Positions 1 through 64,000 of a stretch of DNA of 64,000 bases are shown here, piece after piece. Each line of letters opens with the position of its first letter. The stretch's first letter is position 1. Source of the DNA: Gammaproteobacteria bacterium (GTDB lineage Bacteria; Pseudomonadota; Gammaproteobacteria; UBA4575). A program made the translations under genes and the position numbers. The notes below the pieces were generated by a model. The model was not told the DNA's origin and did not search any database. It was given only the letters and a program-made list of their open reading frames with translations. The DNA is taken from NCBI GenBank assembly GCA_965221955.1, contig CBDCTA010000029.1, positions 160,001 to 224,000 of the forward strand, given 5' to 3'.

Positions 1-2
1 TT

Positions 3-269
3 GCTGCAGAAGACATCCATGAACTATTACGTGCATGGGAATTGAAGCATCGTACGCTCGCTTCCGAAGCAGTATTGCAGCACACTCTTTTCCGTAAAGA
101 GACACGTTGGCCGGGTTACTACTACCGTGGTGACTTTATGAAAGTGGATGATCAAAACTGGCATGTTTTGACTGTTTCTCGCCGTGATCCTGAAACTGGT
201 GAGTACACCATGGAGAAGGCGCCTTGCTATCACTTAGTTGGTGATGAAGAGAAGCAAGCTGCTGCATAA
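3..269 (+). CDS. aprA: Adenylylsulfate (APS) reductase alpha subunit, 3' end (gene runs in from the left edge)
   Basis: Frame is open from base 3: AAEDIHELLRAWELKHR...FRKETRWPGYYYRGDF...MEKAPCYHL, which matches the AprA C-terminus. Confidence 0.93.
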   Translation, partial: AAEDIHELLRAWELKHRTLASEAVLQHTLFRKETRWPGYYYRGDFMKVDDQNWHVLTVSRRDPETGEYTMEKAPCYHLVGDEEKQAAA

Positions 270-320
270 AGCATGGAATCAAGAGACCACTTCTTATAGA
301 GGTCTTAAATCTTGATTGAA

Positions 321-352
321 GAAAAAAGATCAACATGTGTTGGTCTTTTTTC
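321..352 (+). terminator. Intrinsic terminator after aprA
   Basis: gaaaaaagatcaac-atgt-gttggtcttttttc stem-loop with T tract. Confidence 0.65.
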
Positions 353-402
353 ATTTTTAAGACTAGAAAAATTTTATCGCAATACATGTTATAGAGATTT
401 AC

Positions 403-753
403 ATGAACATTATTGAAAAAACAGACGACGAACTCTTAGAAATTGCAAATCCGATGTGGGATGACCTCATCAAGTATTCTAACGAAGGTGAATATGGAAA
501 ATTTGTTCGAAAATTTTCTTACGACTTATTGTTTGGCCTGAATGAAGTTGAGGTAGGTAAACAGTTTGCACGCAGTGAGCTTACAAGAAACTTAAACACT
601 GATTATGATTTTCTTGGTTTTATTCGTCGAGGTGAACATGTAACCGTTTTATATCGTGTAACCAGCACTAAAAAAGAAGGCGAGTGGCTAGGGCGCATGG
701 TATTGGGTTATGAGAAAGATGAAGTACGAATTTTTGGCGCATCTATTTTCTAG
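403..753 (+). CDS. Hypothetical protein
   Basis: 116-aa ORF, co-oriented with aprA, protein-like composition. Confidence 0.75.
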   Translation: MNIIEKTDDELLEIANPMWDDLIKYSNEGEYGKFVRKFSYDLLFGLNEVEVGKQFARSELTRNLNTDYDFLGFIRRGEHVTVLYRVTSTKKEGEWLGRMVLGYEKDEVRIFGASIF

Positions 754-774
754 CAGGTATTTCACTAATCAGAT

Positions 775-1314
775 ATGAATGAAATGACTAAAGAACTTAT
801 CGCAGAGGGGAAGTATGTTGAATTAACATACAAGGTCATTGACTTAAAAACCGATGCTGTACTGACGACCGTCGAGTTTCCAATTGGTTATATTCATGGT
901 GTAACGGAAGCACTTGCACCACAAGTGACTGCAGAACTAGAAGGTAAAGAGGTCGGGGATGAGATCAATGTGCCGATCGATTGCAATAAGTTATACGGCC
1001 CCAGGGATGAATCTTTAGTATTCATTGACGACATTAATAATGTACCTGAAGAGTATCGTGAAGTTGGTATGTCGATCCTGATGGAAAATGAAAAAGGTGA
1101 GGCAAAAAGTTTTCTTGTTACAAGGGTCGATGAAAAGTCAGTGACTATTGATGGTAATAATCCACTTTGTGGTCGAGAGGTTATTTTCAAACTCGAGATT
1201 CTCACTGTGCGTGATGCAACAGAAGAAGAAGTGGAAGCAGGCGGTCCACTTGATGCCGACCCTGATATTAGTGAGATTGTAGGTACAGACCAAAAAGTAC
1301 AACCCATCAACTAG
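775..1314 (+). CDS. FKBP-type peptidyl-prolyl isomerase (SlyD-like, no His-rich tail)
   Basis: VELTYKV...YIHG...LYGPRDESLV...VTIDGNNPLCGREVIFKLEILTVRDATEEE matches the SlyD pattern. Confidence 0.88.
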   Translation: MNEMTKELIAEGKYVELTYKVIDLKTDAVLTTVEFPIGYIHGVTEALAPQVTAELEGKEVGDEINVPIDCNKLYGPRDESLVFIDDINNVPEEYREVGMSILMENEKGEAKSFLVTRVDEKSVTIDGNNPLCGREVIFKLEILTVRDATEEEVEAGGPLDADPDISEIVGTDQKVQPIN

Positions 1315-1334
1315 TTTCTCAACGGAGAAACGCA

Positions 1335-2444
1335 TTGCCTCAAAACCTATACGCCGAAACCCTACTAACTCCAGGTCTTGGGGTGCCCATGGTGTGGCGC
1401 TATCAAAATGAAGCACGATACCTAATTGAATTACTAGATAGTGATTCCCCTGTTCGTGGCGCACTTTCTCAAGCAATTGATCGCTATGGCGATACTTTTT
1501 TTGAATTATCAGCAAATAAAGAAACACTTATTGAGTGGGCCAATTCACAAAATACTTTAGTCGATACCGCAGATGTTAGAGAGTTAAGACTAGGTGGTGC
1601 ACATGTTTTTCAACAAGCCATCGAACTTTTTCAAGGTTTGCAAATGGTGGTTGAAAAAGAAGATGATTCTGTTAAATGGTCTGCAATACATCACAACATT
1701 GGTGATGTGATGGGGTTTATTGGACAACGTAGTGGCAGTACACATTTTCTTGAGCAAGCTGCCATGTCTTATGAGCAAGCCTTAGAGGCACGCACCTTTG
1801 AAGAAACACCGTACGAATGGGGGCTAACACAATATAATTTGGGTGTAGTGTTACAAACACTTGGTCAACTCGAAGACGATCTAAACTTATTAAAGCAGGC
1901 AGGTGAAATTTATAAACAAGCTTCGACTGCACTGAAAAGAGAAGAACATCCGCAGGATTGGGCGACTGCTTTGTTAAGTGTCGGAAATGTGCTTTGTTTG
2001 TTGGGCGTGCATCGTCGCGGACCGCGCACTTTAGAGCAGGCTGTTGTAGTCATGCGTAATGCTATGGCGGAACGCACACCTGAAAAATCGGCTTATGGAT
2101 GGGCGATTACGCAAAACAATCTAGCCGTTGCATTGCAATCATTAGGCACGCATGAAGAAGATATTCAATCTCTTGAGGAGTCTCTTCCTATCTATGATGC
2201 AATCTTAAAGGCATTACCGAAAGAAGAAGTGCCAATGATGTGGGCGATGGTTGCAGCTAATCGCGCTTCGGCTATGTATGCTTTGGCCAGCGAGTCAGAT
2301 TATTTAGATATGGCTGAGATGGCTGCATCGGAATTTAATGCCATAGCTGAATTATTTGCAGGGGCAGAGTTGATGCACTATCAACAATTGGCTGAAGTAC
2401 GTAAAGATCGATCTGAAGAATTAGTGAAATTACTTCAGGTGTAG
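1335..2444 (+). CDS. Tetratricopeptide-repeat protein
   Basis: Repeated W..TQ.NLG/A..L..LG helical units; ggag RBS before the TTG start. Confidence 0.85.
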   Translation: MPQNLYAETLLTPGLGVPMVWRYQNEARYLIELLDSDSPVRGALSQAIDRYGDTFFELSANKETLIEWANSQNTLVDTADVRELRLGGAHVFQQAIELFQGLQMVVEKEDDSVKWSAIHHNIGDVMGFIGQRSGSTHFLEQAAMSYEQALEARTFEETPYEWGLTQYNLGVVLQTLGQLEDDLNLLKQAGEIYKQASTALKREEHPQDWATALLSVGNVLCLLGVHRRGPRTLEQAVVVMRNAMAERTPEKSAYGWAITQNNLAVALQSLGTHEEDIQSLEESLPIYDAILKALPKEEVPMMWAMVAANRASAMYALASESDYLDMAEMAASEFNAIAELFAGAELMHYQQLAEVRKDRSEELVKLLQV

Positions 2445-2470
2445 TATGGGTATTAAACCGTCATTATTAC

Positions 2471-2615
2471 TAGAACCTATCTAAAAATTGTAGATTTTAT
2501 GTTTAGGTTAGGTCCGAGCTTTTCGAAAAGCACAGTGTACTCATTTGTACATAAGCATTTGAGAAAAGCGAGAACGACACATAAACTAAAAAGATTCATT
2601 TTAAGATACGCTCTA
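2471..2615. repeat. 145-bp palindromic MITE-like element (RPE/ERIC-like architecture)
   Basis: Imperfect terminal inverted repeats tagaacctatctaaaaat / attttaagatacgctcta, TA at both ends, central gtgtac-tcattt-gtacat. Confidence 0.65.
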
Positions 2616-2616
2616 C

Positions 2617-3486
2617 ATGATTAAGACCTATTCCCAACGTTTGTTAACGCCTTATTACGGTTTAGTACAAATTGCTGAATCTGAACGAGCACGTGCATTA
2701 ACTGTAGATGGGCAAACTTGGGAAATTCAATTTCTTCGTTCTGGAAACGGCAATCAAAGTAGAAATAATATATTTAGACGTGCGGTAAGTATTTCAGATA
2801 GTGAAATTAAGCAAAAAAAACTAGATGCATTATTAGAAAATCAAACAGTAGATGAACGAATTTTAGAATTAACTGATTTTCTTGCGAATGTCACGTTACC
2901 TTTTCCAGCGGTCGATCATTTTGAATACTGGCTGTTAGATAGTTCTGACCAATCACCTTTGGCACTAATTTTTTCCTGCAAAGAATCAGAACAAATGGAA
3001 GCATATCCATCACGTCCTGAGTGGACGGCATTACCTGCTGCAGTGATGCCAATAGAAGTGACTGAAGACGAAAAGTCTTATGCTGCTGCACCTGTTAATT
3101 ATCGCTTAGAACGTTTAGTTGCTGAGCGAGCTGGTTTTAACCCAAAGGCAAAATGGTTTACCAGATTGAATGAAGAACAATCTTTTCCATCATTCATGTT
3201 GAGAGAAGACTGGAAAGAAGAAGAAAGTACTGACTTGTGCCAACGCTATCTGAAACGCCAGTCTCCACGATTACTAATGTTGAACGGCCTGAGTCAGGAA
3301 CTGCGTAGACAGTTGGAAATCAACGCACGTCCTTTTGCGCTTGAGGTTGCGCGTTTTTATTCATTGTATCCAGAAGTGGTTGATCAAACGCTGATGAATT
3401 CTATACTTGTTGAAGCAAGATTACGCAGTGCAACCGAAGATCAGCCTGCGTTGCATGAGCGGAGAGATGGGATTCACTACCTCTAG
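2617..3486 (+). CDS. Hypothetical protein
   Basis: 289-aa ORF; no family recognised. Confidence 0.8.
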   Translation: MIKTYSQRLLTPYYGLVQIAESERARALTVDGQTWEIQFLRSGNGNQSRNNIFRRAVSISDSEIKQKKLDALLENQTVDERILELTDFLANVTLPFPAVDHFEYWLLDSSDQSPLALIFSCKESEQMEAYPSRPEWTALPAAVMPIEVTEDEKSYAAAPVNYRLERLVAERAGFNPKAKWFTRLNEEQSFPSFMLREDWKEEESTDLCQRYLKRQSPRLLMLNGLSQELRRQLEINARPFALEVARFYSLYPEVVDQTLMNSILVEARLRSATEDQPALHERRDGIHYL

Positions 3487-3553
3487 CATTAATCTAAAAC
3501 TTGATTCATAAGAACACGGTATTATTTGCAAACTTAATTATAGGAAATTCTGT

Positions 3554-3880
3554 ATGCCAAAATATATTTTTACTTATATTGGTGGGAATCACCCCGACAA
3601 TCCTGAAGAGGGTAAAAAACATTTTGAAAAATATCAGGCTTGGTTATCTGATTTAGGAGATTCAGTAGTTAGTCCTGCTATCCCTTTTAAAGATACCCAT
3701 ACTTTGCATCCTGATGGCAGAATAGATCAAGGTACGACTACATTAATTTCAGGTATGAGTATTTTAAATTTTGAATCGATGCAGAGCGCACTTAAGGCTG
3801 CAAAAAACTGTCCGTTTCTGGAAATTAACGGCACACTCGAAGTTTCTGAAATGATAGAAATGCCTAAAACGGTTAATTAG
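3554..3880 (+). CDS. YCII/DGPF-like domain protein
   Basis: MPKYIFTY.GG...AW...L...ISGMSIL...A..AAKNCP...G.LEV pattern. Confidence 0.7.
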   Translation: MPKYIFTYIGGNHPDNPEEGKKHFEKYQAWLSDLGDSVVSPAIPFKDTHTLHPDGRIDQGTTTLISGMSILNFESMQSALKAAKNCPFLEINGTLEVSEMIEMPKTVN

Positions 3881-3897
3881 GCTCACAAAAATTCACG

Positions 3898-4212
3898 ATG
3901 ACACACAAGTTAATACAAAAACATATTTTGTATGGAAAGCGAGAATTCGAGTTACGTGATGATTTTGTAAAAGTTAAAGTCAATAGCTTGCTAGACGAAA
4001 ATAAAGATTTTGAAGTTGAATTAGCAATGATTAATCCCGAGCCTATCATCAGTAAATCACGACTGGAGTTTCACAGTCGTGTGAAATGTAGACCTCTAAT
4101 TTCCTTGTATTTAAATAAACCCAATAAAAAAGACTTTAATGAGTTTGTTGATGCAATTAAATCTAAAGCTAAACAAGAGTTTGATTCTTTTGCTGGAATA
4201 AAAACCAGTTAG
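3898..4212 (+). CDS. Hypothetical protein, paralog of the N-terminal domain of the next gene
   Basis: Shares KL.QKH...G..EFE..DD, LA..NPEP.I..S.LEF.SRV and F.DF/EFV..K.KA.QE with 4250..4894. Confidence 0.8.
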   Translation: MTHKLIQKHILYGKREFELRDDFVKVKVNSLLDENKDFEVELAMINPEPIISKSRLEFHSRVKCRPLISLYLNKPNKKDFNEFVDAIKSKAKQEFDSFAGIKTS

Positions 4213-4249
4213 CGTCCTTATAAATGCCATGCTTAATATTTAAAGTGAT

Positions 4250-4894
4250 ATGAGTATTAAACTCACACAAAAACATTTTTTAAAAGGTACAACCGAATTT
4301 GAGATCGTTGATGATCATGTAGAAGTCCGTGCTAAATCCAAATTTAAACAGCAAAAAGGCGAAGTACTTAGTGTTACTTTGGCAGTGCTTAATCCTGAGC
4401 CGGTGATCACTCGATCACACCTTGAGTTCGTAAGTCGTGTAAATGGGGAACCCTTATTGTCCCTAGCTTTGTCCCAACCTAATGTGGGTGAATTTAACGA
4501 CTTTGTGAGTACACTGAAACAAAAAGCACAGCAAGAATACAATGCCATTTCTGGGATGAAGGTGGCTTCTAGCGCTGCCACATTGAATGGCAATGTATAT
4601 GAAGAACCGCCCGAGTTTGATGAAGTTTCCCCAGCAAAAATTAGTAACGACAAGAAAGTGAGTGTTGAAGGGGTCGAGAATGCGATCAATATGTTAAAGA
4701 CCTATGTAAATAACGAAGAAATCCAACCTTTGATAACGGCTTTGGAGACACTCAAACAGGCACCGCAAGATCATTCTAAACTCGTTGAGTTGGCTACAGT
4801 TTTTAATGAGCTTGAATCAAGCCAAGGTGCGGTTTTAACCTATGCGCCTTATATCACTATCATGCTCTCAGATGATCCGTTTGGGTCAGGCTGA
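4250..4894 (+). CDS. Hypothetical protein
   Basis: 214-aa ORF with the shared N-domain and an extra helical C-domain. Confidence 0.8.
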   Translation: MSIKLTQKHFLKGTTEFEIVDDHVEVRAKSKFKQQKGEVLSVTLAVLNPEPVITRSHLEFVSRVNGEPLLSLALSQPNVGEFNDFVSTLKQKAQQEYNAISGMKVASSAATLNGNVYEEPPEFDEVSPAKISNDKKVSVEGVENAINMLKTYVNNEEIQPLITALETLKQAPQDHSKLVELATVFNELESSQGAVLTYAPYITIMLSDDPFGSG

Positions 4895-5061
4895 ATCAAG
4901 ATACACGGAGTACCTCTAGATTCTTCTCTGATAACCCTTTGAGAAAAGGTTATCTATAGATATATTTTTAATATAGATAAAGAGAAATAGTCATGTTGAC
5001 AGGTTAGTTTGTTAAAATTTAGCGATAGAACAATATTTACTTTATAAACGAAAGGTGACTT

Positions 5062-5223
5062 ATGAGTGAAGGAAGCAATACAAGACCCCAGGTTCCTGAG
5101 GGTGAGACTGAATATTACAAAACGCGTCAAATGCAGCCAAATGACAAGGGCTTTATTGGCTATGAAACTGAATGGGTATCCTTTCAAAAAGAAGCAGAAT
5201 ACACAACGCCGAAACGACCATAA
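5062..5223 (+). CDS. Small 53-aa protein, not in the ORF track: MSEGSNTRPQVPEGETEYYKTRQMQPNDKGFIGYETEWVSFQKEAEYTTPKRP
   Basis: Hand translation; RBS aaaggtga at 5051-5058; terminator directly downstream. Confidence 0.75.
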   Translation: MSEGSNTRPQVPEGETEYYKTRQMQPNDKGFIGYETEWVSFQKEAEYTTPKRP

Positions 5224-5254
5224 TTTTTGTGTCTAAACTGAATTTTACCAATAT

Positions 5255-5289
5255 GAAAAAGGCCCTTATCAAAGGGCCTTTTAGTTTTT
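5255..5289 (+). terminator. Intrinsic terminator after the 53-aa ORF
   Basis: aaaaggccctt-atca-aagggcctttt followed by T-rich sequence. Confidence 0.8.
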
Positions 5290-5462
5290 GTGTGTTTCGT
5301 CCCTGATCCACATATTTGATTCGCACATCTATGTTCTCTCCCTTTTTTGAGGGTCTTTTTTGTTTTTTACGATTCATTTTTTAACAAAACTAACCTATTG
5401 AGATGGCTTGGTCTGATACAGATTTAACGTTATAGTCAATCTAAAATATGTAACGTAATACC

Positions 5463-7310
5463 TTGAAGATTATGCAACAGGCATTGGCAAAAGAAGATGA
5501 TCATCCATTAGCGGGTACGAAGATGACCGGCTCGGACATTATTGTGCAAGTACTTGCGCAAGAAGGTACTGATGTCATTTTTGGTTATAGTGGTGGAGCC
5601 ATTCTACCCACCTATGATGCAGTGTTTCGTTTTAACGCTGAAACCAATGAATCCATGCCATTGATTGTTCCAGCGAATGAACAAGGTGCGGGGTTCATGG
5701 CGTCGGGTTATGCGCGTGCCAGTGGCAAAGTAGGTGTGGTAATGGTGACTTCTGGGCCAGGGGCAACTAATACCGTAACACCTGTGCGTGATTGCATGGC
5801 GGATTCTATTCCAATCGTTGTGATCTGTGGCCAAGTTCCTACACCTGCAATTGGCAGTGATGGTTTCCAAGAAGCGCCCATTGCCAACATCATGGGTGCG
5901 GTAGCAAAGCATATATTCTTAATTACAGATCCTGAGAAACTTGAAGCGACTATACGTACGGCTTTTGAAATTGCACGCACGGGTCGACCTGGACCCGTCG
6001 TCATTGATATACCTAAAGATGTGCAAAATTGGGAAGGTGCTTTTCAAGGCAAAGGGCAGCTTCCTATACGTGGTTATCGTGAGCGTATTGAAGAAGTCGC
6101 TGAAAATGTACTTTCTGATGAAGACTGTAAATCCTTTTATGCAGCCTTTGAAAAATCTAAACGTCCATTAATTTATGCTGGTGGCGGAGTAATCAACGGC
6201 AACGCTTCGCAAGAACTACGTGCGTTAGCGGATAAATTTGAAATTCCTGTAGTCACCACCTTGATGGGGATTGGCGCATACGATACCACCAAAGAGCGTT
6301 CTCTACATATGTTAGGTATGCACGGTACTGCATTTGCAAACTATGCGGTCGATGATTGTGACTTCTTAATTGCAGTGGGTGCACGTTTTGATGATCGTGT
6401 TGCTGCGGTACCCGATAAATTTGCACCAAAGGCAAAGTTTATTGCGCACTTTGATGTTGATCCTTCTGAGATCCATAAAGTAAAAGTAGTTGATTGGCAC
6501 CACATAGGATTATTGCCGCAGGCAATGAATAAATTATTGGATTATGGTGTGAAAAAAAATCACTCTTCATATGATTATTCTAGTTGGCATCAGCACATTG
6601 CTGAACTTAAAAGTACTTATGCAATGAACTACGATAAACAAAGTACATATATTCAGCCTTATGCTGTAATTGAGGAATTAAACAAACATGCAAAGGGTAA
6701 AGCGGTCATCAGTACTGGTGTAGGGCAACATCAAATGTGGGCCGCGCAGTATTTTGATTTTAAGTCGCCTCGACTTTGGTTAACTTCAGGAAGTATGGGG
6801 ACTATGGGTTTTGGATTGCCTGCTGCGATTGGCGCTCAATTTGCAAAGCCTGATTTGGTAGTGATTGACATCGATGGTGATGCCAGCATGCGTATGAATT
6901 TGGGTGAGTTGGAAACGGTAACTACTTATAAATTGCCAATTAAAGTTGTGGTATTAAATAACTTAGGCGATGGAATGGTTAAGCAATGGCAAAAATTGTT
7001 TTTCAAAGGCCGACTATCTGCGAGTGACAAATCATTACACAGAAAAGACTTTGTAAAAGCTGCCGAAGCGGATGGTTATGAATACGCTGTACGACTCGAA
7101 GATAAAACGCAATTAGCAAAAATCATTAAAGAGTTTATAGAATTTGATGGTCCTGCATTTATTGAGGTCATGATTGATCCTGATGCAGGTGTATATCCAA
7201 TGGTAGGTCCAGGTATGTGTTATGAGCAAATGATTACTGGAGATCATATCCCCACGCGTAATGCCGAAGTAGATGCTAAAACAGAAGTAGATTCCTCAGA
7301 AATGTTTTAG
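5463..7310 (+). CDS. ilvB: Acetolactate synthase large subunit (start probably ATG 5472)
   Basis: EQGAGFMA.GYAR, TSGPGATN, GVGQHQMW, GTMGFGLPAAIGA and the TPP motif GDAS...NN. Confidence 0.93.
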   Translation: MKIMQQALAKEDDHPLAGTKMTGSDIIVQVLAQEGTDVIFGYSGGAILPTYDAVFRFNAETNESMPLIVPANEQGAGFMASGYARASGKVGVVMVTSGPGATNTVTPVRDCMADSIPIVVICGQVPTPAIGSDGFQEAPIANIMGAVAKHIFLITDPEKLEATIRTAFEIARTGRPGPVVIDIPKDVQNWEGAFQGKGQLPIRGYRERIEEVAENVLSDEDCKSFYAAFEKSKRPLIYAGGGVINGNASQELRALADKFEIPVVTTLMGIGAYDTTKERSLHMLGMHGTAFANYAVDDCDFLIAVGARFDDRVAAVPDKFAPKAKFIAHFDVDPSEIHKVKVVDWHHIGLLPQAMNKLLDYGVKKNHSSYDYSSWHQHIAELKSTYAMNYDKQSTYIQPYAVIEELNKHAKGKAVISTGVGQHQMWAAQYFDFKSPRLWLTSGSMGTMGFGLPAAIGAQFAKPDLVVIDIDGDASMRMNLGELETVTTYKLPIKVVVLNNLGDGMVKQWQKLFFKGRLSASDKSLHRKDFVKAAEADGYEYAVRLEDKTQLAKIIKEFIEFDGPAFIEVMIDPDAGVYPMVGPGMCYEQMITGDHIPTRNAEVDAKTEVDSSEMF

Positions 7311-7329
7311 CTCGCTTAATTAGAAAGCC

Positions 7330-7836
7330 TTAGTGCTTTTTCTGAAAAGCAATTTTATCCAATATTGCTAGTAACAAGGCAGATACTACAAACGCCATGT
7401 GAATAATGGTGTACCACATTAGTTTAGTGTTATCGATGCTCTGTGCTTCCATAAAAATGCGTAGCAGATGAATAGAGGATATCGCAACAATGGAGGCTGC
7501 GACTTTTAATTTAAGTGTATTTGCATCAAGTTTTCCTAACCAGTCAAGTTTGTCAGTATCTTCGTCAAGGTCAATTTTAGATACAAAGCTTTCATAGCTA
7601 CTGAACATTACCATTACAATTAAGCTAGCCACAAGTGACATATCTATCAGTGCAAGAATATGTAGTACTAGATCAGATTCTTTCATGGTGACAATATGCC
7701 CAAATATATTTATGACTTCTTGAAAGAACTTAATCCCGAGAGCAAAAACTGCTAGCGATAAACCTACATAAATAGGTGCAAGTAACCAACGACTCGCATA
7801 CAGAGTTTTTTCTAGCAATAATTCTAGTGATTTCAT
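7330..7836 (-). CDS. YqhA/UPF0114 (TIGR00645) membrane protein
   Basis: [38 protein letters not shown]. Confidence 0.9.
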
Positions 7837-8056
7837 TTGCCGAATAACCTTGATGATTGGGTGATGTTAATGAATTGGGAAAATATAAACTGGTTTATGA
7901 CTTAAAGACAAGCTAAGTTTTATTATTGATTGTGCTGCATGCGTTATGCTTATTAGCGTAATAATGCAAATGACTAGAAAGTAAGTGATTACTAAGTTTA
8001 ATAATTTATTCAAGGGGCGCTGTTTGATTATTAAGGCGATGAAACACTTATTATAA

Positions 8057-10735
8057 ATGGGGTTGTACTGGTCTGTAAAAGAACACAATAATCATTTTAT
8101 GAAAAAAGCAATACACATACTCTTATTTATTTTACTTTTTCTATTCTTAGCAGCCGGAATTGCGTTGGCTGTAGGGGTATATAACCCACGCGCATATGAG
8201 GGGGTGTTGAATAAGCTTGTGCACAAAAAAACCGGTTACCAATACTCTACCCAAGATCTTGCAATTCAATTATCACCGGCCAAGATTACTATTCAGGGGC
8301 TTGAGCTTAATAACCCTGAATGGACTCAAAACCCAAAGTTATTAACGGTTCAAAATGCTGAGATTGCTTTAAACATTAAGCAATTAATTGACAAAAAACT
8401 ACCTTTTTGGAATGCAGTAGTCAGCGGTGCAGATTTTCAATTAATAGAGAATAAAGATGGAGAATTAAATTGGAACACTTCTATATTAGCTAATCAGCCG
8501 AAATCTGAAGAAGAAGAGCCATTAAATCTAAAGAATTTGCTTAGCTTTTCGGAACTCAATGTAAACCAAGCAAAATTACGTCAACAAAAACAAGATACAA
8601 TAGAAGAAGTAGATATATCGTCATTAAAACTAATACGTACTAGCGATAGTTCAGTAGAATTGCACGGTGTTGGAGTATATCAGGAACAACAAGTTGATAT
8701 TGAGGGTTCAGTGGATATAGAGGGAGATCATCCGCCTGAGCAGCTTTTGCAGTTTGCTATGGAAGCAAAGGGCTTAGGGGTTGATTTACAAACCAATGGT
8801 TCTGTTAATCCGCTGAATATAGATGGGACAAAGTTTTCCTTAAAAGCAAATTCTGGAAATTTAGCTGAATTAGAAAAGTTTTTAGAAACAACTTTCCCGG
8901 CAGTAGCACCAGTCGATGTGTCGCTTGATTTTTTATCTTCACAAGGTAGTTATGAGCTTTCCAAGATTGATTTAAAACTTGGAAGTAATCATCTTTCGGG
9001 AGACGTTCTATTTAACTCAAATGACTCTTTTGTTCGCGCTAATTTAAGTTCAGAAAAAATTGATCTAAGTCCTTTTGTATCGGCTGAATCTTCACAGGAC
9101 GTGGCTGGTGAAGTGAATCAAGAAAATAAAAGCTCCGAAAATAAAGAGATAGAGATAGACTGGTCATGGATGAAAACATTAAATTCAGAAATTAATGTAA
9201 AGATCGGCGAGATATTGGTAAATCAACAGCGGTTAGAAGATGTAAGTGCACAGTTAAAATTGGTAGATGGTGTTATTGATATAGATTCAATAAAAGCACG
9301 TTTTGAATTAGAAGATGAAGAAAATCCCGAGAGATCATTTGCAACTGATTTGATCGAGATAATGGGCAGATTGCAACCTTTAGGTGAAAAAACCCAAGGC
9401 AAAGATATTCAATTAGCTTTAACCATAAATGATAGCAATGCGAAATTGATTCTAGAAGGTGAGGCGAATGTTAATGGTATAGCGGGTAATAATTTAAAAA
9501 TTGAAGCAGATGCTAAAAACCTTGATGCACTGTCAAAATATCTACAGACTGATCTTTCACCACATCTTCCGGCTAACGTTAGCACTAATGTTGAAACATC
9601 TGAGCATGGTTTGTTGCTTCAGAAGCTTACCGCCAAATTCAAAGATAGCGATGTGGCAGTAGATATTAAGGTAGACTGGTCTAGTGACATTATAAAAATT
9701 GATGGAGACGTTGATTCAAAATTGCTTGATCTAACTCCTTTAATGTCCAAATCAAATAATACAAGTGAAAAAACTGAAGCTAAAAAAGAAAAAATTTTCA
9801 GTGACGAAGCAATAGATTGGAGTTGGTTAGAAGCCTATGATGTAAATGCCGATGTAAGTATCAAAAAATTAGTAGCTGATAAAAATATTTTCCATAAAGT
9901 TAAAACGAAAATCGATCTTGGTGGTGGAAAGTTAAATATCAAACCTTTGCAAGCATTTTTTGCAGATGGAAATATTAAAAGTTTTTTTTCACTTACAAAA
10001 ACTGGAGAGTCTGTAGAACTTGATACACGGTTGGATGCTATTAATTTGAGCTTAGCGGCTTTAGGTGCGACAGATGGGAGTGTGCTTGAAGGTGGAATAA
10101 CTGATGTAGTGATGAACTTCAGTGGTGAAGGTAAATCATCACATCAAATTATGTCTAGTTTAAATGGAGAAATAGTAGCAGAGGTGCAAAAAGGCATTAT
10201 TACCAATGATGCATTCGAAATTATTGGTTCCGATATCATTTTAGAATTATTAACTATGCTAAATCCATTCATGAAAGAAGATGAAACTACTGAGCTAGAA
10301 TGTGCAGCAGTTAAATTCATCGCAAAAGATGGAGTGTTAATAAGTGATAATAAAATGGCAGTAGAAACGTCGAAAATGAAAATTGTAGGTGGTGGAATTA
10401 TTGATATGAGCACCGAAGAACTGGAAATTGGGTTTAGCCCTTCTGCAAAAAAAGGTGTTGGCGTGAATGTTGGGAGTCTAGTTAAATTTGTAAGGTTAGG
10501 AGGAACACTAGCAAATCCTCATCCGGAAGCGGATCCAGTTGGTATTTTAAAAAGTGGGGCAGCTATTGGTGCTGCTCTTTCAACTGGAGGGCTTTCGTTA
10601 TTAGTAGAGGGTCTTTTTAAGCGTGCGGCAAATTCTGGTTCAGCTTGTAACCAAGCCTTACAGGAATCTGAAGTTGCTAATGATGACTCTATTTCAGAAA
10701 AAGAAACCTCGACAGATGCATCAGAAGCTAATTAG
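8057..10735 (+). CDS. AsmA family protein (start probably near 8099)
   Basis: N-terminal TM anchor, repeated beta-rich DWSW units, C-terminal C...GG.I...E.L...V.LGGTL.NP. Confidence 0.8.
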   Translation: MGLYWSVKEHNNHFMKKAIHILLFILLFLFLAAGIALAVGVYNPRAYEGVLNKLVHKKTGYQYSTQDLAIQLSPAKITIQGLELNNPEWTQNPKLLTVQNAEIALNIKQLIDKKLPFWNAVVSGADFQLIENKDGELNWNTSILANQPKSEEEEPLNLKNLLSFSELNVNQAKLRQQKQDTIEEVDISSLKLIRTSDSSVELHGVGVYQEQQVDIEGSVDIEGDHPPEQLLQFAMEAKGLGVDLQTNGSVNPLNIDGTKFSLKANSGNLAELEKFLETTFPAVAPVDVSLDFLSSQGSYELSKIDLKLGSNHLSGDVLFNSNDSFVRANLSSEKIDLSPFVSAESSQDVAGEVNQENKSSENKEIEIDWSWMKTLNSEINVKIGEILVNQQRLEDVSAQLKLVDGVIDIDSIKARFELEDEENPERSFATDLIEIMGRLQPLGEKTQGKDIQLALTINDSNAKLILEGEANVNGIAGNNLKIEADAKNLDALSKYLQTDLSPHLPANVSTNVETSEHGLLLQKLTAKFKDSDVAVDIKVDWSSDIIKIDGDVDSKLLDLTPLMSKSNNTSEKTEAKKEKIFSDEAIDWSWLEAYDVNADVSIKKLVADKNIFHKVKTKIDLGGGKLNIKPLQAFFADGNIKSFFSLTKTGESVELDTRLDAINLSLAALGATDGSVLEGGITDVVMNFSGEGKSSHQIMSSLNGEIVAEVQKGIITNDAFEIIGSDIILELLTMLNPFMKEDETTELECAAVKFIAKDGVLISDNKMAVETSKMKIVGGGIIDMSTEELEIGFSPSAKKGVGVNVGSLVKFVRLGGTLANPHPEADPVGILKSGAAIGAALSTGGLSLLVEGLFKRAANSGSACNQALQESEVANDDSISEKETSTDASEAN

Positions 10736-10880
10736 TTGATTCATTTGGTAATAATAGGTCATAGAGTATTTATTTAATTGCAAACCAATGTAAATCTCCC
10801 AGCCAAAAACTATTAAGTTTTTAAAATACGCGCTATGTTGTAATGCACTAAGAGCAACAATATAAATACGAGGGGGAGAT

Positions 10881-11624
10881 ATGTCGTTATCAAAAAGTCT
10901 TGTGGCTGAATTTATCGGAACGTTTTGGCTTGTACTCGGTGGCTGTGGAAGCGCAATACTTGCCGCAACATTTATTTCAAATGGAGCAGAGATTGGGGGG
11001 AGCGTTTACTTTCCATTAGGAATTGGTCTGGTTGGGGTTTCGCTTGCTTTTGGATTAACAGTACTCACTATGGCCTTTGCTATTGGACATATTTCAGGGT
11101 GTCACTTGAATCCGGCTGTTTCCTTTGGGCTGATGGTTGCCGGAAGATTTCCTGCTGCAAATCTTGTGCCTTATATTATTTCACAAGTACTAGGAGCTAT
11201 TAGTGCTGCTGTAATTTTATATATTATTGCGAGTGGTGATGGTAGTTATGCAGGATTAGCATCAAATGGGTATGCTGCTCATTCACCAGGTGGGTATTCC
11301 ATGGCGGCTGCACTAGTAACAGAAATAGTGATGACCTTTTTCTTTTTGATGGTAATTATTGGTGCAACAGATCGGCGTGCACCAGCAGGATTTGCGCCAA
11401 TTGCGATTGGGTTGTGTCTTACCTTAATACACTTAATTTCTATACCCGTTACTAATACATCGGTAAACCCTGCTAGAAGTACCGGTCCTGCTTTAGTAGA
11501 GATGTTTACTGGAGTTGGTAGTGTAGCAATGGGTCAGTTGTGGCTATTTTGGGCAGCACCTATCGTAGGTGCAATTTTGGCAGGGATTGTCTATAAAGCC
11601 GTATTTGAAACTTCTGAGAGTTAG
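10881..11624 (+). CDS. aqpZ: Aquaporin Z
   Basis: [17 protein letters not shown], two NPA motifs, [13 protein letters not shown]. Confidence 0.96.
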
Positions 11625-11645
11625 TTACTTTTTATATTGAGTAGT

Positions 11646-11672
11646 AAAAAAGGCGCTATTAGCGCCTTTTTT
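11646..11672 (+). terminator. Intrinsic terminator after aqpZ
   Basis: aaaaaaggcgct-att-agcgcctttttt. Confidence 0.85.
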
Positions 11673-11737
11673 GCATTCTGCACATTCATTAGTAGCCATT
11701 CTGATATGATGAAATTCGATAATTAAAGGAAATTATT

Positions 11738-12208
11738 ATGCATATTAGGAACAGCATATATGTATTCATATTAGTTTTTATTTGCTCTGGGTGCTTAGAA
11801 AATAAAAATGATTCAGCTGTATTAACTCCTGAAGAAATTCAGCAAAGACAACTACTTGCATATGATGAGGCGGCTGCAGATCCACGACAGTTTAAAGCTG
11901 ATTTAAAGGAAAGCTGCCCTCATTTTGGAAATGCACTTTTAACTACTGCTGAAACTATTCAACTCGGAACCCGTGTATTCAATGCTGGAGGAGTAAGTCT
12001 TACAAAACGAATCTATGAAGGTACAGTCTATAAGTTACTATTTACTATAAAAGATGATTGTATGAATTTAAGTGATGCATTACAGGCAGGTTTGGCGAAA
12101 GCTGCTGAGTCAAACGATCATCATGATCAAGCATGGGCATTGCGTAATACATTGGATCTAGTTATGGGCGGCCCACCTCGTCAGCCACCTGGCGCACAAA
12201 ATAGATAG
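11738..12208 (+). CDS. Hypothetical lipoprotein
   Basis: Signal peptide ending CSGC; helical domain. Confidence 0.7.
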   Translation: MHIRNSIYVFILVFICSGCLENKNDSAVLTPEEIQQRQLLAYDEAAADPRQFKADLKESCPHFGNALLTTAETIQLGTRVFNAGGVSLTKRIYEGTVYKLLFTIKDDCMNLSDALQAGLAKAAESNDHHDQAWALRNTLDLVMGGPPRQPPGAQNR

Positions 12209-12221
12209 TTTATATTCGATT

Positions 12222-12611
12222 ATGTATGCAAAAATAATAATAATATATTTAAACATATTATTTGTTTTGCCTCTTTATGCTGGTGAAAATATCGTTACGG
12301 ATAGAGAAAGCTTTGCAAAAGAATACGCAACACTTAAAAGTTTATTACAAAAAGTTAAGACTAAAGAATTAGCAATTTTATATAAACCACAAATACAGCA
12401 AGAACTAGACCGTCTAAAATCCTCTCAAATTAGTGGTGGCGAAGAATTTAGTCGTTTATCTGAGCATGAACAACAAGTGTTTATTAAAAAATATCAAAAT
12501 AACCATTTTCATTGTGGAGAAGTCACGCAAGTGATGAAGGAACGCAGAAGGATATTATTAGATCCTCATCTCTTTAAAATCATTGGGCCTTTAGTGCAAA
12601 ATATCCCGTAG
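12222..12611 (+). CDS. Hypothetical exported protein
   Basis: Hydrophobic N-terminus ending LYA. Confidence 0.65.
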   Translation: MYAKIIIIYLNILFVLPLYAGENIVTDRESFAKEYATLKSLLQKVKTKELAILYKPQIQQELDRLKSSQISGGEEFSRLSEHEQQVFIKKYQNNHFHCGEVTQVMKERRRILLDPHLFKIIGPLVQNIP

Positions 12612-12637
12612 TCAAACTCATTCTCTTCAATGTAAAA

Positions 12638-13267
12638 ATGTCTAATCTATGCAAGGTAGTGTTCTGCAGTTTGAAGTTTTTTTTGCATAAGTCATTTCTC
12701 ATTTTCTTTTTAACCATATCCTTATCAGGTTGTGTTGCACTTTTGCTCAGTGGCCACCTTAGTTTCAGTCACTATGAATCGAAGAGCAGAACATTTAAAT
12801 GCAAACTCCCTGGTGGGGCTTTAAATGGCCGTTTAGAAGTAACCGATCGAAGTAACGAGATCGGCGAGACCGCCACCTTTAGTTTGGACTTAGGTTTGTT
12901 ATGGCGTATAGATCATTTACGTATAGGTAAGCATAAGCTTGCGATGTTAAATCAATCTGCAATTAAACCTGAGGCAAAAAGGTTACAGTTAGATAAAGCA
13001 AAAGAGGATTATTTTAACCTGTATCTAAGGAAGAATACGGATAATGTTGAGGTTAAATGGGAACAATTTGATCAGGTGAATGGTGTAGAAGTGTTAATCG
13101 CCAACACTTATATCAAGTGGGGGGATAAAGAAGAAGTGCGTGAAATCTTATTTTCAATCGATGGTGACTACTTGAATATTATTCACTTTGCACAAAATCT
13201 ATCGAATGAATTACAAACGTTTACTACAGGTGCGAAAGGTTTTTATAAAAGTTGTGAGTTCTATTGA
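12638..13267 (+). CDS. Hypothetical lipoprotein
   Basis: LSGC lipobox-like motif; start uncertain. Confidence 0.65.
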   Translation: MSNLCKVVFCSLKFFLHKSFLIFFLTISLSGCVALLLSGHLSFSHYESKSRTFKCKLPGGALNGRLEVTDRSNEIGETATFSLDLGLLWRIDHLRIGKHKLAMLNQSAIKPEAKRLQLDKAKEDYFNLYLRKNTDNVEVKWEQFDQVNGVEVLIANTYIKWGDKEEVREILFSIDGDYLNIIHFAQNLSNELQTFTTGAKGFYKSCEFY

Positions 13268-13285
13268 TCGGGGTTGGTTAGGTTA

Positions 13286-14768
13286 TCAATTAGCGCTCAC
13301 AGTACGTGTGCTTGCCCAATGTCTTAATTGTTCTACTTTTTCCGCCATGACTACTGATAAGGGCTTAGTATTCAGCAACTCTTCTAATAACTGAATTTGC
13401 TTAAGCGGAGAATTTTCAGCATGCGCAGCATATAGCGCTGAAACCACGGCTTGTTCAATTTCAGCACCCGAAAATCCATCACTAATTTGTGCCAGTCTGC
13501 CTAAATCAAATCTATCCTCAGGAATATCTCGCTTAGTTAAATGAATGCGAAAAATTTCTTGTCGGGTTTCATTATCAGGAAGATCAACAAAAAAGATTTC
13601 GTCCAGCCGTCCTTTGCGAATTAGTTCTGGGGGTAGTGCTTCGATATTATTAGCAGTAATAGCAAGAAATACAGGTTGTTTGCGTTCCGCCATCCAGGTC
13701 AAAATTGTACCGAGCACACGATCACTAGTGCCAGTTGTATCATCCCCACTGCTAATACCTTTTTCGATTTCATCGATCCACAATACACAAGGCGACATCA
13801 CCTCGGCAGTTTTGATAGCAGCACGCAGATTCTTCTCGGTCTCTCCGATAAACTTATTGAACAAACTCCCCATGTCTAAACGCAATAATGGTAAACCCCA
13901 TACGCCCGCGATTGCTTTGGCAGTTAAACTTTTACCACTGCCTTGAACGCCAATCAATAATACTCCCTTAGGTCGGTCTAAACCTTTCGGAGGATTGTCA
14001 GAAATAAAGATCTCTTTGCGGTGATCTAACCACTTTTTTAATTTTTTCATGCCGGCAACATCAGAAAATTTTGCAGTGTCATATTCAAACGACAGACCAT
14101 TATCACGACTTAATAAACGATATTTAGCTGCCATGATTTCAGGTAAATCCGATGTGCAGAGCGCGCCCATCTTCAGCAATAGCCTGGCGTGCAAGTCTGC
14201 GAACATCTTGTTCGGGCAGGCCGGTTAAATTACGTGCGAGTAAGTCAACGACATTATCATCTTGAATTACATGTTTGGATTGGTTTTTACCCTGCCATCG
14301 TATTGCCTCTTGTACAACGATGTTGCGTAGTTCTTTGATTGTAGGTAAACGTAATTCAAAATGTGCTACAAACTTTTCTAGCTCTGCAGGAATTTTTAAA
14401 TTATGACTAACAAAAACAAGCGTGTTGGGTTTGTCATCATACTGAAGCGCAATTTCTTTAATAGTACGAACATTAAATGGATCTTCCATATAAGGATGGA
14501 AATCCATAAATAAATAAATACCCGATTTTGGGCCGCTACGTATATGCCGCAATGCTTCTATGGGCTCTTTGTTGAAAGCTTGTGGCCGCATATCCTCCAT
14601 GTCGATTCTCTGTAGACCCTCTGTGACAGCCCATTTATATAGCTGTGCAGGGAACTCAATGACTAATTGAGTAAATAATTTCAATACATGCGCTTCATCG
14701 TGGGTTTCGATGACGATGATAGGAGTTTTGGATTTGATTAAGACCTTGAGGTCATTTAACTCATACAT
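13286..14768 (-). pseudogene. Ycf46-like AAA ATPase split by a +1 frameshift (pseudogene or sequencing error)
   Basis: The N half (14139..14768) and the AAA half (GVQGSGKS, LWIDEIEK, RKGRLDE) join if one C is removed from CCC at 14166-14168. Confidence 0.88.
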
Positions 14769-15061
14769 AGAGAGTTGCCCAGCCTCAGAAAGGAAGAATT
14801 TTTATCATTAAGTATGTTTTAGCATTGAACACATTCGCTATGCAAGATATTGCATACTAAAGTGTGCAATACAATGGATTATCCGTTGTGCAAATAAAAC
14901 TTAAATTGGGGTTGTAAAAAGTTATCTTGCATTCATAAGACATATGACTGAATCAATAGAAACTGTTGGAGAATCAATGAATGGGGTTGTACTATTCGTG
15001 GCGCTTAGTTTCATTATCAGTTAAAGAAATTACTCATTCTTAAATTTTTTGAATATTATTT

Positions 15062-15445
15062 ATGTCTTCTGATTGTATTTTTTGCCGTAAAGTCGATCTG
15101 ATATATCAAGGTGAGTTGACATTTATTAGTCAGGATAAATATCCTGCATCTCCAGGTCATTTGCTCATTGTTCCAAATCGACATGTACCCAACTATTTCG
15201 ACTGCACCCAAGAAGAAGTTACTGAGTTATGGCAAGAAGTTCATCATGCTAAACAATTAGTTGAAGAGAATCATAAGCCGGATTCATATAATATTGGAAT
15301 CAACGTGAGCAAGGCCGCAGGTCAATCAGTTCCACATACGCACATTCACTTAATACCCAGATATGAAGGTGATGTGCCAGACCCAAGAGGTGGGGTAAGA
15401 AGTGTGATTCCAAAAAAACGAACTTACACTAAAACGACAGAATAA
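15062..15445 (+). CDS. HIT family hydrolase
   Basis: CIFC, PGHLLIVP, AGQSVPHTHIHLIPR. Confidence 0.93.
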   Translation: MSSDCIFCRKVDLIYQGELTFISQDKYPASPGHLLIVPNRHVPNYFDCTQEEVTELWQEVHHAKQLVEENHKPDSYNIGINVSKAAGQSVPHTHIHLIPRYEGDVPDPRGGVRSVIPKKRTYTKTTE

Positions 15446-15464
15446 ATTTTAAGTAGTCAGAATA

Positions 15465-16553
15465 ATGTCGCAATCATCTAGGCAAAACGAATTGAGAGAA
15501 ATTCGTATTAATCCAATTGTCCCTACAGAATCCGTTTTGGTTTCTACTGCACGAGGATTGCGTCCCCGTAAAGCTGAAAAACCACAAGAATTAAGTACTG
15601 AGTCGAAAGTCGAGACCTGTCCATTCTGTAAAGGCAATGAAGATAAGACACCACCTACTCTAAGCAGTTGGCCGAATGAAGAAAGTTGGGCGATTCGTAT
15701 TGTCGAAAATTTATTTCCTGTATTGAGTGATCGGCAGCAAATACAAAGTTTAAGTTTTGGTTTGCAACAAGTGATCGATGGATATGGCCGACACGAAGTG
15801 GTCATTGACCATAATAATCACTCGATTCATGTAGATCATATGTCTCAAGAACATCTACATGCATTGTTTAAAATTTATCGTGATCGTATGCAAGTGCTGT
15901 ATGACAGCGATCCCCGTATTAAGTATGTACTGGTATTTAAAAATTTTGGTCCTGCTGCAGGTGCAAGTATTGCACACACTCATAGCCAGATTGTTGCTAT
16001 GCCTGTAGTACCCGAGAATGTTGCAAATGAACTGCAACATTCCTATATACATTTTCAAAAATTTAATCAGAATATTTTTTCGCATTTAGTAGACGAGGCG
16101 CTGACATTTGAGGCTACGATTTATGATCGTGAATCAGGGGAAGTGCGTCGCAAGATAGATGTTGGACAATATGTAATCGAAAAAACCAAACGATTCATCG
16201 CCATAAAACCTTTTGCCAGTCGTTTTGAATGGGAAGTGCAAATATTTCCGCTCTTCCCCCAGGCTGACTACCTAGAATGCTGTAATGAAGACCTAGAAGA
16301 TTTTGCTTTATTAGTTAAACGCACAATGTCTAGGCTTAATGAAGTGATTGGCGGTGCACAGTACAATTATTTTTTACATTCCATTCCACATGGTGAAGAA
16401 TTTAAAAAATATCATAATAGTTATCAATGGCACCTAGAGATTTGCCCTAGAACCAGCATACCCACGGGCTTTGAGCTTGGGTCTGGGCTATTTGTAAGCA
16501 CAGTGAGCCCGGAAGATGCGGCTAAAAAGTTACGCGAGGTGAATATAGAATAA
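15465..16553 (+). CDS. GalT-family nucleotidyltransferase, probably APS:phosphate adenylyltransferase (ADP sulfurylase)
   Basis: CPFC.GNE, GYGRHEV, FKNFG..AGASIAHTHSQ, GFELGSG. The family is secure; the APAT call rests on my recollection of the N-terminus and on aprA context. Confidence 0.75.
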   Translation: MSQSSRQNELREIRINPIVPTESVLVSTARGLRPRKAEKPQELSTESKVETCPFCKGNEDKTPPTLSSWPNEESWAIRIVENLFPVLSDRQQIQSLSFGLQQVIDGYGRHEVVIDHNNHSIHVDHMSQEHLHALFKIYRDRMQVLYDSDPRIKYVLVFKNFGPAAGASIAHTHSQIVAMPVVPENVANELQHSYIHFQKFNQNIFSHLVDEALTFEATIYDRESGEVRRKIDVGQYVIEKTKRFIAIKPFASRFEWEVQIFPLFPQADYLECCNEDLEDFALLVKRTMSRLNEVIGGAQYNYFLHSIPHGEEFKKYHNSYQWHLEICPRTSIPTGFELGSGLFVSTVSPEDAAKKLREVNIE

Positions 16554-16657
16554 GAAAATTAAGTGTCTAGCCATGTGTTTTCTATAGTAAAATACTAGGC
16601 AATAACAAATAACAAAATGAATCACTCAAGATTCTAAATTAAAACTCATAGCGACTT

Positions 16658-18229
16658 ATGTGGTACAACTTTCCACAATCAAGATTAATCCAAATCTATA
16701 AAATTCTCACACTGACAGTTCTTCTGTTATTTGTTTGTGTGTCATGTACGACACTTGGTCCAGATTTTGAAACTCCAAAAGCGGATGTGTCTGATAGCTG
16801 GATTGACAGCACTTCTTCTAATATAAATACAAAAGAAAATAATCTAGAAAACTGGTGGAAAGTATTCAATGACCCTATCCTCGATTCTTTAATTTCTTCT
16901 GCATATAAGCAAAATTTAAGTTTACAAGTTGCTGGTTTACGCGTGCTTGAGGCACGTGCACAGTTAGGTATTGCAGTGGGTAATTTATATCCACAAAAAC
17001 AACAAGCAAGAGGGGGTGCAACTTATAACACCCTTAGTGAAAATGCGGCTAACACTGTCCAAGGTGACTTGGATTATTGGAATTATGATTCTGGTTTTGA
17101 TATTGCTTGGGAATTAGATTTTTGGGGAAAGTTCAAGCGCGGAATAGAGTCTGCAGATGCGAGCTTATTAGCAAGTATGGCAGATTATGATGACTTTTTA
17201 GTAAGTCTACTTGCAGAAGTGGCAAATGCTTATGTTGCGATTCGCACTTTTGAAAAACGTATCCAACTTGCCGAAGAAAATGTGGAGCTGCAACAACATA
17301 GCTTGCGTATTACTGAAGTACGTTTTGAGAATGGGGCAACAACTGAGCTAGATGTGCAACAAGCGAAAACATTACTACGCAACACCCAAGCGTCAATTCC
17401 TCAGTTAAGAGCAGGAAATCGACAAGCCCGCCATGCCCTAAGTACTTTATTAGGGAAACCTCCTGAAGAGCTGAATGTAATTTTAGATGGCGCGATTGAA
17501 ATTCCTGCAGCGCCTCTCGAAGTTGCGGCTGGAATACCTGCAGAATTATTACGTAGGCGGCCCGACATTCGAAGAGCAGAATTTGAAACCGCAGCGCAAA
17601 GTGCATTAATTGGAGTGGCAAAGGCGGACCTTTATCCAAGTTTTTCTTTGGTGGGTTCACTAGGCCTGAAATCAAGTAGTAAAACCAATACAACGCGCAG
17701 CGGTGAAGATGGTGCTGATGAGTTATTTGATAGTGATAGCATAGAGTTTTTTGGTGGACCGTCTTTTAGTTGGAATATTTTCAACTATGGCCGCATTAAA
17801 AACCAAGTACGTGTACAAGATGCACGTTTTCAGCAGTTGCTTATCAACTATCAAGATACTGTATTACGCGCTGCTCGTGAGGTTGAAGATTCTATGGTAG
17901 GTTTTTTACAAGCGAGGCAAGCTGAAGAATACTTAAGTGAAAGTGTTGCAGCTGCATCACGTTCGGTTGAGCTAGCACTTATTCAATATCGAGATGGCGT
18001 TGAAAATTATCAACGTGTAATTGATACACAGACTTCACTTGTAAGTCAGCAAGATATATGGACTCAAACGCGTGGAAGTATCGCAACGAATCTAATCGAG
18101 ATGTATAGAGCCTTAGGCGGGGGTTGGCAAATTCGCCAAGCCAAAGGAAAGAATGAAAATTATGTGCCAGAAAATATAAAAAACAAAATGCGTGAAAGAA
18201 CAGATTGGGGAAAGTATTTAGACCAATAA
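16658..18229 (+). CDS. RND efflux outer-membrane lipoprotein (NodT/OprM family)
   Basis: Lipobox, WELDFWGK, P.ELLRRRPDIRRAE, YRALGGGW. Confidence 0.93.
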   Translation: MWYNFPQSRLIQIYKILTLTVLLLFVCVSCTTLGPDFETPKADVSDSWIDSTSSNINTKENNLENWWKVFNDPILDSLISSAYKQNLSLQVAGLRVLEARAQLGIAVGNLYPQKQQARGGATYNTLSENAANTVQGDLDYWNYDSGFDIAWELDFWGKFKRGIESADASLLASMADYDDFLVSLLAEVANAYVAIRTFEKRIQLAEENVELQQHSLRITEVRFENGATTELDVQQAKTLLRNTQASIPQLRAGNRQARHALSTLLGKPPEELNVILDGAIEIPAAPLEVAAGIPAELLRRRPDIRRAEFETAAQSALIGVAKADLYPSFSLVGSLGLKSSSKTNTTRSGEDGADELFDSDSIEFFGGPSFSWNIFNYGRIKNQVRVQDARFQQLLINYQDTVLRAAREVEDSMVGFLQARQAEEYLSESVAAASRSVELALIQYRDGVENYQRVIDTQTSLVSQQDIWTQTRGSIATNLIEMYRALGGGWQIRQAKGKNENYVPENIKNKMRERTDWGKYLDQ

Positions 18230-18254
18230 TAGTTTTTCTGTAGAGGAAGTTAAT

Positions 18255-19397
18255 ATGAATATGACAATAATAAAAAAACATATACTTACTGCAGAAAAAA
18301 TTACAATATTTCTAATTTTTGTCTCCTTGCTTGTTGCATGTTCTAAAGAAGAAGTTGTAGAAGAAGAGCCGATACGTCCAGTGCGTGCTATGCAAGTATC
18401 TGATGTCTCACAACTAGGATCACGCACATTTCCTGGCCGAGCACAGCCCACACAAGAAGTAGATTTGGCCTTTCGAGTATCCGGACCATTGATTGACTTC
18501 CCAGTAAAAATCGGGGATCAAGTAAAAGTGGGTGATGTCGTCGCTAGAATAGATCCCAGAGATTTCCAAGTCAGCGCAGAAGCGGTAAAAGGTAATTTAC
18601 AAGAAGCACAAGCTGCATTTAGAAGAGCAGCGAATGATTATCAGCGCGAATTAAATATTTTAAAACAAGAACCCGGTGCAACGAGTAAAGCTGCTGTAGA
18701 CCGTAAGCGTGAAGAACGCGATCGTGCTGCTGCTAATATTAAGTCCTTACAGGCTTCACTTACTTCAGCACAGGATCAATTGGAATACACATTTTTAAAA
18801 GCACCATTTGATGGTGTCGTCGTATCTACTTTTGTAGAAAATTTTGAGGATGTCAATGCTAGACAAGCTATTTTAAGAATATTAGATGACTCGCGTATCG
18901 AAATGATCGTGAATATTCCCGAAAATTTAATCTCATATGCACAATATGTGAAAAAAGTGTTTGTGAGTTTTGATGCATTCCCTGAAAACGAGCTTGAGGC
19001 AACCATAAAAGAAATCGGCACTGAAGCCTCTTCTACTACGCGCACATATCCGGTTACCTTGATTATGGATCAACCTAGGGAGTTTAAGATTTTGCCTGGC
19101 ATGGCAGGCAAAACATTGCGTGCAGAAATGACTTCGCCTGATATTTTAAAAGAGGTTGGGCAAGAGGGAATTGAAATTCCAATCAGTGCTACTTTTACTT
19201 CAAGTGAGGCAGATCAAACTTACGTTTGGATCATCGATGAAGCAAAAAATAGTGTTTCAAAAAGAGCTATTGTAACGGGTGCGCTAACAGATAGCGGTAT
19301 CCGTGTAACTGAAGGTCTTTCGCCGGGTGAATGGATCGCGATAGCAGGCGTGAACTATTTAAGTGAAGGTCAAAAAATAACTATTCTAGAAGAATAA
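18255..19397 (+). CDS. RND efflux periplasmic adaptor
   Basis: LVAC lipobox, LAFRVSG, LKAPFDGVV, TRTYPV, LPGM. Confidence 0.93.
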   Translation: MNMTIIKKHILTAEKITIFLIFVSLLVACSKEEVVEEEPIRPVRAMQVSDVSQLGSRTFPGRAQPTQEVDLAFRVSGPLIDFPVKIGDQVKVGDVVARIDPRDFQVSAEAVKGNLQEAQAAFRRAANDYQRELNILKQEPGATSKAAVDRKREERDRAAANIKSLQASLTSAQDQLEYTFLKAPFDGVVVSTFVENFEDVNARQAILRILDDSRIEMIVNIPENLISYAQYVKKVFVSFDAFPENELEATIKEIGTEASSTTRTYPVTLIMDQPREFKILPGMAGKTLRAEMTSPDILKEVGQEGIEIPISATFTSSEADQTYVWIIDEAKNSVSKRAIVTGALTDSGIRVTEGLSPGEWIAIAGVNYLSEGQKITILEE

Positions 19398-19409
19398 AAA
19401 GGCAATCAA

Positions 19410-22400
19410 GTGGTTCTTGCTGAGTTTGCGGTAAAAAATAAAGTTGTAACGTACTTTGCAGCGTTTATCATTTTAGTTGCAGGTATTGCTAGCTTTTTTA
19501 AGCTAGGACAATTAGAAGATCCTGATTTTTCTATCAAAGTTGCGGTTATCTCCACTGCATATCCTGGCGCAAGTCCTGAAGAAGTAGAGAAAGAAGTCAC
19601 AGACCGAATTGAACTGGCGATACAACAGCTCGAACAAATTGATTTCATCGAATCCAAATCGACCGCTGGATTATCGATTGTATTTGCAAACGTACAAGAA
19701 AAATATTGGGCGGATCGTTTACCTCAAGTATGGGATGAATTGCGTAGAAAAGTTCGTGACGTCGAAGCGTATCTACCACCTGGAGCACAAAAACCTAATG
19801 TAAATGATGATTTTGGAGATGTGTATGGACACTTGCTTGCGATTGTCGGTGACGGCTTTAATTATGCCGAAATGGAAAAGTATGCCAAGGAGTTAAAGAA
19901 AGAATTAAGCCTCGTTGAAGGGGTCGCACGCGTAGATTTATGGGGGGTTCAAGAAAAAGTTATTTACCTTGATGCCTCAGAATCACAACTTGCCTCACTT
20001 GGAATAAGTGATGAAAGTTTAGAGAATACTTTGAGATTGCAAAACGAGGTCGTGGATGCAGGAAATGTAAATGTTCAAAATAGACGCTTACGAATTGCGC
20101 CTACAGGTGAATTTCAAACACCGGAAGACATTGCCGATTTAATCATTCAACCTTCTACACTTGATTTACTGCAAAATTCTTCAAGTAATAACGTTTCTCA
20201 GCAATCAACTGAACTCATTCGAATTCAGGATATTGGTACGGTTCGAAGAGGATATCGAGAACCTGCAACTCAACAGATGAGATTTAATGGTGAACCCGCA
20301 ATTGGATTGGCTATCAGCAATCAACCAGGCGTAAATGTAGTCGAAATGGGTAGAGCGGTTGCTACGCGATTACAAGAATTAAATAAACAATTACCTATTG
20401 GTATTGAAGTTAAGCGTGTGCACTGGCAAGGAGATGTGGTTGCTGAAGCAGTAAATGGATTTCTTATAAATTTTGTAGAGGCCGTTCTTATTGTATTAGT
20501 TGTGCTCACAGTAGGGATGGGATGGCGGCTAGCATTTATTATAGGAGTTGCTCTAGTCGCTACTATTCTTGGTAGTTTTGTTTTAATGGCATTGTTCAAC
20601 ATTGATTTACAACGCATGTCTTTGGGTGCATTAATAATCGCGTTGGGTATGATGGTGGATAACGCCATTGTTGTAGCGGATGGATTTGTCACTCGGTTAC
20701 AACGAGGTATGGATCGGGCTAAAGCTGCAATTGAAGCCGCTGCTCAACCTGCTATGCCTTTACTTGGTGCAACAATTGTTGCAGTAATGGCTTTTTATCC
20801 AATCTTTTCCTCTGTGGAAAGTGCTGGGGAATATTGCCGTACCTTATTTACCGTAGTTGCAATATCTTTATTAGTGAGTTGGATTATTTCAATGACACTC
20901 ACGCCTTTGCAATGTATCGATATGTTGCCTGCACCAAAAAATGGTGTTAATAGTGAAGATCCTTATTCAAGCGGTTTATTTCTAAAATTCAGAAGAATAT
21001 TAGAAAAAGCAATTCGTTTTCGTTTTTTTACGATTATTGCGATGGTAGGTTTGCTCGTAATCGCAATCATTGGGTTTGGGAATGTTAAACAATTATTTTT
21101 TCCAGATTCATCAATGGAGAAATTTATAATTGATTATTGGGCGCCGCAAGGTTCAAGAATTTCTCAAACCTCAAATGACCTAAAAAATATTGAAACAAAA
21201 TTACTCAAAGACGAACGTATCGCCGCAGTAACAAGTTTCATTGGATCAGGTCCACCCCGTTTTTACTTACCGGTAGAGTCCGAGCAGCCCAATCCTGCTT
21301 ATGGTCAATTAATCATCAATGTACATGACTTTAAAGATATTGATGATTTAGTTGCAGAGTACGATCGCTATTTATCCTCTGCATATCCTGAAGCTGTCAT
21401 GCCGGTACGCAAGTTTGGTGTGGGGCCATCAAATACTTGGCGATTTCAATTACGTATAAGTGGGCCAAGTGATGCGAGCTCAGAAAAATTACGCAGCATT
21501 TCAGATCATGTAGAACAGATAATAGAAAATTCTCCTGTAGGAGGTTTGCATCAGACAGATTGGCGGCAACGTATTCAGAAGGTCGTCCCAAGTTATAATG
21601 AAGAGCGAGGCAGATACGCAGGAATTCAGCGCGATGATATCGCTCGTGCAACCAAGCGAGCTTATGATGGCCGCCGTGTAGGGTTATATCGTGAAGATGA
21701 TGACCTCATTCCTATTATTCTTCGTCATGTTGAAGAAGATCGAAGAAATGTTAGTGGTCTTGATGTTTTACAAATACAACCAGCAAATAGTACTCAAACA
21801 ATCCCTCTATCGCAGGTAACCAATGGTGTAAAAGTAGAATGGGAAGACCCCATTATTTGGCGGCGTGATCGTAGTAGAACGATTACTGTGCAAGCAAATC
21901 CTATTTATGGTGAAAGTTTAGTGAACTTAACCTCGTTTATAAAAAATGAAATCAATTCTATTCAGCTTCCGCCTGGCTATAAAATTGAATGGGGTGGTGA
22001 GCTAGAAGACTCCACCGATGCACAAGCCTCGCTTATTCCAGGTGTTATTCCAGCGGTAGCAATTATGTTATTTATCGTGGTTGCATTGTTTAATGCATTT
22101 CGCCCACCAGTCATTATATTTTTAACGATTCCATTTGTAGTGATTGGTATGACTATAGGTCTATTATCAACTGGTGCAGCGTTTGGTTTTGTTGCCTTAT
22201 TGGGTGCAATGAGCTTGTCAGGCATGATGATTAAAAATGCTGTGGTGTTGCTCGATCAAGTAAAAATCAATGTGGAAGAAGGCATGAATCAATATGAAGC
22301 AGTTATTCAGGCTGCACTTTCTCGTTTACGCCCCGTTGTACTAGCTGCGGCAACCACCGTATTAGGTGTTATCCCACTGATTCAAGATGTATTTTGGATT

Positions 22401-22520
22401 GGTCTGGCTGTAACGGTAATGGCAGGGCTTACCTTCGGTACTCTTTTAACTATGATACTTGTACCTGTTTTCTATGCAACTTTTTATAAAGTGCCTGCAC
22501 CAAAAAGTAGCTTAGTGTAA
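19410..22520 (+). CDS. RND efflux permease (AcrB/D/F family)
   Basis: EDPDF, YPGASPEEVE, ALGMMVDNAIVV, RLRPV. Confidence 0.95.
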   Translation: MVLAEFAVKNKVVTYFAAFIILVAGIASFFKLGQLEDPDFSIKVAVISTAYPGASPEEVEKEVTDRIELAIQQLEQIDFIESKSTAGLSIVFANVQEKYWADRLPQVWDELRRKVRDVEAYLPPGAQKPNVNDDFGDVYGHLLAIVGDGFNYAEMEKYAKELKKELSLVEGVARVDLWGVQEKVIYLDASESQLASLGISDESLENTLRLQNEVVDAGNVNVQNRRLRIAPTGEFQTPEDIADLIIQPSTLDLLQNSSSNNVSQQSTELIRIQDIGTVRRGYREPATQQMRFNGEPAIGLAISNQPGVNVVEMGRAVATRLQELNKQLPIGIEVKRVHWQGDVVAEAVNGFLINFVEAVLIVLVVLTVGMGWRLAFIIGVALVATILGSFVLMALFNIDLQRMSLGALIIALGMMVDNAIVVADGFVTRLQRGMDRAKAAIEAAAQPAMPLLGATIVAVMAFYPIFSSVESAGEYCRTLFTVVAISLLVSWIISMTLTPLQCIDMLPAPKNGVNSEDPYSSGLFLKFRRILEKAIRFRFFTIIAMVGLLVIAIIGFGNVKQLFFPDSSMEKFIIDYWAPQGSRISQTSNDLKNIETKLLKDERIAAVTSFIGSGPPRFYLPVESEQPNPAYGQLIINVHDFKDIDDLVAEYDRYLSSAYPEAVMPVRKFGVGPSNTWRFQLRISGPSDASSEKLRSISDHVEQIIENSPVGGLHQTDWRQRIQKVVPSYNEERGRYAGIQRDDIARATKRAYDGRRVGLYREDDDLIPIILRHVEEDRRNVSGLDVLQIQPANSTQTIPLSQVTNGVKVEWEDPIIWRRDRSRTITVQANPIYGESLVNLTSFIKNEINSIQLPPGYKIEWGGELEDSTDAQASLIPGVIPAVAIMLFIVVALFNAFRPPVIIFLTIPFVVIGMTIGLLSTGAAFGFVALLGAMSLSGMMIKNAVVLLDQVKINVEEGMNQYEAVIQAALSRLRPVVLAAATTVLGVIPLIQDVFWIGLAVTVMAGLTFGTLLTMILVPVFYATFYKVPAPKSSLV

Positions 22521-22657
22521 TGCTTGGTAGGGCGGTTTTTTTCTGTGATCATTGAACGCCTTATAAGTTTTAAGCAAACTCTATTTGTAATCCTAAAACG
22601 AATCAAAATACAGACCTATAGCATTTAATCTAATGCTTGATACATTAGAATTGAATC

Positions 22658-23182
22658 ATGGACGATATTCCTCCAGAAGATCAAAACAAGCAGATTGGCA
22701 AAGGCATGATCATTATTGCCTGGATTTTGATTTTTGGTATGTTTGTGTGGTTTTTTGGAATATTAGAAACCAATAAACGCAATCCAAACCAGAATGTCAG
22801 TACTAAAATTTCTGATAATGGTAAAAAAGAGATCGTGTTAAAAAGCAGTAGTTATGGTCACTATGTAGCTACAGGAAAAATCAATAATCAAAAAGTCACT
22901 TTTCTAGTGGATACCGGTGCAAGTTATGTCTCAATCCCTGAAGGTGTTGCAACTAAATTGAACTTGAAAAAAGGTGCACCTTTTCTTGTATCAACTGCAA
23001 ACGGAACGGTTACAGTCTATGCAACAAAAATAGATGAAATCAGCATAGGTGAGATTAGGCTCCACGATATTAAAGCAGATATTAACCCACACATGGAAGG
23101 TGAAGAAATTCTATTGGGCATGTCTTTTTTGAGAAATTTATCTTATACCCACGAAGGTGAGCAACTCACTATTTGGCAGTAA
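22658..23182 (+). CDS. Retropepsin-like aspartic protease (TIGR02281)
   Basis: FLVDTGAS, TANG, LLGMSFL. Confidence 0.92.
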   Translation: MDDIPPEDQNKQIGKGMIIIAWILIFGMFVWFFGILETNKRNPNQNVSTKISDNGKKEIVLKSSSYGHYVATGKINNQKVTFLVDTGASYVSIPEGVATKLNLKKGAPFLVSTANGTVTVYATKIDEISIGEIRLHDIKADINPHMEGEEILLGMSFLRNLSYTHEGEQLTIWQ

Positions 23183-23269
23183 AAACCACTTCTTTTTATT
23201 TGCTAAATCTTCATTGTTTAGTTGACTAGATCATTTATATTTTGTTGAATTCCTCCGGATTTAGCTATT

Positions 23270-23305
23270 TATGAAAACGATTATTATAGTAATAATAATT
23301 CAATT
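23270..23305 (+). promoter_or_regulatory. Possible Fur/PerR-type operator upstream of dps
   Basis: tatgaaaacgattattata and taataataattcaatt loosely resemble Fur hexamer arrays; the AT-rich background weakens this. Confidence 0.3.
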
Positions 23306-23364
23306 TACATAAAATAACCGATAGCGCATATTTACTCCTATACAGATTTTTAAGGAGTTTAGCT

Positions 23365-23835
23365 ATGAGCACAATAGACATTGGTATTGAAGAACAAGAT
23401 AGGCAAAAAGTCGCAGAAGGACTTAAGCATTTGCTTGCTGATTCGTATACTTTATATCTACAAACACATAACTTTCATTGGAATGTAACCGGTCCTCAAT
23501 TTACTGAATTGCATGTCATGTTTGAACAGCATTACACAGAATTGGCTACAGCTGTAGATGAAATTGCAGAAAGAATTCGCACTCTTGATGTGGCAGCGCC
23601 TGGTACGTATAAAGAGTTTGCAGCATTAAGTAGCATTAGCGAAGTTGACGGTGTGCCTGCTGCGAAGCAAATGGTTGAGTTGTTAAAAAATGCACATGAA
23701 AAAGTAGTTAAAACCTGCCGTAAGGTGATAGCGGTTGCCCAGCAAGCAAATGATGAATCTACACTTGCTCTAGTATCTGATCGTATGCGAATTCATGAGA
23801 AAACGGCATGGATGCTACGTGCGATTAACACGTAG
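23365..23835 (+). CDS. dps: Dps family ferritin-like protein
   Basis: [31 protein letters not shown]. Confidence 0.95.
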
Positions 23836-23851
23836 CATTCAGGTTAGAAAA

Positions 23852-25114
23852 TTAAATTTGAAATTCAGTATTGAGAATTTTGGGTACTTGAATATTTTTT
23901 AGCTGAATATATCGGGGTAGACCTGCTCGATAAGGCGGATAGGCCTCGCCTTTAATAAGAGGGGCAAGGTAGGTGCGACAGCGTTGTGTAATTCCAAATC
24001 CGTCTTTTGAGATGTAATTACGTGGCATCATCTTTTCTACATTCGCAACTTTTGCTAATGAAGTGCTACCAATTTTCCATCGATAAGGTTTATTAGATGT
24101 ACGCACGATAATAGGCATGATTGCAGTTTTACCTTGTAAGGCAAATTGTACTGCGGCTTTACCCATTGCGTAAGCATGATCTACATCGGTTTTCGAGGCA
24201 ATATGACGTGCGGCGCGTTGTAAGTAATCGGCAACGGCCCAGTGATATTTATAACCGTGTTCTTGTTTAACCATATCCGCAATTACAGGTGCAACGCCAC
24301 CCAATTGCTTATGCCCAAAAGCATCCACACTGCCCGCATCGGCTAAAAATGTACCATCTTCATAACGGGCACCTTCGGAAACACAAATTACACAAAAACC
24401 ATAATCGTCTACGCATTGTTTAACACGTTTTAAAAAGGCTTTTTGATCAAATGCAATTTCTGGAAAAAGAATAATATGTGGCGCATCGCCTTTTTGTTCT
24501 GCAGCTAGACCGCTGGATGCAGCGATCCACCCCGCGTGGCGGCCCATTACTTCCATGACGAATACTTTTGTCGAGGTTTCAGCCATAGACTTGACATCAA
24601 AAGCGGCTTCCTTAATGGATACCGCAACATATTTTGCGACTGATCCAAATCCAGGACAGTTATCTGTAATTGGCAAATCGTTATCCACCGTTTTAGGAAT
24701 CCCAATACATTGGATCGGATAACCCATTTTTTTACTTAATTGCGAGACTTTATGGGAGGTATCTTGCGAATCCCCTCCACCATTGTAGAAGAAGTAACCA
24801 ATATTGTGCGCTTTAAAGACATCGATCAGTCTTTCATATTGTGCACGGTTCTCTTCAATGCTTTTTAGCTTATATCGACAAGACCCAAATGCACCGGAAG
24901 GAGTGTGCTTTAGAGCTGCGATTGCACTTGCAGATTCTTTAGAGGTATCAATGAGATCTTCGGTTAGTGCGCCGATAATTCCATTTCTACCTGCATAAAC
25001 TTTGCCTATTTTATTTTTATGTTTACGTGCGGTTTCGATGACACCACACGCAGTGGCATTGATGACAGCAGTTACACCGCCGGACTGTGCATAAAATGCA
25101 TTACGTTTTTCCAT
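23852..25114 (-). CDS. pfp: 6-phosphofructokinase, probably PPi-dependent
   Basis: QSGG, GGGDS (Asp where ATP-type enzymes have Gly), PKTVDND, MGR. Confidence 0.85.
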   Translation of the reverse strand: MEKRNAFYAQSGGVTAVINATACGVIETARKHKNKIGKVYAGRNGIIGALTEDLIDTSKESASAIAALKHTPSGAFGSCRYKLKSIEENRAQYERLIDVFKAHNIGYFFYNGGGDSQDTSHKVSQLSKKMGYPIQCIGIPKTVDNDLPITDNCPGFGSVAKYVAVSIKEAAFDVKSMAETSTKVFVMEVMGRHAGWIAASSGLAAEQKGDAPHIILFPEIAFDQKAFLKRVKQCVDDYGFCVICVSEGARYEDGTFLADAGSVDAFGHKQLGGVAPVIADMVKQEHGYKYHWAVADYLQRAARHIASKTDVDHAYAMGKAAVQFALQGKTAIMPIIVRTSNKPYRWKIGSTSLAKVANVEKMMPRNYISKDGFGITQRCRTYLAPLIKGEAYPPYRAGLPRYIQLKNIQVPKILNTEFQI

Positions 25115-25263
25115 GATTTGTATTCTATAAAGTTATTGTTAAGAATTAATTTCTTATGGGCTCATCAATTATTCATTCACTCGTTTAGCTAATTAGAGTA
25201 GTAGGCGCAGTCTTTTTTCTCGATTATGGTGTTCTAAGGAATTTACTAAATGGAGCGATTATT

Positions 25264-25917
25264 ATGCGAGTAATCTTATTAGGTGGACCGGGTGCAGGTA
25301 AAGGCACTCGTGCTAAATTCATTGAAGAATTGTTTAACATTCCACAAATTTCAACTGGAGATATGCTCAGAGCGGCAGTTAAAGCCGGCACTCCTTTAGG
25401 ACTCGAGGCTAAAAAAGTGATGGAATCTGGTGGGTTGGTGTCCGATGAAATTATTTTGGGTTTAGTGAAAGACCGCGTCGCTGAAAGCGACTGCGCGAGC
25501 GGATATATATTTGATGGCTTTCCGCGCACACTTGCTCAGGCAGAGAGCTTGAAGAAGCAAGGTGTAGAAATTGATTATATTGTAGAAATTGATGTGTGTG
25601 ATGAAGAGGTCCTGAGACGCTTGACAGGACGTCGTGTACATCCTGGCTCAGGTAGGACGTATCATATTATTTTCAATCCACCTGAAGTTGAAGGTAAGGA
25701 TGATGAAACAGGTGAAGACTTAATTCAAAGAGACGATGATAAAGAAAAGACTGTGAAGGAACGCTTGAAAGTCTATCACGATCAAACAGAGCCACTTATT
25801 AACTATTACAAAACTTGGTCAAGCAGCGGTGAAAGTGATGCGCCTAAATATAGGAAGATTGGTGGCGTCGATACAGTAGATGAAATCCGCGATCAAATTA
25901 AACAAGCACTAAGTTGA
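25264..25917 (+). CDS. adk: Adenylate kinase
   Basis: [25 protein letters not shown] domain. Confidence 0.97.
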
Positions 25918-25936
25918 ACGTTATCAAACTTCTAAT

Positions 25937-26272
25937 TTGAAGATTATCCTCGCCATAGCTGCCTTGTTTGCAGTGGTATGGTATTGGCAAGATAGTCTTC
26001 GCAGTCGTGAGTTTACGCTTAAGCACTGCCGCCGTTTATGTAAGGAACATAATGTTCAGTTTCTAGATCAAACCGTGCATGTAGCACGAGTACGCATCGC
26101 AAAAAATCAGAGACATCATTTTTTCTTGCGTAGATTTTACGCTTTTGAGTTCAGTATTGGTGGTGTTGATCGACACAACGGTGTGGCTGTGGTCTCAAAA
26201 GAAAAAATTGAATACCTTTCTTTATTGCATCCAGATGGTGAAATTATTGAAGGCAGTCCGCCTGTAGATTAA
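25937..26272 (+). CDS. DUF3301-like membrane-anchored protein
   Basis: W.D.LR.RE...C.....VQFLDQTV...Y.FEFS..G..R. Confidence 0.8.
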   Translation: MKIILAIAALFAVVWYWQDSLRSREFTLKHCRRLCKEHNVQFLDQTVHVARVRIAKNQRHHFFLRRFYAFEFSIGGVDRHNGVAVVSKEKIEYLSLLHPDGEIIEGSPPVD

Positions 26273-26329
26273 TAAAATAATACCTATAGTTTTGGTGTGT
26301 GCAAAAACTTAATATGTATATATATAAAA

Positions 26330-26887
26330 TCAAGCTCTAAATTTTTCTACATTCCAATGTTTCGAATTTGCGTGTATACATAAACAGGAAACGCCATGTT
26401 TTTGTATACGTGTTTCGCCAGCTGCACCAGGATTAAGTACCCATGGATCTTCGTTTTGGTCACACACAAGACGATGACTATGACCATATACGATAGCTTT
26501 AGCCGCAGGGAAGCAAGCACGTAGTTTTTTGTGCCACATATCATATTCCGAATAGTATTCGTCTCCGTGGGTAATTGTGATGTTACCTCCAGGCAAATTG
26601 ATTTCGGCAATTTGTGGAATTTTCTCTAATTCATTATGTTCCGTGCTTTCCCATTGCCAAGTAGTATCATTATTTCCACAAACGGATACGACGTCATCGC
26701 AAATTTCATTGAGTTGTTCAATAACATTTAAACAACCAATATCACCAGCATGCAGAATTAAATTGCTGCCATTTAAATGATTAATAATAGACGGATTGAT
26801 ATAGCAATGTGTGTCGGATAACACGCCAACTTTCATATCGTCTGCGTTGCTAAAATCAAATTGTTGCTTGTCTAACAGTTTATTCAT
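26330..26887 (-). CDS. YfcE-type metallophosphoesterase
   Basis: SDTH, HAGD, GNND, HG, GHSH, NPG. Confidence 0.9.
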   Translation of the reverse strand: MNKLLDKQQFDFSNADDMKVGVLSDTHCYINPSIINHLNGSNLILHAGDIGCLNVIEQLNEICDDVVSVCGNNDTTWQWESTEHNELEKIPQIAEINLPGGNITITHGDEYYSEYDMWHKKLRACFPAAKAIVYGHSHRLVCDQNEDPWVLNPGAAGETRIQKHGVSCLCIHANSKHWNVEKFRA

Positions 26888-26948
26888 GATAAGACTTTAG
26901 ACGATTCTGAAGGCAGTCAGCAATATTGCAATGCAGATATAGAATAGA

Positions 26949-27734
26949 CTAGTTCCTGATCCAACCAATTTCGACAGCTGTTTTTTCGCCTACTACACAG
27001 GATTTAAGACTACTTGCCATTCTCGATAGCTGAGAAGTTTCTGCAATGGTGCCAGCCATGATTTCAGCGCGTCGTTGCGGATAAACAGGCTTTCGATTGG
27101 GTTCAGCTAAACCATCGGGTGGGATAGGATTACCTGCCACATCATATTTATCAACTGCGCCTACGGTATGTAGCAGTTCGTGCGCAATCACAATATTATT
27201 TTGTTTAGCTTGCGTATGACTTGCAAATGCATGCACGATACCTAATAAACCTTTTTGTAGACCTAAAGAATGCTCAAGCTTTTGATTAGGTATGTCTTCA
27301 TGGTAGAGAACAAAAATACGTATACGATGTTTATTAGATTTATCGTCAGGAGTATTTTGCATTGCCCACCAGCGTAATTTCATACTCCATAATGCGATGG
27401 TTATAGGATTGGCATCAGCTTTTGGAGGTTTTGGGGGTAGAGCGCTTACTGCTTTTCCCAAAGTGGTAGAGGTGGGAGTAGAACTAACCACGTCATATTT
27501 TTTACTTTCTCGTTTTATAAATTCATCAATATCTGAAAAATTTTTAGTGCTAAGTTTTTTAATATATTGATCAACCTTGTTATTGGAGTCAGCATTGATT
27601 GGAAATATCACAACTTCCAGCGGTTTGTACCAGCCTTGAGTAACTAAACGCTGGTCCTGGGTGTATAACAAGACCGCAGCCAATAAGAAAATTAATAGTA
27701 AGATTCTGAAATTTTTAAAAGTAAATATGCGCAT
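26949..27734 (-). CDS. Hypothetical protein with a zincin-like HExxH motif
   Basis: N-terminal TM; AHELLHTVGAVDKY. Confidence 0.75.
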   Translation of the reverse strand: MRIFTFKNFRILLLIFLLAAVLLYTQDQRLVTQGWYKPLEVVIFPINADSNNKVDQYIKKLSTKNFSDIDEFIKRESKKYDVVSSTPTSTTLGKAVSALPPKPPKADANPITIALWSMKLRWWAMQNTPDDKSNKHRIRIFVLYHEDIPNQKLEHSLGLQKGLLGIVHAFASHTQAKQNNIVIAHELLHTVGAVDKYDVAGNPIPPDGLAEPNRKPVYPQRRAEIMAGTIAETSQLSRMASSLKSCVVGEKTAVEIGWIRN

Positions 27735-27822
27735 TCGTAAAGCATAAGATTTATACTTGTAAGCTCAATTAAACTTAGATTATCGGTTATAAATCAGAGC
27801 CATTTGGTAGCTACTGTATGTC

Positions 27823-28890
27823 ATGACACATCAAGTTAACCTTAAATCTGGAAAATACAAATTCATGGCTGATGAACATGAATCGATATTAGATGCTGCA
27901 ATTCGTGCAGGTGTTCCGTTGAATTACGGGTGCAGTAATGGAAATTGTGGTTTGTGTAAAGCAAAGATAGTGTCAGGAAAAACTTTGCAGCTACGCAAGC
28001 ACGATTTTGTGATAGGTGACGCTGATAAAATTCAGGGTCACGCGTTAATGTGTTCGACAACCTGTCAAAGTGATCTGGTAATTGAGGCTGAGGTTGCAGC
28101 AACTGCAAGTGATATCCCAATACAAGAGCTTCGCGTCAAAGTACGTAAAATTGACCGTATTAGTGATGATTTGGTGATCATTACCTTGCAAGTACCTAGA
28201 AGTATGCGATTGCGTTTTATGGCAGGCCAATATATGCGCGTTTATGATGATCAACAACGCTCACATGAGTATGCGATTGCTAGTTGCCCATGCGATGAAA
28301 AACGTATTGAATTTCATGTTCGTAAGCTTGAAGAGGATACTTTTTCTCACATGGTCTTTAAGCAACTCAGTGTGGGTGATTGGTTAAATTTACAAGGTCC
28401 ATATGGCGACTTTGTAGTTGATGACAGTAGTGATGTTCCCATTGTAATGATTGCATTTGATACTGGGTTTGCAGCAATAAAAAGCTTATTAGAACATGTT
28501 ACTGCACAAGAAAAAGAGCGAGCCATTTTTCTATACTGGCTAGCTTGTGGGGCAGAGGGTTTGTATTTAAATAATTTGTGTCGTTCTTGGGCGGACGCAC
28601 TAGATGAATTGCATTATATTCCTTTGCACATAGACAGGAATGTTGATCAATTATTAGATAGCGAATACGAAGGTCTAGGTATTATTGAAGATAAGCTTGT
28701 CTCGTCATTACATCATATACAGAGCTTACAAAATGCAGAGGTCTTTCTAGTATCGCCCGAACCGATTTCTAAGCTGGTTAAGCAAATGCTTATGGCAGAA
28801 GGATTTCAATCCAGCCACATTCATCATGAAATCATTCGTGGTAATCCAAATTTACAATGCATTCATCCATCGGGTGTAGTTTATGATTGA
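27823..28890 (+). CDS. 2Fe-2S ferredoxin fused to an FAD/NAD reductase-like domain
   Basis: C-x4-C-x2-C...C, AGQY, GPYG; NAD motifs degenerate (FDTGF, VSPEP). Confidence 0.87.
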   Translation: MTHQVNLKSGKYKFMADEHESILDAAIRAGVPLNYGCSNGNCGLCKAKIVSGKTLQLRKHDFVIGDADKIQGHALMCSTTCQSDLVIEAEVAATASDIPIQELRVKVRKIDRISDDLVIITLQVPRSMRLRFMAGQYMRVYDDQQRSHEYAIASCPCDEKRIEFHVRKLEEDTFSHMVFKQLSVGDWLNLQGPYGDFVVDDSSDVPIVMIAFDTGFAAIKSLLEHVTAQEKERAIFLYWLACGAEGLYLNNLCRSWADALDELHYIPLHIDRNVDQLLDSEYEGLGIIEDKLVSSLHHIQSLQNAEVFLVSPEPISKLVKQMLMAEGFQSSHIHHEIIRGNPNLQCIHPSGVVYD

Positions 28891-29305
28891 CTGCAAATGT
28901 AGTTTTGTCGCAACACTAATAACTGAAGATTATGCTTGTGAAAAAGCACAATTAGTCACGCGGCGTGCAGGTCCTGACATTGCTTGTACTTCTGAAGCAG
29001 GAAGTCAATGTTGTGTGCAACTCTATAATCAGTTTAAGGCGGTTAGTTTACCTGCATTTGGTGCGGAAGATGATTTATTAAAAACTCCTGCCAGTGTTTA
29101 CAATAAAATTCAGTACGGTGGTTTACTAGCCTTAAAAAAGGCAGTTGTAATGGATGATAATACGCAAGATAGGAAAGTAGATAATATTTTTGACTTAGTC
29201 CAGCACGCAGAGATAAAGTTTAAAAGCATAGAGAATATTCCATTTGATCAATTTGTAGAGAATATGAAAGAATTCAAAATTAAGAGAAAGAAATCGAAAA
29301 GATAA
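28883..29305 (+). CDS. Cys-rich hypothetical protein
   Basis: Overlaps the upstream stop codon; 6 Cys in the first 45 aa. Confidence 0.75.
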   Translation: MIDCKCSFVATLITEDYACEKAQLVTRRAGPDIACTSEAGSQCCVQLYNQFKAVSLPAFGAEDDLLKTPASVYNKIQYGGLLALKKAVVMDDNTQDRKVDNIFDLVQHAEIKFKSIENIPFDQFVENMKEFKIKRKKSKR

Positions 29306-29314
29306 TTACTATAG

Positions 29315-30178
29315 GTGGGATGTTATATGGCATATCAAACAATTATTTCCGTTGATGAATTAAATAAAAATATAAACAATCCAGACTGGATTATTTTTGA
29401 CTGTAGATTTTCTCTCAAAGATCCTACCTATGGGCTGAATAATTATAATCAAGGACATATATCAGGTGCACAGTTTGCAGATATGGATAAAAATTTATCC
29501 TCTGCAATGACTTCAGCATCAGGTCGTCATCCATTACCTGATCCAGCTGTGTTTATCGATAAGTTGCAAAGTTGGGGGGTTAATAATTCTTCACAAATTA
29601 TTTGTTATGACGATGTGTCGGGTGCTTATGCTGCACGTATGTGGTGGTTGCTAAAATGGCTAGGGCATAATGATGTTGCAGTGTTAGATGGAGGAGTTAA
29701 CAAGTGGACAGAGAGCGGTTTAAAGCTTGAAACAGAAACACAAACTAAGCCTAAAGGTGCCTTTAGTGGTCAAGCAAATAATGACATGTGGGTTGATATA
29801 GATTTTGTACAACAACAATTAGAGCAAAATAAAATTAGTTTGTTAGATGCACGTACAAGCGAAAGATTTAATGCACAGGATTCCAAAACAGATCCTATTC
29901 CGGGTCATGTGCCAGGTGCACTTAGTTTTCCGTTTGCAGGGAATCTAAACAAACAGGGCTTGTTTTTATCAGCAGATGAGTTGAAACAGCGTTTTGAAAA
30001 TACGTTTGCTGAACAAGAAAAAAAAGAAGTAATCAATATGTGTGGTTCTGGCGTAACAGCATGTCATAATCTGTTAGCAATGAGTATTGCAGGCTTGCCC
30101 ATGTCGCGTTTATATGTGGGTTCTTGGAGTGAATGGATTAAAGAAAAAAGCCGACCAGTGGCTACTGGTGAACACTGA
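29315..30178 (+). CDS. sseA: Two-domain sulfurtransferase (3-mercaptopyruvate sulfurtransferase type)
   Basis: GHISGA, GRHPLP, CGSGVTAC, YVGSWSEW. Confidence 0.9.
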   Translation: MGCYMAYQTIISVDELNKNINNPDWIIFDCRFSLKDPTYGLNNYNQGHISGAQFADMDKNLSSAMTSASGRHPLPDPAVFIDKLQSWGVNNSSQIICYDDVSGAYAARMWWLLKWLGHNDVAVLDGGVNKWTESGLKLETETQTKPKGAFSGQANNDMWVDIDFVQQQLEQNKISLLDARTSERFNAQDSKTDPIPGHVPGALSFPFAGNLNKQGLFLSADELKQRFENTFAEQEKKEVINMCGSGVTACHNLLAMSIAGLPMSRLYVGSWSEWIKEKSRPVATGEH

Positions 30179-30397
30179 TATTTTTTTGTTAAAAATGCGA
30201 TATCGCATTGAAATATAGTCACTTTAACGACTTTATCGCATTAGTTATCCCGTCTGTGAGCTAAATTCTAGAGATCCCTCACAAAGCAAACTACTATTTT
30301 AAGGGTATATATAAGAGTTCAGCATAAGAGTCTGTGTTGGATTGTTTTATACACTCTTAACAAATAGGCAAATAATATCTCTCAAGCAAGCTCCAAT

Positions 30398-32515
30398 ATG
30401 GCTGCCTCCTCAGTCGTGGAAATGAAAAGTAATGTGGCTGCATCATTACTCGATGCAGGGTCATTACCTTTTGCTATTGCATTGTTAAATGCAAGCGATG
30501 GCAATGTTATTTTTGCTAATCATCTTATGAGATTAATTTTGCGCGGCAAGGCTGAGGACATCAAAGGTAAAACTATTTCTGGTTTATTCGATGATGCTCA
30601 ACAAAGAAGTAACGCTATTCAGCGGTTACAAAAAAATAGTTTTGTTCCGCCAAAAAAAATAAAAATTAAAAACTTTGATAATAAAGATCTAGTCGTAGTC
30701 GCCGCGACATCTTTAATTCAATATGAAAGTCAATTATGTATCTTAGTTGCTTTTCAAACACCACAAACTGATTCTTCAGAACAAGTAAAGCGCTTACGTA
30801 TAGCAATTGAGCGCCATAATATGGCGTTGAATGCTGCAAAAATTGGAATATGGAGCTGGGATTTAATGTCGAATCAAATTGCATGGGACGACAACATGCA
30901 TAGTTTATTTGGAATTGCGCCAGGAAGTTTTTCTGGGAAGCAGAGAGATTTTATAGAATATATGTTACCGGAAGATAGACAAGAGCAACTTGAAATTGGA
31001 AAGCATTATTATCAGGAAGGCGGAAACTTTGATACCAAATTTAGAATTTTACGTCCTGATGGGGAAACGCGCGTGATTATTAATCGTGGTGAGGCTACTA
31101 AAAATGATCAAGGTGTCGTCACCAATGTGGTTGGGGTTTGTTGGGATGTAACAGAAAACTTTGCTCTTAGCGCTAAAATTGAGCATCAAGCTGTACATGA
31201 TCCATTAACAGGTCTTCTGAATCGATTTGAAATGCAAAAAAGAATTCAGAATGTTTTAGACACTTTAGAGAGTGAGCCAACGGAAAACACATTTTGTTAT
31301 TTTAATTTAGATCGTTTTAAAGTCATAAATGATACTTGTGGTCACGAGGCGGGTGATGAATTACTAAGAAAAATTTCTGAGCATATGAAGCCTTACATTA
31401 CGGAGAAAGATCCTTTTGCACGCATGGGTAGTGATGAATTTGCATTAATCATCACAAATTGTTCGGGCGATGAGGCAAGAAAGGTTGCCGAAACATTATT
31501 ACAAACCATTCAAAATTTTCATTTTGAATGGACAGGCAAGGTATTTGATGTTAGCGCTAGTATGGCGCTTGTACCAATCTCGGTAGAAAAAAGTGTTAGT
31601 GAGATTCTTGGAACAGCAGACGTGTCTTTGGCTGCTGCTAAAGATAGTGGACGAGGACGTATTCATGAGTATAGACCTCATGACTCAACTGTAATCCGTC
31701 GTCATGATGAAATGCATTGGGTATTGCAGTTAGAAGATGCTTTGCGTTCCGAACGCTTTCAGCTAAATTTTCAACCGATCATGCCATTACAAGATGTAAC
31801 AGAAGAAGGCTTGCATTATGAAGTCTTATTAAGAGTACTGGATGAATCGGGAAATGTAATGTCACCACATGAATTGCTTAATGCAGCTGAACAGTTTGAC
31901 ATGGCTACGCGAGTGGATACATGGGTGGTAAATGCATTGTTCGATTGGCTTAAGAAGCATCCAGATCATGTTAACAAATTAAGCTTATGCTCAATAAATC
32001 TATCGGGAGCATCGATTGGAGATCAAGCATTCTTAGCATTTCTAAAAGAAAAACTTCAGGATGCTGAGATGTTTGTGAATAAACTTAGTTTTGAAGTAAC
32101 CGAAAATGCTGCCATTAAGAATATAACTAAAGCTCGCGATTTTATTACTACAATAAAGGATTTCGGTTGTAAATTTGCTTTGGATGATTTTGGTAGTGGC
32201 CACTCTTCATTTGCTTATTTAAAGGACTTGCCAGTGGATATACTAAAAATTGATGGCATGTTTGTTAAAGGTATTCACTTAGAAGATGTTAATTATGCGA
32301 TGGTTAAAGCGATTAATGATGTTGGGCAAGTGATGAAAATGAAAACCATTGCTGAATATGTTGAAAATGAAGAAATTTGTAATGAGCTAAAGAAAATTGG
32401 GGTTGACTATGGCCAAGGGTATTACTTTGGCAAATCAGAAAAACTTGAAGAAGTAATCGTTGTGGATTCAATGATCGCTGAACCTGAAGAGCTTGGGTCA
32501 ACATATTCATCTTAA
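30398..32515 (+). CDS. PAS-PAS-GGDEF-EAL c-di-GMP signalling protein
   Basis: HDPLTGLLNR, GSDEF, EVLLR, DDFGSG, KIDG. Confidence 0.93.
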   Translation: MAASSVVEMKSNVAASLLDAGSLPFAIALLNASDGNVIFANHLMRLILRGKAEDIKGKTISGLFDDAQQRSNAIQRLQKNSFVPPKKIKIKNFDNKDLVVVAATSLIQYESQLCILVAFQTPQTDSSEQVKRLRIAIERHNMALNAAKIGIWSWDLMSNQIAWDDNMHSLFGIAPGSFSGKQRDFIEYMLPEDRQEQLEIGKHYYQEGGNFDTKFRILRPDGETRVIINRGEATKNDQGVVTNVVGVCWDVTENFALSAKIEHQAVHDPLTGLLNRFEMQKRIQNVLDTLESEPTENTFCYFNLDRFKVINDTCGHEAGDELLRKISEHMKPYITEKDPFARMGSDEFALIITNCSGDEARKVAETLLQTIQNFHFEWTGKVFDVSASMALVPISVEKSVSEILGTADVSLAAAKDSGRGRIHEYRPHDSTVIRRHDEMHWVLQLEDALRSERFQLNFQPIMPLQDVTEEGLHYEVLLRVLDESGNVMSPHELLNAAEQFDMATRVDTWVVNALFDWLKKHPDHVNKLSLCSINLSGASIGDQAFLAFLKEKLQDAEMFVNKLSFEVTENAAIKNITKARDFITTIKDFGCKFALDDFGSGHSSFAYLKDLPVDILKIDGMFVKGIHLEDVNYAMVKAINDVGQVMKMKTIAEYVENEEICNELKKIGVDYGQGYYFGKSEKLEEVIVVDSMIAEPEELGSTYSS

Positions 32516-32597
32516 TGTTCTTGGATTACTCACATTCTTAATAATTTAATCTGATTCTGTTATGGTTTAAATCCATATCAGCTTACTTGGATTAATT

Positions 32598-33167
32598 TTG
32601 AAATATTGCAGCAGCTGTGGTTCTTCCGAAATCACATTAAAAATTCCAGAAGGCGATAATCGACCGCGGTTTGTCTGCCCTAGCTGTGATGAAATTTTTT
32701 ATCACAATCCAAAAATTGTTGCAGGTTGTATTGCTGAATGGCAAGACAAAATATTGATGTGTAAACGTGCAATTGAGCCACGTTACGGAAAGTGGACTCT
32801 ACCTGCAGGGTTTATGGAGAATCAAGAAACGATGCACGATGCTGCTGCACGTGAAACTCAAGAAGAAGCTACAGCCGAAGTTTCTAATCTAAGTCTTTAC
32901 ACTATGTACAACTTGCCTCATATCAATCAGGTATATGTGATGTTTCGTGCTGATTTAGTAGAAGGTAAGGCAAGTCCAGGGGAAGAGAGTTTGGAAGTTG
33001 CGTTAATGACTGAAGCTGAAATACCATGGGATGAAATTGCTTTTCCAGTCATAAAAGAAAGCCTTGAAATATATTTTGAAGATAAGCGTAATCAGTCTAA
33101 TTTCGAATTACGCTATGGGGATATGCTGCGGTTGGCAGGGAAAAAATTTGAAGTTAAAAGATACTAA
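32598..33167 (+). CDS. NUDIX hydrolase with N-terminal zinc ribbon
   Basis: CxxC...CxxC, WTLPAGFME...AARET.EE. Confidence 0.93.
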   Translation: MKYCSSCGSSEITLKIPEGDNRPRFVCPSCDEIFYHNPKIVAGCIAEWQDKILMCKRAIEPRYGKWTLPAGFMENQETMHDAAARETQEEATAEVSNLSLYTMYNLPHINQVYVMFRADLVEGKASPGEESLEVALMTEAEIPWDEIAFPVIKESLEIYFEDKRNQSNFELRYGDMLRLAGKKFEVKRY

Positions 33168-33544
33168 TGCCTACGAATAAATCCCTGCTTTCGATTATTG
33201 AATTAGGTGGTTATCCAGATTTATCTCCAATCTATAGAAAGAATGGCTACGAGCCAATTGTTGTATACAGTATGCGTAAAGCGCTTAGTGCGTTGAAGAA
33301 AGTAAGTCCTAGTGTCGTCGTAGCAGAATTTAATTATCAGTCCGACTTTAGAGACCGTACCAGCACGCTCGAGTCATTAATTGCAATAGCACAGCGCAAT
33401 CGTGATATGAAACTTATCGTATTCTATGAAAAAGAATATGCGCACCAATTTGAAAAGTTAAAAGTTCGTTATGATTTTTATGCTTGTTTCTCTTACCCCA
33501 TTGAGGAAGAGAGTATTAATGATTTGTTTAAAGAATTAGGCTAG
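33167..33544 (+). CDS. Hypothetical protein, receiver-like fold
   Basis: TAATG overlap with the NUDIX gene; alpha/beta pattern without an obvious phospho-Asp. Confidence 0.7.
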   Translation: MPTNKSLLSIIELGGYPDLSPIYRKNGYEPIVVYSMRKALSALKKVSPSVVVAEFNYQSDFRDRTSTLESLIAIAQRNRDMKLIVFYEKEYAHQFEKLKVRYDFYACFSYPIEEESINDLFKELG

Positions 33545-33862
33545 CTACTTTGCTTCAGAACCACCAAGACATGGAGGTGATTTTCTAATCTCACCATGTT
33601 TTTCTTGCCATTCCGCAGGTGTTAGAGTGTGTAAAGATAAAGCATGTACAGGTCCCGCTAATTCATCTTTTAAAAGTTGATTTAACATACGATGTCTAGC
33701 CACCAGCATCTTGCCAACAAATTCATTGCTGACTACAGTCACTTTAAAATGTGATTCAGAGCCAGGGGGTACATTATGCATGTGGCTTTCATTAGCTACT
33801 TTTAAATGTTCAGGCTGTAAAGCTTGAGTAATTTTTTTTTCAATGTTGGCTTGTATTTTCAT
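33545..33862 (-). CDS. bolA: BolA family protein
   Basis: NESHMHNVP.GSESHFKV, RHR, HALSLH, SPPCLGG. Confidence 0.93.
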   Translation of the reverse strand: MKIQANIEKKITQALQPEHLKVANESHMHNVPPGSESHFKVTVVSNEFVGKMLVARHRMLNQLLKDELAGPVHALSLHTLTPAEWQEKHGEIRKSPPCLGGSEAK

Positions 33863-33906
33863 ATAAAACTTATGTGTTGCAGGGATTATTTAAAAATAAT
33901 AATACA

Positions 33907-34734
33907 CTAGTTAATAGAAAAAAATTTCTTAGCTGTTTGAGTCGTTTCTTCCGCAGTTTGTTCCAAACTTGTTCCACGACACTTTGCCACCGTAGCTAAA
34001 ATATGCGGTAAGTAGGCAGGTTCATTGCGTCTACCATCTGGATTGGGATATTCGTCTTTAGGTAAATCTCTGGGTAATAGATACGGAGCATCAGTTTCAA
34101 TCATTAAACGGTTAGCGGGAATGTTTTTTATTACCTTATGTAGATGCTGACCACGACGTTCATCACAAATCCAACCGGTGATGCCGATGTGGCAATCCAT
34201 GTCGATATAGGTCTCAAGTTCTTCGGCGGTACCTGTAAAGCAGTGTACGACAACTTTGTTAAGTTGCTGTCTAAAAGTTGATAATATTTTTGCAAACTCT
34301 TTATGCGCATCCCGTTCATGCAGAAAGATAGGCATATTAAGTTCTGCGGCTAGCTCTAGTTGTGCTTTAAATGCTATTTTTTGTTGCTCAGGTGTGGAAT
34401 AGTTGCGGTTAAAGTCGAGACCCGCTTCCCCTATAGCAACTACATTTTCATGTTCGGTTAGTTTTTTTAAATTTTCATAACTGTTTTTTTGCCAGTGTTT
34501 AGCTAAGTGTGGATGCACACCCGCAGTGGACACCATGCCTTGATATTGAGTTGTCAGTTGACTCGCAAACTCGCTTTCTTTTATATCCGAACCAGTAAGT
34601 ACAAAATTGTGAACCCCTGCATGGTTCGCGCGCTCTACGACTTCATCAGCATCTTTGCGGAAAGCGCTGCTGGTAAAGTTAAAACCTATATCTACGAGTT
34701 CCACGTTATTAAGTTTTATGCAAGATGTGTACAT
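33907..34734 (-). CDS. tatD: TatD family nuclease
   Basis: GVHPH, AIGE.GLDFNR, HERDA, HCFTG, ETDAPYL. Confidence 0.93.
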   Translation of the reverse strand: MYTSCIKLNNVELVDIGFNFTSSAFRKDADEVVERANHAGVHNFVLTGSDIKESEFASQLTTQYQGMVSTAGVHPHLAKHWQKNSYENLKKLTEHENVVAIGEAGLDFNRNYSTPEQQKIAFKAQLELAAELNMPIFLHERDAHKEFAKILSTFRQQLNKVVVHCFTGTAEELETYIDMDCHIGITGWICDERRGQHLHKVIKNIPANRLMIETDAPYLLPRDLPKDEYPNPDGRRNEPAYLPHILATVAKCRGTSLEQTAEETTQTAKKFFSIN

Positions 34735-35546
34735 TCATCACAAAACTCACCTTCTTCATTATCTAAGACGATTTGACAGTGTCTGCACAATCTTGTGAAA
34801 GTGGGTTCCAGGTTTTCGTCTAAGCAAACACGATCATCGAACACAAAGCATTCACCGTGCCAATGTTTGTTTTGATATTTCTCTAAGTATTTAATAATGC
34901 CGCCTTCAAGTTGATAGACTTGATCAAAACCGTAGTTAGCAAGAATGGGCGCACCTTTTTCGCAACGAATTCCACCTGTGCAAAAAGAAACGATTGGTTT
35001 ATCTTTAGGTAGTTGATTGATTTTATCTTGTAGACCAATAATGTCTCTGAAATTTCTCATTTCAAGATGGGTAGCGTTGTTAAAACTTCCGAGATCAATT
35101 TCAAATGTATTGCGCATATCTAGCAAAGTCATATCTTTGCCTTCATCCAGCCAGGTTTTAAATTCATCAATCGATAAATGTTTTGCTTGGTTCGAAGCAT
35201 TTTTATTCTCAGGATTTGTGATGCTATTTTCACCACTGCCAATTGGCTTGGTGGGCACAAGCTCTTTTCTAACCTTAATGAGTAATCTTTTAAAAGGAAT
35301 GTTTTCAGAATAGGTCGTGTTGAGTAATAAGTTATTTATCCCGCATAAACTGTCTAATTGAGTTAAAAAGTACTCAATGTCATTTTGAGTACTGGCAATG
35401 CCTAGATTGATGCCTTCTGTGCTGATAAAAATATTCCCCTTTATATGTGTTTGACTACAGATCACTTGTACATGCTCAAATACCTTATTGGTGTCATCAA
35501 TAGTGCTGAATTTATAACCTGCGATATTGGTAATTTTCTCAGACAT
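34716..35546 (-). CDS. trhO: Rhodanese-related tRNA uridine hydroxylase family (TrhO/YceA/UPF0176)
   Basis: EGIN, D.RN.FE...G.F, CTGGIRCEK, GGI..Y, CFVFD.R. Confidence 0.8.
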   Translation of the reverse strand: MSEKITNIAGYKFSTIDDTNKVFEHVQVICSQTHIKGNIFISTEGINLGIASTQNDIEYFLTQLDSLCGINNLLLNTTYSENIPFKRLLIKVRKELVPTKPIGSGENSITNPENKNASNQAKHLSIDEFKTWLDEGKDMTLLDMRNTFEIDLGSFNNATHLEMRNFRDIIGLQDKINQLPKDKPIVSFCTGGIRCEKGAPILANYGFDQVYQLEGGIIKYLEKYQNKHWHGECFVFDDRVCLDENLEPTFTRLCRHCQIVLDNEEGEFCDECTHLA

Positions 35547-35607
35547 AATTTTTAAGAAATTAAACGGTACTTAACAAAGATAATAATAATGAGTTAGGGT
35601 AGGCATT

Positions 35608-38238
35608 ATGAAAGAAGGTCAACCACAAGTGGTATATCTAAAAGACTATACACCACCTAATTATCTTATCGATGAAGTGCGCTTAGATTTTGATTTAGGT
35701 GAGGAAGTTACAAAAGTGACCTCTCAGCTGCAACTACGACGTAACCCGGATTATGCTGGTGATAATACAAGCTTAGAATTGCATGGAGAGGAATTAGAAC
35801 TTAGATCGATTGAGCTAGACGGCTCACGATTGAGTGCTGGGCAATATATACAGTCAGATGAAATGTTGTTGGTCACAAATGTGCCAGAGAAGTTTTGTCT
35901 CACTGTCGAAACTCACATCACTCCGCAAAACAACACTTCGCTTGAAGGTTTGTATAAATCCAGCGGGAATTTTTGTACTCAATGTGAAGCGCAAGGGTTT
36001 CGTAAAATCACCTATTTTCTAGACCGTCCAGATGTGATGTCTAAATACACAGTTCGCATTCAGGCAGATAAGAAACGTTATCCCGTATTGCTTTCAAATG
36101 GCAATCTTAAAGAAGAAGGCCTTTGCGACGAAGATGAAGATACAGGTAAGCACTATGCGATTTGGGAAGATCCTTTCCCCAAGCCGAGTTATTTATTTGC
36201 ATTAGTGGCTGGTAGCTTGGTTTTTCTAGAAGGTATGCATCGTACTACTTCAGGCAAAGAAATCATTTTGCGTATTTACACTGAAAAACATAATGCCGAT
36301 AAATGTGAGCATGCTTTGCAATCTTTACAGAAAGCCATGCAATGGGATGAGCAACGCTTTGGTTTGGAATGTGATTTAGATATTTACATGATCGTTGCAG
36401 TAGATGATTTCAATATGGGCGCGATGGAAAACAAAGGACTAAATATTTTTAATTCCAGTTGTGTACTAGCGACTTCTGATACTTCTACAGATAATGAATT
36501 TATGCACATTGAAGCGGTGGTTGCACATGAATATTTTCATAATTGGACAGGCAATCGCGTTACCTGTCGTGACTGGTTCCAGCTCAGTTTAAAAGAAGGC
36601 CTAACGGTATTTCGTGATCAAGAGTTCACCTCCGATGTTACTTCACGTGCAGTGAAAAGAATCAGTGACGTACGTGCTCTACGTGCCTATCAGTTTGCAG
36701 AAGATGCTAGCCCGATGGCGCATCCTGTACGTCCTGCATCGTTTATGGAAATTAATAATTTCTACACACTGACGGTATATGAAAAAGGTGCTGAAATTGT
36801 GCGTATGTACCAAACCATGTTTGGTGTCGACGGTTTTCGCAAGGGCATGGACTTATATTTTCAACGTCATGATGGACAAGCAGTGACGACTGATGATTTT
36901 GCTGCTGCAATGGCCGATGCGAATCAAGTTGATCTAACTGATTTTAAACGTTGGTATGAACAAGCCGGTACACCTGTAGTGAAAGTGACAGACGATTGGG
37001 ATGAGAAAACTCATATGTATACGCTTAGCTGCACTCAAACTTGTCCACCGACACCTGAGAGTAAAGATAAAAAGCCATTTGTAATCCCATTAAAAACCTC
37101 ATTATTAAATGAGCAAGGTGATGTTGTAGAAGATGTACAAATTTTACAATTAGAGCAACGACAACAAACTTTTGAATTTAAAAATATCAGCAGTGAGCCG
37201 ATTCCAGATTTGTTGCAAGAATTTTCAGCCCCCGTGCAATTGCAATATGACTACAGTAATGATCAGTTAGCCTTTCTGTTAAAACACTCAAGAGATGCAT
37301 TTAATCGTTGGAATGCTGGTAACCAGCTAGCGTTGAAGGTATTGAAGCACTGTGTAGCGGAGCAAAAAGAATTAAATCAAGTTGATGCGCTTGGTGTGTT
37401 AAAGGAGGCTTTACGACATGCTCTGCAACCAAAAACAACAGAAGCTAGTCTGTTAGCAGAATTATTAATATTTCCCAACGAGAAAGATTTAGAAGAGCAT
37501 TTTGAAAAGATTGATATACGCGCATGTGTACAAGCAAGTGACGCTCTACAGCACAGCATCGCGTCACATTTAGAAACCGATCTGGTTCAAACCTATGAAT
37601 CTTGTAATAAGCAAGTTGCTTATCAATATAATGCTGCTGAGATGGCGCGTAGAAGATTACAAAATATTTGTTTACAACTATTAAATACTTTAGATAAAGA
37701 TAGATATAAACAACTTGCGCTAGAACAATTCAAGCAGTCTAGCAATATGACTGAACAAGTCGGTTCCATTAATGCTTTAATTCATTCTGAATGCGAGGAG
37801 CGTGAACAAGTTCTCGCTGAATTTGAGCGACAGTGGCGCTATGATAGTTTGGTAATGGATAAGTGGTTGGGTTTCCAGGCACGTTCAAAAGTATCCAATG
37901 CACTCCGTAACGTTAAAGAATTGTTACACCACGAGGTGTTTAATCTCAAGAATCCAAATAAAGTACGCGCGCTCATTGGTGTGTTTGCAGGGCAGAATGC
38001 TTATCACTTTCACAATCCAGACGGCAGTGGTTATGAATTTATTGCTCAACATGTCATCACATTAAATGATATGAATCCTCAAATAGCTTCGCGTTTGGTG
38101 AGAACGTTAATGCGTTGGAAGCTTTATAAAGAACCATGTGGTGAAAAAATGCGCGAGCAGCTAGAAGTCATTGCAGCGCATAAAAACTTATCTAAAGATG
38201 TGTACGAAATTGTTTCAAAGAGTTTGTCCCGCGATTAA
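35608..38238 (+). CDS. pepN: Aminopeptidase N
   Basis: GAMENKGLN, HEYFHNWTGNR, NPNKVRAL. Confidence 0.97.
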   Translation: MKEGQPQVVYLKDYTPPNYLIDEVRLDFDLGEEVTKVTSQLQLRRNPDYAGDNTSLELHGEELELRSIELDGSRLSAGQYIQSDEMLLVTNVPEKFCLTVETHITPQNNTSLEGLYKSSGNFCTQCEAQGFRKITYFLDRPDVMSKYTVRIQADKKRYPVLLSNGNLKEEGLCDEDEDTGKHYAIWEDPFPKPSYLFALVAGSLVFLEGMHRTTSGKEIILRIYTEKHNADKCEHALQSLQKAMQWDEQRFGLECDLDIYMIVAVDDFNMGAMENKGLNIFNSSCVLATSDTSTDNEFMHIEAVVAHEYFHNWTGNRVTCRDWFQLSLKEGLTVFRDQEFTSDVTSRAVKRISDVRALRAYQFAEDASPMAHPVRPASFMEINNFYTLTVYEKGAEIVRMYQTMFGVDGFRKGMDLYFQRHDGQAVTTDDFAAAMADANQVDLTDFKRWYEQAGTPVVKVTDDWDEKTHMYTLSCTQTCPPTPESKDKKPFVIPLKTSLLNEQGDVVEDVQILQLEQRQQTFEFKNISSEPIPDLLQEFSAPVQLQYDYSNDQLAFLLKHSRDAFNRWNAGNQLALKVLKHCVAEQKELNQVDALGVLKEALRHALQPKTTEASLLAELLIFPNEKDLEEHFEKIDIRACVQASDALQHSIASHLETDLVQTYESCNKQVAYQYNAAEMARRRLQNICLQLLNTLDKDRYKQLALEQFKQSSNMTEQVGSINALIHSECEEREQVLAEFERQWRYDSLVMDKWLGFQARSKVSNALRNVKELLHHEVFNLKNPNKVRALIGVFAGQNAYHFHNPDGSGYEFIAQHVITLNDMNPQIASRLVRTLMRWKLYKEPCGEKMREQLEVIAAHKNLSKDVYEIVSKSLSRD

Positions 38239-38251
38239 TATTTAGAAACTA

Positions 38252-39769
38252 TTGAACCAAACTAGTCAAAAATCGTATCGAATTCTCGATGCCATGGAGC
38301 GTGTAGGCAATCGTTTGCCTGATCCAGTTGCGCTGTTTTTCTTAGGTTTAGTTGTTGTCATGCTGCTTTCGCATTTAGCACAAATGCAACAATGGTCTGT
38401 TAATAATGTAAGCGATGCATCCGTAATCACAGCAAAAAGTTTATTGAATACTGAAGGAATTTGGTGGTTGCTCAGTCATTTGGTTGAAAACTTTATTCAG
38501 TTTCCTCCTTTAGGGATTGTGTTAGTGGGGATGTTGGGTATAGGTGTTGCAGACCGCAGTGGTTTTTTGCCGATGGTTTTGCAGATGATGAGCATGCGCG
38601 TGAAAGGCGTATGGCTTACACCAATGATAATTTTTTTGGGCATTATGTCATCCATAGCCTTAGATGCAGGTTATGTAGTATTGCCTCCTATTGCAGCGGT
38701 GTTATTTATACTTGCAGGGCGTTCACCAATAGTAGGCATTGCAGCTGCATTTGCAGGAGTTTCAGCTGGATTTGGTGCTAATTTATTGATTACGAGTTTG
38801 GATCCATTGCTTGTAGGTTTTTCACTCGCAAGCGCACAATTTTTAAATCAAGACTATCAAATTGCAGTAACGAGTAATTGGTGGTTCATGATTGCGTCTA
38901 CTTTTTTACTCACTATTGTGGGATGGTTTATTACTGCAAGATATATAGAGGCAAGATTTACTGCATATGAATTAACTTCATCAGCAACGCAAATTGTTGA
39001 CATACAAAGTGTGTCAGCAAAAGAAAAAAGTGCGGTAATGCGTGCCTTGTTAAGTATATTTTTACTTCTGTGCATAATTGTTATGTTGACTGTTATTCCG
39101 AATGCGCCACTTTTTGGTGTGGGAGAGCACTTTCCGCGCTGGGTAGAAGCCACGGTTCCGCTTTTGTTTATCTTATTTTTAGTGCCGGGAATTGTGTATG
39201 GATATAAAGCGGGAACGATTACTAGTCATCGCGACATCGCACGAATCATGGGGGAAACGTTTGCGGCACTAGGTCCGTATATTGTGTTGGCTTTTTTTGC
39301 TGCACAATTTATTGAAGCATTTAAATATTCGCACCTAGGTGAAATGCTCGCGATCACTGGGGGCCAGTGGTTGGCATCTATGCAAATCAGTAATTATTTT
39401 CTCATCACAGTATTTATTTTTATTGTCATGTTAGGAAATTTATTGATTGGTTCCATGTCTGCTAAATATGCATTTTTTGCCCCTGTTTTTGTTCCTATGT
39501 TTATGCAAGTAGGAATTAGTCCTGAGCTTACACAAGTGGCATACCGAATTGGTGATTCTGTAACAAATGTAATTACCCCATTAAACCCATATCTGATTAT
39601 TGTATTAGCGTTGTTAAAAGACTATTTACCTAAGTCTGGCATAGGTACGTTAATTAGTATCATGCTACCGTATGCGATTGCATTTGCAATTGCATGGCTA
39701 TTATTATTGTTCTTTTGGATGATGTTGGGTGCTCCATTAGGGCCTAATGGACCATTATTTATTTCTTAA
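38252..39769 (+). CDS. abgT: AbgT family transporter
   Basis: ERVGNRLPDP, F.QFPPLG, SAKYA..AP.FVPM, YRIGDS.TN.ITP. Confidence 0.92.
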   Translation: MNQTSQKSYRILDAMERVGNRLPDPVALFFLGLVVVMLLSHLAQMQQWSVNNVSDASVITAKSLLNTEGIWWLLSHLVENFIQFPPLGIVLVGMLGIGVADRSGFLPMVLQMMSMRVKGVWLTPMIIFLGIMSSIALDAGYVVLPPIAAVLFILAGRSPIVGIAAAFAGVSAGFGANLLITSLDPLLVGFSLASAQFLNQDYQIAVTSNWWFMIASTFLLTIVGWFITARYIEARFTAYELTSSATQIVDIQSVSAKEKSAVMRALLSIFLLLCIIVMLTVIPNAPLFGVGEHFPRWVEATVPLLFILFLVPGIVYGYKAGTITSHRDIARIMGETFAALGPYIVLAFFAAQFIEAFKYSHLGEMLAITGGQWLASMQISNYFLITVFIFIVMLGNLLIGSMSAKYAFFAPVFVPMFMQVGISPELTQVAYRIGDSVTNVITPLNPYLIIVLALLKDYLPKSGIGTLISIMLPYAIAFAIAWLLLLFFWMMLGAPLGPNGPLFIS

Positions 39770-39789
39770 AAAGACTAACTCTGCAAGTT

Positions 39790-40209
39790 ATGACAAATAA
39801 AAATATTATTACAGTTTTTCATGATGGACCTTTACATATAACAGGGTCTTTAGAATTGAAAAACGCTGAAGGAGGAACCGTTGAAAAGGGAGAGGAGTTG
39901 TATTTATGTCGTTGTGGGCATTCTAACAATAAGCCTTTTTGTGACGGGCAACATAAAAAGGTGGGCTTTAAAGATCAAGGTGAATTTATTAAACCACCTG
40001 AATCCATAGAAGAGTTTGTTAATGAAGGCGATCTAGAAATTAAAGTACAAGAAAATGGACCACTTATTTTTCGAGGTAATGCTTGTGTAAAAGATTCAAG
40101 CGGGAAAGAAGTAAATAGAAAAGTGGGTGGTTTATGCAGGTGTGGAAGAACGAATAATGCTCCATTCTGTGATGGCACACATACCAAGGTAGATTTTATA
40201 GCAGAATGA
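39790..40209 (+). CDS. Tandem CDGSH iron-sulfur domain protein
   Basis: Two LCRCG.....PFCDG.H motifs. Confidence 0.92.
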   Translation: MTNKNIITVFHDGPLHITGSLELKNAEGGTVEKGEELYLCRCGHSNNKPFCDGQHKKVGFKDQGEFIKPPESIEEFVNEGDLEIKVQENGPLIFRGNACVKDSSGKEVNRKVGGLCRCGRTNNAPFCDGTHTKVDFIAE

Positions 40210-40221
40210 ATGTAAAGATTT

Positions 40222-40737
40222 TTAAAACCCTTCGGTCGAGGTAAACAGCCCTACACGTAAATCTTTAGTTTTATAAATTTCTTTTCCATCTACGGACATC
40301 ACACCATCTGCAATTCCCATTGCCGTACCACGGCTGATTACTCTTTTAATATCAAGATGATATTGCACAGTTTTCGCAGTAGGTAAAACTTGGCCCGTAA
40401 AACGGACCTCATTAACACCAAGCGCACGACCCCTGCCTGGGTTGCCTTGCCAGGCAATGAAGAATCCCAAGAGCTGCCATAAGGCATCTAGTCCTAAGCA
40501 TCCTGGCATTACGGGATCACCTGGGAAATGGCAATCAAAAAACCATAAGTCAGGTTTGATATCGAGCTCGGCTTCTACTTCGCCGCGCCCATAATTACCG
40601 TTCTCACTCGAAATTTTCGTGATGCGATCCATCATTAACATATTGGGCATGGGTAGTTGTGCATTGCCTGGGCCAAACATTTCACCTCTGCCGCAGGCAA
40701 GCAGGTCTTCATAAGAAAAGGAATTTTTTTGCGTCAC
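40222..40737 (-). CDS. fabA: 3-hydroxyacyl-ACP dehydratase/isomerase
   Basis: [30 protein letters not shown]. Confidence 0.97.
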
Positions 40738-40866
40738 GATTTGTTATTTCTTGGTTAACTGCATCCATGCAGATTCATGTGATGACAATATGTAATTGTT
40801 TGAGTGTAGCAAATGTCGTCTATTATTACTTGTTCTGCTTCTAGTTTTTGCTTGTAAGTCGGTTGA

Positions 40867-41838
40867 TTAAGAAAGACGATCGTTTTGTTTCACGCGATCA
40901 AGCAATAAAAATAGCTCGCTAATGGTTTGAATGAAGTTAGCTTGAATTTCTTGCAATACATCAAAGTATGCAGCGGCACCACTCCCGGTTACCGCAATTT
41001 CAATATTATCATTCAACTCAGCACGTAGCCTACGCAACTGATTGGGCAATAAGGGATCATCAGCTGGGCGAGTAATGCCAATAGCGATGATCTGTGCATT
41101 ACTTTTTTGTTGAGTAAAGATAATTTCATCAACTGTTCCATACATGCCTAAAAATATTGCCTGCCAACCATTTGATTTGCTCGCTGCCGCAAGTCGTAAC
41201 GCAGCAATATCGCTTACTGATCCTGTAGGTGAGGCGCATATGAGTTTATATTTTGATTCAACAAAAGGTTCACTCATCACTAAGCTTGAAAGGAATCCAC
41301 GAATGGAATAAATGGCCACAGCATAATGTGCATCACGTAATGCACCACGCCGACATTCATCTTGAATATGAGAAACTAAGGGTCGTAAAAGATCTTCTAA
41401 CAAAAATATAATCCCTAATGATTTAGATGCATCACTTAATGAGTGAAAAATATCCTGGCTATTAAATCGTTGTACTGCATCTAAACAATCATCGAAGTAT
41501 TCCATGACAGAGCCAGTACTCGGGCGTTGTTCAATTTTTGCAATGGGTAAACGGGCTGCTGCAGATTCATCGGTATCTACAAGTTCGCGAAGTTTTTTAA
41601 CTGATAAATTTGCGACTTCTCCGATACGTCGTCCAGCTGAGGTTGCACGACGTAGTAGTATGAGTTTTTCTACATCGCCATCGCTGTATAAACGACGACT
41701 GTTACTAGCGCGTTGCGGGGATACGACACTATAACGACGTTCCCAAACACGAATCACATCAGCGCTAAGACCCGTTCGCCTTGCAACTACTTGGATGGGG
41801 TGTTGGTTATCCGAAACGTTTATCTGTTTGCTAGCCAC
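40867..41838 (-). CDS. MerR-family regulator with a CarH/CarA-like cobalamin-binding-fold C-terminus (ligand motifs degenerate)
   Basis: VARRTGLS.DVIRVWERRY..V.P.R....RRLYS HTH, then helical cap and Rossmann-like domain. Confidence 0.85.
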   Translation of the reverse strand: MASKQINVSDNQHPIQVVARRTGLSADVIRVWERRYSVVSPQRASNSRRLYSDGDVEKLILLRRATSAGRRIGEVANLSVKKLRELVDTDESAAARLPIAKIEQRPSTGSVMEYFDDCLDAVQRFNSQDIFHSLSDASKSLGIIFLLEDLLRPLVSHIQDECRRGALRDAHYAVAIYSIRGFLSSLVMSEPFVESKYKLICASPTGSVSDIAALRLAAASKSNGWQAIFLGMYGTVDEIIFTQQKSNAQIIAIGITRPADDPLLPNQLRRLRAELNDNIEIAVTGSGAAAYFDVLQEIQANFIQTISELFLLLDRVKQNDRLS

Positions 41839-41845
41839 GCCGGTC

Positions 41846-41900
41846 TGTCATAGTTATGTCTAAGATATTGTAGCAAATATGTCTGTTTATTGTAACAATT
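41846..41900. promoter_or_regulatory. TGT-led direct repeats at about 11-bp spacing (CarH-type operator candidate)
   Basis: TGT(C/A) at 41846, 41857, 41869, 41880 and 41891. Confidence 0.5.
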
Positions 41901-42076
41901 CTAGGGCATCGTCATAGCTTTGTATTAGACAAATTTGGGTCAGAAAGGGGTGAAGCCTTGTGTATCCAAGTAGCTAAATGTATATTTAACACATAGAAAG
42001 ATTTAGTTTGAAGGCCTTGTTCTGATGGGCCAAGTAGGTATTTAGGCATTAGCCTGACATGTAAACGGAGGCAAAC

Positions 42077-43219
42077 ATGAAGAAATTTTTAATCAACGCG
42101 CGGTACTTTTTAGCACCGTTACTTATCTTAGCGTCCTTATTTGGCGTACTTGCGGGGGGTCCCTGGGTGTGGACCGGCGTACTTCTACTGGGTGCTGGGA
42201 TCATCATCGACACCCTAACGACAGCCCAAACCCCAGGAGCTGGTTTTGACGAAAATGGCGACACCAACGGCATCGTACCCCTATTAAATGGCACCATGTA
42301 CGGCATGCTCGCCGTGTTTGCCCTGATTCAAATCGCCCTAGCTTGGCGCATCTGGCAATACGTCAATGGCGTACCCATTGGCACCACCGAAATTCTAGGC
42401 CTCACCGTCCAAGACGGCATTACCGGCACCCAACTATGGGGCGCTGTCATGTCCTCCGGCATCTTCGCCGGTATTGGCATTATTTATGGTCACGAACTGG
42501 CCCACACCAAAGGCTTCAGCTTCGTCATTGCACGCTGGATGATGGCCCTAAGTGGCAAAGCCCACTTCTGCTATGCCCACGTCTACAACCACCACCTAGA
42601 ACTCGGTCACCAAGACGACCCTGCTACCGCCCCACGTGGACGCAGCATGTACACCCACTACCCTCTTTCTGGACTGGGTCAAAGCAAATTCCTCTTCATG
42701 ATGGAAAAACAACGTCTTGAACGCCTAGGCGTACCCTTTTTATCCTGGCAAAACCGCTGGATTCGAGGCTACTTCATGGCCCTGCCTACCGTCCTACTAT
42801 TCTGGTTCGTAGGCGGCTGGCTTGGCATGCTCTGCTTGGCAGGCGTATGGCTCATCTCCAACTTCGAGCTCGAAGTCCTCAACTACCTTGAGCACTACGG
42901 CCTCATTCGAGAAAAAGGTCAGCCGATAGACTACCGACATAGCTGGGACAACAGCACCGCATTTACCAGCTGGTTCTTTATTGAAATTGGTCGCCAAGCC
43001 GACCACCACGACCGAGGTGAGACCCACTTCTGGGAACTCGACGAAGTCGGCGCCCCCAACTGCGGACGCGGGTACTTCACCCTGTTTGCACTGGGCCTAC
43101 TGCCTCCGGTATTCCATGCCTACATGAAGGAACAATTGGCGAAATGGGATGACGAGATGGCCTCTGAGGGCGAATTAAAGATCGCCAATCAGATGAATAA
43201 ACAAGCTGGATACGTGTAA
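42077..43219 (+). CDS. Membrane di-iron monooxygenase, AlkB/XylM family
   Basis: HELAH, HVYNHH, NYLEHYG, QADHH; XylM-like termini; RBS ggagg. Confidence 0.9.
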   Translation: MKKFLINARYFLAPLLILASLFGVLAGGPWVWTGVLLLGAGIIIDTLTTAQTPGAGFDENGDTNGIVPLLNGTMYGMLAVFALIQIALAWRIWQYVNGVPIGTTEILGLTVQDGITGTQLWGAVMSSGIFAGIGIIYGHELAHTKGFSFVIARWMMALSGKAHFCYAHVYNHHLELGHQDDPATAPRGRSMYTHYPLSGLGQSKFLFMMEKQRLERLGVPFLSWQNRWIRGYFMALPTVLLFWFVGGWLGMLCLAGVWLISNFELEVLNYLEHYGLIREKGQPIDYRHSWDNSTAFTSWFFIEIGRQADHHDRGETHFWELDEVGAPNCGRGYFTLFALGLLPPVFHAYMKEQLAKWDDEMASEGELKIANQMNKQAGYV

Positions 43220-43252
43220 ACGAAAAGCTAGTTTATTAAACTACGTTTAAGC

Positions 43253-43290
43253 GCCCCGGTTCTATTTCTAGAACCGGGGCTTTTTTATTT
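43253..43290 (+). terminator. Strong intrinsic terminator after the monooxygenase
   Basis: gccccggttcta-tttc-tagaaccggggc-tttttt. Confidence 0.92.
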
Positions 43291-43472
43291 ACATAGATGT
43301 TATGTATGCCGGCAACGCAGGATGCAGTTGTCGGTATTATTTACGATTACTTTAAAGGCAGAAGTGCAGAAAATGCAGGAGCAATTGCTGAGGACATCTG
43401 AGTCGAGAACGCAGTTTCTAGTATTGCATGTAATATTTTCTTTAAATTAAAAACAAGAATAGAAGTAACTAA

Positions 43473-44192
43473 ATGGTCGAAAAATTTAATCCACAACAAG
43501 CGAATAAGAGTTCCCTATCAGATTCAGTAAGTTCATTACAATCTGGAGATGAACGTGCATGGTTTGAAAATGAGTTAATTAAATTTCGACTACAACTTAA
43601 AGAATTACCACCACAAGCCAGTAACCTAGAACGCGCTAAGTTAGAGTTAGAAATCTCAGAAGTATTTATCGGCTTGAATCGTTTAGATGAAGCTTGGGAA
43701 AGTGCGCGACCTCTAGTGGAATTATTTATTGTTGAGAATGAATTTGAATTCGCAGTGCGTGCGTACCGTGTTTTGTATCAAGCAGATCATGAATTATCCA
43801 TTGCAGCGCTAGGGCAAGGATGTTGGTTAGCCGTGACCTATCCAATCAACCCAACATTAAGCGTTGAAATGCTGCATAACATTATTGACGAAACTCCAGA
43901 CAATTCTGATGGTGCTGCTGTAGCTGCGATGGCTGCACAATATATTGCAGATATGCGTGGTGAGGAACATCGTGAAAACTTAATGTTCTTAACCACACAA
44001 ATTGTGGCAAAAGTCGCAAAACGTCATCGTAATATCGAAGGCGAAGAAATGATAAAAACTTGGATTGAGATCTTAGAACTCAACGACACCGATCAATTAT
44101 TTATACGATTAGCCCAGATAATCGATACCATTACGGCCGATAACTGGTGGTTTGATCGGGATGAACTTCGCGCGCAATTACCTGTAAATTAA
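43473..44192 (+). CDS. Hypothetical helical protein
   Basis: 239-aa ORF; no family recognised. Confidence 0.8.
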   Translation: MVEKFNPQQANKSSLSDSVSSLQSGDERAWFENELIKFRLQLKELPPQASNLERAKLELEISEVFIGLNRLDEAWESARPLVELFIVENEFEFAVRAYRVLYQADHELSIAALGQGCWLAVTYPINPTLSVEMLHNIIDETPDNSDGAAVAAMAAQYIADMRGEEHRENLMFLTTQIVAKVAKRHRNIEGEEMIKTWIEILELNDTDQLFIRLAQIIDTITADNWWFDRDELRAQLPVN

Positions 44193-44358
44193 GGAAAAAT
44201 TACCAACTTGAGACCTTGTTCACAAAGATCTCTTCCGCTAGTCAATTAATCCCCTCCACTTACACAAATTCGGCGGTTTTTACTCTGATTTTGTAGCTAT
44301 ATCTCATTACTGAGAGCGCGATTTCTGTACATTAATCGCACTGAGAGTTGGACTTTTT

Positions 44359-44910
44359 ATGGAGAGCGTGGTGACTGTTTCAGCACAACAAGCTGGCTTC
44401 ACCCTAATTGAGTTAATGATTGTCATCATATTAGTGGCGATTTTTATAACTGTGGGTGTGCCTAGTTTTCAAAATTTAGTCAGCGATAATCGCTTAGTGA
44501 CACAAGCGAATCGACTTGTGTCGTCTTTACAGTTTGCACGTTCTGAAGCTCTAAAGTTACGAACTCCTGTTTCTGTATGTCGAACCACTAATGGAACAGC
44601 TTGTGCGGGCGCTGGGAATTGGGAATCAGGTTGGTTGATTTTTGTGGACGCTGCAAATTTTGGAACAGTAGATGCTGGTGAAACGGTCCTACAGGTAAGC
44701 AGTGGGCTTAGTGCAGGAAATACACTACGTGGTTCTGCTGCACCTTTTAATAATTTAGTGACTTACCAGCCTTCTGGATTACAAAATGCAGGTGCAGGGA
44801 GTTTTAGTTTATGTGATGGTCATAACCCCGACATAAATAAAGCAAGACAGATTTCAATTTCTCCAACAGGCCGTGTGCAAACTACAACAGGTGTAGCAGC
44901 TTGTCCTTAA
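44359..44910 (+). CDS. fimT: Type IV minor pilin FimT/FimU
   Basis: GFTLIELMI, ARSEA, W..GW, I.ISPTGR. Confidence 0.9.
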   Translation: MESVVTVSAQQAGFTLIELMIVIILVAIFITVGVPSFQNLVSDNRLVTQANRLVSSLQFARSEALKLRTPVSVCRTTNGTACAGAGNWESGWLIFVDAANFGTVDAGETVLQVSSGLSAGNTLRGSAAPFNNLVTYQPSGLQNAGAGSFSLCDGHNPDINKARQISISPTGRVQTTTGVAACP

Positions 44911-44925
44911 GTTTGAAGTACTAAT

Positions 44926-45549
44926 ATGAAAATAGTTTTTACACAACACAAATATCAACACATGACCTTATGCAAAAGATCTATGTCAGGTTTATCGTTG
45001 ATTGAAATCTTAATCACAGTTGTAGTGTTATCTATTGGATTGTTGGGAATCGCAGGTATGCAAGCATTTGGAATGCGTTATAGCCATGATTCTTACGCGC
45101 GTAGTCAAGCGACTATGTTGGCAAATGAGCTCATTGAGCGTATGCATGCAAATCCAGATGCAGTGAGTAATGGTGATTATAAAGCAGCTGTTGATGCGCT
45201 AGATTGTACAAGCGTGAATAATGACCCTGCCCACCCAATGAATGCTGCGCCTTCATGTACAGGTTCTACTACAAGTGAGCTTTGCACTGTTTCTCAGCTT
45301 GCAGTACTCGATTCCTTTCGAATTGGTTGTGGACAATTTCTTGCGGTTCCAAACGCGCTAGTAGGTGGGGCTAATAATTTATTGTCCAATGGACAAGTTG
45401 CAATAACTTGTACTGATTCAAGCCCTGGTGTTGCACCTGAATGTGAAGGCGATAATAACCGAACGGTAACTATTACTTGGCAAGATCCAGATGATAAAGG
45501 TAACGCATTGTCAACGTTGCAAGTTGAAGTAAATGCAAGATTCTTATGA
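44926..45549 (+). CDS. pilV: Type IV minor pilin PilV
   Basis: GLSLIEIL...LSIGLLGIAGMQ...RSQA..LA....ERM.AN. Confidence 0.92.
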   Translation: MKIVFTQHKYQHMTLCKRSMSGLSLIEILITVVVLSIGLLGIAGMQAFGMRYSHDSYARSQATMLANELIERMHANPDAVSNGDYKAAVDALDCTSVNNDPAHPMNAAPSCTGSTTSELCTVSQLAVLDSFRIGCGQFLAVPNALVGGANNLLSNGQVAITCTDSSPGVAPECEGDNNRTVTITWQDPDDKGNALSTLQVEVNARFL

Positions 45550-46307
45550 ACAATTTAAAATTCAATATACATAAGCAAAATGGGCTTTCAATTGTTGAAC
45601 TCATGATCGCATTAGTCCTTTCGCTTGTTGTGATGCTTGTTACAACGAGTATTTATGTGAGCAATAAACAAACTTACCGTTTTTTAGATCAATATAGTTT
45701 ATTACAGGAAAATGGGCGATTCGCCATTTTCTTTTTGCGAGAGCATTTGCTTCAAGCGGGATTCCCTCGTCAGTCGAATGTTAATCCTTTTCCAGTTGTC
45801 CCAGGAAATAACACAGGTACAAATGGAAGTGATACGTTAACCGTGCAATTTAGATCTGCTGTGGATTGTTTGAATGATGTTCCGGCAGGTGCATTGCCAT
45901 TAAAGCTTACACAAAACACATTTCAATTAAGTGCAAATAATGAATTGACGTGCAATGGTAATGGTCTTGTAGGTGGTGTTGATCAGCCCGCACAGCCATT
46001 GGTGGATGGAATTGTAAATATACAAGCAGAGTATGGAGTCGACACGGATGCAGATGGTATTGCAAATACCTATGCAAATTCAGCAGTTGTGAATGGCGGT
46101 GTAATTAGTGCAGGAACACCCGATTGGGATAATGTTGTTTCAGTTCGCATCGCAGTATTAGTTGAAGGTGAAGCTAATACTTTAGATCAAGCGCAAGCCA
46201 TTACCTATAACTTATTAGGCGTTCCAGACTCCTATAACGATCGGACTCCAAGACGTGTTTTCACTACAACTATTCCTTTGCGTAATCGCAACAAAACAAT
46301 TATTTAG
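45546..46307 (+). CDS. pilW: Type IV minor pilin PilW
   Basis: GLSIVELMIAL, LQENGRFA, YGVD, V.SVRI..L, F.TTI.LRN. Confidence 0.92.
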   Translation: MNNLKFNIHKQNGLSIVELMIALVLSLVVMLVTTSIYVSNKQTYRFLDQYSLLQENGRFAIFFLREHLLQAGFPRQSNVNPFPVVPGNNTGTNGSDTLTVQFRSAVDCLNDVPAGALPLKLTQNTFQLSANNELTCNGNGLVGGVDQPAQPLVDGIVNIQAEYGVDTDADGIANTYANSAVVNGGVISAGTPDWDNVVSVRIAVLVEGEANTLDQAQAITYNLLGVPDSYNDRTPRRVFTTTIPLRNRNKTII

Positions 46308-46832
46308 GTGGCAGCCATGAAGATATCAATTCGAAAACAACAAGGTGTTGTATTAGTTGTTGGATTATTAATGCTACTTATTATCACCATTGTTGGTGTT
46401 ACAGCAATGAGTGATACCACTATGAATGAAAGAATGACAGCAAATCATCAATTTCAAACATTAAGTTTTCAAGCCGCCGAGTCTGCTATTCACGATAACT
46501 TTAATGTGCCATCTGTTGTACCTTCAGTAATGGCGGTAAATTGGTTTGTTGACCCTGCTCCAACAAATTATAACGTTGATATTAAAAGTGGTTCACCTAT
46601 TGCAGTTCAAGCAGACGCAAGTATTCAGTTCTGTGGTGAAGAGTTGCCTATGGGTTCAGGGTTTTGCAATGGTTTAGCTGGGGGCTGCGATATCGATCAG
46701 GTGTTCGATGTACGAGGGGAAGGGCAAGTAAGTGCTTTAGGTACTCAAGAACAGCACTTACGCAGAGGTTCGCGCGCAATGATGAGTGCGGGATTAGCAT
46801 TTGATACAACAAAATGTGACCAAGTGCCATAA
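46308..46832 (+). CDS. pilX: Type IV minor pilin PilX
   Basis: QQGVVLVVGL (no Glu5), ERM..N, FQAAESA. Confidence 0.88.
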   Translation: MAAMKISIRKQQGVVLVVGLLMLLIITIVGVTAMSDTTMNERMTANHQFQTLSFQAAESAIHDNFNVPSVVPSVMAVNWFVDPAPTNYNVDIKSGSPIAVQADASIQFCGEELPMGSGFCNGLAGGCDIDQVFDVRGEGQVSALGTQEQHLRRGSRAMMSAGLAFDTTKCDQVP

Positions 46833-46870
46833 AACTTAAAAAGGATTTTTAGGTTATTTTTAAAAGAGAG

Positions 46871-49828
46871 TTGGATATTATGAAAACGTTAACGCGTAAG
46901 TTTAGTTTAAGCACATTAAGTTGTGTGATTGTATTTATAAGTAATATATCTTTTGTATATGCAGATGATATAGAGATTTATAACCGTACAACAAATATTC
47001 CTAATTTATTATTTATTATTGATACATCAGGCAGTATGGGTGATCCTGTAGATTCTTCTAATTCAAGTAGCCCGTCTCGATTAAGTGCCGTCCAAACGGC
47101 ATTTCAAAATATTTTAAGTCAACCTTATTCGTTGCTGAATGTTGGGGTTATGAATTTTAGTGGTGATACAGGCAGTGGTGTAGATTTACCAGTAGCTGAT
47201 GTAAATCAGTTAGCAAATAATGTTGAGTCAGGAGTGGTCAGCACAACAGAAACATACGCACAACTCTTAACCCGAAATGTAAATGCACTTTCAGATGGTG
47301 GTAATACTCCAACTGTACAAGCATTATATGAAGCAGCGCTATATTTTCGTGGAGATGATGTTCACAGCGGAGCAACAGGGACACTTCATACGGGGTGGGA
47401 TGACAACGTTAGTGTATCAATGTATACGGGAGGTGATTCCACATCTGCAGGTTTACGAACGTACATAACTGGAACGAGTGGACCTGAATATATTTCTCCT
47501 ATTCAGACCGCATGTACTGAAAACTTCATAGTATTACTTTCTGATGGAAAGCCCACGAGAGAAGATTCAACGATTCAAGCAAATATAAGAACACTTACTG
47601 GTAAAACTAGCTGCGACGATTTGGGGTCATTGGGTATTGCTGACACTGAAATAATAGACAAAGGTGAATGCGGTATAGATTTGCTTAGTTATTTGAACAC
47701 TGTAGATCAAAGCTCAAGTTCAGTTGGGACTAATCAACCTGGAGATCAATTTATTACTACTCATACTATTGGTTTCCAAATAGATGGTGACGGCAAAAAA
47801 TACTTGGAAGAGTTAGCCAATGCAGGGGGTGGAATTTTTTACGATGCAAGTGATCCTTCTTCATTGGTAACCACATTACAAAATATTGTTACTGCAATAA
47901 CGCAAAAATCGAGAACAATTACAGCCATAGGCAATACGTTAGACTTAAGCACATTGGGTTCAAGTCGTGATGAAATTTATGTACCTATGTTTGTTGCTAA
48001 TCCTAATAGACCTCGTTGGCAAGGTAACTTTAAGGGTTATTTATTGGATCCAGGTGGTTTTCTTACAGGTTTAGATGGAAATCCTGTATTTACATCAACA
48101 GGTGATTTTGAACCATCCGCAAGAAGTTTTTGGACATCGACTGCTGATGGTGGAGATATTAATGAAGGTGGGGTCGCGGCATTATTAAATCCAAGCACAC
48201 GTAATGTTATGACAGATGATGGGGCTGGAAACTTAATTAGTTTTGATGCTGCAAATTCTAGTTTGACGGGTAATCCATCTTTGTTTGGTTTGCCTGGGAC
48301 TACAACAACTTCCGAGCTACAGGATTTAATTAATTGGGCAAGAGGCGTTGATATAAATGATGAAGATTTAGATGGAAGCACATCTGATGCGAGAAATTTT
48401 GTAGGTGACCCACTACACACTAATCCAGTTGTTGCAAACTACACGGGTGGATCTATTGAACGAGTTGCTTTCTTTATGACTAATGAAGGTTATCTTCACG
48501 CAATTGATGTAACCGGCAATACATCCACTACAGGTGGAAATGAGTTGTTTTCATTTATGCCACGTGAATTGTTAGATAATTTAGACCCATTACGAAAAAA
48601 TGTTGGTGGAACAGCTAAAATTTATGGTTTGGATGGGCCGTTAGTACTTTTCCAAGTTGGGGGAGCCGCAAATGCAGCTGGCAATAAATATCTTTACTTC
48701 GGAATGCGTCGTGGAGGTCTAAATTACTACGCAGTTGACGTTACGAACCCTAGTTCTCCATCCTTGATGTGGAAAATCGAAGGTGGAATAGGAGATTTCC
48801 AAGAGATGGGACAATCGTGGTCTGAACCTATTGTTACAAACGTAACGCATGGTGGTTCAACCAAATTGGCTTTAGTGTTTGGTGGTGGCTATGACACTAC
48901 TCAAGATTCTGCGGTTACACATACTGTTGATAGTCGCGGTCGAGCGATCTATGTTGTTGATGCGGTTACCGGTACAAAGCTTTGGTCTGCAGGTCCAAGT
49001 GGAAGCCCAGATACGCATGATCTTACTCTTGGTTTAACTAACGGAATTGCTGGGGATGTATCTGTAATCGATCTTAATAGCGATACCATTGCAGATCGAC
49101 TTTATTTTGGTACTACAGGTGGTTCAATTTGGCGAGTTGATTTCCAGGGTGATTTGAATGGCAGTGCGGGTTTTAGCAATGATTTTTCAGGATATGAATT
49201 AGCACGATTCCATGGAAGCGCAATAAATGATAATCGTAGATTTTTTGCAAGACCAGTGGCTGCATTGACCTCCAATGGAAAACTTGCGGTCACAGTTGGT
49301 TCTGGTCATCGGTCTCACCCGCTTGATACTGCAGTACAAGATCGCCTTTATACGATTTATGATCCTAATATAAATAGCGTGCCGACTTCTGCACCTGTAG
49401 TAATTACTGATAGTGATCTTCAAGATTTAACAGGCTTTACTAGTGGTTTTGATTCTTCCGGTTCATTAGTATCAGGTTGGCGGGTTGATCTCGATATTGC
49501 AGGTGAAAAAGTTTTCAATGCTGCAAGTGTACTGCGTGGAGAAGTATTTATCAGCACATACTATCCTCCAACTACTATGTGTTCTAATGATCCAGATGGT
49601 TCGCGATTATTTGTGGTGGACCTTGAAGGCAATCCAACCCGAAATTTAGATGGTGATATAAATGGAATTAAAGATCCATACGTTACAATTTTGAACTTCG
49701 GTATTGTTCCAGAGCTTACTTTACACTACGGATCAACTGGTATGGTGCGAGGTGTGTTTTTACCAAACATTGGTGATATATATACATCCGGAACACTTGA
49801 AGACCGATTTTGGACAAATAATCCTTAA
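46871..49828 (+). CDS. pilY1: PilY1/PilC adhesin with vWA domain
   Basis: DDIEIY, DTSGSM MIDAS, GD..H..P, GMRRGG, GQSWS.P, Ca-loop DLNSDTIAD. Confidence 0.92.
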   Translation: MDIMKTLTRKFSLSTLSCVIVFISNISFVYADDIEIYNRTTNIPNLLFIIDTSGSMGDPVDSSNSSSPSRLSAVQTAFQNILSQPYSLLNVGVMNFSGDTGSGVDLPVADVNQLANNVESGVVSTTETYAQLLTRNVNALSDGGNTPTVQALYEAALYFRGDDVHSGATGTLHTGWDDNVSVSMYTGGDSTSAGLRTYITGTSGPEYISPIQTACTENFIVLLSDGKPTREDSTIQANIRTLTGKTSCDDLGSLGIADTEIIDKGECGIDLLSYLNTVDQSSSSVGTNQPGDQFITTHTIGFQIDGDGKKYLEELANAGGGIFYDASDPSSLVTTLQNIVTAITQKSRTITAIGNTLDLSTLGSSRDEIYVPMFVANPNRPRWQGNFKGYLLDPGGFLTGLDGNPVFTSTGDFEPSARSFWTSTADGGDINEGGVAALLNPSTRNVMTDDGAGNLISFDAANSSLTGNPSLFGLPGTTTTSELQDLINWARGVDINDEDLDGSTSDARNFVGDPLHTNPVVANYTGGSIERVAFFMTNEGYLHAIDVTGNTSTTGGNELFSFMPRELLDNLDPLRKNVGGTAKIYGLDGPLVLFQVGGAANAAGNKYLYFGMRRGGLNYYAVDVTNPSSPSLMWKIEGGIGDFQEMGQSWSEPIVTNVTHGGSTKLALVFGGGYDTTQDSAVTHTVDSRGRAIYVVDAVTGTKLWSAGPSGSPDTHDLTLGLTNGIAGDVSVIDLNSDTIADRLYFGTTGGSIWRVDFQGDLNGSAGFSNDFSGYELARFHGSAINDNRRFFARPVAALTSNGKLAVTVGSGHRSHPLDTAVQDRLYTIYDPNINSVPTSAPVVITDSDLQDLTGFTSGFDSSGSLVSGWRVDLDIAGEKVFNAASVLRGEVFISTYYPPTTMCSNDPDGSRLFVVDLEGNPTRNLDGDINGIKDPYVTILNFGIVPELTLHYGSTGMVRGVFLPNIGDIYTSGTLEDRFWTNNP

Positions 49829-49845
49829 ATAAAAGTTTGAAATAT

Positions 49846-49875
49846 AAAAAAACGCCGCAACTGCGGCGTTTTTTT
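49846..49875. terminator. Bidirectional terminator between pilY1 and the convergent gene
   Basis: aaaaaaacgccgca-ac-tgcggcgttttttt. Confidence 0.9.
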
Positions 49876-49898
49876 ATTTTAGTTTTAATTAAAGAAAA

Positions 49899-50564
49899 CT
49901 AATTATATTTTTTTTCATACTCTTCATAAGAACCATGAAACCCAACGTGTTCTTTTTTATTAAACGGATCTGAGCTTTCTTTTTTCATAGGAGTTTGTGC
50001 ACCATTACTATACTTCGCTAAGTATTCGTCGATACCACCATGGTAAGCACTATTTTGTTCAGATGATTGGGTTTGAGTTTTTGCATGGTATTCATCCATA
50101 CTCATAGAAGTAGCTCCCGCAGTGTTAGTCGATGTGTTACTAGATGCTGCGTGCATTTTTTTAGTTGATTTACCGTGAAGATATTCGTCTATGCTGCCGG
50201 AAAAGCCTTGGTGTTGTGCTACATTGGCTTCTAGTTGTTGACTGCGCTCATTTGTAGATTGTGCAAGGTACTCATCTATACTCATTGAAGTTGCACCATG
50301 ACTACTCTTTTGAGTTGTTGAAGTTTTAGTGGGAGATTGATGTGCCACTTTGCCAGCGTGTTCGCTACTGGCTTGTTTAGATTCTGCAGTTTTCCCTGCA
50401 TGTTCGTTGTTTGATGAGGGCTTGCTCGCCTGTTGATTGCTAGCTGTTTCAGAAGAATTTTCTTGCTGCATTCTTCTGCGATCATCAATATAAAAACCAG
50501 CTAAAACGCCAAAGATAAAAATGCCAACAATAGGCCAGATAATTTTTTCAGATAATGCAGGCAT
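49899..50564 (-). CDS. Membrane-anchored low-complexity protein with IDEYL-type repeats
   Basis: One N-terminal TM, then S/T/Q-rich linkers separating five (S/G)(I/M/Y)(D/E)EY motifs. Confidence 0.8.
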   Translation of the reverse strand: MPALSEKIIWPIVGIFIFGVLAGFYIDDRRRMQQENSSETASNQQASKPSSNNEHAGKTAESKQASSEHAGKVAHQSPTKTSTTQKSSHGATSMSIDEYLAQSTNERSQQLEANVAQHQGFSGSIDEYLHGKSTKKMHAASSNTSTNTAGATSMSMDEYHAKTQTQSSEQNSAYHGGIDEYLAKYSNGAQTPMKKESSDPFNKKEHVGFHGSYEEYEKKYN

Positions 50565-50734
50565 GGTGATAACCTCGTTATGGTGGTGACTAGATTTATT
50601 ATTGATCTAGTTCATATATGTTATTCAGAATAGTCTAGGTAAATTTTAAATCATATTCATAGTTTGTTGATAGTCCAATGATAATTAGAAACGATTTTTT
50701 GCATCATATACAAACTGTTTAACAAAAGTTACAT

Positions 50735-51799
50735 ATGCGAGACATCATTCATATTGATATGGACGCATTTTATGCTGCGGTGGAGCAAAGAGATTTCCCA
50801 CAATACCGTAATAAGCCTGTGGTTGTTGGTGGGGATCCAGATAAACGTGGAGTAGTGGCTACCTGTAGTTATGAAGCACGCAAATTTGGTATTCATTCTG
50901 CTATGGCTTGCGCACGAGCTATGCGCCTATGTCCGAATGCAATCTTCGTGCGTCCGCGGTTTGATGTTTATCGACAAATCTCGCAACAAATTCGAGACAT
51001 CATGTTTAGTTATACTGATTTGGTCGAACCTCTTTCACTAGATGAAGCCTATTTAGATGTCACGCATTGCAAACGTAGTTTTGGATCACCCACTTTGGTA
51101 GCGAAAGCGATTAAAAATGAAATACAACAAGTCACGGGTTTAACTGCTTCGGCAGGCGTTTCATATAATAAGTTCATTGCCAAAATCGCTTCAGATATGG
51201 ATAAACCAGATGGCTTAACCTTGATTACGCAAAAACAAGGGCCAAATTTTGTAAAGCAATTGGCTATTGGTAAATTTCATGGCATAGGGCCTGCGACTGA
51301 AACAAAAATGCAAGACTTAGGTATATACACGGGCGAAGATTTATTAGCTTGGAGTTTGGAGGAGCTAAAAGCAATTTTTGGTAAAGTAAGTGAGTACTAC
51401 TACCATGCGGCACGAGGAGTAGATCAGCGCCAAGTGGAAAGCCACCGGCAGCGTAAATCAATCGGTTCGGAAAAAACCTACAGTGAAGATGTGTCCGACG
51501 AATCTGAAATGCTATTGAGATTAGAAAAGCTTGCATCCGAAGTGTGGCAGGATATGCAAGCAAAAAATATCAGTGCTCGAACGATTACTGTAAAAGTTAA
51601 GTTCGATAACTTTGCTCAGGTGACTCGAGCTGTCACGTTGAACCAAAATATCGCTAAGCTTGAGGATATCACTTCTCAGCTGAACGAGCTGTTGCACAAG
51701 GCCGAGGTTCGCGGGCGACGTGTGCGATTATTGGGTGTTTCAGTGTCTAAATTAACCTTGTTAGAGCAGCTGGATGAAGAGCAGCTCAATCTCTTGTAA
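50735..51799 (+). CDS. dinB: DNA polymerase IV
   Basis: IIHIDMDAFYAAVE, SYEAR.FG, SLDEAYLDV, SDMDKPDG. Confidence 0.96.
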   Translation: MRDIIHIDMDAFYAAVEQRDFPQYRNKPVVVGGDPDKRGVVATCSYEARKFGIHSAMACARAMRLCPNAIFVRPRFDVYRQISQQIRDIMFSYTDLVEPLSLDEAYLDVTHCKRSFGSPTLVAKAIKNEIQQVTGLTASAGVSYNKFIAKIASDMDKPDGLTLITQKQGPNFVKQLAIGKFHGIGPATETKMQDLGIYTGEDLLAWSLEELKAIFGKVSEYYYHAARGVDQRQVESHRQRKSIGSEKTYSEDVSDESEMLLRLEKLASEVWQDMQAKNISARTITVKVKFDNFAQVTRAVTLNQNIAKLEDITSQLNELLHKAEVRGRRVRLLGVSVSKLTLLEQLDEEQLNLL

Positions 51800-52050
51800 A
51801 AGACCTATTTTTGAGTGATTTTTATGCGCTAAAAGTACTCCGCTAAATACCCTATTTTTAGTGCACCTAATGCACTGAAAGCCAACACAAACAAGCTCCT
51901 CTTATATTGTGTACCCATATTGTAGACGGTGTGGCCTTGTAGTAATGTTTACTTAAAGGGAGTGATACTTATATATATCACATCATCAACCTGCTCATTT
52001 GTCGCCTATTAATTATCAGCGTATCAAAATGAGTAGCGGAGGAGATTCAA

Positions 52051-54345
52051 ATGCAGACCGATAAAATTAAAGCGCCCGAAGGGCATTCTATTCACCATGT
52101 AACTTGCCCACATGATTGTCCTGATTCATGTTCGATGTTGGTTACACGCGATGATTCCACTGGTAAAGCCGTACGTGTGCAAGGCGATCCAACTCATCCT
52201 ATTACGCGTGGATACTTATGTAACAAAGTAAATCATTACCTTGATTTGGTCTACAACGACAATCGTGTTTTATATCCTCACAAACGTGTTGGACCAAAAG
52301 GACCCGGTGCAAAGTTTGAACGTATTACCTGGGATGAGGCGCTCGATACCATTACTGACAATTTTAAGAGTGTGATCAGTGAGTATGGTAGTGCGGCCGT
52401 ACAACCCTATTCATATTCTGGAACCATGGGAATGGTGGGTTATTGGACCATGGATTATCGCTTCTGGAACAAGATGCAAGCGGCAGGATTGGTGCAGTCG
52501 ATTTGTATTTATGCTGCGATGTGGGCGGATTTGCACACTTATGGATTAGCCCACTCCAATATGTCAGTGCATGAAGCGGCACAAGAAGCAGATTTAATGA
52601 TTCTTTGGGGTGCTAATCTAGTAAGTACTGGTGTACATGCGATCCCATTTATACGTGAAGCCAAAGAACGTGGCATGAAGTTAATTGTAATCGACCCACG
52701 TGTTACACGTACTACGATGATGGCGGATTGGCACATCCAACCGAAGCCCGGAACAGATGCTGCATTGGCGTTAGGTATGATGAAAGTCATCGTCGATGCA
52801 GGTAAACATGATTTAGACTTCCTTAAAGAACAAACCAATGGTTGGGAAGCATTAATCGAAACCAAACTTCCAGATTATCCATTAGATAAAGTTGAAGAAA
52901 TAACAGGAGTTCCCGCAGCAGACATCGAAAAACTAGCGTTGGAATATGCCTCAACGAAGAAAACTTGTATCCGTGCTAATTACGGATTAAATCGTCACCA
53001 GAATGCTGGTCAAATGTGTCGAGCTATTTTAATACTTCCGTGTATTACCGGTGCATGGCGCGAAAAATGTGGCGGCGTAAGTTTTGGTACTTTGAATGAA
53101 ATGTGGTTCCGTTGTATGAGTGATGCATTGCATCGCCCTGATCTTGGAAAACGCAAGCGCGCTATTAATATGGTGCAGATAGGTCGGGCCTTGTCTGAAA
53201 ATATTGGAGCGGATGGTGAACAACTTGATCCGCCTATTAAAAGTATCTTTGTATACAACTCAGACCCTGCTAATTGTGCACCAAATACCAATGCAGTGCG
53301 TAAAGGTTTTATGCGCGATGATTTGTTTGTCGCAGTGCATGAAACTTTTTGGACCGATACCTGTAACTATGCAGACATAGTGATCCCAGCGGATACACAG
53401 CTAGAGCGTATGGATATGGTAGCCACTTATGGCAACTGGTATTTCACTATGAATAAGCCGGTGATCGAGCCGCTTGGCGAGAGTGTGCGTAATTCTGAGT
53501 TGTTTCGTATGTTAGCCAAGAAGATGGATTATGTTGAAGAAGGAGATAATGCCTTTACACAAACGGATGAAGAAATTATTCGTGATGTATTGTGTGATGA
53601 AGGTAAAAACAACTTGCTCATGGAAGGTATTAAGTATGAAGACTTTGAAAACAAAGGCTTTGTACGCGCGAATACCGCCACAGAAAGTCGAAATTTCATG
53701 AAAAATGGCTGGCCAACTCCTTCAGGTAAAATTGATATTTGGTGTGAAGCGTTAAAAGAAGAAGGTATAGATCCATTACCAACCTATGTGCCTGAAATTG
53801 AAGGACAAGAAGATCCCAAGCGTAAGAAGTATCCGTTACAAGTTTTAAGTAGCGCGTCACACTATTTTATTGGTGATTCATTCCAATCCGTACCACGCTT
53901 ACAAGCAATGATGTCTAGACCGACGGTCGAGCTAAACCCAAATGAAGCTAAAAAACGTGGTTTAGAAGATGGCGATTTGTGCCGAATTTACAATGATCGT
54001 GGAGAAACCTATGCTTATCTTGTCGTCATTGAAGGGCATGTGGATGGTATCTGTTCTACTCAAAAGCAGTTTAAAGGCAGTAACACTCCAGGTGGTGTTA
54101 ACGTTAATGCGCTTAATACTGAGATGCTTACAGACTTTGGTACCAGTCCAACGTTTTATTCTTGTTTGGCAGAAGTAGAAAAAGCTAGCGAAGATATGCG
54201 TATACAAGCGTTGCTGAAAGAATGGGGTGGTAAAAAAGGCTATATCAAGAAGTGGCGTGAAGATCCGCGTAATGAGGGTGTAGAAGCGAGTGATGATGAA
54301 ATTATTGCTTTTGCTGAAAAGCAGCATCCAGGAGTGTTTAGCTAA
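52051..54345 (+). CDS. Cytoplasmic Mo/W-bisPGD oxidoreductase (DMSO reductase superfamily, uncharacterised clade)
   Basis: TCPHDCPDSC...C.K FS0 motif, ITWDEALD, PGTDAALALG, TPSGK; no Tat signal. Confidence 0.9.
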   Translation: MQTDKIKAPEGHSIHHVTCPHDCPDSCSMLVTRDDSTGKAVRVQGDPTHPITRGYLCNKVNHYLDLVYNDNRVLYPHKRVGPKGPGAKFERITWDEALDTITDNFKSVISEYGSAAVQPYSYSGTMGMVGYWTMDYRFWNKMQAAGLVQSICIYAAMWADLHTYGLAHSNMSVHEAAQEADLMILWGANLVSTGVHAIPFIREAKERGMKLIVIDPRVTRTTMMADWHIQPKPGTDAALALGMMKVIVDAGKHDLDFLKEQTNGWEALIETKLPDYPLDKVEEITGVPAADIEKLALEYASTKKTCIRANYGLNRHQNAGQMCRAILILPCITGAWREKCGGVSFGTLNEMWFRCMSDALHRPDLGKRKRAINMVQIGRALSENIGADGEQLDPPIKSIFVYNSDPANCAPNTNAVRKGFMRDDLFVAVHETFWTDTCNYADIVIPADTQLERMDMVATYGNWYFTMNKPVIEPLGESVRNSELFRMLAKKMDYVEEGDNAFTQTDEEIIRDVLCDEGKNNLLMEGIKYEDFENKGFVRANTATESRNFMKNGWPTPSGKIDIWCEALKEEGIDPLPTYVPEIEGQEDPKRKKYPLQVLSSASHYFIGDSFQSVPRLQAMMSRPTVELNPNEAKKRGLEDGDLCRIYNDRGETYAYLVVIEGHVDGICSTQKQFKGSNTPGGVNVNALNTEMLTDFGTSPTFYSCLAEVEKASEDMRIQALLKEWGGKKGYIKKWREDPRNEGVEASDDEIIAFAEKQHPGVFS

Positions 54346-54413
54346 ATACTTAAATTAATATTTAAGATAAATCTGCTAAAAATAAAAAAGGATAAAATAG
54401 GAGTACATTTAAA

Positions 54414-55547
54414 ATGGCGACGGCACAAAAAAACTTTCATGATCCTTTTGATCAATTTATAAGAAAGCTACCCGAACCTAATCGTGACATTCAAACCAAA
54501 CGCGTAACAGTCAACCAAGGCATTATTAAAAGTGTTGAAAACCTCACTTACGATACGTACAAAGTTGTAATTAAGTGTAACGATGATTCTAAACAAATTG
54601 TGTTTAAGGCAGGGCAATATGCAACGATCACGGTGCCTGGTTGTAGAAAACCGCGCTCATATTCCTTTGCGTTGGCACCTGAAAATGAAAATAAAAACGA
54701 ATATTCGTTTTTTATTCGTTTAGTGCATGGGGGTAAGTTGTCAAGTTGGATAGCTCAAGAAAATCGTGAAGGTGAGCATGTAAAAATTTCAGGCCCTCTA
54801 GGAAAATTTGGGCTTGATTCATCTAACAAGACGATGGTTTGTATTGCTGGTGGTAGTGGTATGAGTGCTATCAATGCGATCGTTGAACAAGCATGTCAAG
54901 ACCAAGTAGAAAGAGACTGCTATTTCTTTTATGGAGCGCGCACACAAGCGGATTTATATCTACAAGAAGAAATGCAAGAGATAGCACGCAAGTGGAATAA
55001 AAATCACACCTTCAAATTTATTCCAGTATTGTCTGAAGAAGCTGAAGATAGTGATTGGGATGGACCACGCGGCTTCGTAACCGATCACTTCAAGAATGAA
55101 TATCTAAGCAAAGGTGTTGTTTCAGTAAACGATATGAAAGCTTTTTTCTGTGGTCCGCCGGTCATGATTGATCTTGGCGTTGAGGCGCTACAAGAAGCGG
55201 GCTTAGCAGATGAAAATATATATTTCGATAAATTTGAGGATTCGCGTTCACCTGCACCTGTAGTGGATAACACGAAATGCGTGTTGTGTGATGAATGCTT
55301 GATGGTGAAACCCACTCCAAACTGTTTGGTTGAGGCGACAAATTTTATAACTAATGGTGGTGGCAAGGTATCAAGTTTTGAACGAGTGACACCGGCTAAA
55401 ACATCAGGTTTGTACTATAACTCTCTATTCATTGATGAAAATGAATGTATAAGATGTTTTGCGTGTGTTGAGGCGTGTCCACATGATGCGATATCAGTTG
55501 ATTATGATAAGGTTCCTAAGACCCTTAGGAGAATCTCAAAGAATTAA
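54414..55547 (+). CDS. FAD/NAD(P)H reductase (XylA/DmpP-like core) with a C-terminal 4Fe-4S ferredoxin domain
   Basis: RSYS, GG..S, AGGSG, YGART..DLY, CGPP, then CxxCxxC and CxxCxxCxxxCP. Confidence 0.88.
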   Translation: MATAQKNFHDPFDQFIRKLPEPNRDIQTKRVTVNQGIIKSVENLTYDTYKVVIKCNDDSKQIVFKAGQYATITVPGCRKPRSYSFALAPENENKNEYSFFIRLVHGGKLSSWIAQENREGEHVKISGPLGKFGLDSSNKTMVCIAGGSGMSAINAIVEQACQDQVERDCYFFYGARTQADLYLQEEMQEIARKWNKNHTFKFIPVLSEEAEDSDWDGPRGFVTDHFKNEYLSKGVVSVNDMKAFFCGPPVMIDLGVEALQEAGLADENIYFDKFEDSRSPAPVVDNTKCVLCDECLMVKPTPNCLVEATNFITNGGGKVSSFERVTPAKTSGLYYNSLFIDENECIRCFACVEACPHDAISVDYDKVPKTLRRISKN

Positions 55548-55597
55548 ATTTGTATAGAAATTAACGTGAATCGAATTTTAAGTTTGTTTTAGTATCT

Positions 55598-55636
55598 AAA
55601 AAAGCTGCTATTGTTTACTCATTAGCGGCTTTTTTT
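55598..55636 (+). terminator. Intrinsic terminator closing the two-gene oxidoreductase operon
   Basis: aaaaaagctgcta...tagcggcttttttt. Confidence 0.75.
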
Positions 55637-55680
55637 ATGCGTGTAAAATTTAGGAATTATTTTTTTATTTATGCAGTCTA

Positions 55681-56781
55681 ATGAATTGCATATCTGCGTT
55701 AGATGGAGTTTTTATTATGTGTGAGACAAATAGACTGAAGGCAATTTTTGCTGTTTTTTTTGCGTCAATCATATTTTTTGCAACAGGAGTATTTATGGCT
55801 GCCATGTCATCTTCACAGAAAGTGCATACCCCTATGGTTGAGGAGATTGGTGAGCTTAATGATGAAGAATTGCTAAAAATGGAGAAGGAGCTTCAAAAGC
55901 CAATTAAAGAATCTGGGCGATTTACTAAAGGCGTTTTGTGGAAGATAGAAAAAGATAAAGAATTCATTGGTTATATATTTGGCACCATTCATATGAATGA
56001 CAAGCGTGTCAATGAAGTTCGCAAAAATATTATTGATAAGTTTGATGCCATGAATAGTTTTGCCATGGAGTCATTTCCTAGTGATCATTATTGGAATCCA
56101 TACCATGGTGGGCAAATGATTAAAGGCGATATGACTTTACCAAGAGGTCAAACTCTGGAAGGGCTGATAGGTAAAGATCTCTATGCACGGGTAGAAGAAA
56201 TCCTTTTAGACCTTGGTTTAGATAAGCAAACTATTTTGCATCTGAAGCCATGGGCAGCAATGCGTAGTTTTGCCGTAAAAGCGGAAAATACTGAGGATTT
56301 AATTCTTGATTATGAGCTTTTAGATCGGGCAGCGGCACAAAGGAAAGAGCTTTATCAAGTAGAAAGTATCGAAGAATTCCTAGTTACTTTTTATGCCATG
56401 CCTGAAGATGTACAAATTAAATTGCTTGAATTTACGCTGGAAAGTTATTCTCAAATGCGTGCGACGATTAATATGATGTTAGAAGCTTATTTAGAAGAAG
56501 ATTTAACCAAAATGTATAACATTAGTACAAATTTCATTCCTAATAAGCCAGAAAACAAAAGATATCGGGAAACTTATTTAAAGCACGTAGTTAAGGATAG
56601 AAATGTAGTAATGGAACACTATATGCGCAAACCTATGCGTGAGAAGAAGACTTTTATTGCGGTAGGCGCGTTACATCTTTATGGAGATCAAGGAATATTG
56701 GCATTGATGGAAAAAGATGGCTATCAAGTAACACGCGTACCTATTGATAAAAAAGCAGATATTGAAAAGACGAAGAGCTAA
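55681..56781 (+). CDS. TraB/GumN family protein
   Basis: LWKI...YIFGTIH, LKPW, RN..M, F.AVGALHL.G..G. Confidence 0.88.
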   Translation: MNCISALDGVFIMCETNRLKAIFAVFFASIIFFATGVFMAAMSSSQKVHTPMVEEIGELNDEELLKMEKELQKPIKESGRFTKGVLWKIEKDKEFIGYIFGTIHMNDKRVNEVRKNIIDKFDAMNSFAMESFPSDHYWNPYHGGQMIKGDMTLPRGQTLEGLIGKDLYARVEEILLDLGLDKQTILHLKPWAAMRSFAVKAENTEDLILDYELLDRAAAQRKELYQVESIEEFLVTFYAMPEDVQIKLLEFTLESYSQMRATINMMLEAYLEEDLTKMYNISTNFIPNKPENKRYRETYLKHVVKDRNVVMEHYMRKPMREKKTFIAVGALHLYGDQGILALMEKDGYQVTRVPIDKKADIEKTKS

Positions 56782-56807
56782 TCTCGTCTCACTAACAGCT
56801 CAATGTA

Positions 56808-57431
56808 ATGCTTAATAACAGAATTGCAGCAACACTAATTATCTTATTAGTTGCTAGTAATGTAAGTATGTCTGCTGAAGACATTCGCTATGTTACAGAT
56901 GAGCTTGAAATTACTATACATCGTAAAATGAGTATGAATAGTGAGATTGTGGCACAACTAAAAAGTGGCACTCCTGTGCGTGTATTAAAAACCAATCGTG
57001 ATGCAGGTTATGTGATGGTTGGCACTGAAGATAAAAAAGTTGGCTGGATGCTAGAAAGTTTTTTGTTGAATGAGCCTGCAGGTCGTCAGCAATATCAATC
57101 TTTGAAAAAAGATTACGATAAATTAAAGAATGAGTTTGATACTCAAGTGCAAGAACGTACAGCTAAGTTATCTGCAGAACTAAATAAAGTGAAAAGTATC
57201 TCTAAGCGACCGTTGGAGCTACAAAAAGAAAATCAACAATTAAAAGAATTGCTAGAAAAAGAGCGTGCTCAAACTGAAGAGATTAAACGAGAAAATCGTG
57301 CATTTAAGTCGATTCACAAAGATCGGCAATGGTTTATTACAGGCGCATTGATTGCAATTTGCAGTTTAGTATTGGGTTTGATTATAACTAAAATCCCTTG
57401 GCGTAGACGCAAAAGCTGGGGTGAGTTATAA
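56808..57431 (+). CDS. SH3 domain protein (TIGR04211/YgiM-like)
   Basis: Signal peptide, YVTDEL, L.SGTPV, GW, coiled coil, C-terminal TM then RRRKSW. Confidence 0.88.
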   Translation: MLNNRIAATLIILLVASNVSMSAEDIRYVTDELEITIHRKMSMNSEIVAQLKSGTPVRVLKTNRDAGYVMVGTEDKKVGWMLESFLLNEPAGRQQYQSLKKDYDKLKNEFDTQVQERTAKLSAELNKVKSISKRPLELQKENQQLKELLEKERAQTEEIKRENRAFKSIHKDRQWFITGALIAICSLVLGLIITKIPWRRRKSWGEL

Positions 57432-57496
57432 GTTTTAAATATGTTCAGCCCAAGCTAAGCGATGAGGTTTACCTGAAAACGTATATATAAAAGGAT

Positions 57497-58141
57497 CTAG
57501 AGACCTTGCATAAGCACAGGTAAATTTCTTGCTTGGCCAATCATCAGTTCTAAAGATCTTGGGTCGGGCACTTCTTTTACACGTTTTTGTTCATCATTGG
57601 AACTCAATAAATTATTATATAGAGTGTTTGTGTCTTGTTGACCTAAGTCTTGTACAGAATCAATACCTGCATATACCATTAATTCAGCAAACTGACCTTC
57701 AATTCCACTGACTCGCATCAAGTCACACATACTTGCCCATTTGCTCACTACGAAGTCTTCGATGCCAATGTGGTTGGCAACCTCTATACGGCCATCCATT
57801 TGACAACACTTCTGCAATAGTTGTTGGGTCGTGGCAATGCCTTTATCACGAAGCTTGTTACCGTAACTTTTTCCTATACCTTCTACTTCTTCTATTTCAT
57901 AGCTAGTCTGTTCAGCTTTAGAAATCAATCCTGCTGCGGTGCCCGCGGCGATAGGCTTGTTTACTTCAGCAAGCTTTGTGGAATATTCCTGATCTTGTTC
58001 ATCTAATTTCTTTTTCCAGCTTGCATCGAGATCATCAAGTTTTGTGCAGCATGAACTTTTTGCTAGCCACCATCCGAAAACCGCACCTAGCAAAGCTGCA
58101 AGTAATAAACATAGCCACATTTGTTGAATTAAATAGCTCAT
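57497..58141 (-). CDS. DUF4332-like helix-hairpin-helix protein with TM anchor
   Basis: IEEVEGIG..Y..KL...GI.T, W..MCDLMRV.GI..QFAEL. Confidence 0.85.
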   Translation of the reverse strand: MSYLIQQMWLCLLLAALLGAVFGWWLAKSSCCTKLDDLDASWKKKLDEQDQEYSTKLAEVNKPIAAGTAAGLISKAEQTSYEIEEVEGIGKSYGNKLRDKGIATTQQLLQKCCQMDGRIEVANHIGIEDFVVSKWASMCDLMRVSGIEGQFAELMVYAGIDSVQDLGQQDTNTLYNNLLSSNDEQKRVKEVPDPRSLELMIGQARNLPVLMQGL

Positions 58142-58143
58142 TG

Positions 58144-58896
58144 TTAAAGCCCCTCTACATTAAATTCTATTCTTCTGTTTTTTGCTTTACCTGCATCGGT
58201 TTCATTATCCGCTATTGGCTTGGTTTCACCGTAACCTATAGCAGATAAGCGACTTGCTTCAACGCCGTTGTTGATCAAATGGTCCATTACGGCAGTAGCA
58301 CGTGCTTGACTTAATAGTAAGTTGTAGTCATCGTCGCCGCTAGCATCGGTATGCCCTCTAATCTCAATTTTTGCTTCAGAGCACTGATTGGCAATATCGG
58401 TTAAATCGTTTAATAAAGCATGACTTGACGGGTCAATATCAGCACTATTCGTTGCAAAATTAATTTTATTTAGATTTAGTAAAACATCAAAGTCTTGCTG
58501 ACAAGTATATTCAGGGAGAGGCTCTAGCTTAGGTTTTAGAATTTCTGCGTCTATTTCTTTTTTTGCAGTATCTGTATCAGAGACAGGTTCTAATTCTGTA
58601 ACAGGTTCTTCTATAGAGGCGATAGTAAGTTGATTGTCTACCGTGTGAACACCGTATACTTGTTTGGCGTGTTGTTCTGCCTTTTGTTTGATTTTATCGC
58701 TTGCGACTTCACCCGTGAGGACGATATCACGACCATCCGTTACGATGTCTATATCATCTATGCCTAGTTCAGCAAGGGATGCATGAAGGCGGGTATCGAT
58801 GTCAATTTGAATAATAGTGCTGCGCTCATAGATGCAAAAATAGCCAAGGATAGCGAGCAATAATAAACCTAGTAATACAATCAAGGCTTTATTCAT
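58144..58896 (-). CDS. BON plus OmpA-like peptidoglycan-binding protein
   Basis: L.GEV...GV..VDNQL; GHTD...N..LS..RA; GYGE..PIADN; NRRIE. Confidence 0.92.
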   Translation of the reverse strand: MNKALIVLLGLLLLAILGYFCIYERSTIIQIDIDTRLHASLAELGIDDIDIVTDGRDIVLTGEVASDKIKQKAEQHAKQVYGVHTVDNQLTIASIEEPVTELEPVSDTDTAKKEIDAEILKPKLEPLPEYTCQQDFDVLLNLNKINFATNSADIDPSSHALLNDLTDIANQCSEAKIEIRGHTDASGDDDYNLLLSQARATAVMDHLINNGVEASRLSAIGYGETKPIADNETDAGKAKNRRIEFNVEGL

Positions 58897-59002
58897 TAGA
58901 ACTCTCCATCACGTTATTTTTAGTCTTGTTTTGTAATGAAACACTGCTGAGGAATGCTAAAAAACTGGTATGTTTCGAAAAACTAAATCCAGGCTAACGC
59001 AT

Positions 59003-59269
59003 TCATAATTTGTTTGCAATCATAAAATATTGCTTAAGCTTAGAGGAAGTATTTGAGCAAAATTGTAAATGCACATGAGAACCTTCTCCAAAGCATACTG
59101 TTGCAAATATGTTTTGGGGAAGCCACTCTTTTTTCATTTTTACTTTTTCTAAACGCCGTTTAGATTTATTACTTTTACGATGTATACCACCTTTGCGGAG
59201 TAAAGGATGATTGTGTAAAAGATTTCTTTGCCGAGTCAATTTAGTCGGAAACTTGATTTTATTCGACAT
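59003..59269 (-). CDS. Basic small protein, putative ArfA-like alternative ribosome-rescue factor
   Basis: ATG 59269 with ggag RBS; RNLLHNHPLLRKGGIHRKSNKSKRR...KKEW, then a hairpin-encoded tail. The CDS is fairly well supported; the function is inferred. Confidence 0.6.
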   Translation of the reverse strand: MSNKIKFPTKLTRQRNLLHNHPLLRKGGIHRKSNKSKRRLEKVKMKKEWLPQNIFATVCFGEGSHVHLQFCSNTSSKLKQYFMIANKL

Positions 59270-59291
59270 TATATTCTCCATAATTAGATTA

Positions 59292-59332
59292 ATATTCCAT
59301 AAAGGAAGTACTGAGTTATCAATACTCCCTTA
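59292..59332 (-). other. Intergenic 13-bp stem-loop upstream of the ArfA-like gene
   Basis: On the mRNA: aagggagtattga-taac-tcagtacttcctt. Confidence 0.6.
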
Positions 59333-59560
59333 TGCCGCTTCTTTCACGAGTGTTCCATCATGAATTGCTTGTTGAATGTGCTTCATGAAATACAGTGAAT
59401 TTTTCTCTGCAAATAACACCTCATCCTGCATTGTATTAACAGGTACTGGAAAGCTATATAACTTTTCACTGTATGGCACGGACACAGCGTAGTACGCAAT
59501 ACCTTTTCGGTAGCGTAAAAATTTTGCCTTACTGTTTAGTAATTTGTTTTGAATATTCAT
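59330..59560 (-). CDS. Small FPVP-motif protein (paralog B)
   Basis: RBS aggtgg; aligns with 59582..59797. Confidence 0.8.
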   Translation of the reverse strand: MNIQNKLLNSKAKFLRYRKGIAYYAVSVPYSEKLYSFPVPVNTMQDEVLFAEKNSLYFMKHIQQAIHDGTLVKEAA

Positions 59561-59581
59561 ATTCCACCTATGTAAAAAAGC

Positions 59582-59797
59582 TTACGCAGCTTTGGCTTTA
59601 TCCAATTTTTCTACATGCGCTTTGATGTAAGGGTAAAAACGATTCACACGATCTTCATTTAAGAAAACCGACTGACCTGAGCCTTTAATTGGCACAGGAA
59701 ACTTAAAACCACTTTCAGTGCGGTACCATAATTTCCCTGATAGGAAAAACATGAAGCGTACATTTTCATTATCTTGCAGAATTTGTTCTAGATTCAT
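59582..59797 (-). CDS. Small FPVP-motif protein (paralog A)
   Basis: RBS aggagg; V.F.....G.LWY.T..GF.FPVP......VFL.ED. Confidence 0.82.
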   Translation of the reverse strand: MNLEQILQDNENVRFMFFLSGKLWYRTESGFKFPVPIKGSGQSVFLNEDRVNRFYPYIKAHVEKLDKAKAA

Positions 59798-59920
59798 TAC
59801 ATGCCTCCTAAGTTAAGTACGTTAATAAAATCCTCTAGTTGGATTATCAATATTGATTTCTAGGTCATTATTGATATTCATAGCCCACATAAATGGGCAA
59901 TAAATTCATGATGGGTCAAT

Positions 59921-59954
59921 AAAAAACCCCGGTGCTCACGCTGCCGGGGTTTTT
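59921..59954 (-). terminator. Terminator inside the 5' leader (attenuator candidate)
   Basis: mRNA aaaaaccccgg-cagcgtgagca-ccggggtttttt, located between the leader ORF and the operon. Confidence 0.85.
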
Positions 59955-60002
59955 AATGTTTCCGGAAGGTAAGCTGCACCTTCCGATTAATTTGGAAGGT
60001 TG

Positions 60003-60149
60003 CTATGCCATGAAAATCTTTTGCATTTTCACTGCTTCAATGCCTATTTCTGCACGATGCAGTGCACAGTGTGTATTTGTAAACGACATAGTCGTGCACC
60101 ATGTATACATGTCGGTATTTAGGGCAAGTTGTTGCATAAAATTTTTCAT
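60003..60149 (-). CDS. Putative 48-aa leader peptide, not in the ORF track: MKNFMQQLALNTDMYTWCTTMSFTNTHCALHRAEIGIEAVKMQKIFMA
   Basis: Hand translation; starts 9 nt after a -10 box; the stop abuts alternative hairpins. Confidence 0.55.
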   Translation of the reverse strand: MKNFMQQLALNTDMYTWCTTMSFTNTHCALHRAEIGIEAVKMQKIFMA

Positions 60150-60158
60150 CGGCGGCGA

Positions 60159-60186
60159 ACTATACTCTTTTAAACTCGTATTGCAA
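60159..60186 (-). promoter_or_regulatory. Sigma70-like promoter for the leader
   Basis: TTGCAA-N16-TATAGT on the minus strand. Confidence 0.6.
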
Positions 60187-60243
60187 TATTAAGGTTTAAA
60201 ATTTTAGGTTCAAAAATATACCGTTCATCTGTTAAGTTACAAT

Positions 60244-60561
60244 TTAGCGATACTTTTTCTCACAAGCTCTACGAATGCGGATCACTGCATCCACACTTTC
60301 TACGCCCACCATGTGATCTAACAAACATTCATTATACCTACGTTCATCACTCATAATGGTGGTGGAAGGGCCTCTGCCATAGTTTTCCTCGCATGCTTCA
60401 GCAATGAATCGACTGGCGACATCCAGCTTGGCATGGTCCAGGTGTTCCAAAATGCAATCTTCATACTCATAACGATTTTTAGAAGCTGCAGAGGTCACAT
60501 TCAGACTGAAAGCAGTTATAAGTACTATGGTTAATAACTCATGCTTGGGCGGTCTCATCAA
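60244..60561 (-). CDS. Secreted four-cysteine repeat protein (VF_A0006-like)
   Basis: Signal peptide; two Y..C.L.H.......A...I..ACE..Y repeats. Confidence 0.8.
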   Translation of the reverse strand: MMRPPKHELLTIVLITAFSLNVTSAASKNRYEYEDCILEHLDHAKLDVASRFIAEACEENYGRGPSTTIMSDERRYNECLLDHMVGVESVDAVIRIRRACEKKYR

Positions 60562-60623
60562 TATTTGAGTACCAGATAATCACTTAGTTCCTTCGTCAGG
60601 GTGAGAATTTTAGAAAATATGAG

Positions 60624-61178
60624 TTATAAATCGCGAATTTTCAGGCGAATGTATTCCTGCAAAATATGATAACTATCACGTGCTTCATCAGCAGTGATGT
60701 GATTAGCAACAAGCGTCCAAGAAACACTCTCTGCGTCAGGTAGATTTTTATTCAGTGAGGCTAGAATACTTTTACTGCTATCAATGCGTATGGCATCACG
60801 GTGTAAATCGTTTTGATAACGGTGTTTGACGATGCTTTTAGGAAAACGGCTTTCGCTAATATAAAAAATCAATGCATAAGCATTAGCATCAGTACTATTA
60901 AACTCAAATTCATAAGTTTTATGATATGGAGTTCGGCTCGTGTACTGTTTTACTTTATCAAGTTTAGATTTTGAAATTTTATTTTCTATTTGTGTAAAAG
61001 CAGCTTGTTGCTGGTAATGAGCCCAATAACTGCAATTTGTGCATATCAACGAGATAAGTATTAGGAAAAAGTATTTTTGAAATAACGTATTCGTCATATC
61101 ATCAATGCCTAAATGAGAGAGGAGATTGCTAGATGATAAAACCTTCCTGGTTAAGGTTAAAATAGCCTCTACACTCAA
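60624..61178 (-). CDS. Hypothetical protein, possible lipoprotein (start probably near 61097)
   Basis: Hydrophobic stretch ending CTNC. Confidence 0.6.
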   Translation of the reverse strand: MSVEAILTLTRKVLSSSNLLSHLGIDDMTNTLFQKYFFLILISLICTNCSYWAHYQQQAAFTQIENKISKSKLDKVKQYTSRTPYHKTYEFEFNSTDANAYALIFYISESRFPKSIVKHRYQNDLHRDAIRIDSSKSILASLNKNLPDAESVSWTLVANHITADEARDSYHILQEYIRLKIRDL

Positions 61179-61293
61179 TTAATCAATCTATCTTAGTGTA
61201 GGCCAAGCTTTCAAACAGCCTATAGAACGGTGAGTAGGAGGAAGATATTTACCGATATACGGCTAAGAAATATTTGAGTGTATGTGTAAATAA

Positions 61294-62160
61294 TTATTCA
61301 TCAGTTTCAGTGCTGTGAGCGTATTCTCGTAAAAAATCTGGTAGTGGTTTTTTATTACCAGAATTTTCTTGCTCGTATTCGAGCAATGAATTTATACGAC
61401 CTTCAGTTGATGGGTGGGTACTCAAAAAACTAGGTATTTCCGTATTTTCTTCTTCGGCTATTTTTATATATTGAAAAAACTCAGCAGCACCAGAAGCATG
61501 TCCGTAATATTTTATTAATAAATCTACCGCAAACGCATCCGCATCCGATTCTTGTTGACGACTAAATGCCAGGTTCGTGAGCGAGGCAGTACTGCCAATA
61601 AAATTTTGTAAAAAACTTGAGCCATCCGCGCCTAATAATGCAAGCAAAAATACTGACACGACTAAACCTCTACCCGTACTGCGTAAAGGATGACGTTCAT
61701 AGTGATGAGCCATTTCATGTGCTAGGATCATGCTTAGACCGTTTTCTGATTCTACGGAACTAAATAAGCCACGCGTTACAACGATATGTCCTCCGGGTGC
61801 AGCAAAGGCGTTAGCCAGTAACTCATTTGCAATTTCAACCTTAAAACGATGTCCAGCAAAATCTTCGCCTGCCTTAGCATGTAATTCGTTCACTAATGCT
61901 TGTAGGTATTCTTTACTTTGTGTGGCTGCTTCGCTTTCATCGATTGCAAATGGCATGATGTAAAGACTGTCTTTGCTAAATAGCTCTTGCTCATATTCAA
62001 CCGGGATATACTTAACTAAATTGTCAGCAGCTAAGCCTAAAACGATAACAATGGCAATGATTACGCCTAGCGTTCCAGCAGTGAGAATGAAAAAAGATTT
62101 TAGTGGATGTTCATCAGTGACGTTGATGCCTTCTGGAGGCTGAACGGGAGTATATTTCAC
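61294..62160 (-). CDS. M48 family metallopeptidase
   Basis: NAFAAPGG, LAHEMAH, FSR.QE..AD, FLSTHP....R. Confidence 0.92.
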   Translation of the reverse strand: MKYTPVQPPEGINVTDEHPLKSFFILTAGTLGVIIAIVIVLGLAADNLVKYIPVEYEQELFSKDSLYIMPFAIDESEAATQSKEYLQALVNELHAKAGEDFAGHRFKVEIANELLANAFAAPGGHIVVTRGLFSSVESENGLSMILAHEMAHHYERHPLRSTGRGLVVSVFLLALLGADGSSFLQNFIGSTASLTNLAFSRQQESDADAFAVDLLIKYYGHASGAAEFFQYIKIAEEENTEIPSFLSTHPSTEGRINSLLEYEQENSGNKKPLPDFLREYAHSTETDE

Positions 62161-62173
62161 TTATGCTTCAAGT

Positions 62174-62638
62174 TTATTGAATCTTATTCCCAATAGAAAT
62201 TGCGGTTCCATATGCAAGCACTTCAACGGCGCCAACGCTATTACGTTTTTTGCTATTTTTGCTTATCGAAGCAGTTTCAACACGGGTATTAATGACTACA
62301 AAAGCATTTTTCGAATTAGCTTGTTCTTTCATGCGTAATAACGCTTCTCTGCGTGCACGATCTAACAAAGATTCATACTGAGTTACTTTTCCACCAAATA
62401 ACATCTTTAATGAGGCAACAAATTTTTTAAAGAAATCTATCGAAATTACAGCATTACCTGCTACTAATTCAGATTGTAGTTCATGCTTGTTAATAGCGGG
62501 AGGTGTTCTCATAGTTATAACAGGTAGTTTTAATGAAGCCTTTTCTCGTTCAATAATTGATTTGAAATGTTTTTTCTCAGCACGTTGCCCAAAAAAATAG
62601 CCGAGCATCAGTAAAATTATAAGAACAATAATTTCCAT
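62174..62638 (-). CDS. YbjQ/UPF0145 family protein with N-terminal TM
   Basis: FGG....YESLLDRARREA..RM, VEVLAYGTA. Confidence 0.88.
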   Translation of the reverse strand: MEIIVLIILLMLGYFFGQRAEKKHFKSIIEREKASLKLPVITMRTPPAINKHELQSELVAGNAVISIDFFKKFVASLKMLFGGKVTQYESLLDRARREALLRMKEQANSKNAFVVINTRVETASISKNSKKRNSVGAVEVLAYGTAISIGNKIQ

Positions 62639-62663
62639 TGTTTACTCCTCTATTGCTCGATAT

Positions 62664-63008
62664 TTATAATCCAATTTTTACTGCTGTACCATAAGCATAA
62701 AGTTCTGCTGCACCTTGTGCGACGGAAGAAGTGCTATAGCGAACATTAACAATTGCATTGGCACCCATAGATTGCGCCTGCTGTATCATTCGTTCAGTCG
62801 CTTCTTTTCTAGATTCAGCTAATAACTCGGTATAAGCACCGAGCTCTCCACCAAAGATATTTTTTAAACCGGCTAGAAAATCTTTACCAACATGTTTGGC
62901 GCGAATTGTATTGCCTTGAACTAAACCAAAATGTTGAACAATTTTTTTTCCAGGAACTTGTTCGAGATTCGTTAATAGCATGGATTTCCCCTTCGTAATG
63001 AATATCAA
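62664..63008 (-). CDS. YbjQ/UPF0145 family protein (start probably MLLTN)
   Basis: GLVQGNTIRAKH.GKDF.AGLKN.FGGEL..YTELL, AYGTAV. Confidence 0.92.
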   Translation of the reverse strand: MIFITKGKSMLLTNLEQVPGKKIVQHFGLVQGNTIRAKHVGKDFLAGLKNIFGGELGAYTELLAESRKEATERMIQQAQSMGANAIVNVRYSTSSVAQGAAELYAYGTAVKIGL

Positions 63009-63165
63009 AGTAGTGATGAATGTACTAATTTATTCAATAATAACAACTACTTCTGCTATGTGGTCTACCTTCGATCTATATATGAGAACCGGCAATCCTG
63101 TCATCAGTGGTTAGAATCGAGATTAATTTGCTAGCATAACTCCTTATATATTAGGAGAATCGCGA

Positions 63166-63408
63166 ATGAAGCAATGGTTTTTGATACTGTTTTTAGGGTT
63201 GTTGGTTGGCTACTTACAAGCTGCAGATCTTAGTGTAGAACAAGTTGAGCAGCAGATTCAGTTAAGCCATATGCTTGGCGAGATTAATCAAAAAGAACAA
63301 AACTTTCGAATTCAGAAAGTAAGAACTTTAGGTGTGGATGGTTATTACGAGTGGTTGAAAAACGATATACGCTCACAAGATAAAACAGTTGCTAACGATT
63401 CAAAATAG
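63166..63408 (+). CDS. Small exported hypothetical protein
   Basis: aggag RBS; signal peptide ending LQA. Confidence 0.7.
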   Translation: MKQWFLILFLGLLVGYLQAADLSVEQVEQQIQLSHMLGEINQKEQNFRIQKVRTLGVDGYYEWLKNDIRSQDKTVANDSK

Positions 63409-64000
63409 CTCAAGCTATAATTTCATTTCACAATACTCATCTGCAAAAATCTTTTAACTGCTGGCTAGACTAACGTGCCAGCACCTCATTCTATATCTTA
63501 CGCCTGATGCGTATTTCAGCGGTCTATTTGTAGAAAGTTTTTAGTTAATTATAGAAAAACGATCATAGATGTAAGAGACAAGCATACTAGGATACTTAGA
63601 GTACGGATGATGAAAGGTATGCAATAGTGGATGCGATCTGCATGTGGGTTAAGGCTGATCATATGTGAGATCCTTATTATAAGTGAATAGTACTCAAATA
63701 TGCTCATGATATATGCCAGAACGATAAACTAGATACGAGTATTGGCTTAAGTGTGCAAGAAAATTGACTAACGTAACATTTATTAAAACATTCCTATCAT
63801 AATGATTAAAAATATTATGCTAATCCTGATTTGGGTAATGAATGTTTTAATGCTGCGGCATTTTTTTGACATTTCAGACAAGCTTGCCTTATTTATTTTT
63901 TTAGCAGGTTTTATGTTGTGGGCAAAATACAGAAAGCAAAAATTTATTAATACAACTCCATATTTGATGTTTGTCGTGATGTTGGTTTGGTTATTCACTA

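Follow-up and report, generated by a model that had tools for sequence, protein, structure and literature searches.

Dimethylsulfide (DMS) is a climate-relevant gas and the main one by which biogenic sulfur escapes from the ocean. The sole enzyme known to convert DMS into methanethiol, the FMNH2-dependent DMS monooxygenase DmoA/DmoB, is described as rare in the available text of PMC6548844 and of a preprint from December 2025, and the latter still marks this step with a '?'. As far as the accessible text of PMC6548844 goes, Methylophaga thiooxydans has neither dmoA nor ddh and its first DMS enzyme was not identified, and in its transcriptome a 'fatty acid desaturase domain protein' was increased 136-fold on DMS; this protein, MDMS009_226, may belong to the family reported here. 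A search of the literature outside subscription journals found no publication joining methanethiol oxidase with an alkane 1-monooxygenase, and none of the related papers that it retrieved named an 'alkB-like' or 'xylM-like' gene.

The closest described systems to the protein reported here are integral-membrane di-iron proteins, namely XylM of the TOL plasmid pWW0, with its reductase XylA, and AlkB (FtAlkB 8F6T, 8SBB; GPo1 AlkB). A variant of the last His box is found in the front-end (delta-6 type) desaturases, which read QxxHH, with Gln for the first His. In AlkB, the ninth His has been reported to be invariant and indispensable (PMC10110569, in the part available). The gene described below encodes a relative of these hydroxylases, and its neighbours in many bacteria suggest that it is a candidate for the long-missing enzyme of the DMS-to-methanethiol step.

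An AlkB-like protein with Gln at a ligand position

The gene lies in a window of 64,000 nucleotides, the whole stretch of DNA that was analysed. The features of its product are the following:

42077..43219, + strand: candidate hydroxylase subunit of 380 aa, an AlkB/XylM-fold integral-membrane di-iron protein of the Gln clade (Pfam, PDB, AF2 model)
42491..42505, + strand: His box 1, HELAH (H139, H143), from the translation and invariant in 42 sequences
42578..42595, + strand: His box 2, HVYNHH (H168, H172, H173), from translation and alignment
42881..42901, + strand: NYLEHYG box (H273), from translation and alignment
42986..43009, + strand: last box, IGRQADHH, in which Gln307 replaces the first His of HxxHH and H310 and H311 are kept
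42995..42997, + strand: CAA codon of Gln307, from the translation

The protein matched the Pfam family FA_desaturase (PF00487; 98.3 bits vs. a cut-off of 29.7) and the solved AlkB structures 8sbb_A (4.9e-25) and 8f6t_A (7.2e-23), and no model in an NCBIfam profile search. Its AF2 model (pLDDT 94.7, pTM 0.91) was compared by Foldseek, with TM scores of 0.79 to 8sbb_A and 0.75 to 8f6t (FtAlkB), and FtAlkB was the sole fold matched at E<=0.001. When the nine canonical His ligands were searched for in their four motifs, eight were present and the ninth position was Gln307. In a 42-sequence alignment H139, H143, H168, H172, H173, H273, H310 and H311 were invariant, and position 307 was the only ligand position to vary. 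The initial annotation had read the last box as IGRQADHH with the other boxes intact, and both the translation and a residue-by-residue alignment to solved AlkB, in which 'igrqadhh' falls on 'lqrhsdhh', agree with it; pWW0 XylM also keeps His at this place (EITNHINHH), as had been claimed. On the predicted model, the protein is thus of the AlkB fold, with eight His ligands and a clade-defining Gln.

Compared to AlkB, the target shares the fold (TM 0.75-0.79), eight of the nine His ligands and the NYxEHYG and HSW motifs, but it is 24% identical, and no alignment with classical AlkBs is obtained at its N-terminal end. XylM is of similar length and aligns over residues 4-379, and both have Ala before box 2 where AlkB has Glu; however, the identity is only 28%, and XylM has its Gln in NYxQHYG and His in HxxHH, whereas in the target family the Gln is that of the last box and the Glu of NYxEHYG is retained. 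The parallel with front-end desaturases drawn in the initial annotation stands as an analogy of motif only, both having Gln for the first His of the last box, but not for the fold, which is AlkB's; those desaturases have another fold and architecture, and the target has no cytochrome b5 domain.

The Gln defines a widespread clade

The motif RQ[AG]DHH was present in all 120 close homologs, in 80/80 homologs from viral contigs and throughout the resolved members of the extended family, whereas the nearest outgroups read RHxxHH. In the trees the family formed a clade of its own on a long stem (100 SH-aLRT), and within it the Gln members were grouped with 97-98 support, leaving outside a rare sister paralog that keeps the His. 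Therefore, Gln307 is neither due to chance nor private to the window sequence, and the proposal of a distinct subfamily set apart by this residue is borne out by sequence comparison.

Of the two major clades, the family belongs to the one that does not hold the rubredoxin-type AlkBs, and it nests in no characterised AlkB clade. XylM is the nearest characterised clade, to which the family is at best a sister group and not a member; this join had a support of 82-91 and was flagged as a long-branch join. Gln members span Gamma-, Beta- and Alphaproteobacteria and Actinobacteria, with hosts that include streamlined planktonic genomes of 1.1 Mb. Among cultured bacteria, the exact motif and methanethiol oxidase (MtoX) are found together in Methylophaga sulfidovorans, Thiobacillus thioparus DSM 505 and Hyphomicrobium GJ21. 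Relatives bear the name 'alkane 1-monooxygenase' in the sources.

The window locus and the other copies in the genome

Around the gene, the window holds the following features:

40222..40737, - strand: FabA, located downstream of the regulator and conserved as a neighbour (Pfam FabA; within 3 ORFs in 37/80 loci; putative link)
40867..41838, - strand: divergent regulator of the MerR family, its C-terminal domain CarH/LitR-like but degenerate (Pfam MerR_1, CarH alignment)
41839..42076, no strand: divergent intergenic region, holding the GGAGG and the promoter-like site of the minus-strand regulator
41896..41867, - strand: promoter-like site for the regulator, a consensus match only (one found vs. 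a mean of 2.5 in shuffles)
42066..42070, + strand: Shine-Dalgarno sequence GGAGG, 6 nt before the ATG of the target
43253..43290, + strand: intrinsic terminator, its 12-bp stem (8 of the pairs GC) followed by a T run, TTTTTTATTT, 34 nt past the stop; also delimited as 43253..43280
43473..44192, + strand: conserved soluble protein of 239 aa, past the terminator (within 3 ORFs in 22/80 loci)

With its own Shine-Dalgarno sequence and terminator and a divergent upstream gene, the window copy is monocistronic and has no adjacent rubredoxin or reductase, as first described. The 239-aa protein had no match in Pfam, NCBIfam or PDB. A MerR-family regulator was found within 3 ORFs of the target in 36/80 loci, and the window copy may be under the control of the divergent one. 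Control by light or B12 through this CarH-like protein was rejected, because its B12-binding domain scored 24.3 bits, under the Pfam cut-off of 32.1, and the His that is the lower ligand of B12 in CarH is replaced by Ser in the alignment.

An identical twin of the window protein is encoded elsewhere in the genome, with a GST and a Fer2-FNR reductase of the XylA type as neighbours. The target gene has a GC content of 53% vs. 39% and a codon bias greater than that of EF-Tu, and its GC3 was above that of its neighbours in 77/79 loci. Other genes of high GC3 in this genome are those of EF-Tu, a porin, ATP synthase and similar. In view of these genes and of the 77/79 loci, recent horizontal transfer was set aside as the source of the high GC; GC-biased gene conversion between the twins is possible. 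The two identical, strongly codon-biased copies are probably highly expressed. A third Gln-type paralog (type 2) lies in a cluster of Fnr, two GSTs, hydroxylase and small protein that borders cbb3 oxidase genes, and its role may be one under low oxygen; Fnr, both GSTs and the small protein were adjacent in 11/11 type-2 loci and in 0/5 loci of the His type.

Electron donors and the recurrent module

Across lineages a core module recurs, composed of the hydroxylase, a reductase or ferredoxin and a two-helix membrane protein of about 70 aa, homologs of which were found in all context types. The reductase is of the XylA type (Fer2-FNR), or a 2Fe-2S ferredoxin is present alone; a GST-fold protein and a truncated globin often form part of the module too. 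The XylA-type Fer2-FAD-NAD reductase is absent at the window copy and present at the twin, within 3 ORFs of the target in 17/80 loci and in the extended family, where pairs of target and reductase or ferredoxin also occur. GST-fold neighbours were detected in 19/80 loci and in all 11 type-2 loci. For the reductase ortholog that adjoins the twin-type copy, full-length alignment with pWW0 XylA gave 38% identity (E 3e-83), and the identity to a reductase next to a XylM-like gene was 41%. The twin lies two genes from its reductase.

The initial annotation had put forward two reductases of the window as partners, of which one pairs with another enzyme:

52051..54345: molybdopterin oxidoreductase, paired with the following reductase
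54414..55547, + strand: reductase of the FNR type, in which the C-terminal region is 4Fe-4S-like and an N-terminal 2Fe-2S domain is lacking, a weaker candidate donor

Neither proves to be the best candidate: the reductase at 54414..55547 has the partner and lacks the domain just listed, the one at 27823..28890 is only 28% identical to XylA, and the best-matching homolog of XylA is encoded next to the twin and not in the window.

The likeness to XylM/XylA raises the question of whether the substrate could be a methyl-aromatic such as toluene, xylene or cymene. Of the characterised relatives XylM is the closest, aligning at full length with 28% identity, and the Ala before box 2 and the type of reductase are common to both systems. 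The target module differs in its additional small membrane protein, its GST and its globin. However, xylB/xylC-type dehydrogenases and ring-cleavage genes are absent from the vicinity, the hosts include the 1.1-Mb planktonic genomes and the sister relationship to XylM is weakly supported, which makes such an activity very improbable.

An alkane hydroxylase, acting for example on cyanobacterial C15-C17 or on short alkanes, is what automatic annotation and ocean hydrocarbon surveys assume, and is consistent with the homology to AlkB, the shared fold and the name given to the relatives. In the available part of PMC13488336, 'alkB' is counted in uncultured Gammaproteobacteria including SAR86 and UBA10353, and one MAG is reported to express two 'alkB' copies, the genes in both cases being classed by that name. 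Against this, no alcohol or aldehyde dehydrogenase, rubredoxin or rubredoxin reductase adjoined the target in any locus inspected, and the single rubredoxin of the genome (C29:596248), which shares the contig of the target, is separated from it by about 394 kb and is distant from each of the four copies. As the family also lies outside the rubredoxin-type AlkB clade and has enzymes of methanethiol and sulfur as neighbours instead, we consider an alkane substrate unlikely.

Methanethiol-consuming enzymes beside the gene

Three unrelated enzymes that consume methanethiol or sulfide adjoin the target in different lineages. MtoX equivalogs, together with SCO1/MauG, belong to the target cluster in loci L185/L194, L186, L187, L188 and L198 (759-783 bits with model NF052453 vs. 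a cut-off of 650). A SELENBP1-like SBP56 (Pfam, 566 bits) directly follows target, globin and reductase in L196, L200 and L210. Finally, MetY adjoins the target in two Kangiella and two Acidimicrobiales loci, in differing orientations (665 and 624 bits with TIGR01326 vs. a cut-off of 495); this enzyme accepts sulfide too. In the branch of Kangiella, SAR86, OCS116 and Acidimicrobiales, an MtoX equivalog was present in 0/5 genomes. In the G241 cluster, proteins of 500 and 90 aa had no family or PDB match.

Co-occurrence was also evident. In the class sample, an SBP56 match was present in 15/17 genomes with the family vs. 34/383 without it (Fisher 3e-13, kinship ignored), and in the family of M. 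sulfidovorans, MtoX was present in 11/11 genomes with the gene vs. 2/50 without it (Fisher 2e-10, kinship ignored). A protein of the NtaA/DmoA family above the cut-off was detected in 0/5 genomes having clustered target and mtoX. Gene context and co-occurrence favour the methylated sulfur compounds that had been suggested as possible substrates.

On these grounds we give about an even chance (roughly 0.5) to the target being the membrane hydroxylase of a XylMA-like, NADH-dependent monooxygenase of DMS or methyl thioethers. NADH would supply electrons, via the reductase, to the di-iron site, which would hydroxylate the S-bound methyl of DMS or a similar small methyl thioether, and the hemithioacetal formed would break down to methanethiol and formaldehyde. 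Methanethiol would then be converted to sulfide, formaldehyde and peroxide by MtoX or SBP56, or be assimilated by MetY. Gln307 could be an iron ligand through its amide or leave an opened coordination site. The proposed reaction is that of DmoA, upstream of MtoX, but DmoA belongs to a soluble luciferase-like family (TIGR03860 / PF00296), whereas the target matches only FA_desaturase.

The contexts that support DMS apply equally to other small methylated or sulfur substrates, such as methanethiol, methylmercaptopropionate, dimethyl disulfide, intermediates of the dimethylsulfone pathway or methyl halides, with the GSTs handling a reactive product. The acceptance of sulfide by MetY, the GST-fold neighbours in 19/80 and all type-2 loci, SfnG in the own genome and the presence of the gene in Hyphomicrobium GJ21 are in line with them. 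Nevertheless, these substrates appear unlikely, because the three methanethiol consumers downstream point to methanethiol as the product and the induction by DMS of the possible relative in M. thiooxydans points to DMS as the inducer.

A desaturase or hydroxylase of membrane lipids, for repair or adaptation under oxidative stress including that from the peroxide of methanethiol oxidase, was also considered. The authors of PMC6548844 proposed, in the text available, an oxidative-stress lipid role for their DMS-induced 'desaturase'. The Pfam family is that of fatty acid desaturases, and neighbours include FabA, the MerR/CarH-like regulator, MsrB, globin and peroxiredoxin; an oxidative-stress role would also fit GST together with the last three. 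However, the fold is that of AlkB and not of acyl desaturases, with FtAlkB alone at E<=0.001, MetY is adjacent in Kangiella and Acidimicrobiales genomes without MtoX, stress repair does not explain the tight tracking of MtoX (11/11 vs. 2/50), and the codon bias exceeds that of EF-Tu. We regard this role as quite unlikely.

Returning to the DMS monooxygenase, a broader statement is held tentatively, at somewhat less than even odds. The Gln-type XylM-like enzyme would catalyse the long-sought conversion of DMS to methanethiol in Methylophaga, in Thiobacillus and in many DmoA-less marine bacteria, a step so far ascribed to an unidentified 'DMS methyltransferase'; it would be membrane-bound, with an unprecedented di-iron site of eight His plus Gln, be among the most codon-optimised genes of its hosts, occur as identical twin copies and have been acquired by marine phages on several occasions, as an auxiliary metabolic gene, and part of what is counted as 'alkB' in metagenomes and metatranscriptomes of the ocean would reflect turnover of organosulfur and not of alkanes. 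If so, a phage auxiliary gene would be added to the sulfur cycle, and mechanistic work would gain a naturally occurring AlkB-type di-iron site with Gln for His. An AlkB-like match need not mean alkane degradation. With a defined candidate now at hand and cultured sources that include M. sulfidovorans, T. thioparus DSM 505, Hyphomicrobium GJ21 and Kangiella HZ709, the DMS question is directly testable.

The window genome itself encodes one monooxygenase of the NtaA/DmoA family (513 bits) at a separate locus, plus SfnG, and therefore a second DMS enzyme is not required there. It also has an MtoX pair with SCO1, MauG, peroxiredoxins and fhcBADC; formaldehyde would enter the H4MPT pathway encoded beside mtoX, and sulfide would feed sulfur oxidation. 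In the order to which this organism belongs, both genes are near-universal, the target being present in 51/56 genomes and mtoX in 54/56, and they are not clustered together.

The hydroxylase retains the AlkB fold with one altered ligand position

The open reading frame at 42077..43219 (+) encodes a protein of 380 aa that matches Pfam FA_desaturase with 98.3 bits. In the initial annotation its last His box had been read as IGRQADHH, with the remaining boxes intact; this was borne out by translation of the exact coordinates listed below and by a structure-sequence alignment in which LQRHSDHH of AlkB faces IGRQADHH of the target.

42491..42505, + strand, HELAH box
42578..42595, + strand, HVYNHH box
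42881..42901, + strand, NYLEHYG box
42986..43009, + strand, IGRQADHH box, with Gln307 encoded by CAA

FtAlkB is described as binding two irons through nine His from four motifs, the same nine being invariant and indispensable in GPo1 AlkB (PMC10110569). In an alignment of 42 sequences, H139, H143, H168, H172, H173, H273, H310 and H311 were invariant and 307 was the sole ligand position that differed. The only solved structures matching the target were two Fontimonas AlkB entries (4.9e-25 and 7.2e-23). The AlphaFold model of the protein (pLDDT 94.7, pTM 0.91) superposed on FtAlkB with a TM of 0.75-0.79, and no fold other than AlkB matched it at E<=0.001.

Gln307 marks a clade

The last box reads RQ[AG]DHH in all 120 close homologs (72-93% identity), below which identity falls from 72% to at most 37% in a library clustered at 50% identity; the outgroup representatives carry RHxxHH there. 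The 138 rows of tree 1 comprised three copies from the genome under study, seven references, 13 sequences drawn from the 120 close homologs and, of the 150 representatives, the 115 with a length of 320-480 aa. The family was recovered with a support of 100 and a stem of 0.83, the 52% paralog of the same genome, with IGRHSDHH, being basal in it, and the Gln clade had a support of 98. Trees 2 (41 rows) and 3 (52 rows) agreed, with Gln clades of 21 and 43 rows, respectively, at 97. The clade contains Gamma-, Beta- and Alphaproteobacteria and Acidimicrobiales, all with RQ[AGSC]DHH. The proposal that Gln might define a subfamily was thus upheld in all three trees (support 97-98).

The nearest characterised clade was XylM, at a support of only 82-91 and with a long-branch warning; methyl-aromatics would be the rival substrates suggested by this neighbour. 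An Ala before box 2 is common to XylM and the target, but XylM retains His at its last box (EITNHINHH), unlike the Gln clade.

The His-type paralog is rare, occurring at three loci besides the genome under study. At C14:51375-52586 (L088) of that genome, and also at L096 and L097, this sister protein with IGRHSDHH has no GST, reductase or small-protein neighbours. For the role of Gln, this paralog offers a natural control.

Copies of the gene family lie in a recurrent module

A second copy in the same genome, encoding an identical protein (the twin, contig C26), is preceded by MsrB and followed in turn by a GST-fold protein, a Fer2-FAD-NAD reductase and a small membrane protein. On this contig the genes for the reductase, GluQRS and DksA each appear as two ORFs (C26:26822-27881 and neighbours; L086:9323-12259), probably through an indel error of the assembly and not decay. 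Full-length comparison of the intact reductase ortholog with XylA gave 38% identity (E 3e-83). Across the 80 loci in which ORF clustering recovered the target, the genes found within three ORFs of it included a MerR regulator (36/80), FabA (37/80), a 239-aa protein of unassigned family (22/80), the GST (19/80) and the reductase (17/80).

The window copy was described as monocistronic in the initial annotation, and rightly so, because a Shine-Dalgarno sequence (GGAGG) precedes its ATG and a terminator with a 12-bp stem follows its stop. Upstream lies a divergent MerR regulator whose CarH-like C-terminal part scores under the Pfam B12-binding cut-off and has Ser where CarH has its lower-ligand His; FabA adjoins this regulator. 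A block of type IV minor-pilin-like genes with N-terminal pilin signal sequences (window 44359..49828) separates the 239-aa neighbour from the genes that come after it in most relatives; this block was present in only four of the loci compared.

The 62% Gln-type paralog has the order Fnr, GST, GST, hydroxylase, 70-aa protein, with ccoNO beside. These five genes stayed together in all 11 loci of this paralog, even where rearranged, and the set was not found in any of five His-type loci. A three-gene operon of hydroxylase, 2Fe-2S ferredoxin (102-109 aa) and the small protein is found in Kangiella, OCS116, Acidimicrobiales, Porticoccaceae and one of two SAR86 loci. This small protein, the 70-aa candidate partner of the hydroxylase (L087:8032-8244; alignment A2), is predicted to form two helices; the loop joining them carries an HH pair conserved in most members, the Trp residues are near-invariant, and no family is assigned to it.

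Enzymes consuming methanethiol or sulfide adjoin the gene in some lineages

Alkanes are a rival substrate for a protein of this fold; in the inspected loci, no alcohol dehydrogenase, aldehyde dehydrogenase or rubredoxin was next to the gene. Found nearby instead were three enzymes, unrelated to one another, that consume methanethiol or sulfide. The first, MtoX, scored 759-783 bits with the NCBIfam methanethiol-oxidase equivalog (cut-off 650). In loci of four class-sample genomes (L185-L188, with L194 denoting the L185 site again) it is followed by SCO1-MauG, described as its partner by Eyice et al. (PMC5739008), in a cluster shared with hydroxylase-(globin)-(GST)-reductase. The gene is likewise flanked by MtoX in L197 and L198, which come from two betaproteobacterial MAGs. 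The second, a SELENBP1-like SBP56 (Pfam 566 bits, only 117 bits with the MtoX model), directly follows hydroxylase-globin-reductase in L196, L200 and L210. The third, the O-acetylhomoserine sulfhydrylase MetY, adjoins the gene divergently in two Kangiella loci, with a MetX-homoserine dehydrogenase fusion, and on the same strand in two Acidimicrobiales loci. MetY may use methanethiol directly.

In two genomes of 1.1 Mb a 500-aa protein separates the reductase from mtoX (L186:10270-11772, G241 cluster); it had no match in Pfam, NCBIfam or PDB, and a 39% relative is beside mtoX in L197.

Co-occurrence with MtoX and SBP56

Among 400 Gammaproteobacteria, 17 genomes were family-positive (matches >=52% identity), two of them through partial matches in incomplete genomes; eleven with 29-37% matches were counted negative. 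A Pfam SBP56 match was present in 15 of the 17 vs. 34 of the 383 others, three of these 34 (G350, G196 and G362) being flagged unpublished. In the family of Methylophaga sulfidovorans (61 genomes sampled) the gene was found in 11 and MtoX in 13; MtoX occurred in 11/11 genomes with the gene vs. 2/50 without it, and the two genes were 4.7-23 kb apart where both were on a shared contig. Fisher tests gave 3e-13 for the class sample and 2e-10 for this family, values that overstate the evidence because relatives are not independent. None of five genomes with clustered gene and mtoX had an NtaA/DmoA-family protein over the cut-off.

The following results count against dimethylsulfide (DMS) as substrate. 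In the window's order the gene (51/56 genomes) and MtoX (54/56) are near-universal and unclustered; MtoX was not found in any of five genomes of the Kangiella/SAR86/OCS116/Acidimicrobiales branch; and the genome under study encodes both an NtaA/DmoA-family enzyme (513 bits, C29:473592-475061) and an SfnG equivalog with FMN reductase (C2). Other methyl or sulfur compounds are also rival substrates.

Cultured carriers and published transcripts

An exact-motif scan with FIEIGRQxDHHxRGET returned at least 111 stretches. Among the 80 matches listed was M. sulfidovorans DSM 11578, in which a 68% identical hydroxylase is followed by globin, GST and reductase; other cultured carriers among them were Thiobacillus thioparus DSM 505, Hyphomicrobium sp. 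GJ21 and Kangiella sp. HZ709, and motif-bearing MAGs were labelled Thiodiazotropha, Thiogranum, Porticoccaceae, HTCC2207, SAR86 and Endobugula. The first three cultured strains have MtoX over the cut-off. The genera Thiobacillus and Hyphomicrobium include classical DMS degraders.

Methylophaga also includes DMS degraders, and M. thiooxydans is described as having neither dmoA nor ddh, with DMS monooxygenase activity undetected and its presumed 'DMS methyltransferase' never identified (PMC6548844). Its published transcripts are listed below.

Transcripts of M. thiooxydans on DMS and on methanol (PMC6548844, Table S6)
mtoX, first copy: DMS 17350, methanol 37
mtoX, second copy: DMS 4064, methanol 20
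'fatty acid desaturase domain protein' MDMS009_226: DMS 1359, methanol 10
NAD-binding oxidoreductase: DMS 618, methanol 12
glbN: DMS 601, methanol 21
'aromatic hydrocarbon degradation' membrane protein: DMS 1469, methanol 18

The induced desaturase was read by the authors as lipid repair (PMC6548844), a rival explanation of the hydroxylase; the DMS-induced set mirrors the module described above, MDMS009_226 being a candidate member only. A December 2025 preprint places a '?' at an alternative DMS-to-methanethiol step and describes dmoA as rare.

Surveys count such genes as alkB, with UBA10353 and SAR86 among the expressing orders and two alkB copies expressed by one MAG of order GCA-002705445 (PMC13488336); expression of SBP56 and GSTs by the latter order was described by Francis et al. 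(PMC8371827). The surveyed alkB genes of these three orders offer a lead as possible members of the present family. No published link of AlkB- or XylM-like enzymes to DMS was found in searches of the text of articles outside subscription journals.

Proposed reaction

Beyond the fold, ligand set, clade, module, contexts and co-occurrence established here, a DMS monooxygenase reaction may be proposed. Electrons from NADH would pass through the reductase, or the ferredoxin, to the di-iron site, which would hydroxylate an S-methyl group of DMS. The product would then break down spontaneously, giving methanethiol and formaldehyde; no dehydrogenase would be needed for this, which would account for their absence beside the gene. 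Ether demethylation and thioether oxidation are precedents of demethylation by AlkB-type enzymes. Methanethiol would be consumed by MtoX, SBP56 or MetY and, in the genome under study, formaldehyde may be handled by fhcBADC beside mtoX.

The methylated-sulfur and C1 island of this genome (C28:125000-142000, L189) contains two tandem mtoX (one TAG-split), SCO1, MauG and two peroxiredoxins, then SCO1, pterin-4a-carbinolamine dehydratase and fhcBADC.

Duplicated copies and codon usage

The gene occurs four times in this genome of 2.69 Mb (29 contigs).

42077..43219, + strand, window copy
C26:24500-25639, twin with identical protein
61 kb upstream of the window copy on the same contig, 62% Gln-type paralog
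C14:51375-52586 (L088), 52% His-type paralog

The match between the twins spans 1156 nt at 99.65%, comprising the coding sequence and about ten flanking bases, with unrelated flanks. Many closed genomes of the order have two equal-scoring matches at distant sites, a pattern that fits concerted evolution, and the identical pairs across these relatives suggest ongoing gene conversion.

Of the 1214 ORFs that start with ATG and reach 250 aa or more, the twins ranked top in both GC and GC3 (GC3 0.625 vs. a mean of 0.305, sd 0.044), followed in GC3 by EF-Tu (0.584) and a duplicated solute-binding protein; MreB, FabI, porin, H+-PPase, ATP synthase alpha subunit and FtsZ ranked further down in GC, their GC3 being about 0.36-0.42. 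The GC3 of the gene exceeded that of its neighbours in 77 of 79 loci, and this composition suggests that it may be highly expressed.

The solute-binding protein forms a second identical gene pair (C26:55534-56883 and C29:454588-455964) encoding a 450-aa periplasmic protein, the same save for a longer predicted N-terminus in one copy, with GC3 just under that of EF-Tu.

Phages carry the gene

Relatives of the target (65-83% identity) are encoded by 122 IMG/VR contigs. All 80 viral copies kept from these 122 (L211-L290) were of the Gln type and without the host neighbours; L241:6001-7077, L252:6001-7059 and L232:6001-7077 are examples. A scan of 52 flanking proteins revealed terminase, portal, major head, scaffold, T7-like RNA polymerase, T4-like sheath stabiliser, helicase and RNR. 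The 14 viral rows of tree 3 were spread over at least four positions, of which one adjoined M. sulfidovorans with a support of 98. The best ESM Atlas cluster was labelled xylene monooxygenase hydroxylase, with viruses as its commonest label. The viral gene has the appearance of a widely distributed phage auxiliary metabolic gene, for which psbA, amoC and pmoC are comparison cases, and its capture fits a rate-limiting role of the hydroxylase in host energy metabolism. One viral contig of 40.5 kb carries the gene at both ends (L241, L242).

Follow-up and report, generated by a model that had tools for sequence, protein, structure and literature searches.

Near one end of the window, the whole 64,000-nucleotide stretch of gammaproteobacterial DNA analysed here, lies a short gene for a very basic protein whose reading frame runs on through an RNA hairpin. 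An earlier note on this DNA took the gene for a divergent member of the Arf family with the same non-stop logic. Does it encode a back-up ribosome-rescue factor made from non-stop mRNA, and would such a factor be an ArfA?

Gene and predicted product in the window

On the minus strand, the longest reading of the frame (59003-59281) encodes 92 amino acids counted from the first ATG. Since the homologues begin at the ATG at 59269, downstream of a GGAG motif, the product was taken to have 88 amino acids, with the Trp as residue 49 (Table 1). GGAG-type sites were found ahead of the same start in relatives, too. The core of the protein carries the motif RN-LLHNHPLL-KGG-H-K-NK-KRR...KKEW and contains 17 Lys plus Arg residues, with a pI of 12.0 and a GRAVY of -1.43. 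For the monomer, AF2 predicted one basic helix at residues 34-49 (pLDDT 87-89) at an overall pLDDT of 73.6, a structure too simple for a fold search.

The database searches gave no name for the protein. Pfam yielded no match for the window protein, PADLOC nothing, and NCBIfam nothing relevant either for this protein or for 39 cores of the family described below. A profile search over all PDB chains returned 0 matches at E<=10, and the best named clusters of the ESM Atlas reached 0.85-0.86, under the lead level of 0.9. At the RNA level, no Rfam family was found at E<=1 within 58800-59500. For 58900-59400, the sequencing runs listed were four of contig type with DNA as source, all from one study, and no RNA run was among them.

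Table 1. Coordinates of the gene, its hairpin and the neighbouring genes in the window.
Feature	Position	Strand	Remarks
Full reading frame	59003..59269	(-)	88 codons plus stop (TGA, 59005-59003); likely start ATG 59269
Ribosome-binding site GGAG	59276..59279	(-)	6 nt ahead of ATG 59269
Conserved coding core	59123..59269	(-)	49 codons, Met to Trp
Trp codon TGG	59123..59125	(-)	at the hairpin foot, directly 5' of the first arm; final position of the family profile
RNA hairpin	59077..59128	(-)	core arms cttccccaaaacata (59122-59108) and tatgctttggagaag (59097-59083); 10-nt spacer 59107-59098; outer pairs GAG/CUC reach 59128-59077; no T-run after
Non-conserved tail codons	59006..59122	(-)	first 13 encode the hairpin arms; rest variable in length and sequence among relatives
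Two small upstream ORFs	59330-59560, 59582-59797	(-)	76 and 71 amino acids
BON plus OmpA-like gene	58144-58896	(-)	downstream
DUF4332/HhH gene	57497-58141	(-)	downstream

The earlier note had described a 15-bp inverted repeat at 59083-59122, directly after the Trp and with two A.C mismatches, and the arms lie exactly as it described them: the hairpin is imperfect, the 15-nt arms forming 13 pairs plus the two A.C mismatches. Using RNAfold for 59135-59070 of the minus strand, a free energy of -19.0 kcal/mol was obtained (z -2.55), and 4 of 200 shuffled sequences folded as well. On its single sequence, the hairpin of the window is only moderately unusual; the case for it is strong through the comparative data. 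A terminator scan of 58850-59450 found 0 terminator-like sites, and the stem of the window is not followed by a T-run.

A widespread family without a name

A word-indexed search identified 34 close homologues of 51-92 amino acids. Up to and including KKEW-LPQNIF..V.FGE they align as conserved sequence; beyond this point the alignment breaks down, and the tails differ widely in length. Using a profile of 39 family cores against 1.84 billion cluster representatives, 595 were matched at E<=1e-3 and 92 at E<=1e-10, nearly all of them proteins of 45-133 amino acids that were matched at the N-terminus. That the frame is a chance ORF was rejected because of these 595 conserved relatives.

In a whole-genome search the gene was found in 22 of 61 relatives, all 22 within the window's taxonomic family. 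A later search located it in 22 of the 56 genomes of that family, including all 14 of the window's genus. Species-representative genomes contributed 27 further loci, with record titles naming Ca. Thiodiazotropha, Sedimenticolaceae, Chromatiales, Methylococcales, Thiohalomonas, Competibacteraceae and Acidihalobacter. In an evenly drawn sample of the gammaproteobacterial class, 29 of 401 genomes and 24 of 320 genera carried the gene. ArfA as defined by Pfam (PF03889) was present in 5 of 400 genomes of this sample and is thus rarer than the new family. The family is without a name in any source consulted, its members being called only "hypothetical protein", and 10 of 10 clusters looked up were nameless; keyword searches of the literature, which involved no sequence look-up, retrieved no paper describing it. 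Judged by these matches, it is a large, widespread and unnamed gammaproteobacterial family.

Two records call for a comment. The member at L015 / L029 lacks ATG, GTG and TTG where the start is expected, and in frame upstream of its core only ATT, ATA and CTG occur. At L024, in a record titled "uncultured Mycobacterium sp.", the gene is 79% identical to that of the window over the matched part. As all other matches bear gammaproteobacterial labels, this one is probably wrong.

The alignments place the end of protein conservation at the Trp, as the earlier note had expected, with a tail that varies in length and sequence. The residues encoded by the hairpin had been said to look like an unrelated tail. 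In close relatives, the first approximately 13 tail residues (LPQNIF..V.FGE) are in fact conserved, at the RNA level, since they correspond to the two hairpin arms.

Conservation of the hairpin as RNA

A stem starting 3-12 nt ahead of the Trp codon was found in all 22 loci of the window's taxonomic family, each of which was translated and folded. A stem in the same place was present in all 27 species-representative loci, with entirely different sequences. The stems are AT-rich in the window's group and GC-rich elsewhere, and they are often far longer than that of the window, with 28-31 pairs in L006, L007, L013 and L022 according to a crude count.

We compared the hairpins with the background of their own loci. 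An earlier ranking by the minimum free energy of 90-nt segments against the locus background had placed 19 of 40 loci in the top 3 windows. As this ranking was too blunt, a test of inverted-repeat length was used instead. With this test, the hairpin ranked first in length among all inverted repeats of its 3-5 kb locus for 33 of 40 non-redundant loci, and in 37 of the 40 at most one background window was as good. The median length of the inverted repeat was 20.5 bp at the hairpin versus 9 bp in the background, and for all loci together 42 of 3521 background windows equalled the target of their locus. The exceptions were L021 (9 pairs), L023 (13 pairs) and L018; L021 and L023 have weak or different stems.

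Covariation, which the earlier note had proposed as a check, was analysed for the window's taxonomic family in an ungapped MAFFT alignment of 21 sequences, and the hairpin does covary. Paired cells amounted to 88.3%, versus 42-60% when the 3' partners were slid by 1-3 columns, and 10 of the 24 pairs were changed on both sides. None of 500 shuffles reached the observed value on any of five covariation measures, and RNAalifold found the same stem independently. Clear compensations were seen in L022, where the Trp codon is changed to His (CAT with ATG), in L016 (CTA/TAG) and in L017 (CCG/GCG). When the clades were compared, the 24 nt following the Trp codon sorted into 16 unrelated clusters from 44 distinct sequences, and the stem was formed in each of them.

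The position of the stop codon relative to the stem is informative, too. In L008, L020 and L021 the reading frame ends within the loop, 7 codons past the Trp, and the 3' arm (translated as "VYFGE" or "QFGE") is still conserved beyond the stop; the conservation of the tail is therefore attributed to selection on the RNA and not on the protein. According to an automatic and crude parse of 40 loci, in which L032 was mis-parsed, 26 loci have the stop downstream of the hairpin, 7 within the 3' arm, 4 within the loop and 3 within the 5' arm. Taken together, the hairpin is conserved as RNA.

Distant relatives with a terminator inside the reading frame

The motif RNPVARSPLLRKGGAH-KS is common to the weaker matches of the class sample. 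In several of them, an acidic, DEW-rich stretch comes next, followed by a conserved "S/A-P-F-F" motif. Read by eye, the Phe-Phe is the translated T-run of a GC-rich stem that lies inside the ORF, 60-200 nt before the stop. Such an in-frame stem with T-run is carried by L106, L110, L111, L115, L116, L122 and L127. L109 has an ordinary terminator after the stop, and the best stem of L114 is located after the stop as well. The design is not common to every distant relative, some weak class-sample matches having their stop before the stem.

Comparison with ArfA, BrfA and ArfT

In its gene design, the new family is close to ArfA, the alternative ribosome-rescue factor A (YhdL of E. coli), a bacterial back-up factor produced only upon failure of the main rescue system. 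Both proteins are of similar size and charge (ArfA 1-55 contains 13 Lys plus Arg, with a pI of 10.35 and a GRAVY of -1.45) and have the motif P-L-[F/L]-R in common. In ArfA, too, a stem-loop within the ORF marks the end of the active part and is followed by a hydrophobic tail that is not conserved, and the codon of E. coli Trp51 opens the 5' arm of the known hairpin, which puts a Trp at the foot of the stem in both. ArfA recruits RF2 to non-stop ribosomes, and its loss is synthetically lethal with that of ssrA. It also occurs in Gammaproteobacteria alongside tmRNA, SmpB and RNase III. The arfA stem-loop acts via RNase III or premature termination (PMC8012679). In the RefSeq record at L063:4432-4650 (E. 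coli arfA), an arfA-derived small RNA, yrdG, is annotated over the 3' end. The new family differs from ArfA by K-[ST]-x-K-x-x-R-R, after an invariant KGG-x-H, in place of ArfA's KGKGS, and by the frequent position of the small gene as the last of an rtcB operon.

Homology was a different matter. The Pfam ArfA model (cut-off 25.5 bits) gave no match at E<=1 for the window protein, the E. coli sequence being found as control, and it matched 0 of 39 family cores at E<=10 and 0 of 148 representatives at E<=1. [quoted passage not shown] Using hhalign, the 39-core family aligned with ArfA over 39 columns with a probability of 0.10 and an E of 0.56. With a family profile of 184 sequences, only 8 columns were aligned (E 0.16), and a reversed-ArfA control scored better (E 0.082). 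In HMM cross-searches, the new-family HMM reached at most 4.8 bits on 126 ArfA sequences, and the ArfA HMM at most 11.7 bits on the family. The earlier note had stated that the KGKGS motif is lacking, and rightly so: these residues (K34 G35 K36 G37 S38), invariant in the ArfA alignment, are absent, and the window protein reads KSNKSKRR at the corresponding place. As no similarity to ArfA was detectable, the family is not a demonstrable ArfA member, though the gene is built alike, and the earlier note's assignment to the Arf family was not borne out as a statement of homology. Since neither ArfA nor any PDB chain is detectably similar in sequence, a function is not transferable by homology.

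It could be argued that the family is a true ArfA homologue which has diverged past recognition, with the same ancestor and an RF2-specific mechanism, P-L-L-R standing for the P-L-F25-R strand of ArfA. The first hhalign run did align its 39 columns end to end, placing LLHNHPLLR on LLHD-PLFR and Trp on Trp, and both proteins have a spacing of 33 residues between LLH and W. The family member P0275 reads ILHDPLLRKGG and accounts for the 11.7 bits with the ArfA HMM. In both genes, the Trp codon stands at the hairpin foot. ArfA F25 docks in a pocket of RF2, as passages of PMC6299226 describe, and the Leu matching it is invariant in the new family. Furthermore, within one genus, G166 (L068) has a Pfam ArfA without the new gene and G345 (L124) shows the reverse, an alternation seen in this single case. 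Against common ancestry stand the hhalign probabilities of 0.1-0.4, with E values no better than that of the reversed control, the failure of both models on the members of the other family and the missing KGKGS; moreover, the LLH likeness is true for only part of each family. We consider an ArfA homologue unlikely.

To our knowledge, BrfA (YqkK of B. subtilis) is limited to Bacillus. Its chains are presumably among those in the PDB, none of which was matched by the family profile at E<=10. The logic of BrfA is the same non-stop logic as proposed here. The brfA gene carries an internal terminator, according to passages of PMC8012679 and PMC6881298, and this intrinsic terminator inside the ORF is matched only by the distant subgroup of the new family; unlike brfA, the window's own stem is not terminator-like. 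ArfT of Francisella tularensis is a small basic factor of 40 amino acids from a gammaproteobacterium without ArfA and ArfB. Compared by description, its KKGGSTNKK (PMC6299226) loosely recalls the KGG-x-H-x-K-S-N-K of the new family. The arfT gene is reported to lack both a terminator and an RNase III site ahead of its stop (PMC6299226), whereas the new family has such an element. A list of the ArfT family is given in PMC6514570.

Rescue genes in the carrier genomes

The window's genome, which is 96.6% complete, encodes a tmRNA (224.9 bits) with the tag ANDDNYALAA, and SmpB and RNase III are both present. Only two genes with an RF-1 domain were found, RF1 and RF2; there is no ArfB over the cut-off and no ArfA. 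A lone match of the ArfA model in this genome (E 0.021, 16.4 bits) was rejected as noise, with two stops inside. The window protein itself, of only 49-88 amino acids, has no RF-1 domain (PF00472, GGQ-bearing) according to Pfam. Complex prediction for the family core and the RF2 of this genome, each supplied as an alignment, scored 0.00 against a mark of 0.32, a result without bearing on whether the two bind.

Within the window's taxonomic family, ArfA was detected in 0 and ArfB in 2 of the 56 genomes. All 22 gene carriers are without ArfA or ArfB, both ArfB genomes are without the gene, and 32 of the 56 genomes are without ArfA, ArfB and the new gene alike. The last figure speaks against a simple complementarity. 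In the class sample, complementarity with ArfB was not found: ArfB was present in 14 of 29 carriers, the same share as the 191 of 400 overall, a tally that includes four unpublished genomes, none of them a carrier.

Gene neighbourhood and association with rtcB

The surroundings of the gene are syntenic within the window's taxonomic family, with two small paralogous ORFs upstream and the BON-OmpA and DUF4332 genes downstream. The upstream ORFs show weak paralogy to one another (23.5% identity over 68 amino acids, E 1.6e-4) and have no family match. A GC-rich clade of five loci (L033, L042, L044, L048, L101) carries the gene of the ribosome-binding GTPase BipA/TypA downstream; here the core ends in REWDYPS and the stop lies inside the hairpin.

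Using tblastn on 76 loci, rtcB and/or a conserved gene for a 315-aa protein were found directly upstream and on the same strand in 22 of them, these 22 including 15 of the 27 loci of the evenly drawn class sample. Two gene orders occur: rtcB follows the 315-aa gene in one and precedes it in the other, the small gene coming last in both. At L035:302-2770 a three-gene cassette has the small basic gene last, and the cassette is also found at L038-L041, L045, L047, L103, L106, L110, L111, L113, L114, L116-L121, L124, L126 and L127. Since both rtcB and the 315-aa gene are missing from the window's genome, the small protein is independent of them.

For the 315-aa protein (L035:302-1246), no Pfam, NCBIfam, PDB-sequence or PADLOC match was found. 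Its predicted fold is confident (pLDDT 90.3, pTM 0.91). The structural matches are nearly all GNAT acyltransferases and of middling quality, with Foldseek E values of at least 0.07 and VIA Z of 6.6-8.2 (rmsd 3.2-4.8 over 109-157 residues). The predicted GNAT-like fold is thus a lead, not an assignment.

A ribosome-rescue gene and an RtcB RNA ligase in one operon are described for PrfH-RtcB in PMC9304027, and the rtcB linkage of our candidate echoes this arrangement. PrfH, a homologue of release factors, has a GGQ domain of its own, in contrast to the small protein, which is without an RF-1 domain. The cassette of the new family differs from PrfH-RtcB further by the additional 315-aa protein of no known family, and its RtcB stays under the cut-off of the PrfH-linked RtcB model TIGR03073 (141.6 versus 271.8 bits).

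From this linkage arises the main rival to a rescue function, namely a small basic RNA- or ribosome-binding protein with another job in the RtcB RNA-repair module, such as RNA chaperone, ligase helper or ribosome silencer. The hairpin would then be an operon-end terminator or a 3' stabiliser overlapping the end of the gene. Such a role would fit the last position of the small gene in rtcB operons of many lineages and the missing anti-correlation with ArfB, and also the 14 of 40 loci with the stop inside the hairpin, since transcripts ending 3' of the stem still carry this stop. However, the window's genome, which has neither RtcB nor the 315-aa partner, keeps gene and hairpin, and so do all 14 genomes of the genus; moreover, 26 of the 40 loci have their stop past the stem, behind non-conserved tails. 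The subgroup with the in-ORF terminator translates the T-run itself, and the stem always starts at the same codon, which would be needless for a mere terminator. We therefore regard such a different role in the RtcB module as improbable. A leader peptide with an attenuator hairpin controlling the downstream gene has hardly any claim: a short ORF, then a stem-loop and, in the window, the same-strand BON-OmpA gene would suit it, but the downstream genes vary by clade (BON-OmpA, BipA, arginase-family, GGDEF, cytochrome, thioesterase, ABC ATPase), the core is strongly conserved over the 595 representatives, unlike leader peptides, no alternative anti-terminator pairing was seen and the window stem lacks a T-run.

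Proposed function of the family

From gene design and genome content, we infer that the gene probably encodes a back-up ribosome-rescue factor made from non-stop mRNA. The functional protein would be the conserved 49-residue core. The stem-loop beginning at the Trp codon that ends this core would, in most members, be a double-stranded stem of approximately 20 bp without a U-run, suiting RNase III; in the distant subgroup, it would be an intrinsic terminator inside the ORF. In both cases the stem-loop would truncate the mRNA ahead of the stop codon, which would place the factor under the control of trans-translation. Ribosomes would run to the 3' end of the factor's own message, and as long as trans-translation works, tmRNA-SmpB would tag the product for degradation. 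Once trans-translation is saturated or damaged, the untagged core would build up. It may then bind the mRNA channel via the basic helix predicted for residues 34-49 and would recruit a release factor.

A wider reading of these data is put forward tentatively. The family could constitute an unrecognised class of release-factor-dependent rescue factor, sequence-unrelated to ArfA, BrfA and ArfT and commoner than ArfA across the sampled Gammaproteobacteria. Its non-stop switch would have evolved at least twice, as an RNase III-type stem and as an in-ORF terminator. In many lineages, it would form part of a three-gene RNA-damage cassette with RtcB and the GNAT-like 315-aa protein, coupling the release of stalled ribosomes to RNA religation.

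Implications for ribosome rescue in Gammaproteobacteria

More small rescue factors that recruit release factors probably exist and are unfindable by sequence similarity, as reviews and primary papers state explicitly (PMC8012679, PMC6881298, PMC6299226), and rescue pathways are discussed as antibiotic targets (PMC8012679). The family described here is findable by its gene design, in which either a covarying stem or an in-ORF terminator marks the end of a conserved core. Its association with rtcB operons suggests a way in which RNA repair and the rescue of ribosomes may be coupled. For the many Gammaproteobacteria without ArfA, including sulfur-oxidising symbionts and environmental lineages, the family provides a concrete candidate for the back-up rescue factor.
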